A stretch of 63,760 bases of DNA, counting the filler. It is 8 parts of 8 records of this genome, joined end to end, with 100 filler letters (N's around TTAATTAATTAA, not from the genome) between each part and the next. Parts side by side here need not be neighbours in the genome. Positions count along the whole stretch, not along the records: positions 42,953 to 51,878 come from SRR31156797_43328; 7 more parts are not named here. One strand, given 5' to 3'. Positions 1 to 63,760 of this stretch are shown in pieces. How positions within the stretch are numbered: the first letter of the stretch is position 1; the number at the start of each line of letters is the position of its first letter. The translations under genes were made by a program, and so were the position numbers. The notes beneath the pieces are model-generated. The model searched no databases, had not been told where the DNA came from, and saw only the letters and a program-made list of their open reading frames with translations.

Positions 1-108
1 GGTTAGATGGAATCAATTCTGATGGTCCCGGTCGAGGTGGTCCGCCAGGCGCCCGGCGCAACGGCTTCCTGGTTCTCGGCAAAATTTTCATGTTTCGCAG
101 CCTCTTCG

Positions 109-130
109 GAGTTTTTCAGCAGCCTGCTAG
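109..130. mobile_element. Candidate IS (IS5/IS1182-like) or MITE terminal inverted repeat abutting a CTAG target site
   Basis: GAGTTTTTCAGCAGCCTG followed by CTAG; resembles CAGGCTGCTGAAAAA-type IS termini. The CTAG overlaps the stop codon of the adjacent methyltransferase. No transposase is visible because the contig ends. Confidence 0.4.
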
Positions 131-885
131 CGGTGGGTCAGCATAAGAATGCCGTTGCCGAGGGGAAGCAGGAAACGCATCAGGTCGTCACGCTCCGCCA
201 CACGATCCAGCAGCCTTCGCACGCCCTGCCCCTTCTCGGTTTCGGGATGTTCGCGCAAGGCGTCGCCGCCGAAACAGCAGTCGTCGACGACGAACAGCCC
301 GCCCGCGGCGAGCAACGGCCAAAGAGCCTCGAAATAGTCGGGATAACGTTCCTTGTTGCCGTCGAGAAAGATGAAATCGAACGGCGATTTTTCCCTCAGT
401 TCCCCGGTCAATTCCATCGCATCGCCTTCAATTAGCTGGATGCGGTCGGAAAGACCGTTGTCCGCGATGTTGCGGCGTGCCAAGGCGGCAAATTCATCGA
501 ATTTCTCGACGGTCGTGACACGGCCGTCCGACGGCAACGCTTTCGCGAGAGCCATTGCGGAGACACCGATGAAAGTGCCGATCTCCAGAATATTCCGGGA
601 CCTGCCCAGCCTGACCAGGAACTGGAAAAACGCCAGTGACACGGGTGTCGAGCCCATCTGCTCGAGCGAAATTCTTGGAGACGGCGTAATTTGGAATTCT
701 TCCTGCGGATTGCCAATCCCGCTCACCCGTTCGATTAGTTCATAAAGATCCCGGTGATAGTCTTCGGAAATGCGGTTGACTTCCATGTGGGAACCATACT
801 GATTAGGCAGGAATCGCTGCCAAAAACGGACTTCCGAGTCCAACATGATCATCTCCTGGGCGGGATTGTCGGGATCATAAGGCAA
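127..885 (-). CDS. Class I SAM-dependent O-methyltransferase (caffeoyl-CoA/catechol OMT-like)
   Basis: ILEIGTFIGVS SAM-binding motif; FDFIFLDGNK..Y and VVDD motifs. Confidence 0.85.
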   Translation of the reverse strand: MPYDPDNPAQEMIMLDSEVRFWQRFLPNQYGSHMEVNRISEDYHRDLYELIERVSGIGNPQEEFQITPSPRISLEQMGSTPVSLAFFQFLVRLGRSRNILEIGTFIGVSAMALAKALPSDGRVTTVEKFDEFAALARRNIADNGLSDRIQLIEGDAMELTGELREKSPFDFIFLDGNKERYPDYFEALWPLLAAGGLFVVDDCCFGGDALREHPETEKGQGVRRLLDRVAERDDLMRFLLPLGNGILMLTHR

Positions 886-1002
886 TTAACAGCAATGATT
901 TGGCCAGACGGTAAGTAAATTTAAACGCCCATGATGGCCCATTGATTGCGACCGCGCCACCCGTCATGTGAACCTGTGCGCTTAACGAGGACCGACCCGC
1001 AG

Positions 1003-1983
1003 ATGACCGTACCGGAACATCGCGATATGCCGGAAAAACCGGCCAATCGGCAGGCAATCGAAGATGTCGCGCGCAACCTGGGTCTCGACTCGGCCGCGGA
1101 GCTTCTTGATTTTCCGCTTTTCCTGCAATTCGAAACCGTATCGACCTGCAACGCCCGTTGCCTGATGTGTCCGGTTGAGGAATGGGAACGCGGCACGTTG
1201 TTGATGCGCGACGACCTTTTTGAGCGGCTGGCCGAACAGGTCGAACCGCATGTCGGCACCGTCCGCCGCGTCACCATTCAGCTCGACGGCGAACCCCTGA
1301 TCGACACCAAGCTGGAAGACCGGATCAAACGGCTCAAAACCATGGGTGTCGGCCTCGTTGCGTTCGCGACCAACGGATCGCTGATGACCCGCAAACGGGC
1401 CGGAAGCATCCTGGCTTCCGGCATCGATGAAGTCACCTTTTCCATCGACGGCGCCGAAAAAGAGACGTTTGAAGCCATCCGCCGCCGCCTCGATTTCGAA
1501 ACGGTGGTCGACAATGCCAAGGCTTTCCTGGCCCTTCGCGACCAAATGAACGCCGACTGCCGGGTCCGGGTGCGCATGGCGGTGGGCGAGAAAAACGCCT
1601 CACAATTCCCGTCGTTGAAAGCCTTTTGGTCGCAATTCATGCGGCCCGGCGATGCGGTCTATGGAAAGCTTTTGCACAACTGGGGCGGCTGGCGAACCGA
1701 ATACGATCTTCCCAATCAAGTATCGGCGGAAGAACTGAATGCGCTTCCCTGCCAATCGCCGTGGACGTCGCTGATCGTGTTGACCGACGGACGGGTGCCG
1801 CTGTGCTGTGCCGATTACAACGCCGAAATCCAGCTCGGCGACGCCTATACGCAGCCGCTTCGGGAAATTTGGCAGAGCCGGGTCCTGGCCAACATCAGGG
1901 CCGGTCATTTGGCGCTGGGTCGCAACAGCACGAAGATGTGCATCGACTGCAACATGTGGGATGCATCTACGCAGGTCGAATAA
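1003..1983 (+). CDS. Radical SAM protein with C-terminal SPASM/twitch domain
   Basis: CNARCLMC (CxxxCxxC); GEP; C-terminal CQSPW...LCC...CIDC. Start placed at ATG 1003 after GAGG (ORF is open from 946). Confidence 0.88.
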   Translation: MTVPEHRDMPEKPANRQAIEDVARNLGLDSAAELLDFPLFLQFETVSTCNARCLMCPVEEWERGTLLMRDDLFERLAEQVEPHVGTVRRVTIQLDGEPLIDTKLEDRIKRLKTMGVGLVAFATNGSLMTRKRAGSILASGIDEVTFSIDGAEKETFEAIRRRLDFETVVDNAKAFLALRDQMNADCRVRVRMAVGEKNASQFPSLKAFWSQFMRPGDAVYGKLLHNWGGWRTEYDLPNQVSAEELNALPCQSPWTSLIVLTDGRVPLCCADYNAEIQLGDAYTQPLREIWQSRVLANIRAGHLALGRNSTKMCIDCNMWDASTQVE

Positions 1984-1992
1984 TCCCGGCAA

Positions 1993-3555
1993 TCAATCCA
2001 GCAGATCGGCGTGACGTTCGAGAAAGGCCCGCGCCGGTCGCCACGGCACGTCGAAACGATAGGGATTGGCGCAGGAATTGAACCGCTTCACAAGAGCCTC
2101 GTCCTCATCCGTGTAGGCAACCGTTCCGTCCAACCGCTCGATCATTTCGATCACCGCTTCCTCGATCTCCTCGGGCGGATTGTCGAGGAAGTACAGATCC
2201 CGTGATTCGTAGGGAAGCGTGTATTCGTTGTTGGCGAAAGGCGGCGCCGACGCCTCGCGCATCGACAGAACCCGGCCGTCCCGCTTGCTCTTCAGGAGCT
2301 TGGGCACGAACAGCACTTGCTCACCGGCCGGCCAGTTGGCCGGAGGGAACCAGTTGGTGCCGATGACCGGACGCCCGAAAGCGAGGGCGACATCGACTGG
2401 CCCCGACGCCATGCCGATAAAAAACCGGCAGGCGCCGAGCAGGAAGATATCGAACCAGTCGACGCGGTCCATGGTGCAGGCATAGTCGATGACGCCTTCC
2501 ATGGGCGGCAGCGGCGCCATGGTCGGATCGCCGATGCGCACCACCCAGCCGCCGCGCTCGGTGATCGCCTTGATGGCCGGCAGGTAACCGTTGATATCGG
2601 CATTGCGGAAGCGGATGGGATCGAATACGAGATCGCGGTCGAAGTCCTTCGGTTCCCGAATATGAAGGGTAACGAACCAGCCATCGCCGGGCATGCCAAG
2701 TTTCTTGAGATTGGCCTCGCCGCGTTCACGGTCCTCGTCCTTGAGCGCAAACACCGGCGGTTTGCCCCGCTGCATCCACCGGGCCTGGGCCAACCGATAG
2801 ACCACATTGCGGTAATACCATCGCCCGTCGGGCCCTGGGAAATGCAGCGTGTCGAAATCGCAGCCTGGCCAGCGGCGATACCAATTTTCGGCCTCGACGG
2901 GATCGGCCACGACCGTGACAAGGTCGCGGACATAGTCGAGCAATCTGCTGTTTGGCAGAAGCGGCTCGGATACGACGAGGACCGGTCGGAATTCCGGAAG
3001 CCAACCGGCCTCGCGGCATTTGACCAGGATGTCGAGCGACGTCGCCAGTTCGCCGAAACCCTGAGAAATGATCGAAAGAGGACCGAGGATGCGCGTTGCC
3101 GGTTCTCCGATCCGGACCGATATCTGTTCCGCCGTGGCTTGTTGAATCTCGTTTGCGATTCGATATTGCTCGGAAGCCGGGTTCAGATCACCCGCGAGGT
3201 AAAGAGCATCGCCGAGATGAAACAATGCTTCGGTATCCGTCGGGTTCACCTGGCTAAGCAACCTGAAGAACCGTTCCGATAAATCCAGTTTTCCGCCTTC
3301 CTTGTAAAGCCGGCCAAGGGCCCTCAGCACCGTCTCGGCATCCGGATCGATCTGTCCCAAGGAAAGCGCCTTCAGAAGATAGGGTTCGGCCAAATGCGTA
3401 AAGCGCCGGTGGTTGGCGCAATAAACGCCGATTTCCGCGTTCGCCCGTCGATCGTCCGGATTTTCCTGGATTGCCTTCCATAGGCGTTCCCTGGTTCGCA
3501 GGTCCTGTTCGGCCAAAGGATCCGCTACCGGTTTTTGTTGTTCGTGTTCGCTCAT
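1993..3555 (-). CDS. TPR-containing putative glycosyltransferase, TIGR04372-like (copy 1)
   Basis: N-terminal TPR-like helices; C-terminal WFVTLHIRE, RNADI..Y..AI..I..RGGWVVRIGD, IDYA, CRFFIGMASGP, DNPPEEI. Confidence 0.75.
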   Translation of the reverse strand: MSEHEQQKPVADPLAEQDLRTRERLWKAIQENPDDRRANAEIGVYCANHRRFTHLAEPYLLKALSLGQIDPDAETVLRALGRLYKEGGKLDLSERFFRLLSQVNPTDTEALFHLGDALYLAGDLNPASEQYRIANEIQQATAEQISVRIGEPATRILGPLSIISQGFGELATSLDILVKCREAGWLPEFRPVLVVSEPLLPNSRLLDYVRDLVTVVADPVEAENWYRRWPGCDFDTLHFPGPDGRWYYRNVVYRLAQARWMQRGKPPVFALKDEDRERGEANLKKLGMPGDGWFVTLHIREPKDFDRDLVFDPIRFRNADINGYLPAIKAITERGGWVVRIGDPTMAPLPPMEGVIDYACTMDRVDWFDIFLLGACRFFIGMASGPVDVALAFGRPVIGTNWFPPANWPAGEQVLFVPKLLKSKRDGRVLSMREASAPPFANNEYTLPYESRDLYFLDNPPEEIEEAVIEMIERLDGTVAYTDEDEALVKRFNSCANPYRFDVPWRPARAFLERHADLLD

Positions 3556-3605
3556 GATCGTTTTCTTCGGCAATTCATTCGGACCCCAGCAATCCTGTCA
3601 TCCGA

Positions 3606-5168
3606 TCAATCCATCAGATCGGAATGCCGGCGCAGGAAGCCGCGCGCCGGACGCCATGGAACTTCTAAACCGTAGGGATTGGCACAATCGGCAAATTGAC
3701 TCACCAGTTTTTCGTCCTGATCGGTGTAGACGGCAACCCCTTCGAGTCTCTCGATCATCTCGATGACCGCCTCTTCGATTTCCTCGGGTGGATTTTCCAG
3801 TACACCGATACCCCGTGATTCGAACGGCAGCACATAGTCATTGTTGGCGAATGGAGGTGCCGTCGCCTCGCGCAGGGGCAACACGCGATCCTCGTCCATT
3901 TTTTTGAGCAGTTTGGGGATGAACAGAACCTCATCACCGGCAGGCCAATTGGCCGGCGGGAACCAATTCGTTCCCACGATCGGACGGCCGAAGGCCAGGG
4001 CCACGTCGCCCGGCCCCGACGCCATGCCGATAAAAAAACGGCAGGCGCCAAGTAAAAAGATGTCGAACCAGTCCCGGCGCGGCACAGAGCACGCATAATC
4101 GATGACACCGTCCATCGGCGGCAAAGGTTCCATGGTCGGATCGCCGATCCGAACGACATAGCCGCCGCGCTCGGTTATCGCCCGAATGGCCGGAAAATAG
4201 GCTTCGATGCTGGCGTTCCGAAAGCGGATGGGATCGGACGCTAGAAGCCGGTTCAAGCCCATCGACTGGCGCACGTGAAGGGTTGCAAACCAGGCGTTCC
4301 GGGGCATGCCCAATTCGTGCAGCAGGGCCGTTCCGCGATCTCTGTCCTCATCCTTCAAATCGAAAACCGGAGGGTTGCGTCTTTCCGCCCACCAAGCCTG
4401 AGCCAGACGATAGGCGACATTTCGATGATACCAACGACCGTCCGGACCCGGGAAGTGAAGCGTATCGAAATCGCAACCCGGCCACCGGCGATACAACTTC
4501 TCGGCCTCGGTCCGGTCCGTAACGACGGTGACGAGGTCGCGGGCATAATCGAGCAATCGATTGTTCGGCAACGCCGGAACGGATATCGGCAGTATGGATC
4601 GAAAGTCCGGCAACCATCCTGCTTCGCGGCACTTGACCAGGATATCGAGTGACATCGCCAGTTCGCCGAAACCTTGCGAGATCACCGAAAGCGGTCCGAG
4701 GAGGCGGGTTGGGGGTTCTCCGGTTTGCTTTGCGATCCGTTCCGACTCGGCCTGATGCAGGTCGTTGGCCCGCCGGAATAGTTCAGAAGCCCGATCCAGG
4801 TCTCCGGTCAGATAGACGGGATCGCCCAAATTGACCAGCGCTTCGGTGTCGGACGGATTGACGTCGCTGAGAAGTCCGAAGAACCGTCCTGCCAGCTCCA
4901 GATTTCCGGCATCCTTATATAAATGAGCCAACGCGCGCAGAGCGGTCCCGGCTCCGGCGTCGATCTGGCCCAGCGAGAGCGCCTTCAACAGGTACGGTTC
5001 GGCCACATGCGTATATCGTTGGCGGGCGGCGCAATAGAGGCCGATTTCCAAATTGGCCTGACGGGCTTCCGGATTTTCCTGAACGGCCCGCCATAAGCGC
5101 TCGCGGATCCGCTGATCCTCCTCGGCCAAGGGGTCATTTGCATCCGCCCGGTCAGCCTTGTCGCTCAT
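3606..5168 (-). CDS. TPR-containing putative glycosyltransferase, TIGR04372-like (copy 2)
   Basis: Same motifs as copy 1 and closely similar to it (shared RRWPGCDFDTLHFPGPDGRWY). Start MSDKAD at 5168 with GAGG RBS. Confidence 0.75.
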   Translation of the reverse strand: MSDKADRADANDPLAEEDQRIRERLWRAVQENPEARQANLEIGLYCAARQRYTHVAEPYLLKALSLGQIDAGAGTALRALAHLYKDAGNLELAGRFFGLLSDVNPSDTEALVNLGDPVYLTGDLDRASELFRRANDLHQAESERIAKQTGEPPTRLLGPLSVISQGFGELAMSLDILVKCREAGWLPDFRSILPISVPALPNNRLLDYARDLVTVVTDRTEAEKLYRRWPGCDFDTLHFPGPDGRWYHRNVAYRLAQAWWAERRNPPVFDLKDEDRDRGTALLHELGMPRNAWFATLHVRQSMGLNRLLASDPIRFRNASIEAYFPAIRAITERGGYVVRIGDPTMEPLPPMDGVIDYACSVPRRDWFDIFLLGACRFFIGMASGPGDVALAFGRPIVGTNWFPPANWPAGDEVLFIPKLLKKMDEDRVLPLREATAPPFANNDYVLPFESRGIGVLENPPEEIEEAVIEMIERLEGVAVYTDQDEKLVSQFADCANPYGLEVPWRPARGFLRRHSDLMD

Positions 5169-5205
5169 GTCCGATCCTCGCGCCGGAGAAATCCCCGGAT
5201 TTTCG

Positions 5206-6792
5206 TCAGTCGGCGTCAACCCACTCGGGATGACGCTCAAGGTAGGATGGCGCAATCGGTGCCCACAGGTCGATCCCGTGGGGATCCGCCTGCCGCGCGA
5301 ACTCGGCGGCATGGTCGCCGAGTTCGGCCGCCGCACCGGGAGTCCCGTCCAGCATCGCGAACATGTCGATCACGCCGTCGATAATTTCGTCGGCCGTGTT
5401 GTCGACGACGTCTATTCCCAACCGCTCGAATACCAGCGGATTGATATTCCCCGCCAACGGCGGTTGCACCCCCTCGGCCAGAGTCAACGGACGCCCGGTC
5501 TCGCGGGATATGCGGATTTTCGGCAGGAAAAGGTCCCGGGCTCCGAAGGGCCAAGCCCCCAGCGGTAAGAAATCGGTTGCCAGTACCGGCGTTCCGAATA
5601 CCCGCGCGACATCCGTCGGACCCGACGGCGAACCGAGAACAAACTTGCAGGCGGCTATGCAATAGAGATCCAGCCAAGGGGAGCGGGCCGGGCTGTGCGC
5701 ATAGTCGATGACGCGGTCCATGGGGGGGAAGGTGCTCATGCTTTCATCGCCAAGTCGCACCACCCAGCCGCCACGGTCGGTGATCGCTTTCACCGCCGGC
5801 AGATAGGTTTGAATATCCGGATTTCTCAGATCGTTCTGGGTTCCCAGCACGTCCGCGTTTTCTTCGTAAAACCCGCGCTCGCGTACATGCAGGCAGACAA
5901 ACCAGTCGTCCGGTCCGATGCCCAGGCTTTCCAACGCCGATCGGCATTCGGCCACCTGTGATTTTGGAAATTCGACGATGGGTGGCTTTGCCGCCGCCAC
6001 CCAGGCGGCCTGAATGGCGCCGTAAGCGAGATCCCGGCTGGCGACAATCTTGTCGTTGATCGGAAGGTAATTGGCGAAATAGGGACAGGCCCCGTATTTC
6101 GTTTCGATGTCGGCGATTTCGTCGGCCTCCGTAACCACCCGGACATGCGGCGCCAGGCATTCGGCCAACGGCATGTTGGCGGTCGAACCGGCCGGCGCCA
6201 ACATAATCGCTTCGAAATCATCGACCAGGCCAAGCGCGCGGGCCTTGAGAAACATATCCATCGTCGCCGCCATTTCGCCCATATGGATGCTGATCGTCGA
6301 CGCCGGCGCCAGGATTCTGGTCGGCTCTTCGCGAAGCTGATCGGCAACGGCACGCGCATTGTGATCGAGGATCGTCATCGCATGACGGAAGGCCTGCGAT
6401 GCCGCCTCGATATTGCCGCCCAAGGTCAACGCGTCACCCAGCAGATACAGATAGTTGGCATGGCCGGGGAACTTTTCGACCAGCCAATGGAACAGGGCGA
6501 CGGCGTCGGCGACATTGGCCCGCCGTAAGTTGATCTCGCCCAGGGTGCCGACGATTTTCGGCGTCAGGGCATCCTGTTGGCCGTGCGCCAAGGCTGCCGC
6601 AAGCAGGGATTCGGCTTCAAGCAGATGGTCACGCTTCAGACTCAGCATCAGGCCGAGGCGGGCGTTGGCATCGTAATCATCGGGCGAGGTCGCCAGGCGA
6701 TCGAGCAGGCCGGACATTTCCCTGGCCGCCTCGGCCGAAGCGATATCGCCGATCACCTGTCGAAGCGTTTCAAGAATTTCCGGCGACGCCAT
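5206..6792 (-). CDS. TPR-containing putative glycosyltransferase, TIGR04372-like (copy 3, more divergent)
   Basis: WFVCLHVRE, RNPDIQTY, GGWVVRLGD, IDYAHS, CKFVLGSPSGP, DNTADEI. Confidence 0.75.
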   Translation of the reverse strand: MASPEILETLRQVIGDIASAEAAREMSGLLDRLATSPDDYDANARLGLMLSLKRDHLLEAESLLAAALAHGQQDALTPKIVGTLGEINLRRANVADAVALFHWLVEKFPGHANYLYLLGDALTLGGNIEAASQAFRHAMTILDHNARAVADQLREEPTRILAPASTISIHMGEMAATMDMFLKARALGLVDDFEAIMLAPAGSTANMPLAECLAPHVRVVTEADEIADIETKYGACPYFANYLPINDKIVASRDLAYGAIQAAWVAAAKPPIVEFPKSQVAECRSALESLGIGPDDWFVCLHVRERGFYEENADVLGTQNDLRNPDIQTYLPAVKAITDRGGWVVRLGDESMSTFPPMDRVIDYAHSPARSPWLDLYCIAACKFVLGSPSGPTDVARVFGTPVLATDFLPLGAWPFGARDLFLPKIRISRETGRPLTLAEGVQPPLAGNINPLVFERLGIDVVDNTADEIIDGVIDMFAMLDGTPGAAAELGDHAAEFARQADPHGIDLWAPIAPSYLERHPEWVDAD

Positions 6793-7542
6793 CTAGTCTT
6801 CCCGAGCAATGTCGAGACGGAGGCGATAGGTTATTCCGTCGCGGGTCAACAGGGCCGTCGAATCCGGTTCGAAATCGTGGGCCAGAACCCGATCGATCAA
6901 TTCGTCGACCTTCATGGCTTCATCGCCTTCAATCTTGCGATCGGCGACCGTGTCACGCCGTCGGTGATAGGATCCTTTCCCAGCCTGCGGAACGGTATTT
7001 AAGCGTCCGGCGTAGATATCCGGCCACCGGTCCCGGAACAGTTGAACCAATTCCGTCTTTAGGCGGCGTTGAAAATCGGCTCCGGTTTCCGGAAATTCAT
7101 ACGGCACGACTTTTTGAGAGTAGATCGCACCGGTATCGATCCCGGCCTCCATTTCGACCAAGGAAACCCCGGACGGCTCACCATCCCGTATCGCCCAGGT
7201 CGCGCAGTCGTTGCCCCGGCAATGGGGAACCAGGGCCGGATGAATATTGAGCCGGCGATCAAACAATTGCAGGAACTCGGGCGATAAGATCCGATCCGCC
7301 CAGAGATTGAGCAGCCAGGCATACCGATTTCCATCGGCCACCATCCGATCCAGAATCTCGTCGGTGACAATGTCGGCCGGAACCCCGGCGGACTCCGCCA
7401 CGGCCAGGATATCCGTATCGGTCGGGCGAATGACATAGAGCCGGGCCAGGTCCGTTCCGCTGGCGATCAGGGCCTCAAAGGCGTCGCGGCCGACATCCTT
7501 GGTCGCAAAAACGATGATCTCAGGATTTTCCCCGCTCGTCAT
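6793..7542 (-). CDS. Formyltransferase family protein (likely NDP-aminosugar N-formyltransferase)
   Basis: LNIHP...RG...WAI...G...IDTG with the N/H/D catalytic residues present; lies in a sugar-biosynthesis context. Confidence 0.8.
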   Translation of the reverse strand: MTSGENPEIIVFATKDVGRDAFEALIASGTDLARLYVIRPTDTDILAVAESAGVPADIVTDEILDRMVADGNRYAWLLNLWADRILSPEFLQLFDRRLNIHPALVPHCRGNDCATWAIRDGEPSGVSLVEMEAGIDTGAIYSQKVVPYEFPETGADFQRRLKTELVQLFRDRWPDIYAGRLNTVPQAGKGSYHRRRDTVADRKIEGDEAMKVDELIDRVLAHDFEPDSTALLTRDGITYRLRLDIARED

Positions 7543-7590
7543 TTTTTCATTCGCCGTCTAAGCAAGGCGCGGAACAGCGCCGCCCTACCC

Positions 7591-8130
7591 TCATTGTCCG
7601 ACACCCGGGTTCATCCCGATTTGCCCGAGCAACTTGCGGAAAAATGCTTCGGCCCGTTCGCCCCCATCCGCTTCCGGCGCCCAGTCTGCGAAAACGGTTC
7701 CCGAAAACGGGCCCGGCAGGATCTCGACAAAAGCCGTCTCGTCGGAAACGGCGAAAACGGTGTGAAATCCGTCTTCCATGACGCGGGTCGCGACCGGCCC
7801 TCCATCCTCGAACTGACGCATACGGTAGTGTTCGATGACCGTGCCGTTTTCATCGAACATCACCACCTCAAGATCGCCCCGTATCAGATAATAGGATTTA
7901 CTGGTCGTCACCTGTTTGTGGGGACGGATATAGGTCATCCTGGGATGAACGATCAGCATTTCCTGAATCGGATCGTCCGCCCCGGGATGCAACAGGATTC
8001 GGTGCGTTTTCCCGGTCCGGCGAACCCGCGTCATCAGGTCGCCGACCGTCTCAGCCGAAATGTCGGCCCGACTTCCGGACACGCGTCGAACACCCGGTGA
8101 AACGTCTTGCAATATCAAACGGTTACTCAC
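7591..8130 (-). CDS. WbuC-family cupin-fold metalloprotein
   Basis: RILLH....D.IQEMLI....TYIRPHK...KSY..I.G...V.FDE.G...FHTV....F.E..PGPF pattern. Confidence 0.78.
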   Translation of the reverse strand: MSNRLILQDVSPGVRRVSGSRADISAETVGDLMTRVRRTGKTHRILLHPGADDPIQEMLIVHPRMTYIRPHKQVTTSKSYYLIRGDLEVVMFDENGTVIEHYRMRQFEDGGPVATRVMEDGFHTVFAVSDETAFVEILPGPFSGTVFADWAPEADGGERAEAFFRKLLGQIGMNPGVGQ

Positions 8131-9009
8131 CGTAAAACGCCCTCACGCATTCCGCGACATAGGAGACATCTTCATCCGCAAGCTTCTCGTGTATCGGCAA
8201 ACAGATTATGCGTTCGGCCAGCCATTCGGCAACCGGCAAACGAGGCCGCCTCAAATGGGCGTAGGCGGGTTGATCGGGCATCAGAGGATTGTGCTTGATC
8301 TTGGTTTCGATCCCTTGCTCACTCAAATAGTTTCGCAATGCGTCCCGTCGTTCGGCGATTACCGAATAGTCGAAAAACACGCTTTCGCCTTCAACCGGCT
8401 CATCTGGGCTTTTTGCGGGAAGTTCCACGACGCCTTCCAATAGCCGCGTATACATCGTCGCAATTTCCTTGCGCCGCTCGATATATCGTCGGTAATGACG
8501 GCGGCTGACCATCAACAGTGCTGCCTGCAGGGGGTCCATCTTCGAATTCAAACTCGGCCATCGGCAGATTTCGGCCTTCTCGGTACCCAGATATCTCAGG
8601 GCCAACAGGCGATCGCGAATGTCCTCCCGGTTGGTGACGACGGCTCCGGCTTCGCCGAACCCGGGAAGCACCTTCATCGGATTGAAGCTGAAGGCGCCGG
8701 CGACCCCGAACGCCCCTGCGGCTCGTCCCGAAATTGCCGCGCCATAGGCCTGGGCGGCGTCTTCGACAACCAGCAATTCGTGGTCGCGGGCGATGGCCGA
8801 GATGGCGGCCATATCGCACATGCGGCCGTTGAAATGAACCGGGACGATGGCACGCGTTTTCGGCCCGATGGCTTTTTCGATTTCGCCCGGGTCGATGTTC
8901 AGATCCCTTGATACGTCGGCAAAAACAGGGCTAGCCCCGGTCAGATGAATGGCGTTGAGTGTCGCGATCCAGGACAGCGGCGTCGTGATCACTTCGTCGC
9001 CCGGCGAAA
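8123..9009 (-). CDS. DegT/DnrJ/EryC1/StrS PLP-dependent sugar aminotransferase (5'-truncated by contig end)
   Basis: VVEDAAQAYG, FSFNPMKVLPGFGEAG (catalytic Lys), CLPIH. Confidence 0.92.
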
Positions 9010-9109
9010 NNNNNNNNNNNNNNNNNNNNNNNNNNNNNNNNNNNNNNNNNNNNTTAATTAATTAANNNNNNNNNNNNNNNNNNNNNNNNNNNNNNNNNNN
9101 NNNNNNNNN
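9010..9109. other. Artificial contig linker
   Basis: N-run/TTAATTAATTAA/N-run, 100 bp; abrupt GC shift across it. Confidence 0.99.
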
Positions 9110-9147
9110 CTGGAAAGCTTTGCCATGTATTACAGCCTTTATAAATA

Positions 9148-9864
9148 ATGAGAAGATTTTTTCATATTAAAATGCTATTGGTGGTACTTATTATAACGGT
9201 CTTTGCCAATGTAGCTTATAGTCAGATTCTGGAAATCAAGGAATGGGATGGAACTTATCCAGATATGGAAGATAGCTATCCATTGAGTTTTATCTCATTC
9301 AAAGGATGGTTAATTCCCGTGCCTTATTTTTTTATCCGTACTTATCCAACCCACTATTATATAGAAGTTGGTGCATCGCCAGTGACTGATGCAGGGGAAA
9401 TAGCCGGAGGAATAAAGACCGGGTTACTAAGGATTATTGCCAAAGCCCTGGAACGCCATCAGATGAAAGGGAGGCATTCGGAAACTGAGCAGATCAAAAT
9501 CAATACCGGATACCAACAAGAAATCAATCAAAAACTATTTGACGCACAAAATGATCAACTTGCTGATATCTATAAGCTGGCAGTCCAGTTTATTGAGCTC
9601 TACAAAAAGGTTGATCGGCTTGGAAAGTTGGAGAATTCTTCTCAGGTAAAAAAAATCCTGGAAAAAGAAGCAGACAGATTGCTTATGCAATTCCTGATGG
9701 TGAACCTGATGCAAAGCGACCATGGGCAGAAACTGGATGCTTTTACCCAAATCAACACTGGATTGAACAGCTTATCAGGTGAAGTGGATTATACCCACGG
9801 GAAACTGCACTTTTTCAATGCTGACAAATTACAGCCCATTAGCTATTCATTTCTCACTCAATAA
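9148..9864 (+). CDS. Secreted hypothetical protein upstream of traJ (conjugative element)
   Basis: Signal-peptide-like N-terminus, helical C-terminus, co-oriented with the tra genes. Confidence 0.55.
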   Translation: MRRFFHIKMLLVVLIITVFANVAYSQILEIKEWDGTYPDMEDSYPLSFISFKGWLIPVPYFFIRTYPTHYYIEVGASPVTDAGEIAGGIKTGLLRIIAKALERHQMKGRHSETEQIKINTGYQQEINQKLFDAQNDQLADIYKLAVQFIELYKKVDRLGKLENSSQVKKILEKEADRLLMQFLMVNLMQSDHGQKLDAFTQINTGLNSLSGEVDYTHGKLHFFNADKLQPISYSFLTQ

Positions 9865-9874
9865 TTCCATTGCT

Positions 9875-10825
9875 ATGTTATTACAGGTATTATCCACAAA
9901 TGATTTTTTCAATTTTACAGATTTTCTGATAAGCTCAGGAATAAGCCATGCAAGGATACTGGTGGACATGGCAAGGGCAATTGGTGGAATAGCCGCATTT
10001 TTTTACATCTCCAAACGGATCTATGAGCAGTTAATTGCTGACAATCCGGTTTCCCTTCTACCTCTTCTTAGACCATTTGCCTTGGTACTGGTAATTACCT
10101 TCTGGGGAGCTTTTGTCAACTTGTTAATGGTTCCCACAAAAGGGCTGACCAAACTCTCAGAAGCGGTGTATGCGGATAAAAAACACATTGTAAAAGATCG
10201 GCTGGAAGAGAAGCAGCAGGCGATTTTATCCACAGATTTACCCTTATTCTATGAGAATGAAGAAAAGGAAGCTGCCCTTTGGGACAAAGGAGTGAACCTG
10301 ATTCTGACCACATATAATATTATCAGTGGTCGGGCTATTCAAAACCAGATAAATTTTTACCTCATGGATGCTACCCGGCAATTATTGGAATCTTTTTTTG
10401 AAGTGCTGGTTTACCTGATCGCTTTTCTCAGGACAGTGTTCTGTGTTTTGCTGGTCATTTTTGGTCCATTGGTTTTTGCCCTGTCAATTTTTGATGGATT
10501 TCAGGATAACTATATGCAATGGATCGCCCGGTTTATCAATGTGAACCTGTACCTGCCAATTGCCTTGCTCATTTTATCACTGGTGCAGGAGATCCTGATC
10601 TACGTACTTGAATTGGAAATTGCACAGATCAATGCTATGCTCATCTATCAGCCCAAAATGTTTTTTGTTTCTAATCTTATTGTACCCGTCTGTGGGATTA
10701 TAGGAATGGTCATGGTGCCCAAAATTGCCAGCTGGATAATACAGGCATCAGGAACCAATTCAGGTGGAGGAAGGCTGGTTCGTACTGCAGCAGTTATGGC
10801 TATTACCAAAGGGACAATGAAGTAG
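9875..10825 (+). CDS. traJ: Bacteroidota conjugative transposon protein TraJ (VirB6-like)
   Basis: Polytopic membrane protein; PLLRPFA, GPLVFALSIFDGF...QWIARFINV.L.LP, VPKIASWIIQA. Confidence 0.88.
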   Translation: MLLQVLSTNDFFNFTDFLISSGISHARILVDMARAIGGIAAFFYISKRIYEQLIADNPVSLLPLLRPFALVLVITFWGAFVNLLMVPTKGLTKLSEAVYADKKHIVKDRLEEKQQAILSTDLPLFYENEEKEAALWDKGVNLILTTYNIISGRAIQNQINFYLMDATRQLLESFFEVLVYLIAFLRTVFCVLLVIFGPLVFALSIFDGFQDNYMQWIARFINVNLYLPIALLILSLVQEILIYVLELEIAQINAMLIYQPKMFFVSNLIVPVCGIIGMVMVPKIASWIIQASGTNSGGGRLVRTAAVMAITKGTMK

Positions 10826-10846
10826 AATAGTAATAAGCAACAAAGC

Positions 10847-11473
10847 ATGAGAAAACAATTTGATATACAAAGAAAATTCAGGTTTATCGTGTATGTACTC
10901 CTTGTAGTGAGCCTATCGTTGATAGGGGTAAGCAGTTATATTTTTACCCTTTCAACGAAGATGGTGGAGCTATCCAAACAAAAAATATATGTGCTGGACA
11001 ATGGTAAATCTTTATTGGTAGCCTTAAGAGAGGATATCAGTGAGAACAGGGAGGCTGAAGCCAGGGATCATGTAAAGCGGTTTCATGAGTTGTTTTTTAC
11101 CCTTGAACCGGATAAGGCTTATATCGAAAACAATATCAGGGAAGCTTTACATCTGGCAGATCGATCAGCCATGGAACAATACCAGGCTTTCAAGGAAAAC
11201 AACCTGTATAACCGGGTAATCGCATCGGATATCAGCATGACCCTGGAGGCAGATTCAATTAAGCTGGATTTCTCCACATATCCGTACCGCTTCACCTTCA
11301 TTGGAAAGCAGAAGATTGTTCGAAAATCCAACATTACTATCCGTAAGCTTGAATCATCAGGATTTTTACGAAATATCTCCAGAACGGATAACAATCCACA
11401 TGGATTTTTAATGGAAGGCTGGCGAATTGTACAAAACAATGACCTGGAAACTATACGCCGAAAATCCTTTTAA
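10847..11473 (+). CDS. traK: Conjugative transposon protein TraK (VirB8-like)
   Basis: IYVLDNGKSL, EARDHVKRFHELFFTLEPD, RTDNNPHGFLME.W. Confidence 0.92.
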   Translation: MRKQFDIQRKFRFIVYVLLVVSLSLIGVSSYIFTLSTKMVELSKQKIYVLDNGKSLLVALREDISENREAEARDHVKRFHELFFTLEPDKAYIENNIREALHLADRSAMEQYQAFKENNLYNRVIASDISMTLEADSIKLDFSTYPYRFTFIGKQKIVRKSNITIRKLESSGFLRNISRTDNNPHGFLMEGWRIVQNNDLETIRRKSF

Positions 11474-11483
11474 ATCTTTAGCA

Positions 11484-11816
11484 ATGAATAAAAACAAACA
11501 TCAAAATGTATTGAAAGACCACAGCCGTTTTAACCGCTGGGTTTATAACCTGGATGAAAAGGATAAAAGCTTAACACCCTTGGTGCGGAAGAGCAAGTGG
11601 GTGTTGATCTTGGCTACAGTTTTTGTATTGTTTGGGCTCTCGTTTATTGTTTTTCCAATAGCGAAAATTAATCCTGAGACCTTGGAAGCACCTTTGGAGG
11701 CTTCAGAATCAATTCCAACACAAACACCTGCACAATCTGCTTTTGAACTGCCTGTAGATTCATTTGAAAACCACATAAAACTCATAATCCATGAAGGAAT
11801 ACCTGAAAAAGAATAA
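11484..11816 (+). CDS. TraL-position single-TM protein
   Basis: Small single-TM ORF between traK and traM, overlapping the traM start. Confidence 0.55.
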   Translation: MNKNKHQNVLKDHSRFNRWVYNLDEKDKSLTPLVRKSKWVLILATVFVLFGLSFIVFPIAKINPETLEAPLEASESIPTQTPAQSAFELPVDSFENHIKLIIHEGIPEKE

Positions 11817-12936
11817 GTTTTTGTTTGTCCTGCCGCTTGTATTACTGCCTTTTGTTGTATTAATCTTTTACGTTCTTGGAGGTGGAAATCCGAAAGATGG
11901 AGAGCAGCAGGAACAGCTGGAAGGACAAAATACCTCCGGGGCGAATTACATTATCCCCGAAGCAGAAAGATCCATTGAAATTTACGATAAACTTGAAGCC
12001 TATCAAAGGGAAAATATTGTAGCAAAAGTCAATAACCAAGGAGCAAATGACTCCATCCTGTCAAGCAAAATGGATTCTACGAGTTCCGGTGATGAGCTTT
12101 TGCCTTTGCTGGCAAAGCAAAACAATCAATTGCCGGAAAAATTGCTGGCACACATCAAGCAAAAAGAAAAGCAGGTACAAGCCGAATTAAATACAGAGAT
12201 AGCGGAAAAACCAAAACTGGCAGAAAAGACTAAGAAATCTTATCAGCCCAAAATCCAGAAAGGTGTTAATCAGCTTAAACCTCAAAACAAAATTCATTCC
12301 ACAGGAATTGAAGAGCTGGATAAGGTTTTTGATGAAAATATTACTCTAAGCCGGGAGAATGATTCACTGAAGTTTTACCTGCAACAGGCGCGGAATAAAC
12401 TTCAAGTGGTAGAAGCAAAGAAGAACACAGGTTTTGTAGTAGAAAAGCAAAAGCAATCTGGTTTTGATAACGACGATAATAAAAGCCAACTTATTGCTGC
12501 AGAAATTTATGAAACAGCCACAGTCCTGGATGGTAATCGTGTAAAACTTCGCTTGCTGGAAGACACCTACGTTAATGGTGAAAAGATTAAACAAAACACC
12601 TTTGTTTACGGAACCTGTAAAATCAAAAATGAACGTCTGCATATTTCGATCACTAAGATGACCACGACTAAAAATTTTGTACCGGTAAAACTTAGCATCT
12701 ATGATTTGGACGGAATGGAAGGGCTGTATGTCCCCGATAACGTAGCCCGAAAGGTGTACCAGGAAGTAGGTGCAAGTACCAATACTTCATCCCTCTTGGA
12801 CGTAAGTACTGATCCGCTAGCTTATGCCGGGATAAGGGCTGCAGACCGCACTGCACAAACATTGCTCAAAAGAATAAGACTTAAAAAAGTAACTGTCAAA
12901 AAGAACACACTCGTTTATCTCATTAATCAAAAATAA
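11791..12936 (+). CDS. traM: Conjugative transposon protein TraM (VirB10-like)
   Basis: N-terminal TM, coiled coil, C-terminal TVLDGNRVKLRLLED...YDLDGMEGLYVP. Confidence 0.88.
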   Translation: MKEYLKKNKFLFVLPLVLLPFVVLIFYVLGGGNPKDGEQQEQLEGQNTSGANYIIPEAERSIEIYDKLEAYQRENIVAKVNNQGANDSILSSKMDSTSSGDELLPLLAKQNNQLPEKLLAHIKQKEKQVQAELNTEIAEKPKLAEKTKKSYQPKIQKGVNQLKPQNKIHSTGIEELDKVFDENITLSRENDSLKFYLQQARNKLQVVEAKKNTGFVVEKQKQSGFDNDDNKSQLIAAEIYETATVLDGNRVKLRLLEDTYVNGEKIKQNTFVYGTCKIKNERLHISITKMTTTKNFVPVKLSIYDLDGMEGLYVPDNVARKVYQEVGASTNTSSLLDVSTDPLAYAGIRAADRTAQTLLKRIRLKKVTVKKNTLVYLINQK

Positions 12937-12941
12937 ACATC

Positions 12942-13742
12942 ATGAAATATACAATTGTATTATCTGTTTTTATTTTCCTTTCACTAGGAATTTTGGCACA
13001 AAACCAGATTGAAGTTTGCCAAAGTAAAGCCACGCATATTATTGGAAAGGAAAAAATCACATACCTGCAAGTTGGAGACCATAACAAGATTATTGCCGAA
13101 GTTGTGCCAGAACACCCCAATGTGGTCCGGGTAAAAGCTGTGGAAGAATTTAAAGGAGAGTCATCCCTGACACTGGTTAGTGCCAGTAAGCTTTATTCTC
13201 TTTTTGTGGAGTATGACGATTCCGATAATATTTCTTTCAATTTAGAGGATTTTCAAGGTGTAAAATCAGGAAATACAAGAACCGGAACTTTGCCTGAATA
13301 CCTGCTTAAAGAACTAAGTTCTCAGATATTGAACCGTGTTAGTCGGAGAACAGTAAATGAAAAGATTAAAACAGACGGTTTGATATTCCGCCTCAGAAAT
13401 ATCTACCTGAAACATGATGTCCTGCTTTTTGAACTAGAAATTACCAACACCACTAACATTGCTTATGATATTCAGGATTTCTACTGGTGGATTGACGATA
13501 AAAAGGAATTTAAAGCCACCAATGTCCAGGAATACCAGATAGATCCAATCTACCAACATTACAAACTGATTAGCATCCCGGCAAGGACAACACTCCGGGA
13601 GGTTTTTGCAATCCCTAAATTGACCATTCCTGACAAGCGGATTCTTCGCGTGGAAGTGCTGGAAAAAGCCCTTGGCAATACCGGACGAAAACTGAGTCTT
13701 GATATTAAAAACAAACAAATTCTGAAGGCTAAAACTTTCTAA
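12942..13742 (+). CDS. traN: Conjugative transposon protein TraN (DUF4138, VirB9-like)
   Basis: Signal peptide; KATHII...NVVRVKA, LRNIY, N.TNIAYDI, IPKLTIPDKR.L...EK. Confidence 0.85.
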   Translation: MKYTIVLSVFIFLSLGILAQNQIEVCQSKATHIIGKEKITYLQVGDHNKIIAEVVPEHPNVVRVKAVEEFKGESSLTLVSASKLYSLFVEYDDSDNISFNLEDFQGVKSGNTRTGTLPEYLLKELSSQILNRVSRRTVNEKIKTDGLIFRLRNIYLKHDVLLFELEITNTTNIAYDIQDFYWWIDDKKEFKATNVQEYQIDPIYQHYKLISIPARTTLREVFAIPKLTIPDKRILRVEVLEKALGNTGRKLSLDIKNKQILKAKTF

Positions 13743-13752
13743 ACATCCACTG

Positions 13753-15684
13753 ATGCTTAACGAATCCAGGGAATTAAAACGCATGCACGAAAGCTTCAGG
13801 TTCTTTAGCTACCTGTTGCTGTTCCTGACACTTTACATTAGCCAGATAGCTTTTTTCAAGGAAAGAGGATTATCCATTCCTGAATTTGCACCAGTACTGG
13901 ATAAAATACTTCGAATTGAATTCCTGTCGAATGTAGTACTGGCAAAAACAGTATGCCTTGTTTTCCTTGCGATAACCTGCATTGGTACAAAAGCGAAAAA
14001 GGATCGTGACTTGAAGGTAGACACTATTGTTGTCCAGGTCATCATTGGAATCCTTTTTTATTGGGGAGGCTTATTAGTTATTTCAACAGTTGCTTTGGCT
14101 TACTTGCTGCTATCTTTCTTTGGTTTTGTTATCCTGAACATTGCTTTTGATAATATTTCTAAACTCATCAATGTGAACCTGATGAAAGACCGATTCAACG
14201 AGGAGAATGAAAGTTTCCCACAGGAAAGAGCCTATGAAGGTAATGAGTACTCTGTGAATCTGGAGACCATTTACCAATACAGGAAAAAGCAGCATGGGGG
14301 CTGGATAAATGTAATCAATCCTTTTCGGGGAACAATCGTGATCGGCACACCTGGTTCTGGTAAATCCTATTCTGTGGTGCTGCCTTTTATTAAACAACAT
14401 CTGGGAAAAGGTTTTTCCATGTGTGTTTATGACTTTAAGTTTCCTGATTTATCTGCGGTTGTTTACAATCATTTTCTAAAAGCGAAAAAGAAAAATAAAC
14501 TACCCAAAGAAGCTAAGTTCTTCGTAATTAACTTTGATAATATACTGAAGTCTTATCGTTGCAATCCCCTGGCACCGGAACTAATGGAAAGCCCCATTGA
14601 TGCCTTTGAATCTTCCAGGACTGTTCTTTATAACCTGAACAGGGAATGGATCAGAAAACAAGGGGAATTCTTTTCAGAATCAGCGGTTATCTTCTTTGCT
14701 GCTGTAATCTGGTTCTTGAGAAAGTATAAAGAGGGAAAGTATTGCACCTTGCCTCATGCCATTGAATTGCTTCAGTTGGAATACGATGATTTATTTGATG
14801 TGCTTTCCCACGAAAAAGATGTGGTGAATATCATCAATCCTTTCCTTAATGCACATCGAAGGGGAGCCAACGAGCAGTTGGAAGGACAGCTGGGAAGCCT
14901 GAAAATTGCCATTTCCAAAATCATCAGCAAAGAAATCTATTGGATTTGTTCCGGGAATGATTTTTCGCTCGATATTAATAATCCTAGGCATCCTAAAGTT
15001 ATATGTCTTGCCAATAATCCACTTCGTATTGAAATGTACGGGGCGGTGTTATCACTTTTCATTACAAGGATGTTGAAAGTGATCAACCGAAAAGGTCAGC
15101 AAAAGTCCTCTTTGATTTTTGATGAATTGCCAACCATTTATTTCAGGGGATTGGATACCTTGATAGCAACAGCCCGAAGCAATAAAATATCTACCTTACT
15201 GGGAATCCAGACCATTGACCAATTGATCCGTGACTATGGGAAAGAACAAGCTAATGCTATCCTGACAAACATTGGAAATGTTTTTGCCGGACAATCGGTG
15301 GGTGAAACCGCCAAGTTTATTCAGAACCGTATGGGGAAGATCCTCCAGGAGCGACAATCGATTAATATTAACCGAAATGCTCAGTCCACTTCTTTTTCGA
15401 CCCAGATGGATTACCTGGTACCTGAAGGCAAAATTGCCACACTCCCACAAGGGTACATGGTGGGGCAGGTCGCTGATAACTTCGGGCAACAGGTTAGTCA
15501 ACGGAACTTCAACTGCCTGATTGATGTGGATACTCAAAGGATCGATAAGGAAGAACAGCATTATCGGGAAATCCCGAATGTTTACCGATTCGATAATGTC
15601 CAGGAAATATTGGAAAATAATCGCAATCAAATTTGTAACGACATTACCAAAATCCTAATGGATATAACCGGCATACCAGAATAA
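13753..15684 (+). CDS. Type IV coupling protein (Bacteroidota MobC / TraG-VirD4 family)
   Basis: N-terminal TMs; DRFNEENESFPQ, GWINVINPFR, Walker A GTPGSGKS, YDFKFPDL, Walker B IFDELPT, LIATARSNK. Confidence 0.92.
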   Translation: MLNESRELKRMHESFRFFSYLLLFLTLYISQIAFFKERGLSIPEFAPVLDKILRIEFLSNVVLAKTVCLVFLAITCIGTKAKKDRDLKVDTIVVQVIIGILFYWGGLLVISTVALAYLLLSFFGFVILNIAFDNISKLINVNLMKDRFNEENESFPQERAYEGNEYSVNLETIYQYRKKQHGGWINVINPFRGTIVIGTPGSGKSYSVVLPFIKQHLGKGFSMCVYDFKFPDLSAVVYNHFLKAKKKNKLPKEAKFFVINFDNILKSYRCNPLAPELMESPIDAFESSRTVLYNLNREWIRKQGEFFSESAVIFFAAVIWFLRKYKEGKYCTLPHAIELLQLEYDDLFDVLSHEKDVVNIINPFLNAHRRGANEQLEGQLGSLKIAISKIISKEIYWICSGNDFSLDINNPRHPKVICLANNPLRIEMYGAVLSLFITRMLKVINRKGQQKSSLIFDELPTIYFRGLDTLIATARSNKISTLLGIQTIDQLIRDYGKEQANAILTNIGNVFAGQSVGETAKFIQNRMGKILQERQSININRNAQSTSFSTQMDYLVPEGKIATLPQGYMVGQVADNFGQQVSQRNFNCLIDVDTQRIDKEEQHYREIPNVYRFDNVQEILENNRNQICNDITKILMDITGIPE

Positions 15685-15719
15685 TCAATAGTAATTAATC
15701 ACTAAAAATTTAAATTGTT

Positions 15720-16388
15720 ATGGAACAAAGTACACGGATCAAACAGGATGAAATTCCATTTGCCAAATTGGAGAAAGTAGGAGTCAATAAAGATTTTGTT
15801 GATCGTATGGAACCACAGGAGTTAAAATATTTTTTAAATGGATACCGCTCACAAAAGCTTTACACAGTTAATGCTAAAATTAATGATGAACAATTTCGTA
15901 TTCTTGCCAAACTTCGCCTACAAAAAAATGAAGACGGAACAGTGAATGTAAAGATTCATCCAATCCAGCGCCTTCATATCCCTGAAGAGTTTATGGGGCA
16001 TAAGTTTACACAGGAAGAGAGGAATACCCTGTTAAGTGAAAAGAACCTTGGAAAGACCCTTGAATTGAAAGGTAGAGATGGTCAGAAGGATAGTTATTAC
16101 ATGGCTGTTGATCCCAAGACCAATGAGCTGATTCCACTTCGTAAAAAGAACATTAAAGTGCCGGATAAAATTAAAGGGGCTAGTTTATCAGAAGAACAAA
16201 AGCAAAAACTGGCAGCCGGTAAAAAAGTATTTCTGGATAAAATGACAGGTAGGAATGGAAAGAAATTTGGAGCTTCATTACAGGTAGATGCAGCCAATCG
16301 AAGTATCAATTTTTCAGGTTTTAAACAGGAAAAAGAGTTGGAACAAAAACAAGAGAAAACAAAAGGGGCTAAACAAAAAGTGGGGTAG
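15720..16388 (+). CDS. DUF4099/DUF3945-like protein of Bacteroidota conjugative elements
   Basis: IPFAKLEKVG N-terminus; VDPKTNEL, VPDKIKGASLSEEQKQKLAAGKKV...GKKFGASLQVDA. Confidence 0.7.
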   Translation: MEQSTRIKQDEIPFAKLEKVGVNKDFVDRMEPQELKYFLNGYRSQKLYTVNAKINDEQFRILAKLRLQKNEDGTVNVKIHPIQRLHIPEEFMGHKFTQEERNTLLSEKNLGKTLELKGRDGQKDSYYMAVDPKTNELIPLRKKNIKVPDKIKGASLSEEQKQKLAAGKKVFLDKMTGRNGKKFGASLQVDAANRSINFSGFKQEKELEQKQEKTKGAKQKVG

Positions 16389-16489
16389 CCCCATTCCGGT
16401 TGATTTGAATTTGGGAAGGGGAATGGGTAAAACTGTTCCTCTTTCTTTTGCCTTAGAAATGAATATAAAATAAACTGGGGGTGGGGTAT

Positions 16490-16525
16490 GCAAGTTGTGT
16501 TTATGTGGAACATAAACTCTTGTGC
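16490..16525. other. Candidate oriT of the conjugative element
   Basis: GCAAGTTGTGTTT followed by the hairpin GTTTATG-TGGAA-CATAAAC and CTTG; resembles Bacteroides CTn oriT regions (from recall, not aligned). Confidence 0.4.
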
Positions 16526-16532
16526 CTGACCG

Positions 16533-16632
16533 NNNNNNNNNNNNNNNNNNNNNNNNNNNNNNNNNNNNNNNNNNNNTTAATTAATTAANNNNNNNNNNNN
16601 NNNNNNNNNNNNNNNNNNNNNNNNNNNNNNNN
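16533..16632. other. Artificial contig linker
   Basis: N-run/TTAATTAATTAA/N-run. Confidence 0.99.
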
Positions 16633-17881
16633 CAAGGGTGCCGATGGCCTCCATTTTCTGGGTCTGCTGCAATTTAATTTCCAGATCCAGACGTTCTTCC
16701 TGGGCCCGCTGCATCTCGGTGATATCATCAATTAATACGACCGCGGACGTCACGCGGTCTTCTTCATCTTTGACGGGCGTTGAAATGATCCTCAGATATT
16801 TGCAGTCCGGCTCATCTCCGGTTTTCATGGTCGATTTGTGAACGAGACCGTCCTTGAAGGTTTCAACCGCCGGACAGGATTCACAGGGTCTTCTACGGGA
16901 AGGCCCATGGAAAGATTTAAAACAGATGGGGTTTTGTTCCATATCCAGGTCCGGATGCCATTTTTCCATCTGGTTATTAACAGAGCGCACCTTCATATCG
17001 GTGTCGATAATGACAATCCCAATTCCGATATGGTCAACGATGTTCTTGTATTTGGCTTCACTTGCCTTCAGCGCAGCATAACCCCGTTTCATTTCATTGC
17101 TGTGGAATGCGTTTTCAATCACCGAAGGCAGTTTGAACAGATACCCCCTGTTCTTGATCACGTAATCAAACGCCCCGAGCTTCAGGGCATTAACGGCAAT
17201 CTCTTCATCACCTTTTCCGGTAACCATCACCACGGGAATTTTCAAACCCCTTTTGAGCCGGATCCGGTTCAAAATTTCCATGGCGTTTTCCATGGGCAGC
17301 CGGTAGTCAATCAACAATACATCATACCCGGAAAACGGGTCGGTTCCCTGAAGCATCCCGTAGAAGTCCGAAACGCTGTAAACGGGCACCACATGAATAT
17401 GCGGCGCATGTTTTTTAAAATGCCGGAGGGTTAAATCCACGTCAACCTGGTTATGCTCCATATAAAGGACATTCAAGGAATGCACCGTTGAAACATTCCC
17501 CTTGCGATGGGATAACAAGGCATTTTCAAGTATTAACGGTAACTTTTCCAGATATCCGGTTTTCTTGATCACGTAGTCATCGGCGCCCGCCTTTAAAGCC
17601 GCCACGGCCGTTTCTTCATCACCCTGCCCCGTGAGCACCACCACCGCAACGGGAAGTGAATGCCCCCGGATATGGCTTAACAGGGCGATTCCGTCGCCAT
17701 CCGGTAGCCGCATATCCGTCAGCACCAGATCATAGTCTGAAAAATCCGTTCCCTTGAATGTTTCAAGAGCCTCTTTCAGGGAACCCACCGCATCAATATG
17801 AAGCTGCGGTGCCGACTTTTTTAACGCAAGCCGCGTCAGTTCAATGTCCAGGGGGTTGTCTTCCACATAGAGGATTTTCAT
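16633..17881 (-). CDS. Hybrid signalling protein REC-REC-PAS-(HisKA), 3'-truncated
   Basis: Two receiver domains (LVLTDMRLPDG; LLIDYRLP), a PAS domain, then QTQKMEAIGTL at the contig end. Confidence 0.88.
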
Positions 17882-17885
17882 CCCG

Positions 17886-18320
17886 TTACCTCGGCAGGGT
17901 CGTGATTTCCAGCCAGAACGCCTCAATCTGGGAAACCACACCCATGAAGTTATCAAAATCGACCGGCTTTACAATATATGAATTGGCGCCCAGCTCATAT
18001 GCCTTGGCGATATCCCGGTCTTCCGAGGAAGAGGTGAGCACCACCGTGGGGATGACCTTGTACCGGGGATGTTCTTTGAAGGTTCGCAAAACCTCCAATC
18101 CATCGACTTTAGGGAGTTTCAAATCCAACAGGATGATCAGGGGCACCAGCTCACCCGCTTCCCAGCGCTGAATCCAGCCGAGGGCCTCCTCTCCGTCCCG
18201 GGCAACCTCGATGGGATGCAGCAGATGGCGTTTTTGAAATGCCCTGATGGTCAAATCCACATCCATGGGGTTGTCTTCCACCAGTAAAATGGGTCGATGG
18301 CTCTCCAGGTCCTTTTCCAT
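17886..18320 (-). CDS. Single-domain response regulator (Rcp1-like)
   Basis: ILLVEDNP.D, ILLDLKLPKVDG, VLTSS, GANSYIVKP. Confidence 0.93.
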   Translation of the reverse strand: MEKDLESHRPILLVEDNPMDVDLTIRAFQKRHLLHPIEVARDGEEALGWIQRWEAGELVPLIILLDLKLPKVDGLEVLRTFKEHPRYKVIPTVVLTSSSEDRDIAKAYELGANSYIVKPVDFDNFMGVVSQIEAFWLEITTLPR

Positions 18321-18323
18321 GGA

Positions 18324-20066
18324 TCATCCTTTCACCTTGGCGTTGTTGTTGCTTTTGGGTAACTGCAGGTAGAAAGTCGCCCCTTTTTTCAGGACACTTT
18401 CAACCCAAACCTTTCCCCCCATCCGATCCACGGCTTTTTTAACGATGGCCAGGCCCACGCCGGTACCCGGGTAGTCTTCGGCGCGGTGAAGCCGCTGAAA
18501 AATACCGAATATGCGATCCTGGTATTTGGGTGCCAAACCGATACCGTTGTCCTTGACCCACAGGGTCCAGTTCTCATCCGTCTCACTGCCGCCGATTTCG
18601 ATGGCCGGATCCGAAACATCCCGGGTAAATTTGGCGGCGTTATCCAGCAGATTCCCCAGGACCTGGCGCATACTTTTATCATCGCACAAAACAGCGTCAA
18701 AGGGTACATTTTGGGTCAAACGGATGCCCCGTGTCTTCAGTTCATGCCCCCTTTCCTGAACCAGAACGTCGATCATGGATGGGATATTCGTTCTAACCAA
18801 TTGAATCTCACGCCGTTCCATGCGTGAATAGGTCAGCAGGTCCTCGATCAATTGGTTCATCTGTTCAGCCGAAAGACGGACATTCTTAAGAAAGCGGATC
18901 CCCTCTTCATCCAGTTTATCCGCATATTCCTCCATCAGCAGTCGACTGTAGCCGTCAATCCCCCTGAGCGGTGCTTTGAGATCATGGCTGACCGAATAGG
19001 TAAACGTCTTCAGTTCCTTGTTCTTGGCCTCAAGCGCCGCCGTGCGTTCCGCAACCAGAAGCTCCAGATGTTCCCGGTAACTCCGAAGCTCATTTTCAGC
19101 ATTAACGCGGTCGGTGATATTGAGCCCCAGGGACATGGCCCCCGAAATATTCCCATGGGTATCCCGCAAAACGGCATGGTTCCATTCACACCAGATGACA
19201 TTTCCACTTTTGGTGACATTGCGATGAACAACACGCTTCTGAATCTTTCCCTTCAGAAGATCGGCCACGACCCGTTCAACCAACTCCAGGTCCATATCCG
19301 GAATGATCAGATCGAAAAAATTCTTTCCGGCGACTTCCCGGCGGGTCCATTCAAAGATTTTTTCAGCCTGATCATTCCACTCCATGATCTCACAGCGGCC
19401 GTTCCACACCACGAATCCCAGAGGCGCGGTTTCATAAACGCGTCGGTACCGCTCCCGGCTTTCTTTCAGATCAGCCTCTGCCTGGTGCCGGTCCGTCAAT
19501 GTGCGGGCAAGGATAATGGCCCAAAAGGATGCGATAAAAATGGCCAGCAGCAGCAATCCAAATGTAAACTGAAGCGTACGACGGTATGCGCTACGGATTC
19601 TCTCTTCCGACTTTTCCCTTACCATCCGGGACAGTGCCCCGAGCTTTGAAACCAACGCTTCATCAAGAATCTTGGAATCGCCGTTGATTAACTCCCGGGC
19701 GGTCCTGACACTGAAATCATAGTGCAGCCGAATGATTTTCCCATAAATTTCAAGGCTGCTTTCAATTGTTTTCCTGTCAAGCCCCTCTTCAAGGAGTGCT
19801 TTTTCAAGGGATGTTGATTCCGCCTTGAACTTTGCGTTCAGAAAATCCATTTGCGCCGGGTTCATGGTCCCCAGAATCTCGAATACCAGCAGCCGTATGC
19901 CGGCCAGCCTCAGCCTGATGTCGTTGAGGTGGAGCCTGTGTTCATACGCTTGGGCCTGGGTCACCGATATAACCCTGATGTTATGGTAGGCGACAACGCC
20001 CTGAATGGCCAGCAAAAGGATAATACAGAAAAATGCAAGGCTGAGCCGTGTTTCCATGCTCTTCAT
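18324..20066 (-). CDS. Membrane PAS sensor histidine kinase (Cph1-like HisKA/HATPase)
   Basis: Two TMs, PAS, FTYSVSHDLKAPLR H-box, NLLDNA, DNGIG, GTGVGL. Confidence 0.93.
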   Translation of the reverse strand: MKSMETRLSLAFFCIILLLAIQGVVAYHNIRVISVTQAQAYEHRLHLNDIRLRLAGIRLLVFEILGTMNPAQMDFLNAKFKAESTSLEKALLEEGLDRKTIESSLEIYGKIIRLHYDFSVRTARELINGDSKILDEALVSKLGALSRMVREKSEERIRSAYRRTLQFTFGLLLLAIFIASFWAIILARTLTDRHQAEADLKESRERYRRVYETAPLGFVVWNGRCEIMEWNDQAEKIFEWTRREVAGKNFFDLIIPDMDLELVERVVADLLKGKIQKRVVHRNVTKSGNVIWCEWNHAVLRDTHGNISGAMSLGLNITDRVNAENELRSYREHLELLVAERTAALEAKNKELKTFTYSVSHDLKAPLRGIDGYSRLLMEEYADKLDEEGIRFLKNVRLSAEQMNQLIEDLLTYSRMERREIQLVRTNIPSMIDVLVQERGHELKTRGIRLTQNVPFDAVLCDDKSMRQVLGNLLDNAAKFTRDVSDPAIEIGGSETDENWTLWVKDNGIGLAPKYQDRIFGIFQRLHRAEDYPGTGVGLAIVKKAVDRMGGKVWVESVLKKGATFYLQLPKSNNNAKVKG

Positions 20067-20350
20067 GGGCAGGTCTCAAAAAGCATGGAATTCACTTTGG
20101 TGATGAACTGCGCGCTCAGGTCACGGGGATTGATTTCCACAATTCTGAAATCGGATGTCTTCAGGTGGATGGTTTCAAGGTAACGATTTAAAAAAAACAG
20201 GGAGGAGGGCTTGTGAATAAAAACCCCGATGACACCGCCCACATGGTTTTCCAGACGGCACCCTTTTTGAATGATAATGTTATCTCCCCCATGGGACCAA
20301 TTGGTTTCCGCAAGGGATCCCACCATATTCATAAGGATATGTCGATCCAT
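20063..20350 (-). pseudogene. Possible remnant of an ABC (NitT/TauT/THI5-like) substrate-binding protein gene
   Basis: AETNWSHGGD.III...IGVF...SLFFLNRYL resembles the middle of such proteins; no signal peptide and only 95 aa. Confidence 0.35.
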
Positions 20351-20485
20351 TGAAGTCGGTCCATATCTGTTTCCAAATCATGAATCATCTTCATTTATCG
20401 GTATTATTATCCAACACGACCCATCGGCATGTAAAGCATAAAGATCTCGACACATCCCGCAGACACCACTTTCAACGGCATTTTT

Positions 20486-21073
20486 TCAGGGATTTTTCGC
20501 TTTTATATTATCAATGAGCGCCATCACCAGCTCACCGCTCTGGACCTTGGCCATGGGATTCACCCGTACGAGCGCTTCCCACGCTTTGATGGCCTCATCC
20601 CTCTTTTTCAGGTCATGGAGAAACACCACCCCTTTATTGAAGTAGGCCGCCTCCTGGCGGGGGTTTGCCTTAATTGCCCTGTCAAAGGCCTTGATGGCCT
20701 CCTGCGGCCGGCCCTTGCGGCGGTACATCACCCCCAGGTCCGTCAACACATCCGGATTGTCGGGGAGAAGGGCCAGGGATCGGTTATAGGCCAAAATAGC
20801 CTTGTCAACCCGGTTGGTGTCAAAATAAAGGTTCCCCAGCCGCGCCCAAGCCTCCGCATTGTCGGGATGAAGGGCTGTCTCTTTCTCCAGCGCCGAAATC
20901 TTGGATGCCTGCCCATTTGGAACCGCCGACTGACCCGGCGGCGCATCTTTTCCGGGCGCAGACTCGTAAGCACTGTAGAAAACCCCTCCCACAAAACCGA
21001 CCGCAAGGGCCACAAATACCACCACCATCATGGTTTCCTTTTTTACATATCCGGCTATTTCTTTTTTCGACAT
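20486..21073 (-). CDS. Membrane-anchored TPR protein
   Basis: N-terminal TM; TPRs AWARLGNLYFD, VLTDLGVMYRR, AYFNKG. Confidence 0.85.
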   Translation of the reverse strand: MSKKEIAGYVKKETMMVVVFVALAVGFVGGVFYSAYESAPGKDAPPGQSAVPNGQASKISALEKETALHPDNAEAWARLGNLYFDTNRVDKAILAYNRSLALLPDNPDVLTDLGVMYRRKGRPQEAIKAFDRAIKANPRQEAAYFNKGVVFLHDLKKRDEAIKAWEALVRVNPMAKVQSGELVMALIDNIKAKNP

Positions 21074-21186
21074 ACATTTCCTTTGCAACAACAGGCTGAA
21101 TTGCCGTTAAACCGATTGTACAGATTCCTCGTCAAAAAAACCAGCGCCAGGGCCACAAGAGCGACCACAACAATGATCTCCGCCAT
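21055..21186 (-). CDS. Small Cys-rich membrane protein (FeoB-associated Cys-rich type), 43 aa, absent from the ORF track
   Basis: Manual translation MAEIIVVVALVALALVFLTRNLYNRFNGNSACCCKGNVCRKKK*; overlaps the TPR gene start. Confidence 0.7.
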   Translation of the reverse strand: MAEIIVVVALVALALVFLTRNLYNRFNGNSACCCKGNVCRKKK

Positions 21187-21304
21187 AATCCGCTGACCTA
21201 TTTCACGGCGCAGCAGCCGCCCGAAGCCCCCTGCTCCCGGATGGCCCGTTCAAGCCCCTTATCGTAATAGGCCACTTCCGCCTTGCCTCTTGTGTTTATG
21301 ATTT

Positions 21305-22060
21305 CTACTGGACGGCAACTTTGTCCATGGGGGATTGCTCCACGCCCGCCTTCCGCCCGAAGGGGTATTCCACAACCTTCTGCAAACGCTCCTGCTCGCT
21401 GACCAATCCATCGGAAACACATAAAATTCGATGGGCCCCTTTTGAACACTCCGTATTGTGGGTCACCATAACAATGGTGATCCCTTTCCCGTTCAAGGTA
21501 TGAAAAAGATCCATGATCTCACGGCTGGTTGTGGTATCCAGATTGCCCGTGGGCTCATCGGCCAGTAGTATGGTGGGGTTGTTCACCACGGCCCTTGCAA
21601 TGGCCACCCGTTCCTGTTCCCCCCCCGAGATCTCACCGGGCAGACGGTTTTCTTTATCTGAAAGCCCCACGTGCTTAAGGGCCTCCCTGGCCATGTCCCT
21701 TTTCTCCCGGGATTTAATCCTGGCGACGGCCAGGGGCAACAATACATTTTCCATGACGGTCAAATAGGGAATCAGGTGAAAACTCTGGAAAATAAATCCC
21801 AGAAATTCCATACGAAATTTAGCCCTTTCATCAAGGCTAAGGGAATAGACATCCATATCATCCACCATATATCTCCCCTTTGTGGGGGTATTCAGCCCCC
21901 CCATCATGGAGAGCAGGGTGGATTTCCCCGACCCCGATTCCCCGACAACGGCCACGAACTCTCCCTGTTTGATCCGGAAACTCATCCCTTTGACGGCCAT
22001 GAAAGCGGCGTCCCCTTTTCCATATTCCTTCATCAGATTTTCAATTTGCATATAACCCAT
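21305..22060 (-). CDS. ABC transporter ATP-binding protein (LolD/MacB-like)
   Basis: [33 protein letters not shown]. Confidence 0.95.
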
Positions 22061-22072
22061 GATTCACGCCTC

Positions 22073-23236
22073 CTACAGGCTTCTGAGAGCTTCGTTGGGG
22101 TCAAGATTTCCCGCCATGACCGCCGGATAAGCACTGGATATGAGACCTAAGAAAACAGCGACCACCAATACTCCAAAGGCCAGGACCGGATCAAAAGCAA
22201 GGCTCACGTCCACGCTTTCGGTGAAAAAGGGGATGGTGAGTTTTGTCGCGCCGAGACCCATGAAATACCCCGCCACCCCGGCAAGGGCCGAGATGACGGC
22301 CGCCTCGAACAGGACCATGCCGATCACATGGCGCCGCCTGAAACCGATGGCCATGAAGATGCCGAATTCAGAAGTGCGTTCCCGGACACTTCCCATCATG
22401 GTCACCAAAACCACCAACCCTCCCACCAGCATGACCAGCAGGGAAAGGCCGTAGGCGAATTTGTTGAAGTGCCCCAGGGTCTCCATGCGCCCTTTCACCA
22501 CCTGGCGGATGGCCATCACCTTGGCGTCGGGGAGAGCACCCGAGATCTGGGCAACCATCTCGTCGATGGGGCATGCGGCGCAGAGGGCCGCCACCTCCGC
22601 CATGGAAATGCGCCCTTCCTTGCCCAGCACCTGCTGGGCCGTCATAAGGGGGGCAAAAATAATCTGGTCATCCTGGCTTCCGGTCGGTTCCAGAACGCCT
22701 GCCACCGCAAGATTTTTCCCGTTGGCATCCAGCGCATCGCCCTGTCCCAGGCCAAGGATGCGGCTGGCCTCCGCACCCAGAAGAATACCGTTTTCACCGG
22801 GGGATTCTCCTTTAATTTTCCACCAGGGTCTCAGGATATGGGCCACCTGGAAATCCACCCCCGCCAGCAGCACATTGCGATCCGCAACCTTGATGGAACC
22901 CAGCACCATGGGGCCCACCGCCGCAACATTTTTGGCGTTCTCGATTTCCTTGATCCGGCCCAGGTCCTTCTGGAGGATTTCACGCATCTCAAAGGAAATG
23001 CCTCCGACGGCCATCCCTCCATAGGTAAGGGACAGGTTTTCCGTTTTCGGCAGAATCATGATATTGGCGCCGTACTTTTCCAGCTTATGATTGATATCCC
23101 GGGTGAGGGTGTCCACAAGGCTCATGAAGGCCACAACCGCCGTTACCCCCACCAGCAATCCGATGAGAATAAAGGAGGCCTTGGCCTTGCGGCGTTTTAA
23201 ATTTGCCAAGGAAATGTCAAAGAGTTTCATGATCAT
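22073..23236 (-). CDS. ABC transporter permease (MacB/FtsX family)
   Basis: TM1, periplasmic domain, 3 TMs; SVRERTSEFGIFMAIG, PA...LDPNEALR. Confidence 0.92.
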   Translation of the reverse strand: MIMKLFDISLANLKRRKAKASFILIGLLVGVTAVVAFMSLVDTLTRDINHKLEKYGANIMILPKTENLSLTYGGMAVGGISFEMREILQKDLGRIKEIENAKNVAAVGPMVLGSIKVADRNVLLAGVDFQVAHILRPWWKIKGESPGENGILLGAEASRILGLGQGDALDANGKNLAVAGVLEPTGSQDDQIIFAPLMTAQQVLGKEGRISMAEVAALCAACPIDEMVAQISGALPDAKVMAIRQVVKGRMETLGHFNKFAYGLSLLVMLVGGLVVLVTMMGSVRERTSEFGIFMAIGFRRRHVIGMVLFEAAVISALAGVAGYFMGLGATKLTIPFFTESVDVSLAFDPVLAFGVLVVAVFLGLISSAYPAVMAGNLDPNEALRSL

Positions 23237-23823
23237 CCCCTCCTTTGAAAATCAAAATAGGACTGCCCCAAAAGGATGTCCGACACCTGAATCACCAGGT
23301 TGTCGCCTTCGATTTTCCGGTTGAGGGGCGCGGGATTGCATCCGCCCTTCACCTCGTTTATCTTCACGGACACAAACCGTTTTCCGCAGTTCCTGCAAAC
23401 CATTTTATCCTGTTCCTGATAGTACCCCTTGCCGCTGGGCCAGCACACGTCACAGGCATCAAATGCGGCTCGGATCACCCCATCGGAACTCTTCAATACA
23501 AAATATTTGACGGTGATACCGTTATCGGCCCTGTACTCAAAATGTTTTGCCTTTCCGTCAGCAAACAGACCGACCGGATGGGTGACCACCCGGGTCTGAT
23601 TAACTTCCTGAACATCCCGGCCCGCCTTTTGGGTCACGGAAACATTTTGGGAAGTCTGACCGTTCCCCTGAAACAAGAAGAGAGCGGCGGCGACCACCAG
23701 CAAGGCACAGATGGAGAGGGCGGCAAAGGGCGATAGGCCCTTTTTCTTTTTGTCGGTTCCCAGGACCGCTGTTTTTTTGTGGGTACTGATTTCTTTTATG
23801 GATTGTTTTTTCTGATTAGCCAT
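23233..23823 (-). CDS. DUF2318 Cys-rich membrane-anchored (Fe-S-type) protein
   Basis: FDACDVC...GYYQ...CRNCG.RF....GGCNP.PL. Confidence 0.85.
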   Translation of the reverse strand: MANQKKQSIKEISTHKKTAVLGTDKKKKGLSPFAALSICALLVVAAALFLFQGNGQTSQNVSVTQKAGRDVQEVNQTRVVTHPVGLFADGKAKHFEYRADNGITVKYFVLKSSDGVIRAAFDACDVCWPSGKGYYQEQDKMVCRNCGKRFVSVKINEVKGGCNPAPLNRKIEGDNLVIQVSDILLGQSYFDFQRRG

Positions 23824-24096
23824 TTTGTTCCTCCATGATCGGCCTCTATTTCGGCGTAACATTATCTGTCGTTTTCTTTGTTATTTTTCCTCATTCCGAG
23901 AGTTGCCCCTCCAATTCGAAAAGGGCCTGTGAAGATGGATCTCACCGTAACACGGTCTCCCCAAAGGGCCTTTATCCCATGAAAAGGGACGAGGCTTTGG
24001 GGGGCAAAAAATGAATGGGGGTGATGTAAAAAAGTGGTATGCGTACCGGGGCCTGGATTAGAAAACCAATAAGGTCCAGAAACCCGGCCGGTGGGT

Positions 24097-24609
24097 TCAA
24101 CAGATAAAGGAGGTGTTTATGAGGTAGAGTGGGACCGGGGCGGCCCTCGATCGCGAGCCCCCTCCGTCCACGGCAAGGTTTCGTTGATCTTCATTCAGAA
24201 AGGCATTGGACTGGATAAAAACCACCAGATCACCTTCAAAGAGACGATCCGTTCCCCAGGAATGCCCCTTGGAAGCCAGGGCCCGAACACCACTCCCGGC
24301 CTTTCCCATGTGGCAGCATGAAGGCATTCCCTCACCCTGACAAGGCTCCCCTGCAGAAACCACATCCCGCTGATCATCCGAAGGGCCGGACAGATGGCAG
24401 GAGGGGAGGAATGCCTCAAGGGGTGTTTTCGGATTCAGCTGTAATTTCAGGACTTCACAACCCTGAACCACCGGTTTTTCCCGGGCAGCCAGCCCCCCCC
24501 GGCAGCATTTTCCCTTACACTGAACTGCGCCCTGGGCAAGGCCAACCATTGCCATAAAAAATATCAGCGTCCATGAAAGGCATTTAAATGTGAATGTTCG
24601 TATTTTCAT
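24097..24609 (-). CDS. Cys/His-rich secreted or membrane hypothetical protein (DUF2946-like leader?)
   Basis: Signal-like N-terminus, CKGKCC, SCCH, C-terminal RSRAAPVPLYLINTSFIC; lies upstream of the metal ABC operon. Confidence 0.55.
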   Translation of the reverse strand: MKIRTFTFKCLSWTLIFFMAMVGLAQGAVQCKGKCCRGGLAAREKPVVQGCEVLKLQLNPKTPLEAFLPSCHLSGPSDDQRDVVSAGEPCQGEGMPSCCHMGKAGSGVRALASKGHSWGTDRLFEGDLVVFIQSNAFLNEDQRNLAVDGGGSRSRAAPVPLYLINTSFIC

Positions 24610-24653
24610 AATCGCATGATGGGTCGTCCGGCCAAACCTTCAACAAGCCTTTT

Positions 24654-25103
24654 TCAGTCGCCGGTTTCGACCCCGTCCAATATGCGTAGCGGTTCACCGC
24701 ATCGGATCTTTCCCCCCCTTAGTACGCGGGCGAATATCCCTTCCCGGGGCATGATACAATCCCCCGCCATATAATAAATGGCGCACTTATTGTGGCATTC
24801 TTTGCCCTTCTGGGTGATCTCCACCCGGGCTGATTCACCAAGATCCAAACGCGTTCCCACCGGGAGTTTTTCCCAATCAACACCTTCAGTGGCGATATTT
24901 TCCGCAAAATTTCCGAATGTCACATCCAGACCTTTTCTGCGGGTTTCTTCGATGCTCTCAGCCGCCAGAAAGCTCACCTGACGATGCCATGGCCCCGCAT
25001 GGGCATCCCCCTCGATCCCGTGTTCCCGAACCAGGGAAACTTCCGTAACGGGAATCTTGGGTGTTCCCTTTTTTCGACTGGTGGCAAGGGAAACGATTTT
25101 CAT
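24654..25103 (-). CDS. MOSC domain protein
   Basis: GIEGDAHAG.WHRQVS.L, FAENI, GKECH..CAIY...GDCIMPREGIF. Confidence 0.92.
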   Translation of the reverse strand: MKIVSLATSRKKGTPKIPVTEVSLVREHGIEGDAHAGPWHRQVSFLAAESIEETRRKGLDVTFGNFAENIATEGVDWEKLPVGTRLDLGESARVEITQKGKECHNKCAIYYMAGDCIMPREGIFARVLRGGKIRCGEPLRILDGVETGD

Positions 25104-25147
25104 ATTTTCCAATGTATTCACCTCATTTAAACGCCACACACCCCATG

Positions 25148-25543
25148 CTAAAGCAAACCCGCCAAAGTCATGGAATCCAGTTTGTCATACATGGCTTTTG
25201 AGGCCGCTTCCCAGATATTCCGAGTGACACATTCAGGGGACTTTTCGCATTGATTAGGGTTCCCGATACAAACCGTAAAATCCATTCCCCCTTCAAGCGC
25301 TTTGACCACCTCTGCCACTGTGATCTTCTCAGGAGGCCGCGACAGCATGTGTCCCCCCTTGGGTCCCCGGACACTCTTCACGAAATCGGCCTGTTTTAGG
25401 GGGATAATGATCTGCTCCAGGTATTTCACGGAAATCCCCTGGCGTTCCGCAATATCCTTGATCCTCACCGGACCTTCATGAAATCTTTTTGCCAGATCCA
25501 GAACCATTCTGATTCCATATCGACTTCGGGTAGATATTTTCAT
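25148..25543 (-). CDS. Rrf2-family transcriptional regulator (IscR/CymR-like, 3 Cys)
   Basis: MKISTRSRYG, SVKYLEQI, SVRGPKGG, C.....C.....C. Confidence 0.93.
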   Translation of the reverse strand: MKISTRSRYGIRMVLDLAKRFHEGPVRIKDIAERQGISVKYLEQIIIPLKQADFVKSVRGPKGGHMLSRPPEKITVAEVVKALEGGMDFTVCIGNPNQCEKSPECVTRNIWEAASKAMYDKLDSMTLAGLL

Positions 25544-25557
25544 AGGACATCCATTTC

Positions 25558-25601
25558 ATACTACTTTGGTATAGTATAGTAGTGTACACAACCCATGTCA
25601 A
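25558..25601 (-). promoter_or_regulatory. sigma70 promoter of rrf2 overlapped by an inverted repeat (putative autoregulatory operator)
   Basis: Minus strand TTGACA (25601-25596)-N17-TATACT (25578-25573); inverted repeat ATACTACT...AGTAGTGT at 25558-25585. Confidence 0.7.
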
Positions 25602-25611
25602 GGAATTGGTA

Positions 25612-26697
25612 CTATTTGAAATATTGTTTCAGCTTTTCAGGGTTGTTTCCAACCTCTGCCAGGGCAAGCATCAGCAGCAAACGCGCTTTGGTCCCCATGA
25701 GGTCCCCGGCCAGAATAACCCCTTTCTTTTCCAGCATACCACCGCCCCCCTCATCACCGTAGGCCGGTTCCACCGAACCGTAATAAACCCGGGTGGATAT
25801 CACCACCGGAACATTTTTTGAAAGGGCGTAAAGGATGGCTTCACAGGTCTCTGCACTGACATTCCCGGCACCCAGCGCGTCAATGACCAGGCCTTTGGCG
25901 CCTTTATCCACCGCATAGCGGATGAAATCCCCTCGGTCCCCTGCGTATGTAGTGAAAAACGGTACCGGTGGAAGCTTTGCAGGAAGCGGAAATTTTATCT
26001 TATGAACCCTGTCGTTAAAGCGCTTGACCTTTCCATTGTACACAAAGCCCAGACACCCCTTTTCGCCGGATTCAAAAGTTTGCACGTTGGTGGTCTGGGT
26101 TTTTCGCACATCCCTTGCCCCATTGACATAATTATTAAGGGTGACCGTCACGCCCCATCCCCGGGCCTCCTTCGAAGAAGCCTGGATGACCGAGTCCAGG
26201 ATATTATCGGGGCCATCCGGAGAGGGATCGGAAGCATCTTTCATGGCCCCCGTAAAGACCACCGGCTTGTCGCTGCGAACGGTCAACTCCAGGAAATATG
26301 CCCCTTCAGCCATGGTGTCCGTTCCATGGGTAACCACCACACCTGTTATATCAGGTCTTTTAATGATGTCATTGATTTTTTTGCTTAGTTTAAGCCAGAT
26401 TTCCGGCGTCATCTGTGAACTGTCGATATTCATGAAATTCAAAACGCCGATATTGGCAATTTTTTCTAAACCGGGTACCAATTTCACCAGTTCCTCTCCG
26501 GATACCGCCGGAACTGATTTGCCGGTCTTGGGGTCTTTTTTCTCTGCAATGGTTCCGCCGGTGGTAACGATGGCAACGGAGGGCAATTTTGGATCAGTCA
26601 CATGGATTTTGAGATCCGAAGATTCTGTGGCCCCGGCGGAATATGCAAATAAGAACGATAATATGAGCGCAATGGTAAATGATGGGGAAAATCTCAT
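25612..26697 (-). CDS. ansB: Periplasmic type II L-asparaginase
   Basis: Signal peptide; TTGGTIA and HGTDTM catalytic motifs; GAGN. Confidence 0.9.
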   Translation of the reverse strand: MRFSPSFTIALILSFLFAYSAGATESSDLKIHVTDPKLPSVAIVTTGGTIAEKKDPKTGKSVPAVSGEELVKLVPGLEKIANIGVLNFMNIDSSQMTPEIWLKLSKKINDIIKRPDITGVVVTHGTDTMAEGAYFLELTVRSDKPVVFTGAMKDASDPSPDGPDNILDSVIQASSKEARGWGVTVTLNNYVNGARDVRKTQTTNVQTFESGEKGCLGFVYNGKVKRFNDRVHKIKFPLPAKLPPVPFFTTYAGDRGDFIRYAVDKGAKGLVIDALGAGNVSAETCEAILYALSKNVPVVISTRVYYGSVEPAYGDEGGGGMLEKKGVILAGDLMGTKARLLLMLALAEVGNNPEKLKQYFK

Positions 26698-26723
26698 GGT
26701 CTTTATATGGATCTCCGCTGATA

Positions 26724-27896
26724 TTATTTGGGGTTGGATAAGACTTCCGGGACCAAAACCTGGAAAGGTTCCTGAATAAAACCGATCCTGGAAAAGTTAT
26801 GCAAGGTCTCATAAACAGGTAGGCTGACTTCCGTTCCTGCTTCAATAAGCAGCTTTCCCTTGTTGGTTAAAATATCTTGATGAATAACCATTCCCGGGGA
26901 GAGTTCGCTCGCACGAAGTTGCCGGATGGGGTTATGGGAAGATTCTCCTTCAATAATGGGTGAGAATTGTCCCAGAAGTTCAGCGGTGTATTCTTTTTCA
27001 TTTGATTTGAGAGTAGACAGGGCAGCCTCTGAAGAGTTACCCTTGAAGATCAGCTTCTCATAATCCAGAACCAGTTTGAGAATCCTGCTCCCCACGCGGA
27101 TGCGCTTTCTCGTTTCATCATTCCCTTTAAAGCCTGTGTCCATCTCCAGATTTTGCTGACGCGCGACAATTTCAGCCACTTCCTGCAGGTTTGGAATTTT
27201 ACGTAACAGCTCGTACCCCGCCCGAGGGTGCCGATCAAACGCATCCTGTTCTTCAAATGATACGTCCTCTCCCCGATAAATTTTTTCGATGGTTTCAGAA
27301 GAGACCGTAACACATCCAATCTGGCTCAGCATGGCCGCCATTCGGATTTGCCAGAACCGATTCAGATTCACCCTCCCGGCCAGTTGTTCCACATGGCGTT
27401 TAACGCGCGAAGCGCGGCCGAAAGCCGAAGGATTTGAAATGCACAAGATATCCGTCAACATCCCGACGGCGCCCCCCAGGGTCTTCTCCAGCAGCTCCTT
27501 TAAGTGCTGCTCACTATTGCGAAGTTTCAAATGGGTCTCAACCCGGGCTTTGACCACCGGCGGGCTGATGGGCTTGGTAATATAATCCACGGCACCAGCG
27601 GCAAAACCCTTTATTTCATCCACCACCTGAACTTTGGCCGTCACAAAAATCACCGGGATTTTGCGCGATTTCCGATTGGCCTTGAGTCGCTCGCAAACCT
27701 CATACCCATCCATTCCCGGCATCAAGATATCCAGAAGAATCAAATCCGGAGGGCTTTCTTTCACGGCTTCAAGGGCCGCAAGACCATCCATGGCCACCGA
27801 GACATCATAGAAATCACCCAGGGTATTCACCAGGATATCCACGTTGGTCTCGTTATCATCCACTACGAGCACGCTGCTTTCCGCAATTTTTTTCAT
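26724..27896 (-). CDS. Response regulator with degenerate HD-GYP-like output domain
   Basis: REC domain (ILLDILMPGMDG); MLSQIG where active enzymes have LHDIG; no GYP. Confidence 0.82.
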   Translation of the reverse strand: MKKIAESSVLVVDDNETNVDILVNTLGDFYDVSVAMDGLAALEAVKESPPDLILLDILMPGMDGYEVCERLKANRKSRKIPVIFVTAKVQVVDEIKGFAAGAVDYITKPISPPVVKARVETHLKLRNSEQHLKELLEKTLGGAVGMLTDILCISNPSAFGRASRVKRHVEQLAGRVNLNRFWQIRMAAMLSQIGCVTVSSETIEKIYRGEDVSFEEQDAFDRHPRAGYELLRKIPNLQEVAEIVARQQNLEMDTGFKGNDETRKRIRVGSRILKLVLDYEKLIFKGNSSEAALSTLKSNEKEYTAELLGQFSPIIEGESSHNPIRQLRASELSPGMVIHQDILTNKGKLLIEAGTEVSLPVYETLHNFSRIGFIQEPFQVLVPEVLSNPK

Positions 27897-27912
27897 GCCA
27901 AATTCTCCCCGG

Positions 27913-28921
27913 CTATTCACCATCCGCCAGTTCAGAGGCGATTTGTTTTATGGTCCCTTCTATTTCCAGGAACGCCTCCACCACATCCGGATCAAAATGA
28001 CTGCCGCTGCCTTCGCTGATGATGTCCACCGCCTTTTCGTGGGGAAAGGGGGGTTTATAGACCCGTTTGCAGATGAGGGCGTCATATACGTCGGCAACGG
28101 CCATGATACGGCCCGAAAGGGGGATCTCTTCTCCCTTAAGCCCCTGGGGGTATCCGGAACCATCCCATTTCTCCTGGTGGGTGCGGGCGATGTTCTTGGC
28201 ATGTGTAAGAAATGAGGGCCTGACGTCCATTTCGAACAATTCCTCCGCCTTCACAAGGGCCTGGAAGCCCAATTCACAATGGGTCTTCATGGTGGCGAAT
28301 TCCTCATGGGTCAATTTTCCCGGCTTGTGCAAAACGGCATCGGGAACGCCCACCTTACCGATGTCGTGCAGCGGCGCGGATTTATAGAGCAGGTCCACGG
28401 TCTTTTTATCCAAAACCTCCCCATACTTTGGTTGTTCCGCTAATTTTTGGGCCAGAACCTGCACATAACGCTGGGTTCTCAGAATATGCCCGCCGGTCTC
28501 ATTGTCCCGGGTTTCAGCCAGGGTTGCCAGACCGTGAATGGTGATATCCTGGGTAACCGCCAGCTCTTTCGTCCGTTCCGCCACTTTGATTTCCAGGATT
28601 TCGTTCTGCATTTCCAGTTCCCGGCTGGCCAGCACCAGGGAAAGATGGGTCTTCACCCGGGCCTGAACCTCGGTGATTTCAAAGGGTTTGGTAATATAAT
28701 CCACGGCACCCATCCGAAACCCTTTGGTTTTGTTTTCAATTTCCGTGAGTGCCGTCAGGAAAATAATGGGGATTTTGGCGTAGCGTTCATCTGCTTTTAA
28801 CGTTTGGCAGACCTCATAGCCGTCCATCTCCGGCATCATAATATCCAGCAGAATCAAATCCGGAGGCTCTTCCGCCACTGTCTCAACGGCTTCCCGGCCA
28901 TCCATGGCCACCGACACATCA
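27913..28921 (-). CDS. RpfG-family REC + HD-GYP c-di-GMP phosphodiesterase (5'-truncated)
   Basis: ETGGHILR, PLHDIGK, HQEKWDGSGYP, ADVYDAL...R.YK. Confidence 0.93.
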
Positions 28922-29021
28922 NNNNNNNNNNNNNNNNNNNNNNNNNNNNNNNNNNNNNNNNNNNNTTAATTAATTAANNNNNNNNNNNNNNNNNNNNNNN
29001 NNNNNNNNNNNNNNNNNNNNN
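28922..29021. other. Artificial contig linker
   Basis: N-run/TTAATTAATTAA/N-run. Confidence 0.99.
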
Positions 29022-29147
29022 AAAGAAGTGGTCGATTTCAACACCCTTTATGGGAGTGGACCTGGTGGTTGAAAATATGTCTTTACTGTATCAGTCCGTA
29101 TGAAGAAAGGACACCGGCAAGATACCATGGTTTTTTATGTGAAATAA

Positions 29148-30107
29148 TCAGGCGATTATCTGCTTCTTCTTTACGAGTGTTTCTGAAGGCAATTCCCCAA
29201 AAAGTTGCCGATAATCTGAAGCGAATTGTCCCATGTGCCAAAAACCGTTTTCATGTGCAATATCCGAAATTAAAATATTCGGATCATCAATTTTCTTCAA
29301 AGCGGACCGAACATCGTTGAGGCGATGATATTTTAAATATTTTTTGGGTGATAAAGAAAAAGATTCATAAAACATGTTACGCAAAGTCCGTTCATCTATA
29401 CCAACAGCCCGACAAATATCCTTTATCTTAATTTGTGCAAAAGGATCTGCATCAACATATTCCAATACCCGGTCTAACACCTGTTTTCTATTGGAAAGCT
29501 GCCTTTTCTTTTGCTTCGCTGGCTGTGATGACGCCAAAGCGATGAGTAAGAACCTCGTTAATCGCCATTTCGTTTCTTGGTTAATAAGGCTGTTGGTCAA
29601 CATGCCTTCAGTGCACCTTGCTAAGGCACATAGCCCCCCTACAAAAGCTTGTAAACGATAAATAGAGTAAGGATCGCATAATAGGACTTCCCCTTTTCGT
29701 ACCAACTTATGAGGTTCTGGAAATCCAAGCTCCATTGCCGTCTTGATAAAAAATGACTCTGAAAAGGTCATGGTTAAGGGATGATGGCATGGATATGAAA
29801 CACCCTGGTGTTCGTTGTCTTCGGGAAATACAATGAGACCATTTGGGGGAAACTCCATGTATCTCCAGACTATGGGCGCCGATTCCGGGTGGTGGATTAC
29901 AAATGTAAGACCATTGGGAGCAGAACCATACTGCAACAGCTTTTGAGAGTACATGGTTTGTCCGAGTTGAATGTCGTGGTCTCCAAATAAAGTCATGTCC
30001 ACATGGAATTTTCCAGGGCTTAACTGTTCTAATTTCAAATCCCATGTAGTTGCTTCGTTAAAGTGATCAAAATCATCGTAATTAATTATTATATGAAAAC
30101 CAGTCAT
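29148..30107 (-). CDS. AraC-family (EutR-like) transcriptional regulator
   Basis: C-terminal double HTH: ERTL...F...SPKKYL...RL, GFWHMGQFASDYRQLFGELPSET. Confidence 0.92.
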   Translation of the reverse strand: MTGFHIIINYDDFDHFNEATTWDLKLEQLSPGKFHVDMTLFGDHDIQLGQTMYSQKLLQYGSAPNGLTFVIHHPESAPIVWRYMEFPPNGLIVFPEDNEHQGVSYPCHHPLTMTFSESFFIKTAMELGFPEPHKLVRKGEVLLCDPYSIYRLQAFVGGLCALARCTEGMLTNSLINQETKWRLTRFLLIALASSQPAKQKKRQLSNRKQVLDRVLEYVDADPFAQIKIKDICRAVGIDERTLRNMFYESFSLSPKKYLKYHRLNDVRSALKKIDDPNILISDIAHENGFWHMGQFASDYRQLFGELPSETLVKKKQIIA

Positions 30108-30189
30108 TAATCTTATTATTTTCCGATTTTTGATGTTGTTGGGTTACAGATTCTGTTATAATGAAATTAATTGTCATAACTCGAGTTTC

Positions 30190-30206
30190 TGCATAACTCA
30201 TGCCAG
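30190..30206 (-). promoter_or_regulatory. Putative sigma54 (-24/-12) promoter facing araC
   Basis: Minus strand CTGGCATGAGTTATGCA (GG-N10-GC). Confidence 0.5.
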
Positions 30207-30255
30207 AATAAGAGGCTTCCCCTGTAACCAATTCAGAGTGGCGGAGTTTAATTCA

Positions 30256-30271
30256 TGGCGTACATATTGCT
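30256..30271 (+). promoter_or_regulatory. Putative sigma54 promoter facing the sulfatase
   Basis: TGGCGTACATATTGCT (GG-N10-GC). Confidence 0.5.
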
Positions 30272-30409
30272 TCAATTAAAGTTATTGTAACATCTAAAAG
30301 TACTATTGTAACAAGACTGTTTCGATAGGTCAGCAAGTGAGACAATAGTGGTCCATTGATTCTGTCTCGCGGTTAATGTTAATAATTTAATCTATTAAAG
30401 GAGATTGTT

Positions 30410-32008
30410 ATGAGAACTTATGGATTTTCATTTTACTTTATAGTTGCCTGCACAGCGTTCCTGCTTGCTGGTAACTTAGGTGCAAAGGAAATTATCCACG
30501 ATGCTGAGCAAGAACGACTTGTAGCGCAGCATGGAAAAAAATGGGCAAACGAGGACAAAGAAGTTGATAAAAAACTCAAGGAACTCGAAGAAAAGTTTGG
30601 CAAGAAGCCGAATATTATCCACATTATTTGGGACGACATGAAGTACGGGGCCATCGGCCATCCGATGCTCAATCAGGTTACTGGCTATAAATCGCCCAAT
30701 ATCAACAAATTGGCAGCCGAAGGCATGACATTTACTCGCATGTACTCAGAACCCTCATGTACACCGACGCGTGTGGCGGCCATGACAGGGAGACTGCCTG
30801 TGCGCAGTGGTATGGTCCTCCCCATCTTTCCGATTCACCGCATGGGTCTTCCGGGATCTGAAGAAACCATAGCAGAGGTCCTGGGCGATGACTATGCTAC
30901 TGGATTTTTCGAGAAGTCCCACTTTGGAGACCAGGAGGAGTCCTACCTGCACAACCAGGGTTTCGACGAAGCCATTTTTACCTTGTATAATCAGTTTGCT
31001 GGACAGATGTTTACTCCGGAAGCCGAGCACAACGCTTATACATATGGTTGGGAACGTGATACTTGGGATGATTATGCAATAGATCAGAATTTCAGACCGT
31101 ACGACTGGATGTGGGCAGTTGAGGGATTTAAAGGGGGAACAACCAAAGAAATCTCCACGCCAAAGACCTTCCAAGAGTACGTTGATTTTAATACAATGGC
31201 CTACGACCGGGTAAAGGCATTTATCCGAAAACATGCAAATGGAGATAAACCATTTTTACTCGATTGGTGGCCAAACTTGATCGAGGGAGCGGATCGAACG
31301 CATAATTATCCTCAGGAGACACAAATTGGCCTTAGCAGTGCTGAGAGTTTCGCCCGTTTGGATAAAAAGATCGGTGAAGTTGTAGCTCTTTTGAAGGAAC
31401 TTGGGGTCCTTGAAAACACCTTAATTGTACTCATGGGTGATAATGGCCCCATGGAGGCGCTGTGGCCTGAAGTTACCTACCACAATCCAGGCATATTCCG
31501 GGGTGGAAAAAATGATTTCCTTGAGGGCGGCGTAAGGGTCCCTGCATTTGCTTATTGGCCCGGAGTAATTGAGCCGGGACAAGTTGTCGGCGACATTGTC
31601 CATGTTTCGGATTTATTCACCACATTTGCTCGACTGGGCGGTGCTAAAGATCGTATTCCAACTGACCGGATCATCGACGGGGTCGACCAGACAGCTCTTT
31701 TCCTGAACGGTGACGGCCACGGCCGCCGTGATTACGTCTATATTTATCAGGGACCGGTCCTTTCTGCTGTCGTAAAACAGCAGTATAAACGCCACTTCGC
31801 AGGTGCGGCCCCCGGTCTTGCCGGCAAAGGATTTTTTGATCTGTTTAAAGATCCCCGTGAAGAACATCCCCTTATGGGAGAGTTCCTCTGGGCGTGGCCG
31901 GCTTTCGACCAGATGAAAGCGCGGCATGAAGCGCATATCAAGAAATATCCGCACACCCCAGTTGCCACTGGCGAACCCTATACTGGGGTTGAACGAATGA
32001 AACGCTGA
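30410..32008 (+). CDS. Secreted Cys-type arylsulfatase
   Basis: KPNIIHIIWDD, CTPTR (CxPxR formylglycine motif), TGR, GDNG, GGVRVP; AAGGAG RBS. Confidence 0.92.
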   Translation: MRTYGFSFYFIVACTAFLLAGNLGAKEIIHDAEQERLVAQHGKKWANEDKEVDKKLKELEEKFGKKPNIIHIIWDDMKYGAIGHPMLNQVTGYKSPNINKLAAEGMTFTRMYSEPSCTPTRVAAMTGRLPVRSGMVLPIFPIHRMGLPGSEETIAEVLGDDYATGFFEKSHFGDQEESYLHNQGFDEAIFTLYNQFAGQMFTPEAEHNAYTYGWERDTWDDYAIDQNFRPYDWMWAVEGFKGGTTKEISTPKTFQEYVDFNTMAYDRVKAFIRKHANGDKPFLLDWWPNLIEGADRTHNYPQETQIGLSSAESFARLDKKIGEVVALLKELGVLENTLIVLMGDNGPMEALWPEVTYHNPGIFRGGKNDFLEGGVRVPAFAYWPGVIEPGQVVGDIVHVSDLFTTFARLGGAKDRIPTDRIIDGVDQTALFLNGDGHGRRDYVYIYQGPVLSAVVKQQYKRHFAGAAPGLAGKGFFDLFKDPREEHPLMGEFLWAWPAFDQMKARHEAHIKKYPHTPVATGEPYTGVERMKR

Positions 32009-32137
32009 TTCACCGGAGACGTCTTGAACTGAAGCATGGTAACCCATGCCACCCTTCCAGCCTAACGGCTGGAGGGGTAGTACATAAGATGAAAACAGAT
32101 AAATGACGTCTGGAGGGGAACTTCATCAATCCTAACC

Positions 32138-32177
32138 AGATAAAAGCCCTCCGTATGATTTTTGAGGGCTTTTATCT
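32138..32177. terminator. Perfect 14-bp inverted repeat, probable bidirectional terminator
   Basis: AGATAAAAGCCCTC ... GAGGGCTTTTATCT; a second hairpin (CCAGCC-TAAC-GGCTGG) lies near 32057-32072. Confidence 0.65.
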
Positions 32178-32235
32178 TTATTACAGCTGAATTACAGCTG
32201 AGTAGACACACATGTGTCTTATTCAAGGATAGATT

Positions 32236-32574
32236 ATGCAGGGACTTGATATCCTCACCCTGATCATCATAGCTTCTCTTGCTGTGGTGATCGGATTTAT
32301 CGTGGTCAAATTAGGGGCGCTGCCCGGCAATATCGCGCAGCAGCGAAAGCACCACCAAACGGATGCGATCCGGGTGTGTGGATGGGTCGGTGTCTTGACG
32401 CTGGGTTTGGCCTGGCCTGTCGCTTTAATATGGGCCTATACCCGTCCTCAATTTCAGCCCAGTCCAGCTTTCGAGGCCGAGCACAATGAACTGGCGCGCT
32501 TGAAGCAGCAGGTTTTTGAGCTCGAAAAAAAAGTTGAGGCGCTCAAGGAAGAGAAAGGAGGCATAGACCTGTGA
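32236..32574 (+). CDS. DUF3302 small membrane protein
   Basis: LPG.IA..R.H.Q.DAI...GW......WP.ALIWAY followed by a coiled coil. Confidence 0.85.
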   Translation: MQGLDILTLIIIASLAVVIGFIVVKLGALPGNIAQQRKHHQTDAIRVCGWVGVLTLGLAWPVALIWAYTRPQFQPSPAFEAEHNELARLKQQVFELEKKVEALKEEKGGIDL

Positions 32575-33512
32575 TTGCATTTCTCATACTTTGTTATTGC
32601 GGGATTCTCTGGCTGGTTTTCTTTAAGCTGAAATTGCTGCCGTGGAACACCGTCAGCCAGGCCATTGCTGTGGCCATCGGTTTCTTTGGCATCGTGGAAC
32701 TGCTGATCTTAATCAACATTTACCAGCCCTATTCAACCAGCGCAACCCTCGTCAAGAAAGCCATTCCCATCGTATCCCGGGTATCCGGGCGGGTGCTGGA
32801 TGTTCCGGTAAAACCGAATACCCCCTTAAAAAAAGGGGATGTTTTATTCACAATAGACCCAAGACCCTATCAATACCAGGTGGATCAGCTAAAAGCCTTG
32901 CTGAGCCTGGCTAAAACTCGCCTTAGCCAGTCCAAAGCATTGCTGGAAGACCAGGCCGGAAGTCTTTATGATGTCGAACAATTCAAAGCAGAGGTCGACC
33001 AGTTGAGGGCACAGCTGGAAAAAGCCGAGCTTGATCTATCTGAAACCACTCTTTATGCACCGGCTGACGGTTATGTCACCCAGCTTTTTTTAAAACCGGG
33101 CGCTGTCACCTTGGCCAACCCCTTGGCATCGGTGATGAACTTCGTATATATCGAAGATGACATCGTTATTGTGCCGTTCAGACAGAACTCTCTGAGACAT
33201 GCCAGGCAGGGGGATACCGTGGAAATCGCTTTTGATACATATCCGGGGAAAGTTTTCCTTGGGTCACTGGTGGATATTGCCGGCGCGACCGGTGAAGCGG
33301 TATTAACGCCCAGCGGGAATCTGAGGGGGGCAACCCAGATACCGCCTAACGGGCCGCTGTGGGCCCGGATACACCTTGAGGAGGATGTATCAGGGTACCT
33401 GCTACCTGCCGGCACAAATGGTGCTGTGGCCATCTATACAGACAAGGGTAACGCCTTAAGCATTATTAGAAAAGTCATTATCCGGTTTTACACCTGGCTC
33501 AATTACTTATAG
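32571..33512 (+). CDS. HlyD/EmrA-family membrane fusion protein (YibH-like)
   Basis: RVSGRV..V.V..N..LKKGD.LF.ID..PYQ lipoyl/hairpin, APADGYV. Confidence 0.9.
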   Translation: MIAFLILCYCGILWLVFFKLKLLPWNTVSQAIAVAIGFFGIVELLILINIYQPYSTSATLVKKAIPIVSRVSGRVLDVPVKPNTPLKKGDVLFTIDPRPYQYQVDQLKALLSLAKTRLSQSKALLEDQAGSLYDVEQFKAEVDQLRAQLEKAELDLSETTLYAPADGYVTQLFLKPGAVTLANPLASVMNFVYIEDDIVIVPFRQNSLRHARQGDTVEIAFDTYPGKVFLGSLVDIAGATGEAVLTPSGNLRGATQIPPNGPLWARIHLEEDVSGYLLPAGTNGAVAIYTDKGNALSIIRKVIIRFYTWLNYL

Positions 33513-33532
33513 CCACACTTAGAGAGAAGCAT

Positions 33533-34963
33533 ATGAAATTTAATTTTTTAAAAATAATGATTCTGATATCTGCGGCGTTTTGGCTTGGCGGATGTTCCGG
33601 AACGCCTTCACCCAGTATAGGAGAAGTGGTCGGGCAGGCGCTTCCGGAAAAAACTGAAATTCCGGAAAACTGGGCCTCAAAAGGTATGGAGGCATCGCCT
33701 GACCAGACCCTGAATGTCCAAATCGAACCGGTGGAAGACGGTTGGATCAAAAGCTTCAACGACCCACAACTTGAGGCACTTGTCCAAGAAGCGGTGCTGC
33801 ATAACCCGGGGCTGCGTATTGCCGCCGCTAATGTGGATAGGGCCGCTGCCCTGGCGGTTATTTCAGGCGCTGCATTAAAACCGAGTGTCGGTGCAGGGGT
33901 AATAGGGGAAAAATCTTATGGGGGCAGCCTCCTTGATACGGATGCCTGGGGGGCGGGCATGGCCTGGGAGATTGATCTATGGGGTAAGCTTCGGGCAAGG
34001 GCCGCTGCAGGCGAAGCCGCATATGAAGCCAGCGTTGCAGACTATGATGCGGCTCGCCAGTCCCTGGCGGCTGTGACGGTAAAAGCATGGTTCCTGTTGA
34101 CAGAGGCGTATCAGCAGCGAACCCTTATTGAGAAGAGCGTCGGTATTTATGAAAAAATGCTGAGCCTGGCAGAAGCGAGATACAAGGTGGGCAAAGTTTC
34201 CAAACAGGATGTCTACCTGGCCAGATCGGATCTGTCCTCAGCTAAGGAGCGTCTCAGGCAGATGCAAACTGCCTTTGACCAGGCTGCCCGCGGACTTGAA
34301 ATTTTGCTCGGAAGATATCCCAATGCCGAAATCGAGGCCGAAAAAGAATTTGCCGCAATGCCGCCAGCCATTCCTGTTGGATTGCCCTCGGATATTCTGC
34401 AGCGGCGGTATGATCTTATATCTGCTGAGAAACAGGTGGCGGCAGCGTTCCAGCAGACCGTTGAGGCTAAAGCGGCAAGGCTGCCTAGCTTAAGCCTGAC
34501 CGCAAGCGGGGGCAGCATCAGCAATGATCTTAATAAGCTATTAGGCGGTGATCGGGGGTTTTTCAATGTGGGGGCGAACTTCTTAGCCCCAATTTACACG
34601 GGCGGGGCGCTTGAAGCACAGGTTGAGATTGCATCGGCCAACCAGGAAGAGGCCCTGGCAGCTTATGGCCAGACCGCTTTGACAGCATTCAGCGAGGTGG
34701 AAAGGACGCTTGGCAATGAACGGCTCATCATGGAACGGGAAGCGTTTTTAGAGGATGTTGTCAATGATAATGCCGAAGCACTGAAGCTGGCTGAAAAGCA
34801 GTACCGGGTAGGGCAGACAGATATGTTAAATGTCCTGATTAACCAGGCACGTTTCATTGGGGCCCAGGCCGCTCTAATCAGCATTAAAAATGACCGGCTG
34901 GCCAACCGGGTGAACTTGCATATGGCACTGGGAGGAGATTTTGAAGAACCCAAAACCAATTAA
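33533..34963 (+). CDS. Outer membrane efflux lipoprotein (NodT/OprM family)
   Basis: Lipobox LGGC; WEIDLWGK, GLPSDILQRR.D, LHMALGG. Confidence 0.92.
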   Translation: MKFNFLKIMILISAAFWLGGCSGTPSPSIGEVVGQALPEKTEIPENWASKGMEASPDQTLNVQIEPVEDGWIKSFNDPQLEALVQEAVLHNPGLRIAAANVDRAAALAVISGAALKPSVGAGVIGEKSYGGSLLDTDAWGAGMAWEIDLWGKLRARAAAGEAAYEASVADYDAARQSLAAVTVKAWFLLTEAYQQRTLIEKSVGIYEKMLSLAEARYKVGKVSKQDVYLARSDLSSAKERLRQMQTAFDQAARGLEILLGRYPNAEIEAEKEFAAMPPAIPVGLPSDILQRRYDLISAEKQVAAAFQQTVEAKAARLPSLSLTASGGSISNDLNKLLGGDRGFFNVGANFLAPIYTGGALEAQVEIASANQEEALAAYGQTALTAFSEVERTLGNERLIMEREAFLEDVVNDNAEALKLAEKQYRVGQTDMLNVLINQARFIGAQAALISIKNDRLANRVNLHMALGGDFEEPKTN

Positions 34964-35843
34964 ATTCCAAACAGCCACCTTTTTAATGTTTGTGATTGTT
35001 GGGCTGAATTGTCCTGCGTTTGCCAGTGAGCAGGGATTGACCAGGGAAACACATAAAACGGTGAAAGAAGAGACCGATCTTTCTGAAATCAGCCGCCAGC
35101 TGGACAATCCTTTGACAGGACTCTGGTCTCTTACTTTTGAAAATAAAACATACATTAAAAAAGGCGACCGGATTGATGGAAAAGAACTAGGTAATGTGCT
35201 GAATTTCCAGCCGGGAATGCCAATACCGCTGGGCGCAGACCAAGAGTGGGTATTTATTGCACGCCCTGTTTTTCCCCTTGTCACGAATCCTGTTCTGGAT
35301 GCAAGTCAGCCCGACGGCACTGATGGCCACGAAACAGGGCTTGGGGATATTCAGCTGCTGTCCATGGTCGGGCCGAACAGGAAAGATGGTTTTGTCTGGG
35401 GGCTTGGCGCAACATTTAAATTCCCGACAGCCACCGACGACGCACTGGGCCAAGATAAGTACCAGGCTGGGCCGGCGGCCATGCTTTTCAACATTTCAAA
35501 ACCCTGGGTTGTCGGTGTACTGGTTCAGAACTGGTGGTCTTTTGCCGGCGATGATGATGCGCCGGATACTGGTAAGACAGACATTCAATATGTCATACGC
35601 TACTCGCTGCCTGATGCCTGGTCAGTTGGGATGGGCCCGACCGTATCCATTGACTGGGAGGCAAGCAGTGATGACCGATATACCGTGCCTGTGGGATTGG
35701 GGGTAACCAAAACCTTACGTATTGGAAAGTTTCCGGTGAAGTTCAGGCTTGAGGCCCATTATTCCCTGATCAGACCTGACAGTTATGGGGATGAGTGGAC
35801 GTATATTTTCAGGATTGCACCGGTGATACCCAGCCCGTTTTAA
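34941..35843 (+). CDS. Putative outer-membrane beta-barrel ('neuromedin U'-annotated family)
   Basis: LSRQLDNPL, QP..P, GLGDI, WG.G....PTA...LG..K...GP, V.LG..KT pattern; ends in F. Confidence 0.6.
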   Translation: MKNPKPIKFQTATFLMFVIVGLNCPAFASEQGLTRETHKTVKEETDLSEISRQLDNPLTGLWSLTFENKTYIKKGDRIDGKELGNVLNFQPGMPIPLGADQEWVFIARPVFPLVTNPVLDASQPDGTDGHETGLGDIQLLSMVGPNRKDGFVWGLGATFKFPTATDDALGQDKYQAGPAAMLFNISKPWVVGVLVQNWWSFAGDDDAPDTGKTDIQYVIRYSLPDAWSVGMGPTVSIDWEASSDDRYTVPVGLGVTKTLRIGKFPVKFRLEAHYSLIRPDSYGDEWTYIFRIAPVIPSPF

Positions 35844-35947
35844 AAATAATTCTGAACATAATTATATGGAAAAGGATCCTATCTGTCATTAATGGTTTTA
35901 GCCGGGAGTATGACAGATGAAAAGCCATAACTAAGGAGAGACTAAAG

Positions 35948-37060
35948 ATGAAATTTACCCGTCGTAATTTTATAAAAACCAGTGCTATAGCCGCAGGAAC
36001 GGCAGCTGCGCTACCGTTGAATGCCTTTGCGTCTTCTCAATCCAAAAATGGCCTGCCCCTCACCGTTACCGGATACAACCTGGACCGCACAAGGGCTTTG
36101 TTTGACGGACGGGTGACGATTGACGGCTGTGCCGCAGAATTTAAGGAAGAAGGCATCGGCGATTTGAACACCCATGTTTTCAGCGGCCCCCAGACCCTAA
36201 ATGTTACAGAAGTCGGGCTTCACCCTTTTATGCTGGCCTGGGTTAATGAAGGGTTCAGGGCCTATCATTTGCTACCTATTTTTCCATTGCGGGTGTTCCG
36301 GCATAAAAGTGTTTTTATTAGAACTGACCGGGGGATAAAAACGCCTGAGGATTTAAAAGGAAAAAAAGTCGCTACAGCAGGGTATTCATCCACCTCCCTG
36401 ACCTGGATCCGGGGGATTTTTGAAGATGAATACGGCCTTAAGCCTGAAGACATGCAATGGATAGTCTCCCAAAAAGATTCCTCGGCCAAGGATGCAGGCA
36501 AGGTCTCAAAGCAGGAGAATATTTTTCCCAAAGTGGTGCCCATAAGCTACGGACCTGAAGGAAAGGATGAATCCGACCTCCTGGCTGAAGGTGTTGTGGA
36601 TGCCTGCTTTCACGCGGCCGAACCTAAAGCCTATGTACAGGGCCATCCCAAAGTCGCCAGGCTTTTTCTGGATTACCGGTCTGTGGAACGGGCCTTTTAT
36701 GACAAGACCGGCATTTTTCCCATCATGCACATTGTTGCCATTAAACGGGATTTTGCCAAAGCCCATCCCTGGGTAGTCAAAGCGGTGTTCAATGCCTATT
36801 CGGAGGCCAAAAAACTGGCCTACCAATACATGGCCAAAGCGATGTGGTTTGACAACATGCTGCCATGGGCCCCCCAGGAGTTTGAGGAAACAAAGGCATT
36901 GATGGGCCCCAATTTTTATTCATATGGAATTGAACCGAATCGAAAAATACTTGACACATTGTTTAAATATTCATACCGGCAAAAATTATGCAAACGCAAG
37001 CTTACCGTTGAAGAAGTTTTCGAGCCTTCAAGCATTCAGTTGTCAGAGTCCTTTGAATAG
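35948..37060 (+). CDS. Tat-exported 4,5-dihydroxyphthalate decarboxylase-like / PBP-II fold protein
   Basis: Tat signal TRRNFIK; DRTRALFDG.V, PIFPLR.FRH, TGIFPIMH motifs. Confidence 0.75.
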   Translation: MKFTRRNFIKTSAIAAGTAAALPLNAFASSQSKNGLPLTVTGYNLDRTRALFDGRVTIDGCAAEFKEEGIGDLNTHVFSGPQTLNVTEVGLHPFMLAWVNEGFRAYHLLPIFPLRVFRHKSVFIRTDRGIKTPEDLKGKKVATAGYSSTSLTWIRGIFEDEYGLKPEDMQWIVSQKDSSAKDAGKVSKQENIFPKVVPISYGPEGKDESDLLAEGVVDACFHAAEPKAYVQGHPKVARLFLDYRSVERAFYDKTGIFPIMHIVAIKRDFAKAHPWVVKAVFNAYSEAKKLAYQYMAKAMWFDNMLPWAPQEFEETKALMGPNFYSYGIEPNRKILDTLFKYSYRQKLCKRKLTVEEVFEPSSIQLSESFE

Positions 37061-37148
37061 CCGACATTCACAAATCAAAGGAAACTGCACGATAAAAATT
37101 ATTTATTTATAATAATTGCAGACCTCGTTATTTTTGCCTATATTTTTT

Positions 37149-37248
37149 NNNNNNNNNNNNNNNNNNNNNNNNNNNNNNNNNNNNNNNNNNNNTTAATTAA
37201 TTAANNNNNNNNNNNNNNNNNNNNNNNNNNNNNNNNNNNNNNNNNNNN
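37149..37248. other. Artificial contig linker
   Basis: N-run/TTAATTAATTAA/N-run. Confidence 0.99.
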
Positions 37249-39082
37249 CGTCGTTGTAGCTCTCGAAATCGTCGATGACGAGGAACGCCTGCGTCGCAAA
37301 GCTCCAGAGAGGACCGTGCCAGGAGCGGGTCGCCTCGGCTTCGTTGACCTCGTTGATCTGCCAGTAGTAGGTTGTGTCCAGGCTCAGGACACCGGGATGG
37401 TACGCGCTGTCCGCGACCGTGTCGGCCAGAGCCAGCGCGTCGGCGGCGGTTCCGAGGTGGACCTCGTGCGCACTGGCCTCGCGGCCAGCCCGCCAAGTGA
37501 GCAGGGTGTCGATACCGACATCGGCGGCCCCGTCGGTCGGTTCGGGTTCGCGCGCCCGGACCGGGGTGTAGAGGAAGCGAACCTCACTGAGACCGTACTG
37601 ACCCATCATGCCGTAACCACTGTTGGCCGTCAGGCGGACCGATTGAGCCGCGATGCCCTCGAGATCCACGGTCGTGCTGGCAGTGTAGTCCGCGCGGGCA
37701 GTGCCTTGGGCGAACTGGACGTCCGTCAGAACCGTCCAATCTGCGCCGTTCTCGGAGGTCTCGATCGTGACATCCCTGAAGCCGAACCCGAGCATCAGCT
37801 CGAACAGCACGTTGTAGTTCCAGACCTGAAGCTCGTGCAGCTTGTAGACCTGGTCGAAGTCGTACTGGATCCACACCGGTTCCGTACCGCCCGTCGTCCC
37901 GGCCCACATGTCGCCCTCCGCGGTTGAGTGTTGGTCTTCCGCGTTGAGACCGGAACCATCGACCGTTCTCTCCGGACCCAAGTCCGGCTCCGAGGTGCCG
38001 TTGCTGGTGGCGGTGATGTTCGCGATCGGATAGGCGAGCGGCTCGGCCGTGAAACTCCAGACGTTGCCGGGGTACATCTCCCCCTCGGCAGTGATCAGAT
38101 CGACCCGCCAATAGTATGTCTGCCCAAACTCGAAGAGCCCATCAGGATCATAAGCCAGGTCACTTTGGCCCTGACTGACCAGAACGCCCAGAGGATTGTT
38201 CTCATCGGCGGCCGTAACATCGTCGAGGCTGTCGCCGAAGTAGACGTTGTAGGTCGCGGCGGCATCTGCCGAGGACCAGGCCAACTCGGCCTCGCGCGGG
38301 ATGTCCGTCACTTCGTTGGCGGGATTCGGGTTGTAGGCCTTCAGGCCGGGGACGACCAACGGCCCTTCAATGCTGAAATTATCGAAAGCGGCGTGCCCTT
38401 GCTCGGTGTTGTACGTTGCCTGGAACAGCCCGACCTGGAGGGCCAGGCCGTCGAAATCGTCTCGCGTCAGTGGCGAGACCGCCATCTCGGTCCAGGACGC
38501 CCCATCGGCGCTGGTTCTGAAATGAAAGGCATTGCCGATACGCTCGATCTGGAGATAGGGGTCCAGGTTGAACTGCCTGCCGTTGTGGCCGTCCTCGGTG
38601 CGGACATCGTCGTCAGCCGAGCGAACGAAGTTGCCGCAACTCCAGATCGGGAAGTAATCCAGGGCCACCCAGTCTTCCCCGGCACCGGCCTCGTCCGGCA
38701 CGGCCCGCACCAGGATGCCACAGTTGTTGTGATAGACCGGGGCTGCCTCGGTCCCGGCATACTCGGTCACCTGGACCGTGGCGATGAAATCCCCTTCGAT
38801 GACCTTGTACAGGAACGGGGCCAACGGGATCCACGGTTCCTGATACCGTCCCTCGGTGGACTGGATGTACAGTTGTCCGGGGCGGTCGACGGAGGCGTTC
38901 AAGGCGTCGACGGTCTCATCGGGCCCCAGGCCGACGAAGCCATCCCAGAACGTCCCCTCCACGCCGTCGGCCATGTAGTCGTGGACGGCTTCAAATGTAT
39001 CGGTGAAGACCGCTGACTCGACCGCGCCGGCCGTCGCCAGCGCCAATGCGATCACAGTAAGACAACGCAATCTCATACCCAT
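37249..39082 (-). CDS. Secreted modular protein: ConA-like domain, Fn3-like repeats and discoidin (F5/8 C) domain; 3'-truncated
   Basis: Signal peptide; TYYWRVD...G.VWSFT repeats; TVDGSGL...WIQYDFD..YKL...VWNYN...GLSEVRF; VIDDFESY (typical of Phycisphaerae secreted proteins). Confidence 0.8.
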
Positions 39083-39460
39083 GGCAGTCCTCCTTTAAAC
39101 AAGATCAATTCGACCCGGTCTGCGGTGCATGCCGAAGACCATGCGTTTCATCGACGAGAATCTTCCCGCACAGAAGTAGAATGCTGCTCGGAGGGCGCGA
39201 TACTTGCGACCATTGCCGCCAAACCTTCCTCCTCGCACAACCACGTCTCGCAGTGCAGCGGCATTTCTGCCCGGACAATGTGTCCGCCTCCATCCCAAGG
39301 CTCCGCAACGGGCCTTCCGCGTGACCGCGAAACAGAAGACAACCTTATTTTATCCCACAACGACCACGTCAGAGGCAAGACCGCTCTGCGTTTTGGTTTC
39401 ACCACTTCGCGAGTACTAACGCCTTGCCTGCCCTCGACCCCGGTGGTCGAAGTCGCTCAG

Positions 39461-40447
39461 TCAGCGGACCCGGGCCAATGTCTTGCGCGGCGCGGCGAAC
39501 TGGCGCGCGTGCTGGGCATTCTCATCGACTTGATCGTGGACACGGGGGTACATGCCGACGATCGCACCGTCGATGGGCTTGAGGTGTTCGAAGGCGAACT
39601 TGAACGCCTCGGCCACCTCCTGCTTCTCCCCGCAACGCTGTCCCGCGGCGAGGATCTTGAAGCCCAGGCACGGCTGGGCCACCTGGCGCGCCACCGCCGT
39701 CATCGTGACCGGGTCGGTGGTCGAGCAGGAGTAGTGCCCGATGTGGATCCCCGTCCCCGGTGCGATTCTCTGCCGTTCTTCGTCCGATCGGGTCAGGTAG
39801 TAGAAGCAGGTCATGAACAGATCGACCGGCCAGCCCTCGTCGGCGACGCGTTTGATACAGTCGGGGTTGTGGGCCGAGACGCCCGCCAGCACGCCGGCAT
39901 CGCGCACGCGCTTGACGAAGTCGTGGACCTGGTCGCTCTTGCCGTCCCGGAACAGCCGGTCGGTGGCACCGCCGTGGTGCACGATCGCGATCGGGGCGAT
40001 ATCCGCGACGACCTTTTCAATCGATTCGGCGTTGGCATGGAGGCAGAGGAATTTCATCTTCGAGCCCTGCTCGCGCAGCGTCCGCACGGCTGCGACGCCT
40101 TTGGCCGCGTGGTCGAGCTGCCAGGTCGTGATGCCGTTTCGTTCGCAATCCTGGAGGAACGCCACCGTTCGCTCGAGGGTGAAATACTCGCGCATTTGGC
40201 GGTCCATGGCCGAGCCCAGGTAAGAGTATCCGGCGATGGGATTCCAGCCGGCGATCACACGACTGACGCGGTGCGTGCCGAGGTGAATCGTCGGTAGTGG
40301 CGACGCGGGCGGGTCGGCCGATACTGCCGAGGCGCCGCTGCTCCGCACCGCTTCTGAGAAGACCAGGGCCGAACCGGTCAGGGCCAGGGGAAGACGGGAG
40401 AGAAACTGCCTGCGCCCCGTCACGTCCGGGTGATGGTTGGTATCCAT
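39461..40447 (-). CDS. Tat-signal hypothetical protein, aldo/keto-reductase-like TIM barrel
   Basis: TGRRQFL Tat motif; LG...VSRVIAGWNP, HHG..TD, GVSAHNP, FKILAAG; GGAGG RBS before ATG 40447. Confidence 0.65.
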   Translation of the reverse strand: MDTNHHPDVTGRRQFLSRLPLALTGSALVFSEAVRSSGASAVSADPPASPLPTIHLGTHRVSRVIAGWNPIAGYSYLGSAMDRQMREYFTLERTVAFLQDCERNGITTWQLDHAAKGVAAVRTLREQGSKMKFLCLHANAESIEKVVADIAPIAIVHHGGATDRLFRDGKSDQVHDFVKRVRDAGVLAGVSAHNPDCIKRVADEGWPVDLFMTCFYYLTRSDEERQRIAPGTGIHIGHYSCSTTDPVTMTAVARQVAQPCLGFKILAAGQRCGEKQEVAEAFKFAFEHLKPIDGAIVGMYPRVHDQVDENAQHARQFAAPRKTLARVR

Positions 40448-40557
40448 GACGACCTCCGCAAAGCTTGATTCGCACGCCGCCGAAAGGACCGAGTCGCCTT
40501 CCACATATATTGATTGTACCGAATGCCGGGCGGATCGCGAAGGATCAAATGCTGTCG

Positions 40558-42342
40558 TCAGGCTCCGGCTTCGGCGAGAAGGCAGACCTGCTTGACCGCT
40601 TCGAGACAGCCGGGCAGTTTGGCCGGCGCGTGGCGCCGTTTCGTCGCGGCCGCGACCAGGCCGACGAACATGGGGCTGGGCCGCAGCGGGCGGCTCGTCA
40701 GGCACGGGTGGGCCTGGGTCCCCATGAAGAACGGATGCTCGGGCAGCTCCAGAATCTGCATGATCGGCTGGTCCGGGGCCTTGCCTGAGAAGATCAGGCC
40801 GTTTTCTTCCAGCGTCTCGATATACTCCGGATCCACCTCATAACGGTGGCGGAAACGCATGCGGACGCTGCCCTTCTGGCCGAACAGCTTCCAGGCGAGC
40901 GTCTCCGGCTTGATCTCCACATCCCGACCGCCCAGACGCATGTTGCCGCCCAGGCCCTCGATTTTCTTCTGCTCGGGCAGAATGTCGATCACCCGCACCG
41001 CACACTTCGGATCGAATTCCTGGCTGCCGGCCCCCTTGAGGCCGCACACGTTGCGGGCGAACTCGATCACCGCCATCTGGAACCCGAGACACAGGCCCAG
41101 ATAAGGCAGATCGTTCTCGCGGGCATACTGCACGCAGGCAATCTTGCCCTCCGCACCTCGGCTGCCGAACCCGCCCGGGACGATGATGCCGTCCACTTCG
41201 GCCAGGTGCTCGGCGGCGTTGGCGTCGGTGACGTTCGTCGTATCGATCCACTTGATGCCGACGTTACTGCCCAGCGCGATGCCGGCGTGCTCCAACGCAT
41301 TGATAATCGAAGCGTAGCTGTCCCGCACGGAGGTGTACTTGCCCGTGATGCCGATCGTGGCTTCATGCTTGGCGGTCCCGATCTTGTCGGTGAAGTCGCA
41401 CCACTTGGCCCACGCCTTCCGCTCGTGCCGCAGGTTGATGCGGTCTTCGATCTTGAGCAGCCGGAGCACTTCGAAATCCATATTGTATTCGCGGAGCATC
41501 GAGGGGATCATGTAAATACTGGCCGAATCGTGCAGGCTGATGACCCGTTCGACCGGGACGTTGCTGTAGATACTGATCTTCTGCCGGGCCTTCTCGTTGA
41601 CCGGATTGCTCGCCCGGCACGCGATAATGTCCGGCTGAATCCCCAACTGCATCACCTGCTTGATCCCGAGCTGGGCGGCTTTGGATTTCTGTTCGCCCAG
41701 GGCAGGCGGCTCGAGAATATACGTCAGCGCCACGAAGCAACTGCTGTGCGGGCCTTCCTCGTACGCCAGCTCGCGCATCGCTTCGAGGAAGTACGCGTTT
41801 TCCAGGTCGCCGACGGTACCGCCGACCTCCACGAAGACCACGTCCGCCTTGCTCTCGATGGCGAGCTGCCGCAGCTTGAGCTTCACCTCGCCGGTGACGT
41901 GCGGGATCATCTGGACGTCGCGGCCGAGGTAGTCGCCGTGCCGTTCCTTGTTCAGGACCGAACTGAAGATCTGTCCGCTGGTGGCGAAGTTGGCCCCGGT
42001 CAGGTCGAGGTCCAGCATGCGCTCGTACGTGCCCAGGTCCATGTCGCATTCCATGCCGTCGTCGAGCACGAAGACCTCCCCGTGCCGAAACGGATTCAGC
42101 GTGCCCGAGTCGATGTTGAGATAGCCTTCCAGCTTGATCGGCGCGACTTTCAGCCCTTTGTCCTGGAGCAGCTTGGCCAGGCACGACGAGAAGATGCCTT
42201 TGCCCAGCCCGCTCATGACGGTGCCCATCACGAAGACGTATTTGGTCTTGCCCTTCTTGTAGCCCTTGGGAATGGGCGAGAAGAATTCGCTCTCGGTCGA
42301 TGTGTCGCTCAGTTTGGTCAACATCTCTTTGCTATCAGCCAT
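40558..42342 (-). CDS. pyrG: CTP synthase
   Basis: GTVMSGLGKG, NPFRHGEVFV, VPGGFG.RG, GLCLG.Q, RHRYE, QAHP. Confidence 0.97.
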   Translation of the reverse strand: MADSKEMLTKLSDTSTESEFFSPIPKGYKKGKTKYVFVMGTVMSGLGKGIFSSCLAKLLQDKGLKVAPIKLEGYLNIDSGTLNPFRHGEVFVLDDGMECDMDLGTYERMLDLDLTGANFATSGQIFSSVLNKERHGDYLGRDVQMIPHVTGEVKLKLRQLAIESKADVVFVEVGGTVGDLENAYFLEAMRELAYEEGPHSSCFVALTYILEPPALGEQKSKAAQLGIKQVMQLGIQPDIIACRASNPVNEKARQKISIYSNVPVERVISLHDSASIYMIPSMLREYNMDFEVLRLLKIEDRINLRHERKAWAKWCDFTDKIGTAKHEATIGITGKYTSVRDSYASIINALEHAGIALGSNVGIKWIDTTNVTDANAAEHLAEVDGIIVPGGFGSRGAEGKIACVQYARENDLPYLGLCLGFQMAVIEFARNVCGLKGAGSQEFDPKCAVRVIDILPEQKKIEGLGGNMRLGGRDVEIKPETLAWKLFGQKGSVRMRFRHRYEVDPEYIETLEENGLIFSGKAPDQPIMQILELPEHPFFMGTQAHPCLTSRPLRPSPMFVGLVAAATKRRHAPAKLPGCLEAVKQVCLLAEAGA

Positions 42343-42382
42343 CTAAATCTTCACCTCTTGATGCTGGGGCTACCCTGGTTGC

Positions 42383-42852
42383 TCAATCGGTCACAGTTTC
42401 CTTACTGTATCGTTTCACGAAGGCGGCGTATTGTTCGGGGGTGTCGATGCCTTCGCTGGTGTCGTCCACGATGCCGACGCCGATGGCGTAGCCGTTCTCG
42501 ACGGCCCGGAGCTGCTCGAGTTTTTCGAGTTTCTCTAGGGGCGTCTGGGGCAACGTCGTCAGCGTCAGCAGGAAATCCTTGCGGTAGGCGTAGATGCCGA
42601 TATGCCGCAGGTATTGCTGGGCCGGCCCGATGCCCACATTGGCGCGGTCGTAGGGGATCGGGCAGCGCGAAAAGTAGATCGCGCGACCCGTTTCGTGATG
42701 CGTAGTGCGTGATGCGCCTTGCGTAGGGGCAGCCCCCTGTGGCTGCCCTTCCTGTGACGGGCAGGCACAGGGGCCTGCCCCTACACGTTGTTCGCGCGAC
42801 GCACGACGCACGACGCACGACGACACAATCACCTTGACGATGTTGGGATCGG
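42383..42852 (-). CDS. kdsB: 3-deoxy-manno-octulosonate cytidylyltransferase, C-terminal part (5'-truncated), with an in-frame insertion
   Basis: DPNIVKV...GRAIYFSR.PIP, HIGIYAYR, LE..EKLEQLRA.ENG, GIDTPE; adjacent to pyrG. Confidence 0.93.
42694..42822. repeat. GTAG-family REP doublet (42723-42784) flanked by inverted heptamer tandem repeats, inside kdsB
   Basis: GTAGGGGCAGCCCCCTGTGGCTGCCC ... GGGCAGGCACAGGGGCCTGCCCCTAC; left flank CGTGATG-CGTAGTG-CGTGATG, right flank (GCACGAC)n. Confidence 0.85.
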
Positions 42853-42952
42853 NNNNNNNNNNNNNNNNNNNNNNNNNNNNNNNNNNNNNNNNNNNNTTAA
42901 TTAATTAANNNNNNNNNNNNNNNNNNNNNNNNNNNNNNNNNNNNNNNNNNNN
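42853..42952. other. Artificial contig linker
   Basis: N-run/TTAATTAATTAA/N-run. Confidence 0.99.
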
Positions 42953-43176
42953 CCCATTTCGAGCGCGGGGTGGCGCTTGCCGGCACCCGGAATCTCATGG
43001 CACGGGTACTCTATGCCGACAAATACGCCCGGCCCATGTTTGACCGGGATCTCCACGACAGGCTGTTGACCGAGGTCATGTCATTACCGGCCGCAACCGA
43101 AGGATACACCTTGATAAACACCCTTGCCAAGGAGCAGGCCCAGGCACTGCTCGAGAGTGGTGACGACTACTTTTAA
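42953..43176 (+). CDS. TatT (T component of a TPAT/TRAP system), C-terminal fragment
   Basis: HFERGVAL...NLM..V.YA..YAR...DR.LHD.LL.EV...N.LAK..A..LL....DYF, directly upstream of dctP. Confidence 0.75.
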
Positions 43177-43198
43177 CTACAATTGAGAAGGATCAACC

Positions 43199-44197
43199 AT
43201 GCTATTGAGAATTAGCCGTCTTGTCCTCTTTGTGCTCCTGGTTCTTTTTACTGACAGTGTCCATGCCAGGGTTTTCAAGATCGCGACCCTTGCGCCGTCA
43301 GGGTCGTTTGAGATGACCCAGATGGCGGCCGCGGCAGAAGAGATCACGGCCGCCACTGAAGGCAGGGTGCGTTTCAAGTTCTTTCCGGGCGGGGTCATGG
43401 GAAACGACCAGGGCGTTTTAAGGAAGATCCGCATCAACCAGCTCCAGGGCGGGGCCGTATCACTGGGAAGCCTGTCCCGCTATTACCCGGACAGCCAGGT
43501 TTACTGCCTTCCTTTTGTCTTCAATTCCTTTGAGGAGGTCGACTATGTAAGGAAAAGAATGGACCCGATCCTCATGAAGGGGTATGAAAAAGCGGGATTC
43601 ATTGTTTTTGGTCTTGCCGAAGGGGGATTCGCCCGGATCATGTCCAGCAATCCCGTGGCGACGGTGTCCGATCTCCAGAAACAGAAGGTGTGGATCCCCG
43701 AAAAAGATGCCGCTGCCCTGGAGGCGGTGAGAGCCTTCGAAGTCAGCCCCATCACCCTTTCCCTGGCCGATGTGAGGACCGGGCTCCAGACGGGGTTGCT
43801 CAATACGGTGACGATTCCCCCGGCCTATGCCATCCTCCTGCACTGGCACACCCAGATCCGCTACATCACCCAGATCCCCCTGATTTATACCAACGGCCTT
43901 ATGGCCATTGCCAAGGGACCGTTTTACAAGCTGTCGCCCGGTGACAGGGCCGTGGTCCGGTCCAGGATGGGCGAGGCCTTTAAGCGAATCGACAAACACA
44001 ACCGCCGCCAGAACGTCGAGGCCATGGAGGTGCTTAAAGAGATGGGGATCAAGTTCGTTGTTCCCGATGCCAATGCCTCCCGGACCTGGGTGAAGCGATC
44101 CAAACGGGTTCCGGAACAGCTGGCTGCCAAGGGGGTTTTATCGAAAGAGATCCTCGATACCATTAACATGCATCTTTCCGCGATCAGGGCAAAGTAG
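43199..44197 (+). CDS. dctP: TRAP transporter substrate-binding protein
   Basis: KIATLAP.GS, T.GRV.FK..PGGVMG....LRKIR..QL.G, LQTGL. Confidence 0.88.
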   Translation: MLLRISRLVLFVLLVLFTDSVHARVFKIATLAPSGSFEMTQMAAAAEEITAATEGRVRFKFFPGGVMGNDQGVLRKIRINQLQGGAVSLGSLSRYYPDSQVYCLPFVFNSFEEVDYVRKRMDPILMKGYEKAGFIVFGLAEGGFARIMSSNPVATVSDLQKQKVWIPEKDAAALEAVRAFEVSPITLSLADVRTGLQTGLLNTVTIPPAYAILLHWHTQIRYITQIPLIYTNGLMAIAKGPFYKLSPGDRAVVRSRMGEAFKRIDKHNRRQNVEAMEVLKEMGIKFVVPDANASRTWVKRSKRVPEQLAAKGVLSKEILDTINMHLSAIRAK

Positions 44198-44198
44198 A

Positions 44199-44687
44199 AT
44201 GACGGCTTTTTCCGTTAGAAAATGGCTCTACCGGGTGGAGGATTTCATTCTCATCCTTCTTGTGCTGACCATGATCGTCATGGCCGTTCTCCAGATCGTC
44301 CTGAGAAACACCATGGGCTCGGGGATTGTCTGGGGCGACACCCTGGTGCGAATCCTGGTGCTCTGGACCGGGCTTGTGGGCGCCATGGCCGCCACCCGGC
44401 AGAACAATCACATCAACATCAATATCGTGACCCGCTATCTCTCAAGCAGAACCGCTTTGCTTGTGAACACCCTGACCCTTGTTTTTACGGCCTTTATCTG
44501 TCTGTTGACCGCCTGGTACAGCCTGGCTTTTGTGCGGATGGAGTTTGAGTTCAGCACGCCTGCCTTTGCCGGTGTCCCGGGCTGGCTCTGCCAGTCCATC
44601 ATTCCCGTCGCGTTCCTGGTGATCGGCCTGCGATGCCTGGATAATGCCATAACCTCCTTTCAACGCTACCACAAGCCGAAACCGTGA
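44199..44687 (+). CDS. dctQ: TRAP transporter small permease
   Basis: Four TMs; QIVLRN, W.D..VR..VLW.G..GA..A.R...HI.I. Confidence 0.88.
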   Translation: MTAFSVRKWLYRVEDFILILLVLTMIVMAVLQIVLRNTMGSGIVWGDTLVRILVLWTGLVGAMAATRQNNHININIVTRYLSSRTALLVNTLTLVFTAFICLLTAWYSLAFVRMEFEFSTPAFAGVPGWLCQSIIPVAFLVIGLRCLDNAITSFQRYHKPKP

Positions 44688-45964
44688 CTCTTTTTATCTT
44701 TGTCTCCATAGCCGTCATTTTCGCCCTTCTGGGAACGCCTTTGTTCGCCGTGATCCTGGCCATCGCCTGTGCCGGGTTTTACTTTTCCGGCATCGATTTG
44801 TCGGCCATTGCCATCGAACTCTACAGGCTCACCGACACCCCGGTCATGTCGGCCCTGCCTTTGTTCACCGTTGCCGGTTACCTCCTGGGTGAGAGCAACA
44901 CCTCCACCCGTCTTGTCCGGTTGTCCAGGGCCTTCCTGGGATGGATGCCCGGGGGGCTTGCCGTGGTCAGCTTTGTCACCTGCGCCCTGTTCACCGCCTT
45001 TACCGGGGCTTCCGGCGTTACCATCGTTGCCGTGGGCGCATTGCTGCTTCCGGCCCTGACCCGGGCCGGTTACGGTGATAAGTTCAGCCTGGGGCTTGTC
45101 ACCACCTCGGGCAGCCTCGGGCTGCTGCTTCCTCCCTCCCTGCCGCTGATTCTCTACGGCATCGTTGCCCAGCAGATGGGCAGCGGTTCGACCATCGAGA
45201 TCGAAGAGCTCTTTATCGCAGGCATACTTCCCGCCGTCACCATGATCGTGCTTTTGTCCCTGTGGAGTGTCACCGCCAGCAGGGGCCGGCCCATTCCCCT
45301 GCAAGGGTTTTCCTGGGCCGAGGCTGGGGCGGCCATAAAGGACGCCGCCTGGGAGATTCCCCTGCCGGTCTTTCTTATCGCCGGCATCTACGGCGGGATT
45401 TTTGCCGTTTCAGAGGCCGCCGCCGTGGTCGCCCTCTATGTCCTGGTGGTCGAGGTCTTTGTCTATAAAGAAATCCCGATTGCAAGGCTGCCCGTGATTT
45501 TAAGGGAGGCCATGGTCATGGTGGGGGGAATCCTCCTGATCCTTGGCGTCAGCCTCGCCTTTACCAATTTCCTGGTGGATGCGGAGGTCCCGGCAAGGCT
45601 TTTCACCCTGATCCAGGGCCATATTTCCGGCAAGTTCACCTTCTTGATTCTCCTGAATCTCATCCTGCTTTGCCTGGGGGCCATCCTGGATATTTTTTCC
45701 GCCATCGTCATCATGGTGCCCCTGCTGCTTCCCGTTGCCGAAAGCTACGGCATCAATCCCATCCATCTTGGGATCATCTTTCTTGCCAATATGCAGATCG
45801 GCTACTTTACCCCGCCCGTGGGCATGAATCTTTTCATCGCCTCCTACCGGTTCAAGAAACCGGTGACCGAGATCTACAGTTCGGCCCTGCCGTTCATGTT
45901 CGTGATGCTCCTGGCCCTTGTCATCATCACCTATGTGCCGTGGCTCAGCCTCATTCTCCTGTGA
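44684..45964 (+). CDS. dctM: TRAP transporter large permease
   Basis: ALPLFT.AG, TGASG, GSLG.L.PPS, G..TPPVG.NLF. Confidence 0.93.
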   Translation: MTLFIFVSIAVIFALLGTPLFAVILAIACAGFYFSGIDLSAIAIELYRLTDTPVMSALPLFTVAGYLLGESNTSTRLVRLSRAFLGWMPGGLAVVSFVTCALFTAFTGASGVTIVAVGALLLPALTRAGYGDKFSLGLVTTSGSLGLLLPPSLPLILYGIVAQQMGSGSTIEIEELFIAGILPAVTMIVLLSLWSVTASRGRPIPLQGFSWAEAGAAIKDAAWEIPLPVFLIAGIYGGIFAVSEAAAVVALYVLVVEVFVYKEIPIARLPVILREAMVMVGGILLILGVSLAFTNFLVDAEVPARLFTLIQGHISGKFTFLILLNLILLCLGAILDIFSAIVIMVPLLLPVAESYGINPIHLGIIFLANMQIGYFTPPVGMNLFIASYRFKKPVTEIYSSALPFMFVMLLALVIITYVPWLSLILL

Positions 45965-46205
45965 TTTATTACTTGCTTTATTAAAATGATGTTGGTAAGG
46001 GTGAATTATATCGCAGGGGAATGATCTCCCTGATATGTGACGAAATCCTTTAACATTTTATCGCCCGACAATTAGATGCTCACTTGGTATCTCTTGTGGA
46101 GTCAGCTGTCTATGCTTTTGTTCAAGCTTGTTTCCGGTTTGCCGGCGGCAGTAATCGATACTGCCCGGCAATTACAAACAACCCCTTTCTTAAAAGGAGA
46201 AAAGG

Positions 46206-47624
46206 ATGATGAAAAAAAGCTTGGTCTGGTTATTGTGTATCGCATTGTTGAGCTTCCCCATTGGTGCCGCGGCAAAAATGGGATCCGGCAAGGTCGTCGC
46301 AAAAAGCAACGATATCGACATCTCCATGTTCGGCTCCTTGAAGGCGTTTCCCTTTTTTGTTGAAAACGCCGATTTTAACAGCGATGATACGGGATTTGAT
46401 CGTCTTCTGGACGAGTCCGGCTGGTTTGAAAATCACAGCGTACGATCCGAGATCCGGGTCGGCTGGACCGCAAAAGCGGAAAACTGGGATTTCCTGGTGA
46501 TCCTCGAGTCTGATTTCGTCATGAACAAGGCAAACGCGGACAGGGGGGCCGATGGCACCACTATCGATGACTGCGGCATGACGGGTGAGGACTTTGGTGT
46601 TGAAAAGCTCAATTTCGGCTACAATTTTGGAGCGTTCAGGGTGGATACCGGGTGGAATACCAAGTTCCTGGATCTGAAAACCGGTGGTATCCTTTACGGC
46701 GATGACCATCCCTACATCGCTCTCAGCGGTAAGGTAAATGATTCCATGGGCTGGGACTTCATGTATCTCATGATTCAGGATGAGATCGAAAACAAGAACG
46801 GCATTCTGGATGGGGACAGTTTGGACTGGCGTGCCTATACGTTTCGATTCCATTTTGATTTGAAAGATTTCACCCTGGCGCCCATCTACGCTTATAGCGA
46901 TAATGAGGACCATGACGCGCAAACCCATTATATCGGGGTTGAAGGGTATGGAAAGATCGGTGCCCTTGTCCCCCGGTTTGAGTTGATTTACGCCACCGGC
47001 GACCTGGGCGAAGGTTCTTCCGAAGCCGATATTTCGGCATTCGGGGCATATGCCTCCCTGGAGCTGGAGGTGTGTAAAGGGTTCAAACCCTATGTGGGCG
47101 GTTATTTTATGACCGGTGATGATGACGCCAATGACGAAGATGTGGACGCCTTTAACGGCATTACCAATATCTCCCGGTATACCCCGACCTTTGGGATGGA
47201 GAATGCCATGATCTATCGATACATCCCAGCCATTGGCTCCCATCTCTACAGCAATAATTTTGCCACCCTGGGAAATACTGCGGGGTACGGTGGAATTTCG
47301 AATTCCTCCAAGGCAGACTCCCCTGGCATGATGATGCTGGGGCTTGGTGCAAAAGGAACCATGGGGGCCTGGGGATATCAGGCCCAGGTCATGTATTTCC
47401 TTTTTGAGGAAGAGGGGGCCCTTGAAGATATTTACGGAACCAGCATAGACAGTGAGGTGGGTACGGAACTTGACCTTCGTGTCACCTATGCTTTCAACAA
47501 GCACTTCTCCCTGGGAAACGTCATCTCCGTCTTTATCCCGGGCGATGCTGTTGAAGATCTCCGGGGCAGTGATTACGATGATACGGCATTTCTCAATACG
47601 GTTGAAATGACCTGGAAATTTTAA
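46206..47624 (+). CDS. Outer membrane beta-barrel porin-like protein
   Basis: Signal peptide, acidic loops with alternating aromatic strands, C-terminal ...MTWKF; AGGAG RBS. Confidence 0.72.
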   Translation: MMKKSLVWLLCIALLSFPIGAAAKMGSGKVVAKSNDIDISMFGSLKAFPFFVENADFNSDDTGFDRLLDESGWFENHSVRSEIRVGWTAKAENWDFLVILESDFVMNKANADRGADGTTIDDCGMTGEDFGVEKLNFGYNFGAFRVDTGWNTKFLDLKTGGILYGDDHPYIALSGKVNDSMGWDFMYLMIQDEIENKNGILDGDSLDWRAYTFRFHFDLKDFTLAPIYAYSDNEDHDAQTHYIGVEGYGKIGALVPRFELIYATGDLGEGSSEADISAFGAYASLELEVCKGFKPYVGGYFMTGDDDANDEDVDAFNGITNISRYTPTFGMENAMIYRYIPAIGSHLYSNNFATLGNTAGYGGISNSSKADSPGMMMLGLGAKGTMGAWGYQAQVMYFLFEEEGALEDIYGTSIDSEVGTELDLRVTYAFNKHFSLGNVISVFIPGDAVEDLRGSDYDDTAFLNTVEMTWKF

Positions 47625-47650
47625 GTTTATTCCTGAATGATTTTCTTTCA

Positions 47651-47695
47651 CCTGCCCGGCTCGTCAGCCTGAACGTGACCGGGCAGGATTTTTTT
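47651..47695 (+). terminator. Rho-independent terminator
   Basis: CCTGCCCGG...CCGGGCAGG stem followed by ATTTTTTT. Confidence 0.7.
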
Positions 47696-47711
47696 CCTGG
47701 CAGGCTAACCC

Positions 47712-49511
47712 ATGGGAGGATCGATGGATATCAATAAAAAATCGTTTGCATGGTTCACTGTTTTAATTTTGCTGTTCCTGTTCTATCCAAATGCGGTTTT
47801 GGCCGATGCCATGGAGTGGGGGGACGCCCTGTCGTTTCTACGGGAAAAATTTCCCAGCGCCCATGTGCATGTGGGCGATGTGGTTGAGACCAACGGGAAC
47901 CGTGTGGTGTTTCATCTGAAAACCGGAACGGCCGGGGTTCCCTCAAGGGGGAGTGAGTTGATGGTCACCGGCCATGAACCGGATATCCCGGTGTATTTGC
48001 AGAAAGAGACAGGCATAATAAAAGTCCTTTCTGTTTTTGAGGATAAGGGGCTTGCCCAACAGGTGAGTTTGTTTAAAGGCAGGGTGGAAAAAGGGGATTG
48101 TGTTGTGATGCCGGCCTCTCCAACGGTCTATCTCCATACCAATATCAAAGACAGGGACTCGTTTCCGCCCTATCAGGAATTGCTCCAGGGGCTCATTGAC
48201 GAGGAGCTGGAGGTGGTTGAGGTCCATGATTCCACCGTTTCCGTCAATAGCGGCACCTATGGGGTGCTGCTGCGGTTGGATGCGGGTAATGGGTCCCTTG
48301 CATTGAAACTTAAGTCCATCTATTCCGGCAACACCATTTATTCCGGTTTCGTTCCTTTTGGAACAAATGCGGCTCTTTTGAAGCGGCCGGGGAGTGCGGC
48401 CAAGGCAGGCCTTTCCAAAAAGCGTCATGACCCTGGGGTGCCCATGGACCGGGAACCTTTCGCCCCGGAACCGCCGACCCGGGGGCCTCAAGAGTATTTA
48501 TCCCTGGAAGATGAGTATAAACGCTTTGTCTTTGCCGATATGGACGCAGATGGCCTGCAAGAGCTGATGTTGCTCAATGACAAAGGCATCTTTGGATTCA
48601 AGGCGGTTGACGGCAACTACAGGGCCTGGGACAGCTTTTTGTTCAACGGTTCTGATCTTTTGGCCATTCACCTCCATCGGGGAGACATGGACCTGGATGG
48701 AAAAGATGAACTTCTTGTGACCCTTGTCGAAGAGACTGAGCATATGGGAAAAAAGGATCATGCTCTCAGATCGTTGATTCTCACATATGCCAATGGTACC
48801 TTTGCTACTCTGGATGATCGCCTGCCCCTTTATCTTCGTACCATTGAGGACAGGGATGGAAAAAAGGTTTTCATTGGTCAGGCAAGCGGAAAGCATGAGC
48901 CTTATGCCGGTCCTATTTATCAAATACGCTACGATAAAATGAAAAAAAAGATTGTTGCGGATCAATTGTACAAGCCCGCAGCCGAGGTTTTTTCACTGTA
49001 TCAGTTTAACCTGGATCCTTTTGATGGGGATCATTTGCTGATATTGGAGCCCGGCAATGACCTATATGGATACCATGCGTCCGAAGAGGCGGTCGGTGTG
49101 ATCTCATCGCGGAACTACGGCGCCTATGAGGAGATATCCTATCCTGTTAAGTTAAGGAAGGAGCATTATTCCCAGGGGGACTTCCAGGGGATTGGATGGA
49201 AAACGGTTTTTGCTCCAAGGCGTTTTGAGTTGAAAAAAAAGCATGACCAACTGGTGTTTTTGATCAATAAAGAGAGATCTTCCAATTTCACAAGCACGGC
49301 GTTCAAGAAGATTCTTGGAAGACCTACCGGAAAGGATCAGATCCTGGGGATCAAGTGGCAAGGACGGAAGCTTGTTGAGACCTGGGTATCCGAGGGGATC
49401 GAAAGAGACATCATCGATTTTTGCTTTGCGGGAGATGCCATCCATGTTCTTGCCAGGAACACCACTGGTGACTGCTATCTCTCGACCATTGATTCCCTTG
49501 ATTCGTTTTAG
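47712..49511 (+). CDS. Secreted FG-GAP/VCBS-repeat protein
   Basis: Signal peptide; FADMDADGLQEL and GDMDLDGKDELLV Ca-binding repeats. Confidence 0.65.
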   Translation: MGGSMDINKKSFAWFTVLILLFLFYPNAVLADAMEWGDALSFLREKFPSAHVHVGDVVETNGNRVVFHLKTGTAGVPSRGSELMVTGHEPDIPVYLQKETGIIKVLSVFEDKGLAQQVSLFKGRVEKGDCVVMPASPTVYLHTNIKDRDSFPPYQELLQGLIDEELEVVEVHDSTVSVNSGTYGVLLRLDAGNGSLALKLKSIYSGNTIYSGFVPFGTNAALLKRPGSAAKAGLSKKRHDPGVPMDREPFAPEPPTRGPQEYLSLEDEYKRFVFADMDADGLQELMLLNDKGIFGFKAVDGNYRAWDSFLFNGSDLLAIHLHRGDMDLDGKDELLVTLVEETEHMGKKDHALRSLILTYANGTFATLDDRLPLYLRTIEDRDGKKVFIGQASGKHEPYAGPIYQIRYDKMKKKIVADQLYKPAAEVFSLYQFNLDPFDGDHLLILEPGNDLYGYHASEEAVGVISSRNYGAYEEISYPVKLRKEHYSQGDFQGIGWKTVFAPRRFELKKKHDQLVFLINKERSSNFTSTAFKKILGRPTGKDQILGIKWQGRKLVETWVSEGIERDIIDFCFAGDAIHVLARNTTGDCYLSTIDSLDSF

Positions 49512-49598
49512 GGGCAGACCTTGCCCGGTTTTGTCTTTCTGTTTTCATTAGAGAGCTGTTGACAATACCCGGCTCCATGCTCTATATGGTTACACGAT

Positions 49599-49793
49599 AA
49601 ACAGGTGCAAACCCATGTGCGTAAGCACGGGTAACGTTAAAAGGAAAGAGGGTGAAGGTCCCTCGCATGCCAGCCGTTGCCGTGATCGGGGACAAACGCC
49701 GCACAATGCCACTTGGGAGCAGCTTACACTTGAGTTCTCCCTGGGAAGGCGCGGCAAGTAGGATGATCCGTAAGCCGGAAAGCCTGCCTGTTT
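49599..49793 (+). ncRNA. Cobalamin (B12) riboswitch
   Basis: P1 AAACAGG/CCTGTTT; AGGTGC start, TAAAAGGAAAGAGGGTGAAGGTCCCTCGC, GCCACTTGGG...CTGGGAAGGC, B12-box AAGCCGGAAAGCCTGCC; TTGACA at 49559. Confidence 0.88.
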
Positions 49794-49911
49794 GTGGGTG
49801 TATTTTGAGGATTCTTGCTGGATGTTATCCCAATCGATTACCGGCCAGGGGTGCGTCTTTTTGCGGAACCGGCACGTCCCCCCGGCTGGCTGACTATATT
49901 GGGAGGTTAGC

Positions 49912-51012
49912 ATGAACATGGAGCAGGACCGGGCGTTTGGCGCCGTCATCACCCGTCTTATTCAAAAGCAGGATCTGACACGAACCCAGGCAAAGGATGC
50001 CTTTGTCACCATTTTAACCGACAAGACCACCCCCATGCAGCAGGGTGCTTTCCTTGCGGCCCTGGCGGCCAAGGGGGAGACCGAGCACGAGGTGGCGGCC
50101 GGGTGGGAGGCCATTTACAACCTGGACACCTGCAAGGTCTCCGTAAAAACAGCCACGCCGGTGGTCGAGAATTCGGGCACGGGCATGGACACTTTCAAGA
50201 CCTTCAACATCAGCACGGCCGCGTCCCTCATTGCCGCGTCCCAGGGGATTCCCATGGCAAGGCACGGGGCAAGGGCCATCACCTCGCCCTGCGGAACCGT
50301 TGACATGGTCGAGGCCCTGGGCATCGATGTGGAGTGCGGCCCGGAGCTTGTCGCCCAAAGCATTGAAACTGCAGGCATCGGCCTTTTCAACGGAATGAGC
50401 CCCCAGGTACATCCCATGGCCCTCGGCAGGATTCTTTCCCAGATCAGTTTCGGTTCCACCTTGAACATCGCGGCGTCCCTTGCCAACCCGGCCCTGCCAA
50501 CGCTCGGGGTGCGGGGCGTTTATTCCCGGGAGATGGTCCTGCCCGTGGCCAGGGTGATGAAGGAGATCGGGTATGAGAGGGCCCTTGTGGTCCACGGCTC
50601 TGTTTTCGGGACCGATCTTGGCATGGACGAAGCCTCGGTGTGCGGCACCACCTTCTGCGCCGAGTTGTCCATGGATGGCGATATCCGGGAGTACAGTTTT
50701 GCGCCCGATGCTTTTGGCATGGGGGATTTCGATCCCAGGGAGCTGACCCCGGACGCGAGCTGCGACCGTGAGGCAAGGCGGTTTGTCAAACTTCTCCGGA
50801 CAGGGGCCGGGGGGGCCAGGGCCGAGGCCGCCATCCTCAATGCCGCCCTGATCTTTTACATTTCGGGCAGGGAGAAAACCATTGGCAAGGGGGTTGCCCG
50901 GGCTGCCAAGGCACTGAAGAGCGGTGCGGCCTTTGACTGCATGGAACGATGGGTGGGCACTCAGACCCAGGCGCCTGAAGCCGGCCTTGCAAAACTTCGA
51001 TCATTCATATAG
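49912..51012 (+). CDS. Divergent anthranilate phosphoribosyltransferase (TrpD)-like protein
   Basis: KGET..E, SGTGMD..KTFNISTAAS, RHGAR, DMVEALGI, ANPA, VHG...GMDE; GGGAGG RBS; no other trp genes adjacent. Confidence 0.85.
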   Translation: MNMEQDRAFGAVITRLIQKQDLTRTQAKDAFVTILTDKTTPMQQGAFLAALAAKGETEHEVAAGWEAIYNLDTCKVSVKTATPVVENSGTGMDTFKTFNISTAASLIAASQGIPMARHGARAITSPCGTVDMVEALGIDVECGPELVAQSIETAGIGLFNGMSPQVHPMALGRILSQISFGSTLNIAASLANPALPTLGVRGVYSREMVLPVARVMKEIGYERALVVHGSVFGTDLGMDEASVCGTTFCAELSMDGDIREYSFAPDAFGMGDFDPRELTPDASCDREARRFVKLLRTGAGGARAEAAILNAALIFYISGREKTIGKGVARAAKALKSGAAFDCMERWVGTQTQAPEAGLAKLRSFI

Positions 51013-51021
51013 GGGGCGGCA

Positions 51022-51237
51022 ATGGAGACGACACTTTTGATCATCAAGAACCATGACCGGTATATTCGGGTCAGCCGGGTCAGGGAGGATGAATACCAGG
51101 AGTGCAACCTGGACAAGGCAAGCGTATTTCCCATGGAAAAACTGGATGAGGTGAAACGCCATGTGGCCGCCATGAAGGAAAACGGGTTTGAACGGCCTGT
51201 CATGGCAAAGTTGATTTTACGGGAAGAGCCGTTTTAA
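51022..51237 (+). CDS. Small hypothetical protein (71 aa) in the riboswitch operon
   Basis: 9 bp after the trpD-like stop, GGGGG RBS, globular-looking composition. Confidence 0.65.
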   Translation: METTLLIIKNHDRYIRVSRVREDEYQECNLDKASVFPMEKLDEVKRHVAAMKENGFERPVMAKLILREEPF

Positions 51238-51328
51238 GCGTTATCGCCCATTGCACAGGCAAAGGAGCAATTGGAGCGCAACGGTCTCAAGCGTTACGTT
51301 TTTGAGAGACGCGCAGGAGGGGAATAAG

Positions 51329-51878
51329 ATGAAAAAATTGGTATTGACCGGGCTGAAACGTTTTTCCATGGACGAGGCCCCCCTGCCCGAACCCGGGCAG
51401 GGCGAAAAGCGGTTGCGGGTGCTGTTCTGCGCCGTTTGCAGGACCGACGCCAAGATGTGGAGCCAGGGTCATCGGGACCTTGTCTTCCCCAGGGTGATGG
51501 GCCATGAAGTGGTTGCGGAAGATGAGCAAGGCAAACGGTTCGTCATCTGGCCCGGCACCAGCTGCGGCCGGTGTTCCCATTGCGCGGCCGGCCGGGAGAA
51601 CCTCTGCGAATCCATGACCATCATGGGCTTTCACAATGACGGCGGGTTTGCCGGGTATGTGGTTGCCCCGGAGGCAAGCCTTGTGCCGGTGCCGGACAGC
51701 CTTTCCCCATGGATCGCCTGTTTTGCCGAGCCCGTGGGGTGTGTGCTCAATGCCGTGTCAAAGCTTGATCTTGAACCGGGTCAGCGGGTGTTGATTTACG
51801 GGGGCGGCACCGTGGGCCTGATCGCCGCCCTTGTGTGCAAGGACATGGGCGGCGATGTCTGTATCATCGAAAAGAGCG
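51329..51878 (+). CDS. Zn-dependent medium-chain dehydrogenase (threonine/iditol DH-like), 3'-truncated
   Basis: CRTD, GHE, structural Zn site CGRCSHC...ENLC, EP, GGGTVG; GGAGG RBS. Confidence 0.88.
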
Positions 51879-51978
51879 NNNNNNNNNNNNNNNNNNNNNN
51901 NNNNNNNNNNNNNNNNNNNNNNTTAATTAATTAANNNNNNNNNNNNNNNNNNNNNNNNNNNNNNNNNNNNNNNNNNNN
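51879..51978. other. Artificial contig linker
   Basis: N-run/TTAATTAATTAA/N-run. Confidence 0.99.
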
Positions 51979-53841
51979 ATTCAGGGCCAGCAGGTTGGTC
52001 TGAAAAGCAATTTCGTCGATCGTCTTGATAATCTTTCCGATTTCCTGGCCGGCGCTGGAAATTTCTTCCATGGAATTGGTCATCTGGTTCATGGAGTCAC
52101 CGGCCCGTGACATGGTGTTTCTGGCTTCATCCATAAGAGAGTTGGCCTGCGATGCATTATCCGCGTTCTGTTTGGTCATGGATGACATCTCTTCAAGGGA
52201 TGAAGAGGTTTCTTCCAGGGCGGCCGCATTCTCACTGGCGCCCTCGGCCAGTGACTGGCTGGCTGAAGACACCTGGGCGGAGGCGGAGGCTACTTGTTCC
52301 GCACCGCTGCTCATTTGCGTGGAAATGGCTTGCAGCAACTTTGAGATGCCCCGGGCAATGAAAAAGGCAAACAAGATACCCAAGACAACGGCCACGGCTC
52401 CGACTACGGTAACATTACGCTTGGTTCCCTGGGCGGCGTCAAGCATCACCACGTCGGTCATTATGTTGTTTTTAGCTTTTTTACGGATTTCCGTAAGCAG
52501 GCCCTGAACTTTTTTCAGGTTTTCCTTTGTGTCCTTTGCATAAATCCGATTGGCCTCATTGAATCCTTTCTGAAGAGCTTCCTCAGCCTCTATTGCCTCG
52601 CCGATATGTTTTTTCACCTGCTCCAATGCCGGAAGGGTTTTGGACTCAAACAGGTTCAAGGCTTTCTGCATTTCGAATTCATTAACCGCTTTCTCGATTT
52701 CCACGGCTGACTGGTGTAGGTGATTGTGCGGTTCAATCACCGTTTCCATGGCTGTTTTGAATTCAGGGAAGGTCTTCATCAACTCGGCTGTTTCCTTCGA
52801 AGCCAGGAATTTACCGAATGCACACTTGGTCGGGTCCAGTTGCACGTTTAGCGAGAAGGGCACGCCTTTATCAAGGTTTTCCGCACGGGTGATGAGCGCC
52901 TTGTTATGTTCATCCAGAAACACGCCGGTTCCGATGATCCAGTTCCAGGGTTTATAAAGCTTGACATACGTATATTTGGGGACAGGCTTTTCGCTCCCAA
53001 TCTTCGGCCAATAATAAATCAGGTAGCCTTCGCCATGGTTTTTAGCCAGTTTTGCCAATTCCTGAAAAAGCATCTTTCCCTTCGTGTCGGCTGTATCCGC
53101 CATATTCTTGCCGATCATGTCCTTGTTTGGATGAACTATCATTGTATGGGATGTATCCATAACAAAGACGTAATCTTTCATGTCCGCTCCAAAACGAATT
53201 CCGTTCAACATCGTTTTCGCGGTCAACTGTTTTTCACTCAGATCTGCGGCGACGCTGTTTTGGTCAATGCTTTCAACCGCGGTTAAGGCCTGGTTGACTG
53301 CGTCGCGAACCTGCACCCGATAGGTTGGGATGCCTCCTACCTCCATGGCCAAGCCCTTGTTTGCGGCTGCCGCCCATTGGAGATGATCGTTTAGCCGGTT
53401 AGCCAGGGTTAGGGTCAGGCCAGGGTGGGGTTGGGTGTATGATTCACTTATTTTTATCGCAGACTCATGAAGGTGGTTGTGCGGGGCTTCGATTTCTTTG
53501 AGTAGAGGCGTTAAACTGGGCACAAGCGCCTCGGCCTGGCGCCTGCCCTCTCCATAATACCATTGTCCGAAGCCGCACTTGTGGGCGTCTGTTTGAACAT
53601 CTAACTTGGTTACATGGTCATCTGTCAGCAAGGCATTGACACTATTGACCCAATTGAGGTGGTCCACTTCTTTTTGGGCTAATACTCCGTCAAGCTTGTT
53701 TCCGTCAATAACTTCCGAGGCGTTACCAACGATCCCGCCCACTCCAGTGTAACTCAGGATTCCGGTCAGGCTCAACAGGACCAGGACCAGTCCAAAGCCC
53801 ACCGCGATTCTCTTGCCAATTGTCAAATTTTTCCAATTCAT
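51979..53841 (-). CDS. Methyl-accepting chemotaxis protein with CZB and Cache sensor domains, 3'-truncated
   Basis: TM1, CZB (DHLNW, CGFGQW, HNHLH), Cache, second CZB motifs, TM2, IDEIAFQTNLLALN. Confidence 0.92.
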
Positions 53842-53869
53842 TTTTTTCTCCCATCTAAAATTAAATTTT

Positions 53870-54334
53870 TTATTTGGTAATTCCGAGAAGAGACATGTAC
53901 CTTTCAGGCGTGTCCATCCCTATGGATATATGGCTGTCCGGTGCAGGCTCATTCGTTTTCTTTTTGGCCAGAATTCCTTTTATCAGAAGGCCGGCCTCCT
54001 TAAGGTCGTCATCATTATCAATAATCAGGCGGGGCCGAAGTCTGTAACTTCTTCTCTTCATAGATGGCGTCTCCGACTTTAAGAAGAGAATCAGGTCGAC
54101 TCGCTGGAGTAGTGAGGCCAGCATTTTAAAATCGCATAGTTCACCCTCATTGACGATAACTAGGATGACAAGCGGATCGTCGGCCAGGTGATTGTATATG
54201 GAATCCGTTAAGCCTTTTACTGTGTCCAGGCGGATAAGGTTTGATTGATCGCCGACAACAACCGTTTCCCTCATTAACTCGATCAGAGGCTCGATCGCTT
54301 CCGATGAAAATATGATCACTTTTCTGTCATGCAT
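53870..54334 (-). CDS. Hypothetical protein upstream of the MCP (degenerate receiver-like?)
   Basis: 154-aa alpha/beta-patterned ORF with GGAG RBS, between the sigma54 promoter and the MCP. Confidence 0.5.
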   Translation of the reverse strand: MHDRKVIIFSSEAIEPLIELMRETVVVGDQSNLIRLDTVKGLTDSIYNHLADDPLVILVIVNEGELCDFKMLASLLQRVDLILFLKSETPSMKRRSYRLRPRLIIDNDDDLKEAGLLIKGILAKKKTNEPAPDSHISIGMDTPERYMSLLGITK

Positions 54335-54376
54335 CTTCCGTCTCCCGTATGAATCACGAGCTTCTTGCTGCCTATA

Positions 54377-54393
54377 AGCAACCGATGTGCCAA
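54377..54393 (-). promoter_or_regulatory. sigma54 promoter for the hypothetical-MCP operon
   Basis: Minus strand TTGGCACATCGGTTGCT, matching consensus TGGCAC-N5-TTGC. Confidence 0.85.
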
Positions 54394-54465
54394 ATAGATT
54401 TTAAAATTAAATTGTGGTGAGATAACAGTAGTTTACGGTGAAATGTCGATAGGGGTGAAGCTGTT

Positions 54466-54535
54466 GGAGTATTGTTTGAGCGGCCGATATTATGGTCCGG
54501 CAATACTCCCGTATGGTTTGACCATACGGGAGTAT
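54466..54535. promoter_or_regulatory. Perfect 15-bp palindrome plus an extra GGAGTATTG half-site (enhancer UAS and/or terminator)
   Basis: ATACTCCCGTATGGT-TTG-ACCATACGGGAGTAT at 54503-54535; GGAGTATTG at 54466-54474. Confidence 0.55.
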
Positions 54536-54568
54536 ATTAAAAGCCCAGCCGGACTCGATCTAATATTC

Positions 54569-55975
54569 TCAATCTTCCTTTTTGGAAATACCGTATTTCC
54601 TGAGTAGCTCATAGAGACGGGGGCGTGACAGACCGGCTAATTCGGAGGCGGCATTGATGTCGAAATTGGTTTTATTCATCAGTGTCCGAAGATAGTCGGC
54701 TTCAAACTTTGCCAGCATTTCATCCCGGGCCGCTTTTAGATCGGGCAGGGCGCTATCCGAGGCTGGCGTCGGAGCAGTTGGGGACCTTGCTTCCTGACTT
54801 AATGAATCAACCATAGCTTTAAACCTGATGCGAGGCGGGAGATCAAAAGGAAATAAAGTAGGCCTGTCTCCTATGGATAACACTGCCTGGTCAATGACAT
54901 TATAAAGCTCGCGAATGTTGCCCGGCCATTCATAGGCTTGTAAGGCGCCCAGGAATTCCATTGTGAAACCTTTCCGCTCCATATTTTTTTGCAGGCTGAA
55001 TTGGGAAAGGTGATGGCAGGTCAATAATTCGATATCATTTCCCCGCTCGCGTAAGGGCGGCAGGTTGATCGTCAGGGCATTCAATCGATATAGCAGGTCT
55101 GCTCGAAATCCGCCGTTTTGGGTCATACTGGTCAGATCTCTGTTTGTGGCGCATATAACCCTGAAGTCGCTTTGTATGTCCTTGGAGCCGCCGACGCGTT
55201 TGAAGGTGTGCTCCTGCAGCACCCTGAGAAACGACTTTTGAATGTTTAGTGGAAGTTCTCCAATCTCATCCAGGAATAGAGTCCCTCCGTCGGCCGATTT
55301 GATCAAACCGTCGCTTTGTTTATTGGCCCCGGTAAAGGCGCCGGCCTCGTGGCCGAATAGGACGCTTTCAACAAGATTTTCAGGAAGAGCGGCGCAGTCG
55401 ACAACAACAAAGTTGTTATCGCACCTTTGGCTGTTTGTGTGAATAGCCCAGGCAAAGAGTTCCTTTCCGGTGCCGGTCTCACCGGTGATGCATACAGGTA
55501 CATCGCCTGTTGAAGCTTGGGCGACCATGTCCAAACATTTATTTATGGAATTCGATTCGCCTATTATTCCCTCTCTCTTTAACGAGACAGCTGTTTTAGA
55601 TTTTTTTAGCTCCGAACGATATTGCAGAGCCCTGTTTAAGGGAAGGACCATATCATCAATCGATGAACCTTTTTCAACGTAATCCCAGGCGCCGCTTTCT
55701 ATGGCCAACCTGGCCCCACTGACCTCGGCCTGGCCGGTTATGATAATAACTTCCGGCTCATACGATTTCTCTCTAAGGGTTTCCAGTGCGGACAAGCCGC
55801 TGCCGTCCGGCAAGCCTACATCAAGAAATATCACGTCATAACATTCATTTTGGGCGGCCTGCATGCCGTCAACAAGCCGCTGAAAGTGTTCAACATTATG
55901 ACCAAGCCTGGAAATAGCTTTTGACAATAATTCACATAGAGCCAGGTTGTCGTCAATTATCAGGATAGAAGCCAT
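54569..55975 (-). CDS. sigma54-dependent response regulator (NtrC family)
   Basis: REC; GETGTGKE, GAFTGA, LFLDEIGE, WPGNIREL; Fis HTH. Confidence 0.96.
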   Translation of the reverse strand: MASILIIDDNLALCELLSKAISRLGHNVEHFQRLVDGMQAAQNECYDVIFLDVGLPDGSGLSALETLREKSYEPEVIIITGQAEVSGARLAIESGAWDYVEKGSSIDDMVLPLNRALQYRSELKKSKTAVSLKREGIIGESNSINKCLDMVAQASTGDVPVCITGETGTGKELFAWAIHTNSQRCDNNFVVVDCAALPENLVESVLFGHEAGAFTGANKQSDGLIKSADGGTLFLDEIGELPLNIQKSFLRVLQEHTFKRVGGSKDIQSDFRVICATNRDLTSMTQNGGFRADLLYRLNALTINLPPLRERGNDIELLTCHHLSQFSLQKNMERKGFTMEFLGALQAYEWPGNIRELYNVIDQAVLSIGDRPTLFPFDLPPRIRFKAMVDSLSQEARSPTAPTPASDSALPDLKAARDEMLAKFEADYLRTLMNKTNFDINAASELAGLSRPRLYELLRKYGISKKED

Positions 55976-56017
55976 GATTCGCCCCCATTACTCATAGTCG
56001 AATATGAGATTATAACA

Positions 56018-58493
56018 TCAATTTGACTCCATTGCCTTTCTGACGGCCTTGGCAAGGTCGCGGAAAATGACCGGTTTCATAAGAAATTGCTTGAAACCGA
56101 TGGCTTCGGCCCTTTCCTTGTCTATTTGTTCACTGAAGCCGGTGCAAAGAATAATCGGCAACGCTGGATTTATTTTCATTATTGCCTCACCAAGTTGCGT
56201 TCCGGTCATCTGAGGCATATTCTGATCCGTGATTACCAAGTCAAATTGGTTCGGATTGTTTTTAATCAGATCGAGTGCATCAATCGGGCTATTTTGAGGA
56301 GTAACATTGTATCCAAGCTTAACGAGCATTTTTTGCAGCATGTCCCCAAGGACCTTTTCATCGTCAATAACAAGAATGTTTTCCATTCCTTTTTCCAGGG
56401 ACTCGATGCGCGGCGCTTCCTTGGCTGCTGTTTGCAGTAATACAGGCAGGTAAATTTCAAAAGCTGATCCAAGACCTGGAGTGCTTTGGACCGTTATTTC
56501 TCCGTCCATGCTTTTTACTATGCCGTGGACGACGGATAAACCGAGGCCTGTGCCTTCTTCACGGCTTTTTGTTGTGTAAAACGGATCGAATATTTTATTT
56601 ACAGTTGCCTGTTCCATGCCCAAGCCTGTATCACTGACCGAAAGTAGCAAATAGCCCGGGGCGTTTGAACCGGCGCTGATTTTTGTCGGCTTATCATCCT
56701 TTTTTTGTAAGGTCAGGCTGACTTTTATGGTCCCGCTTTTGTCGCCAATGGCATGGGCGGCATTAGTGCATAGATTTATGATTATTTGATTTATTTGTGT
56801 GGGATCGGCAAAAACCGTAACCGGTTCAGGAATGATATCTTGAATCAGTTCTATGTAGGTTGGAATTGAGGCTCTGAGAAATTTTATCGATTCCTTGATT
56901 ATGGGTTGAATTTCTATCGGCCTTCGGTTTTCTTCGGATGGGCGGCTAAAGGCGAGTATTTGATTAACCAATCCCTTGGCTCTCACGCCCGCCTTTAGTA
57001 CTTCCGACAGATATTGATATTCTTCGGAATCTTCAGTAATTGAATGCAATGTAAGTTCGGTATACCCTGTCATCGCGGCCAGAATGTTGTTAAAGTCGTG
57101 AGCAATGCCTCCGGCCAGGGCGCCTATGGCTTCCATCTTTTGAGTTTGTTGAAGATGTGATTCCAGTTTCTTTTTTTCTTCTTCTGCAGATTTGCGATCG
57201 GTAATTTCCCGATTGCTTCCTCTTGTGCCTAAATTGAGCCCCCCTTCAAGAACTTGATGGCATACATGTTCAACCCACCGTGTCTTACCTTCCTTATCTA
57301 TGATTCTGAATTCTACTTTGCCCGACTTGCCTTTCTTGGCTTCATCATCAAGGTGAAACTGAAAGAGTTGTTTGTCATCCGGGTGGACAATATCCATCAA
57401 CCTATTGACATCGGAGAAATATGAAGGCGGGCGGCCGGTGATTCGTTCGCAAGAAGGCGAACAATAAATAAACCGGCTGTCAGGATCAATCCAGAATTCC
57501 CAATCAAAGGTATTGTCGGCCACGGTCCTGTATCGTTTTTCACTCTCTCGCAGTTGATCCTGATATTTGGCATAGGAAAGAGCCACTGCGGCCAGGTCGC
57601 CGAATGCCTTGGCGATTAAGGCGTCTCTTTCAGTAAAACCGCTTAATTTATTGGCCAGTCCAATAAGGCCGACAGTCTTTTCATCAATATTCAAAGGGGC
57701 GAACAGGACATTATCAAGCGTCGCGTGTCCGGGCGGCATGTATTCCATCCATTGACTGCCGGTAAAATCATTATCATAAGCAACAGTTTTGGTTCTATAG
57801 GCTGTTTCCCGCAATCCCCGGATAGGCATTGGCAGCGCCGGATCAACATCACAGGGCAGTCCGCCGGCATCCAGGAACAAAACCTCGTTTTCCTCGCCAT
57901 CTTCCGAAAGCAGAGCGACATAACCTGCTCCGGCGCCAATAATTTCTTTACATATATTAAAAATAGTAAGGGCTGCATCATCGAAGTTTTTGCTTAATGG
58001 AATAGCCTGGGATGCTTTAAGCAGGGCGGATATTTCTTTCCGGCGAAGCCTGGTTTCTTCAAGAGCCGCTTGCTGGTTATTTTCCGCCTGCTTTAGCTTT
58101 GTGATATCCACCCCGATTGCCCAGGTGTACCAGCCGGGGATCGGGAATCTGCCGGAAACATTGAACCAATTTATGGTTCTTTCCGTGCCGTTCTTACACG
58201 TAAGTTTATATTCCTTGTTACGGAAATCAAATCCCAGGTCCATCAGTTCGGAAATCATTCCCTCTCTATATTCCTGGTCAGGATATAGCAATTCAAGGGC
58301 GTGTGGATTCCCTACCATTTCTGCAGCGCTATAGCCGGTTACACGTTCACATTCCCGGTTCCATACAATGAAATGATTGTTTTCATCCAAGGCGTCCATC
58401 ATTACCGGCATGTTCTCTACAACCCGTCGCAGGCGTTCCTCGCTCTCCTTTAGCTCCCTTTCGGCTTGTTTTTCTTCCGAAATGTCGCGAGCC
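56018..58493 (-). CDS. Hybrid sensor histidine kinase PAS-GAF-PAS-HisKA-HATPase-REC (5'-truncated)
   Basis: AGGIAHDFNNIL, NLCTNA, DTGLG, GTGLGL, C-terminal LVITDQNMP. Confidence 0.95.
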
Positions 58494-58593
58494 NNNNNNN
58501 NNNNNNNNNNNNNNNNNNNNNNNNNNNNNNNNNNNNNTTAATTAATTAANNNNNNNNNNNNNNNNNNNNNNNNNNNNNNNNNNNNNNNNNNNN
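58494..58593. other. Artificial contig linker
   Basis: N-run/TTAATTAATTAA/N-run. Confidence 0.99.
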
Positions 58594-58677
58594 CTAAACG
58601 CTAATGGCTAACCGCACAGGTTGATATTTTTCGGGCCGTAAGGCTTGCGTCATGCACATGGCGACTACATGATTTTG

Positions 58678-58706
58678 TTGACAAATTGCTGATAGAAAAA
58701 GATACT
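58678..58706 (+). promoter_or_regulatory. Putative sigma70 promoter of the acyl-CoA ligase
   Basis: TTGACA-N17-GATACT. Confidence 0.5.
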
Positions 58707-58829
58707 TGGAGAACAATATATGTAATGTCCGCCTTGATCCGCCCGGTACTCTGTAGCCTTCTCCGATTTTTTGGAATGATACGGAGGCGTGTTTTTTTTA
58801 ATATACACCTTATTTCGGAGGATTTCGCC

Positions 58830-60572
58830 ATGGCATTTGAACCTTGGGACACACCCTGCTGGCCCGAAGGGGTTCCCCGTGAGATCACGGGGTTTGAAAA
58901 ACCGATCTTTTCTCTTCTGGACCAATCCGCAAAAACCTATCCGGACAACACCTTCACCATTTTCAATGGTCGGTCCAAATCATACGCCCGTGTCAGGGAG
59001 ACCGTGGATCGGTTGGCCCATTTCCTGGCTGATCAGGGGATTCAAAAGGGGGATCGGGTGGCGATCTTTTTGCCCAACCTCCCCCATTTCCCCGAGATTT
59101 TCTTCGGTGTCCTGAAAGCGGGTGCCACCTGTGTCACCTGCAACCCCCTGTATACGGCGGCGGAGTTGCATTACCAGCTAAAGGATTCCGGTGCCAAGAT
59201 CCTTTTCTGCATGGATCATCCCCGGTTTTATCCCACGGTGGTGGAAGCCATGGGGAATACGGATGTGGCGCAGGTGGTCATCTGTAGCGTTAAATCGTAT
59301 CTGCCGCCGTTCATGGCCTTTATCGGCGGTTTGCTGGGGAAGATTCCCAAAGCTGAAAAGCATGAACCGGGTCATCTTCTCTTCGACCATGTGATCAAAC
59401 AATCTTTGCCCGAACCCCCTGATGTATTGATTTCCCCCACGGAAGACCTGGCCCTCATTCTGTACACCGGCGGCACCACGGGAAGGCCTAAAGGGGCGTG
59501 CCTGACCCACGCCAATTTTATGGCCAATGTGATGGCTCTCGATGATTGGGCACGTCTTCCTCAAGCGCCGGGGGGCAAACCGGAAAAGCTCAAGCGGGGC
59601 GAAAACCAGACCATTTTAGGGGTTCTTCCCTGGTATCATAGTTTTGGACTGACCTGCGCCATGCTTTTTTCATGTTCCCTGGGCGGCCGTCTCGTCTGCA
59701 TTCCGGACCCCAGGGCGGGAAAACCGCCTTTTACGGAAGTCCTGAAAGCCGTTCAGAAATACAAAGCGACTTTCATGTCGGCGGTACCCACCATCTTCGT
59801 GGCTTTCGTCAATCATCCCCGCATCGGAAATTATGACTTGAGTTCCTTTCTGGCTTGCGCTTCGGGCGGCGCGCCGTTGCCTCCGGAAGTCTGTCGGCAG
59901 TTTGAGGCGAAGACGGGTGCTGTTATTATTGAGGGGTATGGGCTCAGTGAAACGGCGCCCGTTGCCAGCTGCAATCCCACCAATGTGGAAACCCGGAAAA
60001 TAGGCAGCATCGGACTCCCGTTCCCGAGCACGGACATCAAGGTCCTGGATTTGGAGATGGGTGAAAAGGAGCTCCCCAGGGGAGAGGACGGAGAAATTGC
60101 CATTCACGGTGCCCAGGTCATGAGAGGGTATTGGAACAGAGCAAAGGAAACGGAGGCGGTCTTTCGGGATATTGACGGAAAGAGATATTTTCTCACCGGT
60201 GATATCGGGCATATCGACGAAGATGGATTTATCATCATCACGGACCGTAAGAAGGATCTCGTTCTTGTGGGCGGGTTCAATGTCTACCCAAGGGAAGTGG
60301 AAGATATTCTCTTTGAACATCCCCAAGTCTCCATGGCGGCGGTCATCGGCGTACCCGATGATCGGAGTGGTGAAGCCGTCAAGGCATTCATCCAGCTCAA
60401 ACCCGGGGAAAAGGCCACCGAGGATGATATCCTGGCCTATTGCAGGAAGAACATGGCCGGATACAAGCGCCCCAGGCTCATTGAGTTTCGGGAAGAACTC
60501 CCGGTATCCGCCGTGGGAAAAGTCCTGCGTCGCTTGCTGCGGGATGAGGCGTTGGACAAGGGGCGGAAATGA
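58830..60572 (+). CDS. fadD: Long-chain-fatty-acid--CoA ligase
   Basis: YTGGTTGRPKG, EGYGLSE, TGDIG, DRKKD, VGKVLRR; GGAGG RBS before ATG 58830. Confidence 0.92.
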   Translation: MAFEPWDTPCWPEGVPREITGFEKPIFSLLDQSAKTYPDNTFTIFNGRSKSYARVRETVDRLAHFLADQGIQKGDRVAIFLPNLPHFPEIFFGVLKAGATCVTCNPLYTAAELHYQLKDSGAKILFCMDHPRFYPTVVEAMGNTDVAQVVICSVKSYLPPFMAFIGGLLGKIPKAEKHEPGHLLFDHVIKQSLPEPPDVLISPTEDLALILYTGGTTGRPKGACLTHANFMANVMALDDWARLPQAPGGKPEKLKRGENQTILGVLPWYHSFGLTCAMLFSCSLGGRLVCIPDPRAGKPPFTEVLKAVQKYKATFMSAVPTIFVAFVNHPRIGNYDLSSFLACASGGAPLPPEVCRQFEAKTGAVIIEGYGLSETAPVASCNPTNVETRKIGSIGLPFPSTDIKVLDLEMGEKELPRGEDGEIAIHGAQVMRGYWNRAKETEAVFRDIDGKRYFLTGDIGHIDEDGFIIITDRKKDLVLVGGFNVYPREVEDILFEHPQVSMAAVIGVPDDRSGEAVKAFIQLKPGEKATEDDILAYCRKNMAGYKRPRLIEFREELPVSAVGKVLRRLLRDEALDKGRK

Positions 60573-60641
60573 TTGCCCCTTGTCAAAAAAGATGGCGTGC
60601 AAAAAGCGCTCACGATCATATCCGTTTGGCCCGGAAACAAT

Positions 60642-61946
60642 CTAACCGCCGTCAACTGCCACCTTTTCCAGCATAGCTTTGACGGCCTCTAAAGTCTTGC
60701 CCGTAAAACACAGGTCCAGGGCGGCACCCAGCATCTCCGGCGAGAGCACCAGGTTCATCCTGGCCAGCACAGCCAGGGATGCGGTGGCCCAGTGAGGGCT
60801 CTTGATGCCCATGGTCCTGAAATCCATGGCCTGCACCCGGGCCCCGGTGGGCGGCAGCTCCACGCCGGGAACCGCAAGGATCAGGGCATCGGTTCCCAGC
60901 TTGGAAATAATGCCATGGCGCCGTCCTGCGCCTTCGTTGGACAGGGCGATGACCACCGAGGGGCTGACCGAGCCGCTGTAGTCGATAGGCTTCGGCGAAA
61001 GGGTCAGGTCGCTGATGGAAGGCCCCCTGAGTACTGTGACGTTATATTCGTTTTTCTGGGTGGCGAAGAGGCCTGCGCTGAGCCCGGCCAGAGCCAGAAG
61101 CTCACCCGCGGTGATGACGCGCTGTCCGGCTGCGCCCAAAATGCTCACCTCCTGACGCTTTTTCAAGGGCGGCGTGAATCTGCCTTCCACCTCCTGTGGC
61201 CGGGGCACCGGGGCCAGGGCTGACGCCTCTTGCCGGTAGGCCCGGAGGTATTCTTCCCGCCGGTTGACCTCCACCTCGCCGCAAACCTGCTCTTGGGCGG
61301 AGAGGTTCAGGGCGATGGACTGGGGTGTGATCCTGTTATGTTTGGTAAAGCGCCCCGGACAGATGCCGTGAATGTCAAGCACCGAAAAGCCTTTGTAAGC
61401 GATGGCCTCTTCCAGGATATGGGACAGGTCTTTTTGATAAGTGGAGCAGCGGCAGACGAAAGGAGCACCGGTGGCTTTGGCCAGGGTGGCAAGGTCCAGT
61501 GGCTTTTCAAGCCGGTTCAAAAAACCGGAGCCCACCCGGGCGCCCCGGGGTGTGGAGACCGAGTATTGGCCGCCGGTCATGCCGAAGTTATAGTTGTTTA
61601 AGACCAGCAGCGTCAGGTCCAGGTTGCGCCGGCAGGCCGCGATGACGTGCGCTCCGCCGATGCCCAGCCCGCCGTCGCCCATGGTTACCACCACGTTTAA
61701 TTGGGGCTGCACCATCTTGATGCCCGCAGCGTAGGTCAGGGCACGGCCGTGCACCCCGTGCATGGCGTGGGTGTGGAAGAATACGTCGAAAAAGCCCGAG
61801 CAGCCGATGTCGCTGACCATACAGATCCGGTTGCCTTCCAGACCCATGTTTGAAAAGGCCTTGTCCAGGGATCTGAGCACCTGGTCGTGGGAGCAGCCGG
61901 GACAGAAGATGGGAGGGCGCTGCTTGTTGAGGAGGGTATCAGTCAT
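60642..61946 (-). CDS. 2-oxoacid:ferredoxin oxidoreductase, fused beta-gamma subunit
   Basis: FCPGC, DIGCS, HGRA, GDG...IG...NN..GMTGGQ.S (TPP); C-terminal G.AGQ.V...G gamma domain. Confidence 0.88.
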   Translation of the reverse strand: MTDTLLNKQRPPIFCPGCSHDQVLRSLDKAFSNMGLEGNRICMVSDIGCSGFFDVFFHTHAMHGVHGRALTYAAGIKMVQPQLNVVVTMGDGGLGIGGAHVIAACRRNLDLTLLVLNNYNFGMTGGQYSVSTPRGARVGSGFLNRLEKPLDLATLAKATGAPFVCRCSTYQKDLSHILEEAIAYKGFSVLDIHGICPGRFTKHNRITPQSIALNLSAQEQVCGEVEVNRREEYLRAYRQEASALAPVPRPQEVEGRFTPPLKKRQEVSILGAAGQRVITAGELLALAGLSAGLFATQKNEYNVTVLRGPSISDLTLSPKPIDYSGSVSPSVVIALSNEGAGRRHGIISKLGTDALILAVPGVELPPTGARVQAMDFRTMGIKSPHWATASLAVLARMNLVLSPEMLGAALDLCFTGKTLEAVKAMLEKVAVDGG

Positions 61947-63057
61947 GGAGTGCCTCCTTGATTTCCGCCGGGGCGATGAGTTTGCCGTCCATCACACCGT
62001 AAAACCGAACCGGTTTGCCCTGTAGTACCCTTTTGACCTCGCGAACATATTGCCCCAGGTTGGCTTCCACCACCACCACCCGTGCATAATCCCGGGCTAC
62101 GCTTTCCAAAAGGCTCCGGGGCACCGGCCACAGGGTTTTGAGCACCAGGTGGGAGACCGGCTGGCCTTCATCAGCCAGTTCCCTGCAGGCCCGGCTTGCT
62201 GCTTGGCTGGTGACGCCGTAAGTGATCAGGAGGGTATTACTCCCTTTGGCCTCGTCGAGCCGGTGGAAGGAAAATTTATCCACCGCGCCTGACAGCTTGC
62301 GGTCCAGACGCTCCACCAGGGCCTGGATCTCTCCGGGCACCGGGGTTATGTACCCGTCCTCGCCATGCATGGAGGAGGTCTGACGGGAGATAATCTCGCC
62401 GCCGATGGGCGCAAAGTACGGCACCTCACTTCCGGGGGCCGGCCTGAAGGGCACATACGCCTCGTCCACCGGCTGCAGAGCACGCTCCACCAGGGGAGGA
62501 CGCTCCAGAGCGGCCGGGTCAACCGACTCCCGGGTCATGCCGATCTCCTTACTGGAGGCGACAAATACGGGACAACGGTAGATCTCGGCCAGGTTGAAGG
62601 CATGCATGGTCAGCGTGTAGCAGTCCGCCACGTCCATGGGCGAGAGCACGATGCCGCTGGCGCCGCCGGCGTTGCCCCAACGCAGAAACTGGATGTCGCC
62701 GTCAGCGCCCTTGGTGGCATAGCCGGTGCTGGGGCCAAGTCGCTGCACATCGATGATCACCACCGGAATTTCCGAGGCGATGGCAAAGGAAATATGTTCG
62801 CTGTAGAGGCTGATACCCGGCCCCGAGGTGGCAGTCATCACCTTTTGGCCCGCCATGGATGCCCCCAGACAATAGCCTAAGGAGGCGATCTCGTCTTCGC
62901 CCTGCACGACCATCCCTCCGTTCGGGGGGAGCAGCTTGAGCATGGTGTTATGGATGGTAGTAGCCGGGGTAATGGGATAACCTGCGAAAAAGCGGCACCC
63001 TGCGTCAAAGGCTCCCCATCCCACCGCTTCGTTGCCTTCCATCAAGCTTAGAGCCAT
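61939..63057 (-). CDS. 2-oxoacid:ferredoxin oxidoreductase alpha subunit
   Basis: GNEA, AGYPITPAT, EDEIAS, TATSGPG, QR.GPSTG. Confidence 0.92.
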   Translation of the reverse strand: MALSLMEGNEAVGWGAFDAGCRFFAGYPITPATTIHNTMLKLLPPNGGMVVQGEDEIASLGYCLGASMAGQKVMTATSGPGISLYSEHISFAIASEIPVVIIDVQRLGPSTGYATKGADGDIQFLRWGNAGGASGIVLSPMDVADCYTLTMHAFNLAEIYRCPVFVASSKEIGMTRESVDPAALERPPLVERALQPVDEAYVPFRPAPGSEVPYFAPIGGEIISRQTSSMHGEDGYITPVPGEIQALVERLDRKLSGAVDKFSFHRLDEAKGSNTLLITYGVTSQAASRACRELADEGQPVSHLVLKTLWPVPRSLLESVARDYARVVVVEANLGQYVREVKRVLQGKPVRFYGVMDGKLIAPAEIKEALHD

Positions 63058-63339
63058 GGTTCTTCCTCCATACCGTATTATGAGCCTAACAAGACCCGAC
63101 AAGCATTGTCAAATCGATTACTTTGTTTGTTTTACAATTATTATCAATGGGCCTACCCGTGACCGGGCGAAGCTGAACCCTGCCTGCTAACCCAATTCTC
63201 CCCATGTGACATTACCGTCAAGCTTTTTTTTGCCCGAAAGTCGGCTCCCGTAAATTTACGGACCTTGTTTTGACTTGACACAAAATGTCGAATCCCTTAC
63301 GGTTTACTCCAAAATCGGGTCTTGAAAGGTGCCGAGGAT

Positions 63340-63760
63340 GTGAAAACAATCGTTTCTTGTGTGGTTTTGTTGACCGTTTTTTTCAGCTTTCCCTTCGCAG
63401 GTCTTGCAACGCCTGATGTGGTGCCGGGGCGCACGCCGGAAAAGGGGAAAACACTTATGGTGGGCATCGACCCCATCCCGCCCTTTGCCTTACGCACTGA
63501 AGAAGGTCAATGGCATGGTATCAGTTGGGCCGTCTGGCACCTTGCGGCTTTACGTCTGGGTTGGCGCTATGAGATAAAACGAATGCCTTTGGAGCGGATT
63601 ATTCCCGCGCTCCTTTCAGGTGAAATCGATGTTGCGGCAACCGCTTACGGCATTACGGAAAAACGTGAGGAAAAAATTGACTTTTCGGTACCCTACTATT
63701 TCAGTTCCTTCGGGGTTGCAACCGCCAAGCCGAGGGGCATCCATGCGTGGATGGCCCTTT
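63340..63760 (+). CDS. Amino-acid-binding (SBP_bac_3) protein, possibly a GluR0-like ligand-gated channel; 3'-truncated, absent from the ORF track
   Basis: Manual translation from GTG: MKTIVSCVV...LMVGIDPIPPFA...GQWHGIS...GEIDVAA...ITEKREEKIDFSVPYY...WMAL; TTGACA-N17-TACGGT upstream (63275-63303). Confidence 0.75.
   Translation, partial: MKTIVSCVVLLTVFFSFPFAGLATPDVVPGRTPEKGKTLMVGIDPIPPFALRTEEGQWHGISWAVWHLAALRLGWRYEIKRMPLERIIPALLSGEIDVAATAYGITEKREEKIDFSVPYYFSSFGVATAKPRGIHAWMAL

Follow-up and report, generated by a model that had tools for sequence, protein, structure and literature searches.

A cobalamin-riboswitch operon with a TrpD paralog and a Zn-dehydrogenase: a candidate cobamide lower-ligand module

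The DNA analysed in this study (the window, 63,760 nucleotides) consists of eight parts of genomic records joined end to end, and the contig of interest occupies positions 42953–51878. That contig carries no trp genes. Its upstream portion carries genes for DctP, DctQ, DctM, an Alginate_exp-like outer-membrane protein and an FG-GAP protein, and a terminator-like hairpin at 49512–49526 closes the gene that precedes a promoter-like site. Downstream of that site, a cobalamin riboswitch, a TrpD-family gene, a 71-aa ORF and a Zn-dehydrogenase gene follow one another in that order. The features are listed below.

49559–49588, + strand: putative promoter, read from the sequence (TTGACA, 49559–49564; 18-nt spacer; TATATG, 49583–49588)
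49586–49805, + strand: cobalamin riboswitch aptamer, RF00174 (70.3 bits, E value 2.5e-15, model positions 1–189 of 189)
49806–49911, + strand: putative expression platform (anti-Shine-Dalgarno UCCCAAU, 49828–49834, opposite AUUGGGA, 49898–49904; Shine-Dalgarno GGGAGG, 49901–49906)
49912–51012, + strand: TrpD-family phosphoribosyltransferase paralog, 366 aa (PF02885 and PF00591; TIGR01245, 243 bits)
51022–51237, + strand: small conserved protein, 71 aa, of no known family
51329–51878, + strand: N-terminal 183 residues of an NAD-type Zn-dehydrogenase of the MDR family (ADH_N, PF08240, 60.3 bits), cut by the contig end
51879–51978, no strand: artificial linker, two runs of 44 N around TTAATTAATTAA, one of seven copies in the window

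The dehydrogenase gene, which starts at ATG 51329 behind an AGGAGG sequence, is interrupted at 51878, where the N run of the inter-contig linker begins. The end coordinate given in an earlier reading made from the letters alone (the sequence-only reading) is therefore that of the contig and not that of a gene. That reading had described a riboswitch, a TrpD-like gene, a 71-aa ORF and a Zn-dehydrogenase in surroundings free of trp genes, and the profile matches listed above confirm this description. The riboswitch, in particular, was recovered as a strong match, at more than twice the Rfam gathering score of 31.5, and it is the sole Rfam match within the 63.8-kb window.

The aptamer ends 106 nt before the ATG at 49912, on the same strand. 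The promoter-like site was missed by a consensus scan because that scan demands a –10 hexamer ending in T. The stretch from aptamer to start codon yielded no intrinsic terminator, and termination was accordingly rejected as the expression platform. The anti-Shine-Dalgarno and Shine-Dalgarno stretches pair with each other in the minimum-free-energy fold of positions 49780–49930 and in the centroid fold alike; as the stability of that fold is at the level of shuffled sequence (z = –0.20), the pairing is only a suggestion.

The product of the TrpD-family gene resembles TrpD, a class IV phosphoribosyltransferase, in its two-domain architecture (PF02885 plus PF00591), and it retains the G-T-G-x-D loop and the NxST and DE motifs. 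Every motif quoted in the sequence-only reading was found in the 366-aa protein: GTGMD (residues 89–93), TFNIST (97–102), ARHGAR (116–121), ISFGSTLNIAASLANP (178–193) and GMDE (237–240). It is apparent, moreover, that the altered acceptor-side motifs to which that reading drew attention are not private to the window sequence. They extend across the clade, whose signature (GTGMD, F95-K96, RHGAR, R173, L175, G181, AAS, R201 and a 5-residue insert) shows little or no variation among 80 sequences and differs from the five canonical TrpDs with which it was compared.

GTGGD, given as the signature Gly-rich loop of TrpD in PMC5537072, is present in 5/5 canonical TrpDs of related genomes, whereas GTGMD is present in 80/80 clade sequences. 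The Lys of KHGN, which according to PMC5537072 binds anthranilate, is replaced in the paralogs, where the motif reads RHGA (R117 in 80/80, A120 in 77/80); when the dehydrogenase gene precedes the TrpD-like gene, position 117 is R or K and position 120 is A or S. The essential anthranilate-binding Arg on helix α8, which PMC5537072 identifies as Arg193 (Mtb), Arg164 (Sso) or Arg159 (Tk), is kept in all five canonical proteins, whereas its column holds Leu in all 80 paralogs. An HMMER alignment to 9ucw equates that column with L175 of the window protein, with the caveat that two one-residue gaps nearby are not placed with certainty. The column of a second Arg holds Gly in the paralogs; R201 and R173, the latter two residues before L175, are new and invariant. 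D239 and E240, of the second-metal motif, are conserved in 80/80 sequences.

In a phylogenetic tree, from which the row for L116 (a wrong-strand extraction) is to be disregarded, the paralogs form a monophyletic clade with support of 1.0 and a stem of 0.61 substitutions per site, branching among the catalytic TrpDs. All five of the related whole genomes contain a canonical trpD (389–420 bits) in addition to a TrpD-like copy scoring 238–250 bits, so that in these relatives the gene is not, as the sequence-only reading had allowed that it might be, the only TrpD of its genome. The canonical gene lies between trpE-trpG and trpC-trpF in four of the five; the fifth (L081) was checked for trpE-trpG only. 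No trp genes were seen adjoining the paralog in the genome and metagenome loci surveyed. Judged by sequence, then, the TrpD-like gene is a paralog and not the trpD of a tryptophan operon, and is a second copy in every related genome checked.

The CobT connection of the dehydrogenase comes from relatives, since the window gene stops at the contig end. Over 192 residues, the window protein is 92.7 % identical to the start of a 713-aa protein of the closest relative, L001, whose TrpD-like protein is 93 % identical to that of the window. The L001 protein consists of ADH_N, ADH_zinc_N and DBI_PRT (CobT, the NaMN:base phosphoribosyltransferase; PF02277) domains, the last of them complete (432.5 bits), and the suggestion in the sequence-only reading that the dehydrogenase might be the N-terminal part of a protein fused to a cob enzyme is thus borne out. 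Such ADH::CobT proteins are encoded in one frame in 51 of 80 genome loci and are split into two hits in three more. Where enough downstream DNA was available, the dehydrogenase accompanies the TrpD-like gene in 72 of 75 genome loci.

Both parts of the fusion are predicted to be active. The ligands of the catalytic and structural Zn, the Rossmann GxGxxG motif and E190 are invariant in 52/52 fused and 13/13 unfused homologues; among these, C43, H68, E143, the four structural-Zn Cys residues and GxGxxG (65/65) all fall inside the 183 residues encoded in the window. On the CobT side, essentially all of the 52 fused proteins retain GEMGIGNTT and LGEGTGA, and the catalytic-motif Glu of LGEGTGA is invariant in 52/52.

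In 63 of 80 genome loci, the gene for the small protein separates those of the two enzymes. It has no Pfam or NCBIfam match and its homologues are named only 'hypothetical'. An AlphaFold2 model was obtained with a pLDDT of 92.6; neither Foldseek against the PDB (best E value 0.96) nor VIA-align over 48,161 chains (best Z 4.9) returned a convincing fold match, and every cluster returned by the ESM Atlas, at values no higher than 0.89, was labelled 'hypothetical protein'.

Of the 80 genome loci, 67 have a full cobalamin riboswitch upstream of the homologous gene; 66 of these were found by profile search and one (L048) was added by Rfam, which at the gathering score confirmed the element in 23 of the 37 genome loci submitted. 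In L002 the profile search found only a 45-nt remnant, and L008 offers just 288 nt of upstream DNA. Among metagenome loci with at least 350 nt upstream, the riboswitch stands ahead of the pair in 13/14 loci of the order TrpD-like>ADH and in 20/33 of the order ADH>TrpD-like, the second of the two arrangements in which the pair recurs. CobT is usually absent from the latter.

Some loci place the pair beside cobU, cobT, cobS, cobC, cbiB, cbiZ or btuB. In L009, a riboswitch, a TonB receptor, a PKD protein and DUF4430 are followed by the TrpD-like gene, the small ORF and ADH::CobT, and then by CobU, CobT, CobS, CobC, CobQ and CbiB. With the dehydrogenase gene first, the order is riboswitch, ADH, TrpD-like, CobT and CobS in L158; riboswitch, ADH, TrpD-like, CbiZ, a further riboswitch and a TonB receptor in L131; and CbiB, an aminotransferase, riboswitch, ADH and TrpD-like in L194. 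A sister clade of TrpD-like genes, from small Bacteroidota genomes and Desulfobacterota, likewise adjoins a Zn-dehydrogenase, and its pair lies behind a cobalamin riboswitch in L115 and L118. The neighbourhood survey proposed in the sequence-only reading has therefore revealed strong linkage of the homologues to cobalamin riboswitches and cob genes. Its interpretation is thereby supported, and none of the three outcomes that it had listed as contrary was observed.

The flanks of the 80 genome loci contain no further conserved partner, and in the flanks of 73 metagenome loci no partner other than the dehydrogenase occurs in more than six. An EamA transporter gene lies upstream in 13 genome loci and a shikimate-kinase-family gene in five; we take both as lineage synteny. 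The conserved core is the TrpD-like/dehydrogenase pair, often joined by CobT, the small protein and the riboswitch. In databases, the first gene of the set is named trpD and the last plain cobT. No description of the gene set was found in a literature search that was thin on subscription journals.

We read this gene set as a candidate for a new cobamide lower-ligand module. On the evidence of sequence and gene order, the window probably contains the 5′ part of a corrinoid-repressed operon that contributes to cobamide synthesis at its lower-ligand (nucleotide-loop) end. The riboswitch would permit expression at low corrinoid levels, probably through release of the ribosome-binding site. The paralog appears to keep the PRPP and metal sites of TrpD around a rebuilt acceptor pocket, which suggests that the phosphoribose of PRPP is passed to some acceptor that is not anthranilate. 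The NAD-dependent dehydrogenase would act on the resulting ribotide or on its precursor, and the fused CobT domain would take up the resulting base and form the α-ribotide, which CobS would join to the corrin.

Several observations count against this reading. Thirteen of the 80 genome loci, that of the closest relative L001 among them, have no full riboswitch; the dehydrogenase occurs without CobT in 11 genome loci, and in three there is no dehydrogenase downstream. In most Desulfobacterales loci the flanking genes are unrelated and the fused CobT is the only cob link. The module contains no gene for making an unusual aromatic acceptor. The window protein also passes the cut-off of the NCBI trpD model, so that it may still have some anthranilate activity. 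Finally, at least three module genomes (G001–G003) carry a ThiC-family (BzaF-like) gene beside a standalone cobT, which gives these genomes another possible source of a lower ligand. No BzaF-like gene was found in G006 and G009, and the single ThiC-family gene of G007 and of G008 scores within the range of copies not next to cobT; the pattern thus amounts to neither co-occurrence nor exclusion. BluB gave no match above the cut-off in any of 10 module genomes, which for anaerobes is uninformative either way.

Four known systems come closest to the module. Relative to TrpD, the paralog differs in the motifs described above, having GTGMD for GTGGD, RHGA for KHGN, Leu and Gly at the two Arg positions, the invariant R173 and R201 and the insert, and also in its setting, paired with a Zn-dehydrogenase behind a B12 riboswitch and never, in the loci checked, in a trp operon. 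Riboswitch-controlled bzaAB/bzaF-cobT-bzaCDE operons are reported by Hazra et al. in 2015, a study cited in PMC8620254 and PMC10553843, to direct anaerobic benzimidazole synthesis. Like them, the module joins a cobT copy to enzymes acting (here by prediction) on ribotides under a cobalamin riboswitch, in genomes with two cobT genes; unlike them, it has a TrpD paralog and an MDR dehydrogenase in place of a ThiC-family radical SAM enzyme and a methyltransferase. In Sporomusa ovata, too, the standard CobT is accompanied by a second, specialised CobT-type system, ArsAB, which serves phenolic lower ligands; ArsA, at 241 bits, belongs with the proteins of solved structure that are nearest to the fused CobT domain. 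ArsAB is, however, a heterodimer of two CobT homologues with neither a PRPP enzyme nor a dehydrogenase, whereas the module has one CobT domain, with its LGEGTGA Glu invariant, behind a dehydrogenase. YbiB/TrpD2, which binds DNA, is likewise a TrpD-fold paralog with no role in tryptophan synthesis; the present clade differs from it in keeping the PRPP and metal motifs and in branching among the catalytic TrpDs. Identity with YbiB/TrpD2 was rejected, the NF006005 score being 31.6 bits against a cut-off of 185.

Other explanations were weighed against the lower-ligand reading. One is that the TrpD-like enzyme is an ATP-independent phosphoribosyltransferase for nicotinate, or a related pyridine, that recycles the nicotinate released by CobT into NaMN, from which CobT takes its phosphoribosyl group, the two enzymes together converting PRPP and a base to the α-ribotide. 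TrpD-type enzymes invert PRPP to a β-ribotide and CobT inverts a β-ribotide to an α-ribotide, and the stereochemistry of this scheme is thus in order. It would also account for the tight coupling to CobT, which is the fusion partner in the same operon in 51/80 loci, and the invariant Arg that lies two residues before the lost one on the same segment, together with R201, indicates that a carboxylate site may have moved and not vanished. It gives no role, however, to the dehydrogenase, the most constant partner of the TrpD-like gene and a partner also in the ADH>TrpD-like order, from which CobT is usually missing. NaMN is, in addition, an ordinary NAD intermediate, for which a dedicated source is not obviously needed. 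A PncB-type NAPRTase (PF04095) occurs in only 4/10 module genomes, which favours the scheme, but those four carry both PncB and the module, and the enzyme does not discriminate. We consider this explanation unlikely. Remodelling or salvage, in which the TrpD-like enzyme would run as a pyrophosphorolysis or phosphorolysis and free a base from a common nucleotide, or from the lower-ligand ribotide left by CbiZ-type cleavage, for CobT to re-attach, is in our view quite unlikely. The fold is common to nucleoside and AMP phosphorylases, but the matches to AMP and thymidine phosphorylase models (31–38 bits) are weak and far below the cut-offs, and the protein retains in full the motifs by which true TrpD binds PRPP and the second metal. 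CbiZ directly follows the pair in L131 and lies in the same gene cluster in three loci, TonB-dependent receptors stand behind cobalamin riboswitches within L009 and L131, and a figure legend in a study of Chlorobium populations (PMC8620254) names trpD, a dehydrogenase and cbiZ as belonging to variable regions in which cobalamin genes occur as well. Adjacency to CbiZ is nevertheless rare (seen in 3/73 metagenome and 0/80 genome loci), and here again the dehydrogenase has no clear role.

Two further explanations were weighed. The dehydrogenase could be a threonine or aminopropanol dehydrogenase for the aminopropanol arm, as had been offered in the sequence-only reading, with the TrpD-like protein an unrelated accessory. 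L-Threonine 3-dehydrogenase models are indeed among its best NCBIfam matches (93 and 90 bits for the window fragment, and 128 for the Bacteroidota sister form), but these scores are far below the cut-offs of 380 and 458 and no better than those of several polyol and sugar-phosphate dehydrogenases, so that the likeness is generic and this part of the earlier suggestion is not upheld. The fusion partner, moreover, is CobT and not CobD or CbiB, which points to the base/ribotide side of the loop, and the constant presence of the TrpD-like gene would be unexplained; the linker role is very improbable. The TrpD-like protein could, alternatively, be a second ordinary anthranilate phosphoribosyltransferase, a tryptophan isozyme that lies behind a B12 riboswitch by chance. 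Its TIGR01245 score exceeds the cut-off of 199.05, and its nearest solved structures are all anthranilate phosphoribosyltransferases. Against this, the anthranilate-binding motifs as described in PMC5537072 are changed in every member examined, the canonical trpD is flanked by trp genes in 5/5 related genomes while the surveyed clade loci show none, and the stem of the clade is long and fully supported. We find this explanation scarcely credible.

Within the lower-ligand reading, a more specific and speculative proposal, to which we give a small but real chance, is that the pair constitutes a third route to benzimidazole-type lower ligands, anaerobic and independent of BluB and BzaF. The paralog would N-ribosylate an aromatic amine with PRPP; NAD-dependent oxidation and C–C cleavage would turn ribose carbon 1′ into C2 of the imidazole ring; and the fused CobT would then activate the new base. 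In drawing on ribose or ribityl carbons, such a route would parallel the BluB, BzaF and tryptophan (TrpD-TrpF-TrpC) pathways. 5-Methylbenzimidazole, which to our knowledge is not an intermediate of the bza pathway, is a candidate product; the title of a 1988 paper by Kräutler et al., which is among the references of PMC7617358, attributes 5-methylbenzimidazolyl-cobamides to sulfate-reducing bacteria.

Lower ligands decide which organisms use which B12-type cofactor. We know of only three understood ways in which they are obtained or activated (BluB, the bza genes and CobT/ArsAB), and of several natural lower ligands without a known source. The present gene set is conserved, riboswitch-controlled and mis-named, and it ties a PRPP-dependent transferase with a seemingly rebuilt pocket, and a dehydrogenase predicted to be active, to CobT. 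Since it is carried by the cultured and sequenced isolates Desulfobacula toluolica, D. phenolica, Desulfocicer vacuolatum and Desulfamplus magnetovallimortis, its function is directly testable. Under the present names, genome-based calls of the tryptophan pathway register a spurious second trpD, and a candidate determinant is missed when the cobamide that an organism makes is predicted.

The stretch consists of eight contigs joined by seven identical linkers (each 44 N, TTAATTAATTAA, 44 N). As the joins are artificial, gene neighbourhoods are not readable across them. The operon lies at the 3' end of the contig at 42953-51878, whose relevant features are listed below, together with the linkers.

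Positions of the artificial linkers and features of the operon
9010-9109, 16533-16632, 28922-29021, 37149-37248, 42853-42952, 51879-51978, 58494-58593: artificial linkers
Upstream of the operon, same contig: TRAP-transporter genes DctP, DctQ and DctM, and genes for an Alginate_exp-like outer-membrane protein and an FG-GAP protein
49512-49526: terminator-like hairpin, 3' of the upstream genes
49559-49588: promoter-like site, TTGACA-18 nt-TATATG, seen by eye in the sequence and absent from the promoter-scan list
49586-49805: full-length cobalamin riboswitch aptamer (RF00174, 70.3 bits, E 2.5e-15)
49912-51012: TrpD-family gene, 366 aa, starting 106 nt past the riboswitch
51022-51237: small ORF, 71 aa, after the TrpD-like gene
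51329-51878: Zn-dehydrogenase gene, truncated at 51878 by the contig end

A TrpD-like operon preceded by a B12 riboswitch is confirmed. In the leader, UCCCAAU (49828-49834) is predicted to pair with the Shine-Dalgarno region; the fold is no more stable than that of shuffled sequence, so translational control is only a suggestion. The next contig in the stretch begins with an unrelated gene for a methyl-accepting chemotaxis protein with CZB and Cache domains (51979-53841, minus strand), its C-terminus cut by the linker.

Relatives of the TrpD-like protein were sought in one genome per species, and the best 80 of 133 were taken as loci. These derive mostly from Desulfobacterales MAGs; the isolates include Desulfocicer vacuolatum, a Desulforhopalus and a Desulfopila, and one locus is from a Draconibacterium (Bacteroidota). 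With four Rfam-confirmed riboswitches as the basis of a profile, 67 of the 80 loci proved to have an element immediately 5' of the TrpD-like gene; in L002 this is only a remnant of 45 nt from the 3' end of the riboswitch, with no Rfam match at gathering score. At that score, Rfam was positive for 3/7 loci in a first set, 19/20 in a second (L059 was missed) and 1/9 profile-negative loci (L048). With both searches combined, a full riboswitch is present in 67/80. The 13 loci without one include the closest relative, L001, whose TrpD-like protein is 93% identical to that of the window (contig DNA, 91-92%). Where L001 has only about 100 nt (9889-9988) and no riboswitch, the window carries 3.9 kb of extra sequence (45966-49897) with the Alginate_exp-like gene, the FG-GAP gene and the riboswitch, which indicates that this regulation has been lost or gained even inside the species group.

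A metagenome scan seeded with distant clade members yielded 80 loci, of which 73 belong to the clade and seven are canonical TrpDs. The window's order, TrpD-like gene, (small ORF), dehydrogenase(::CobT), was found in 18/73 and the reverse, dehydrogenase before TrpD-like gene, in 42/73; 13/73 were too short to tell. The pocket signature described below is kept in both orders. When the count is limited to loci with 350 nt or more of upstream sequence, the first gene is preceded by a riboswitch in 13/14 with the window's order and in 20/33 with the reverse order (13 by profile, and seven more by Rfam among 17 of the 20 profile-negative loci). At one locus (L163, 4009-4164) a TwoAYGGAY RNA (RF01731, 67.5 bits) lies about 600 nt 3' of the TrpD-like gene.

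The third gene of L001 encodes 713 aa with ADH_N, ADH_zinc_N and DBI_PRT (CobT, 432.5 bits) domains. The suggestion that the truncated dehydrogenase is the N-terminus of a fusion with a cob enzyme is thus borne out in relatives, as is apparent from the genes downstream of the TrpD-like gene.

Genes downstream of the TrpD-like gene in the 80 genome loci
Single-frame ADH::CobT fusion: 51/80
Dehydrogenase and CobT as two matches: 3/80
Dehydrogenase without complete CobT inside 4.5 kb: 11/80 (L074 retains a partial CobT)
Dehydrogenase truncated by contig end: 7/80
DNA too short to call: 5/80
Dehydrogenase absent: 3/80

The catalytic zinc ligands, the four structural cysteines, GxGxxG and the acidic residue past the second strand are kept in 52/52 fused and 13/13 unfused dehydrogenases. 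In the CobT part, the Glu of the catalytic motif (LGEGTGA) is invariant and GEMGIGNTT nearly so. Given this conservation, both halves look active. Databases name the fusion plain CobT; a database search found it in cultured Desulfobacula toluolica, D. phenolica, Desulfamplus magnetovallimortis and Desulfocicer vacuolatum. One locus alone (L124, G438 contig 117, 4029-7448) has, downstream of its core-type TrpD-like gene, a gene for a 737-aa molybdopterin oxidoreductase in place of the dehydrogenase.

Five module-bearing whole genomes each contain two matches to the trpD model, one at 389-420 bits versus 238-250 bits for the module copy. In four of the five, the high-scoring copy is flanked by trpE-trpG on one side and trpC-trpF on the other; for the fifth, the examination covered the trpE-trpG side. 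The motifs quoted for the window protein in the sequence-only reading are all present, and the 80 module copies were aligned with the canonical TrpDs of the five genomes.

TrpD residues compared (functional roles from passages of PMC5537072)
Gly-rich loop: module paralogs GTGMD (80/80); canonical TrpDs GTGGD
KHGN-type motif: module paralogs ARHGAR (R117 80/80, A120 77/80); canonical TrpDs AKHGNR
Column of the essential anthranilate-binding Arg: module paralogs Leu (80/80); canonical TrpDs Arg (5/5)
Second Arg: module paralogs Gly; canonical TrpDs Arg or Lys
LGP segment: module paralogs AAS; canonical TrpDs LGP
New invariant R173 and R201: module paralogs only; absent from canonical TrpDs
After VHG: module paralogs, 5-residue insert; canonical TrpDs, none
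PRPP and metal motifs (G-T-G-x-D, NxST, DE): kept in both

The TrpD-like gene is thus a paralog whose acceptor site has been rebuilt. Two single-residue gaps close to the Arg column could be placed otherwise, and the new R173 may extend into the pocket from the preceding turn; the claim is therefore restricted to the pocket not being that of TrpD, and does not extend to the acceptor lacking an anionic group.

The small protein occurs in 63/80 genome loci. It has no family match; its confidently predicted fold gave no convincing match to any solved fold. The window's copy has three extra residues (VSR after YIR) found in none of the other 63, including the otherwise near-identical copy of L001.

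Of the 8406 TrpD-family matches in 1.84 billion representative proteins, 75 full-length top representatives were listed, and only about 16 of these carry the pocket signature. In a tree of 124 sequences (one row, L116, wrong strand, is to be disregarded), the signature clade has support 1.0. With two sister groups it forms a superclade, which is likewise supported at 1.0 and whose long stem (0.61) lies among the canonical TrpDs. Even samples of each phylum gave the core type in 12/401 Desulfobacterota genomes, plus one broken copy, and in 1/401 Bacteroidota genomes. A sister-type gene, 35% identical to that of the window, was found in nine small Bacteroidota genomes and two Desulfobacterota genomes. 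It adjoins a Zn-dehydrogenase at every annotated locus, and at L115 and L118 the pair lies downstream of a cobalamin riboswitch.

Flanking genes vary at most Desulfobacterales loci. The Draconibacterium locus (L009) reads riboswitch, TonB receptor, PKD protein, DUF4430, TrpD-like gene, small ORF and ADH::CobT, then CobU, a second CobT, CobS, a CobC-type phosphatase, CobQ and CbiB. L158 has riboswitch, dehydrogenase, TrpD-like gene, CobT and CobS; L176, TrpD-like gene, then CobT; and L194, CbiB, a class I/II aminotransferase, riboswitch, dehydrogenase and TrpD-like gene. At L131 one riboswitch (3947-4142, 35.6 bits) precedes dehydrogenase, TrpD-like gene and CbiZ, and a second (7349-7521, 63.8 bits) precedes a TonB-dependent receptor. 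The cob neighbours at these five loci are genes of nucleotide-loop assembly, remodelling or corrinoid uptake. Five module genomes carry CobT twice each, as a standalone gene and as the fusion; a ThiC-family (BzaF-like) gene adjoins the standalone cobT in three of these. No ThiC-family gene was found in two other module genomes, and two further ones have a single such gene scoring in the range of copies not beside cobT. BluB above cut-off was found in none of the 10 module genomes searched.

Two other neighbours recur. At five loci without a riboswitch (L005, L010, L012, L029 and one more), the gene directly 5' of the TrpD-like gene, on the same strand, belongs to the shikimate-kinase family (PF01202); this may reflect lineage synteny or hint at an aromatic-pathway link. 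At 13/80 genome loci the same strand carries an EamA-family transporter gene about 0.5-1 kb 5' of the TrpD-like gene; its product could move a small aromatic compound into or out of the cell, or its position could be mere synteny in Desulfobacula-like genomes.

The gene architecture, the paralogy, the conserved catalytic residues and the links to riboswitches and to cob genes support the earlier proposal of a candidate cobamide module. The operon would be expressed at low corrinoid; the paralog would use PRPP to phosphoribosylate an acceptor other than anthranilate, the dehydrogenase would act on the product or its precursor, and CobT would go on to make the alpha-ribotide that CobS uses. Transferase and dehydrogenase are constantly paired, whether CobT is there or not, which argues that both act in sequence on one metabolite, and the fusion argues for a CobT substrate as the outcome. 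This general reading is probably correct. A bolder reading, in which an N-ribosylated aromatic amine would be the basis of a third way to a benzimidazole-type ligand, an anaerobic one, is put forward tentatively, its chances being small.

Three rival readings stay within cobamide metabolism. Regeneration of NaMN from nicotinate would fit the stereochemistry but would leave the dehydrogenase idle, and is unlikely. The CbiZ neighbours suggest a role in remodelling or base release, which is considered rather improbable. That the dehydrogenase has a linker role is very unlikely. That the paralog is an ordinary second TrpD is more unlikely still.

The gene set was not found described in the full-text literature searched; subscription journals lie largely outside it, so an earlier mention is possible. 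The only trace in print there is a figure legend of a Chlorobium population study (PMC8620254), which places trpD, dehydrogenase and cbiZ among the genes of variable regions also holding cobalamin genes, without discussing them. Searched by individual terms, Shelton et al. 2019 (PMC6461909) gave no mention of a dehydrogenase-CobT fusion. What is new here is an enzyme pair attached to a known stage of the pathway.
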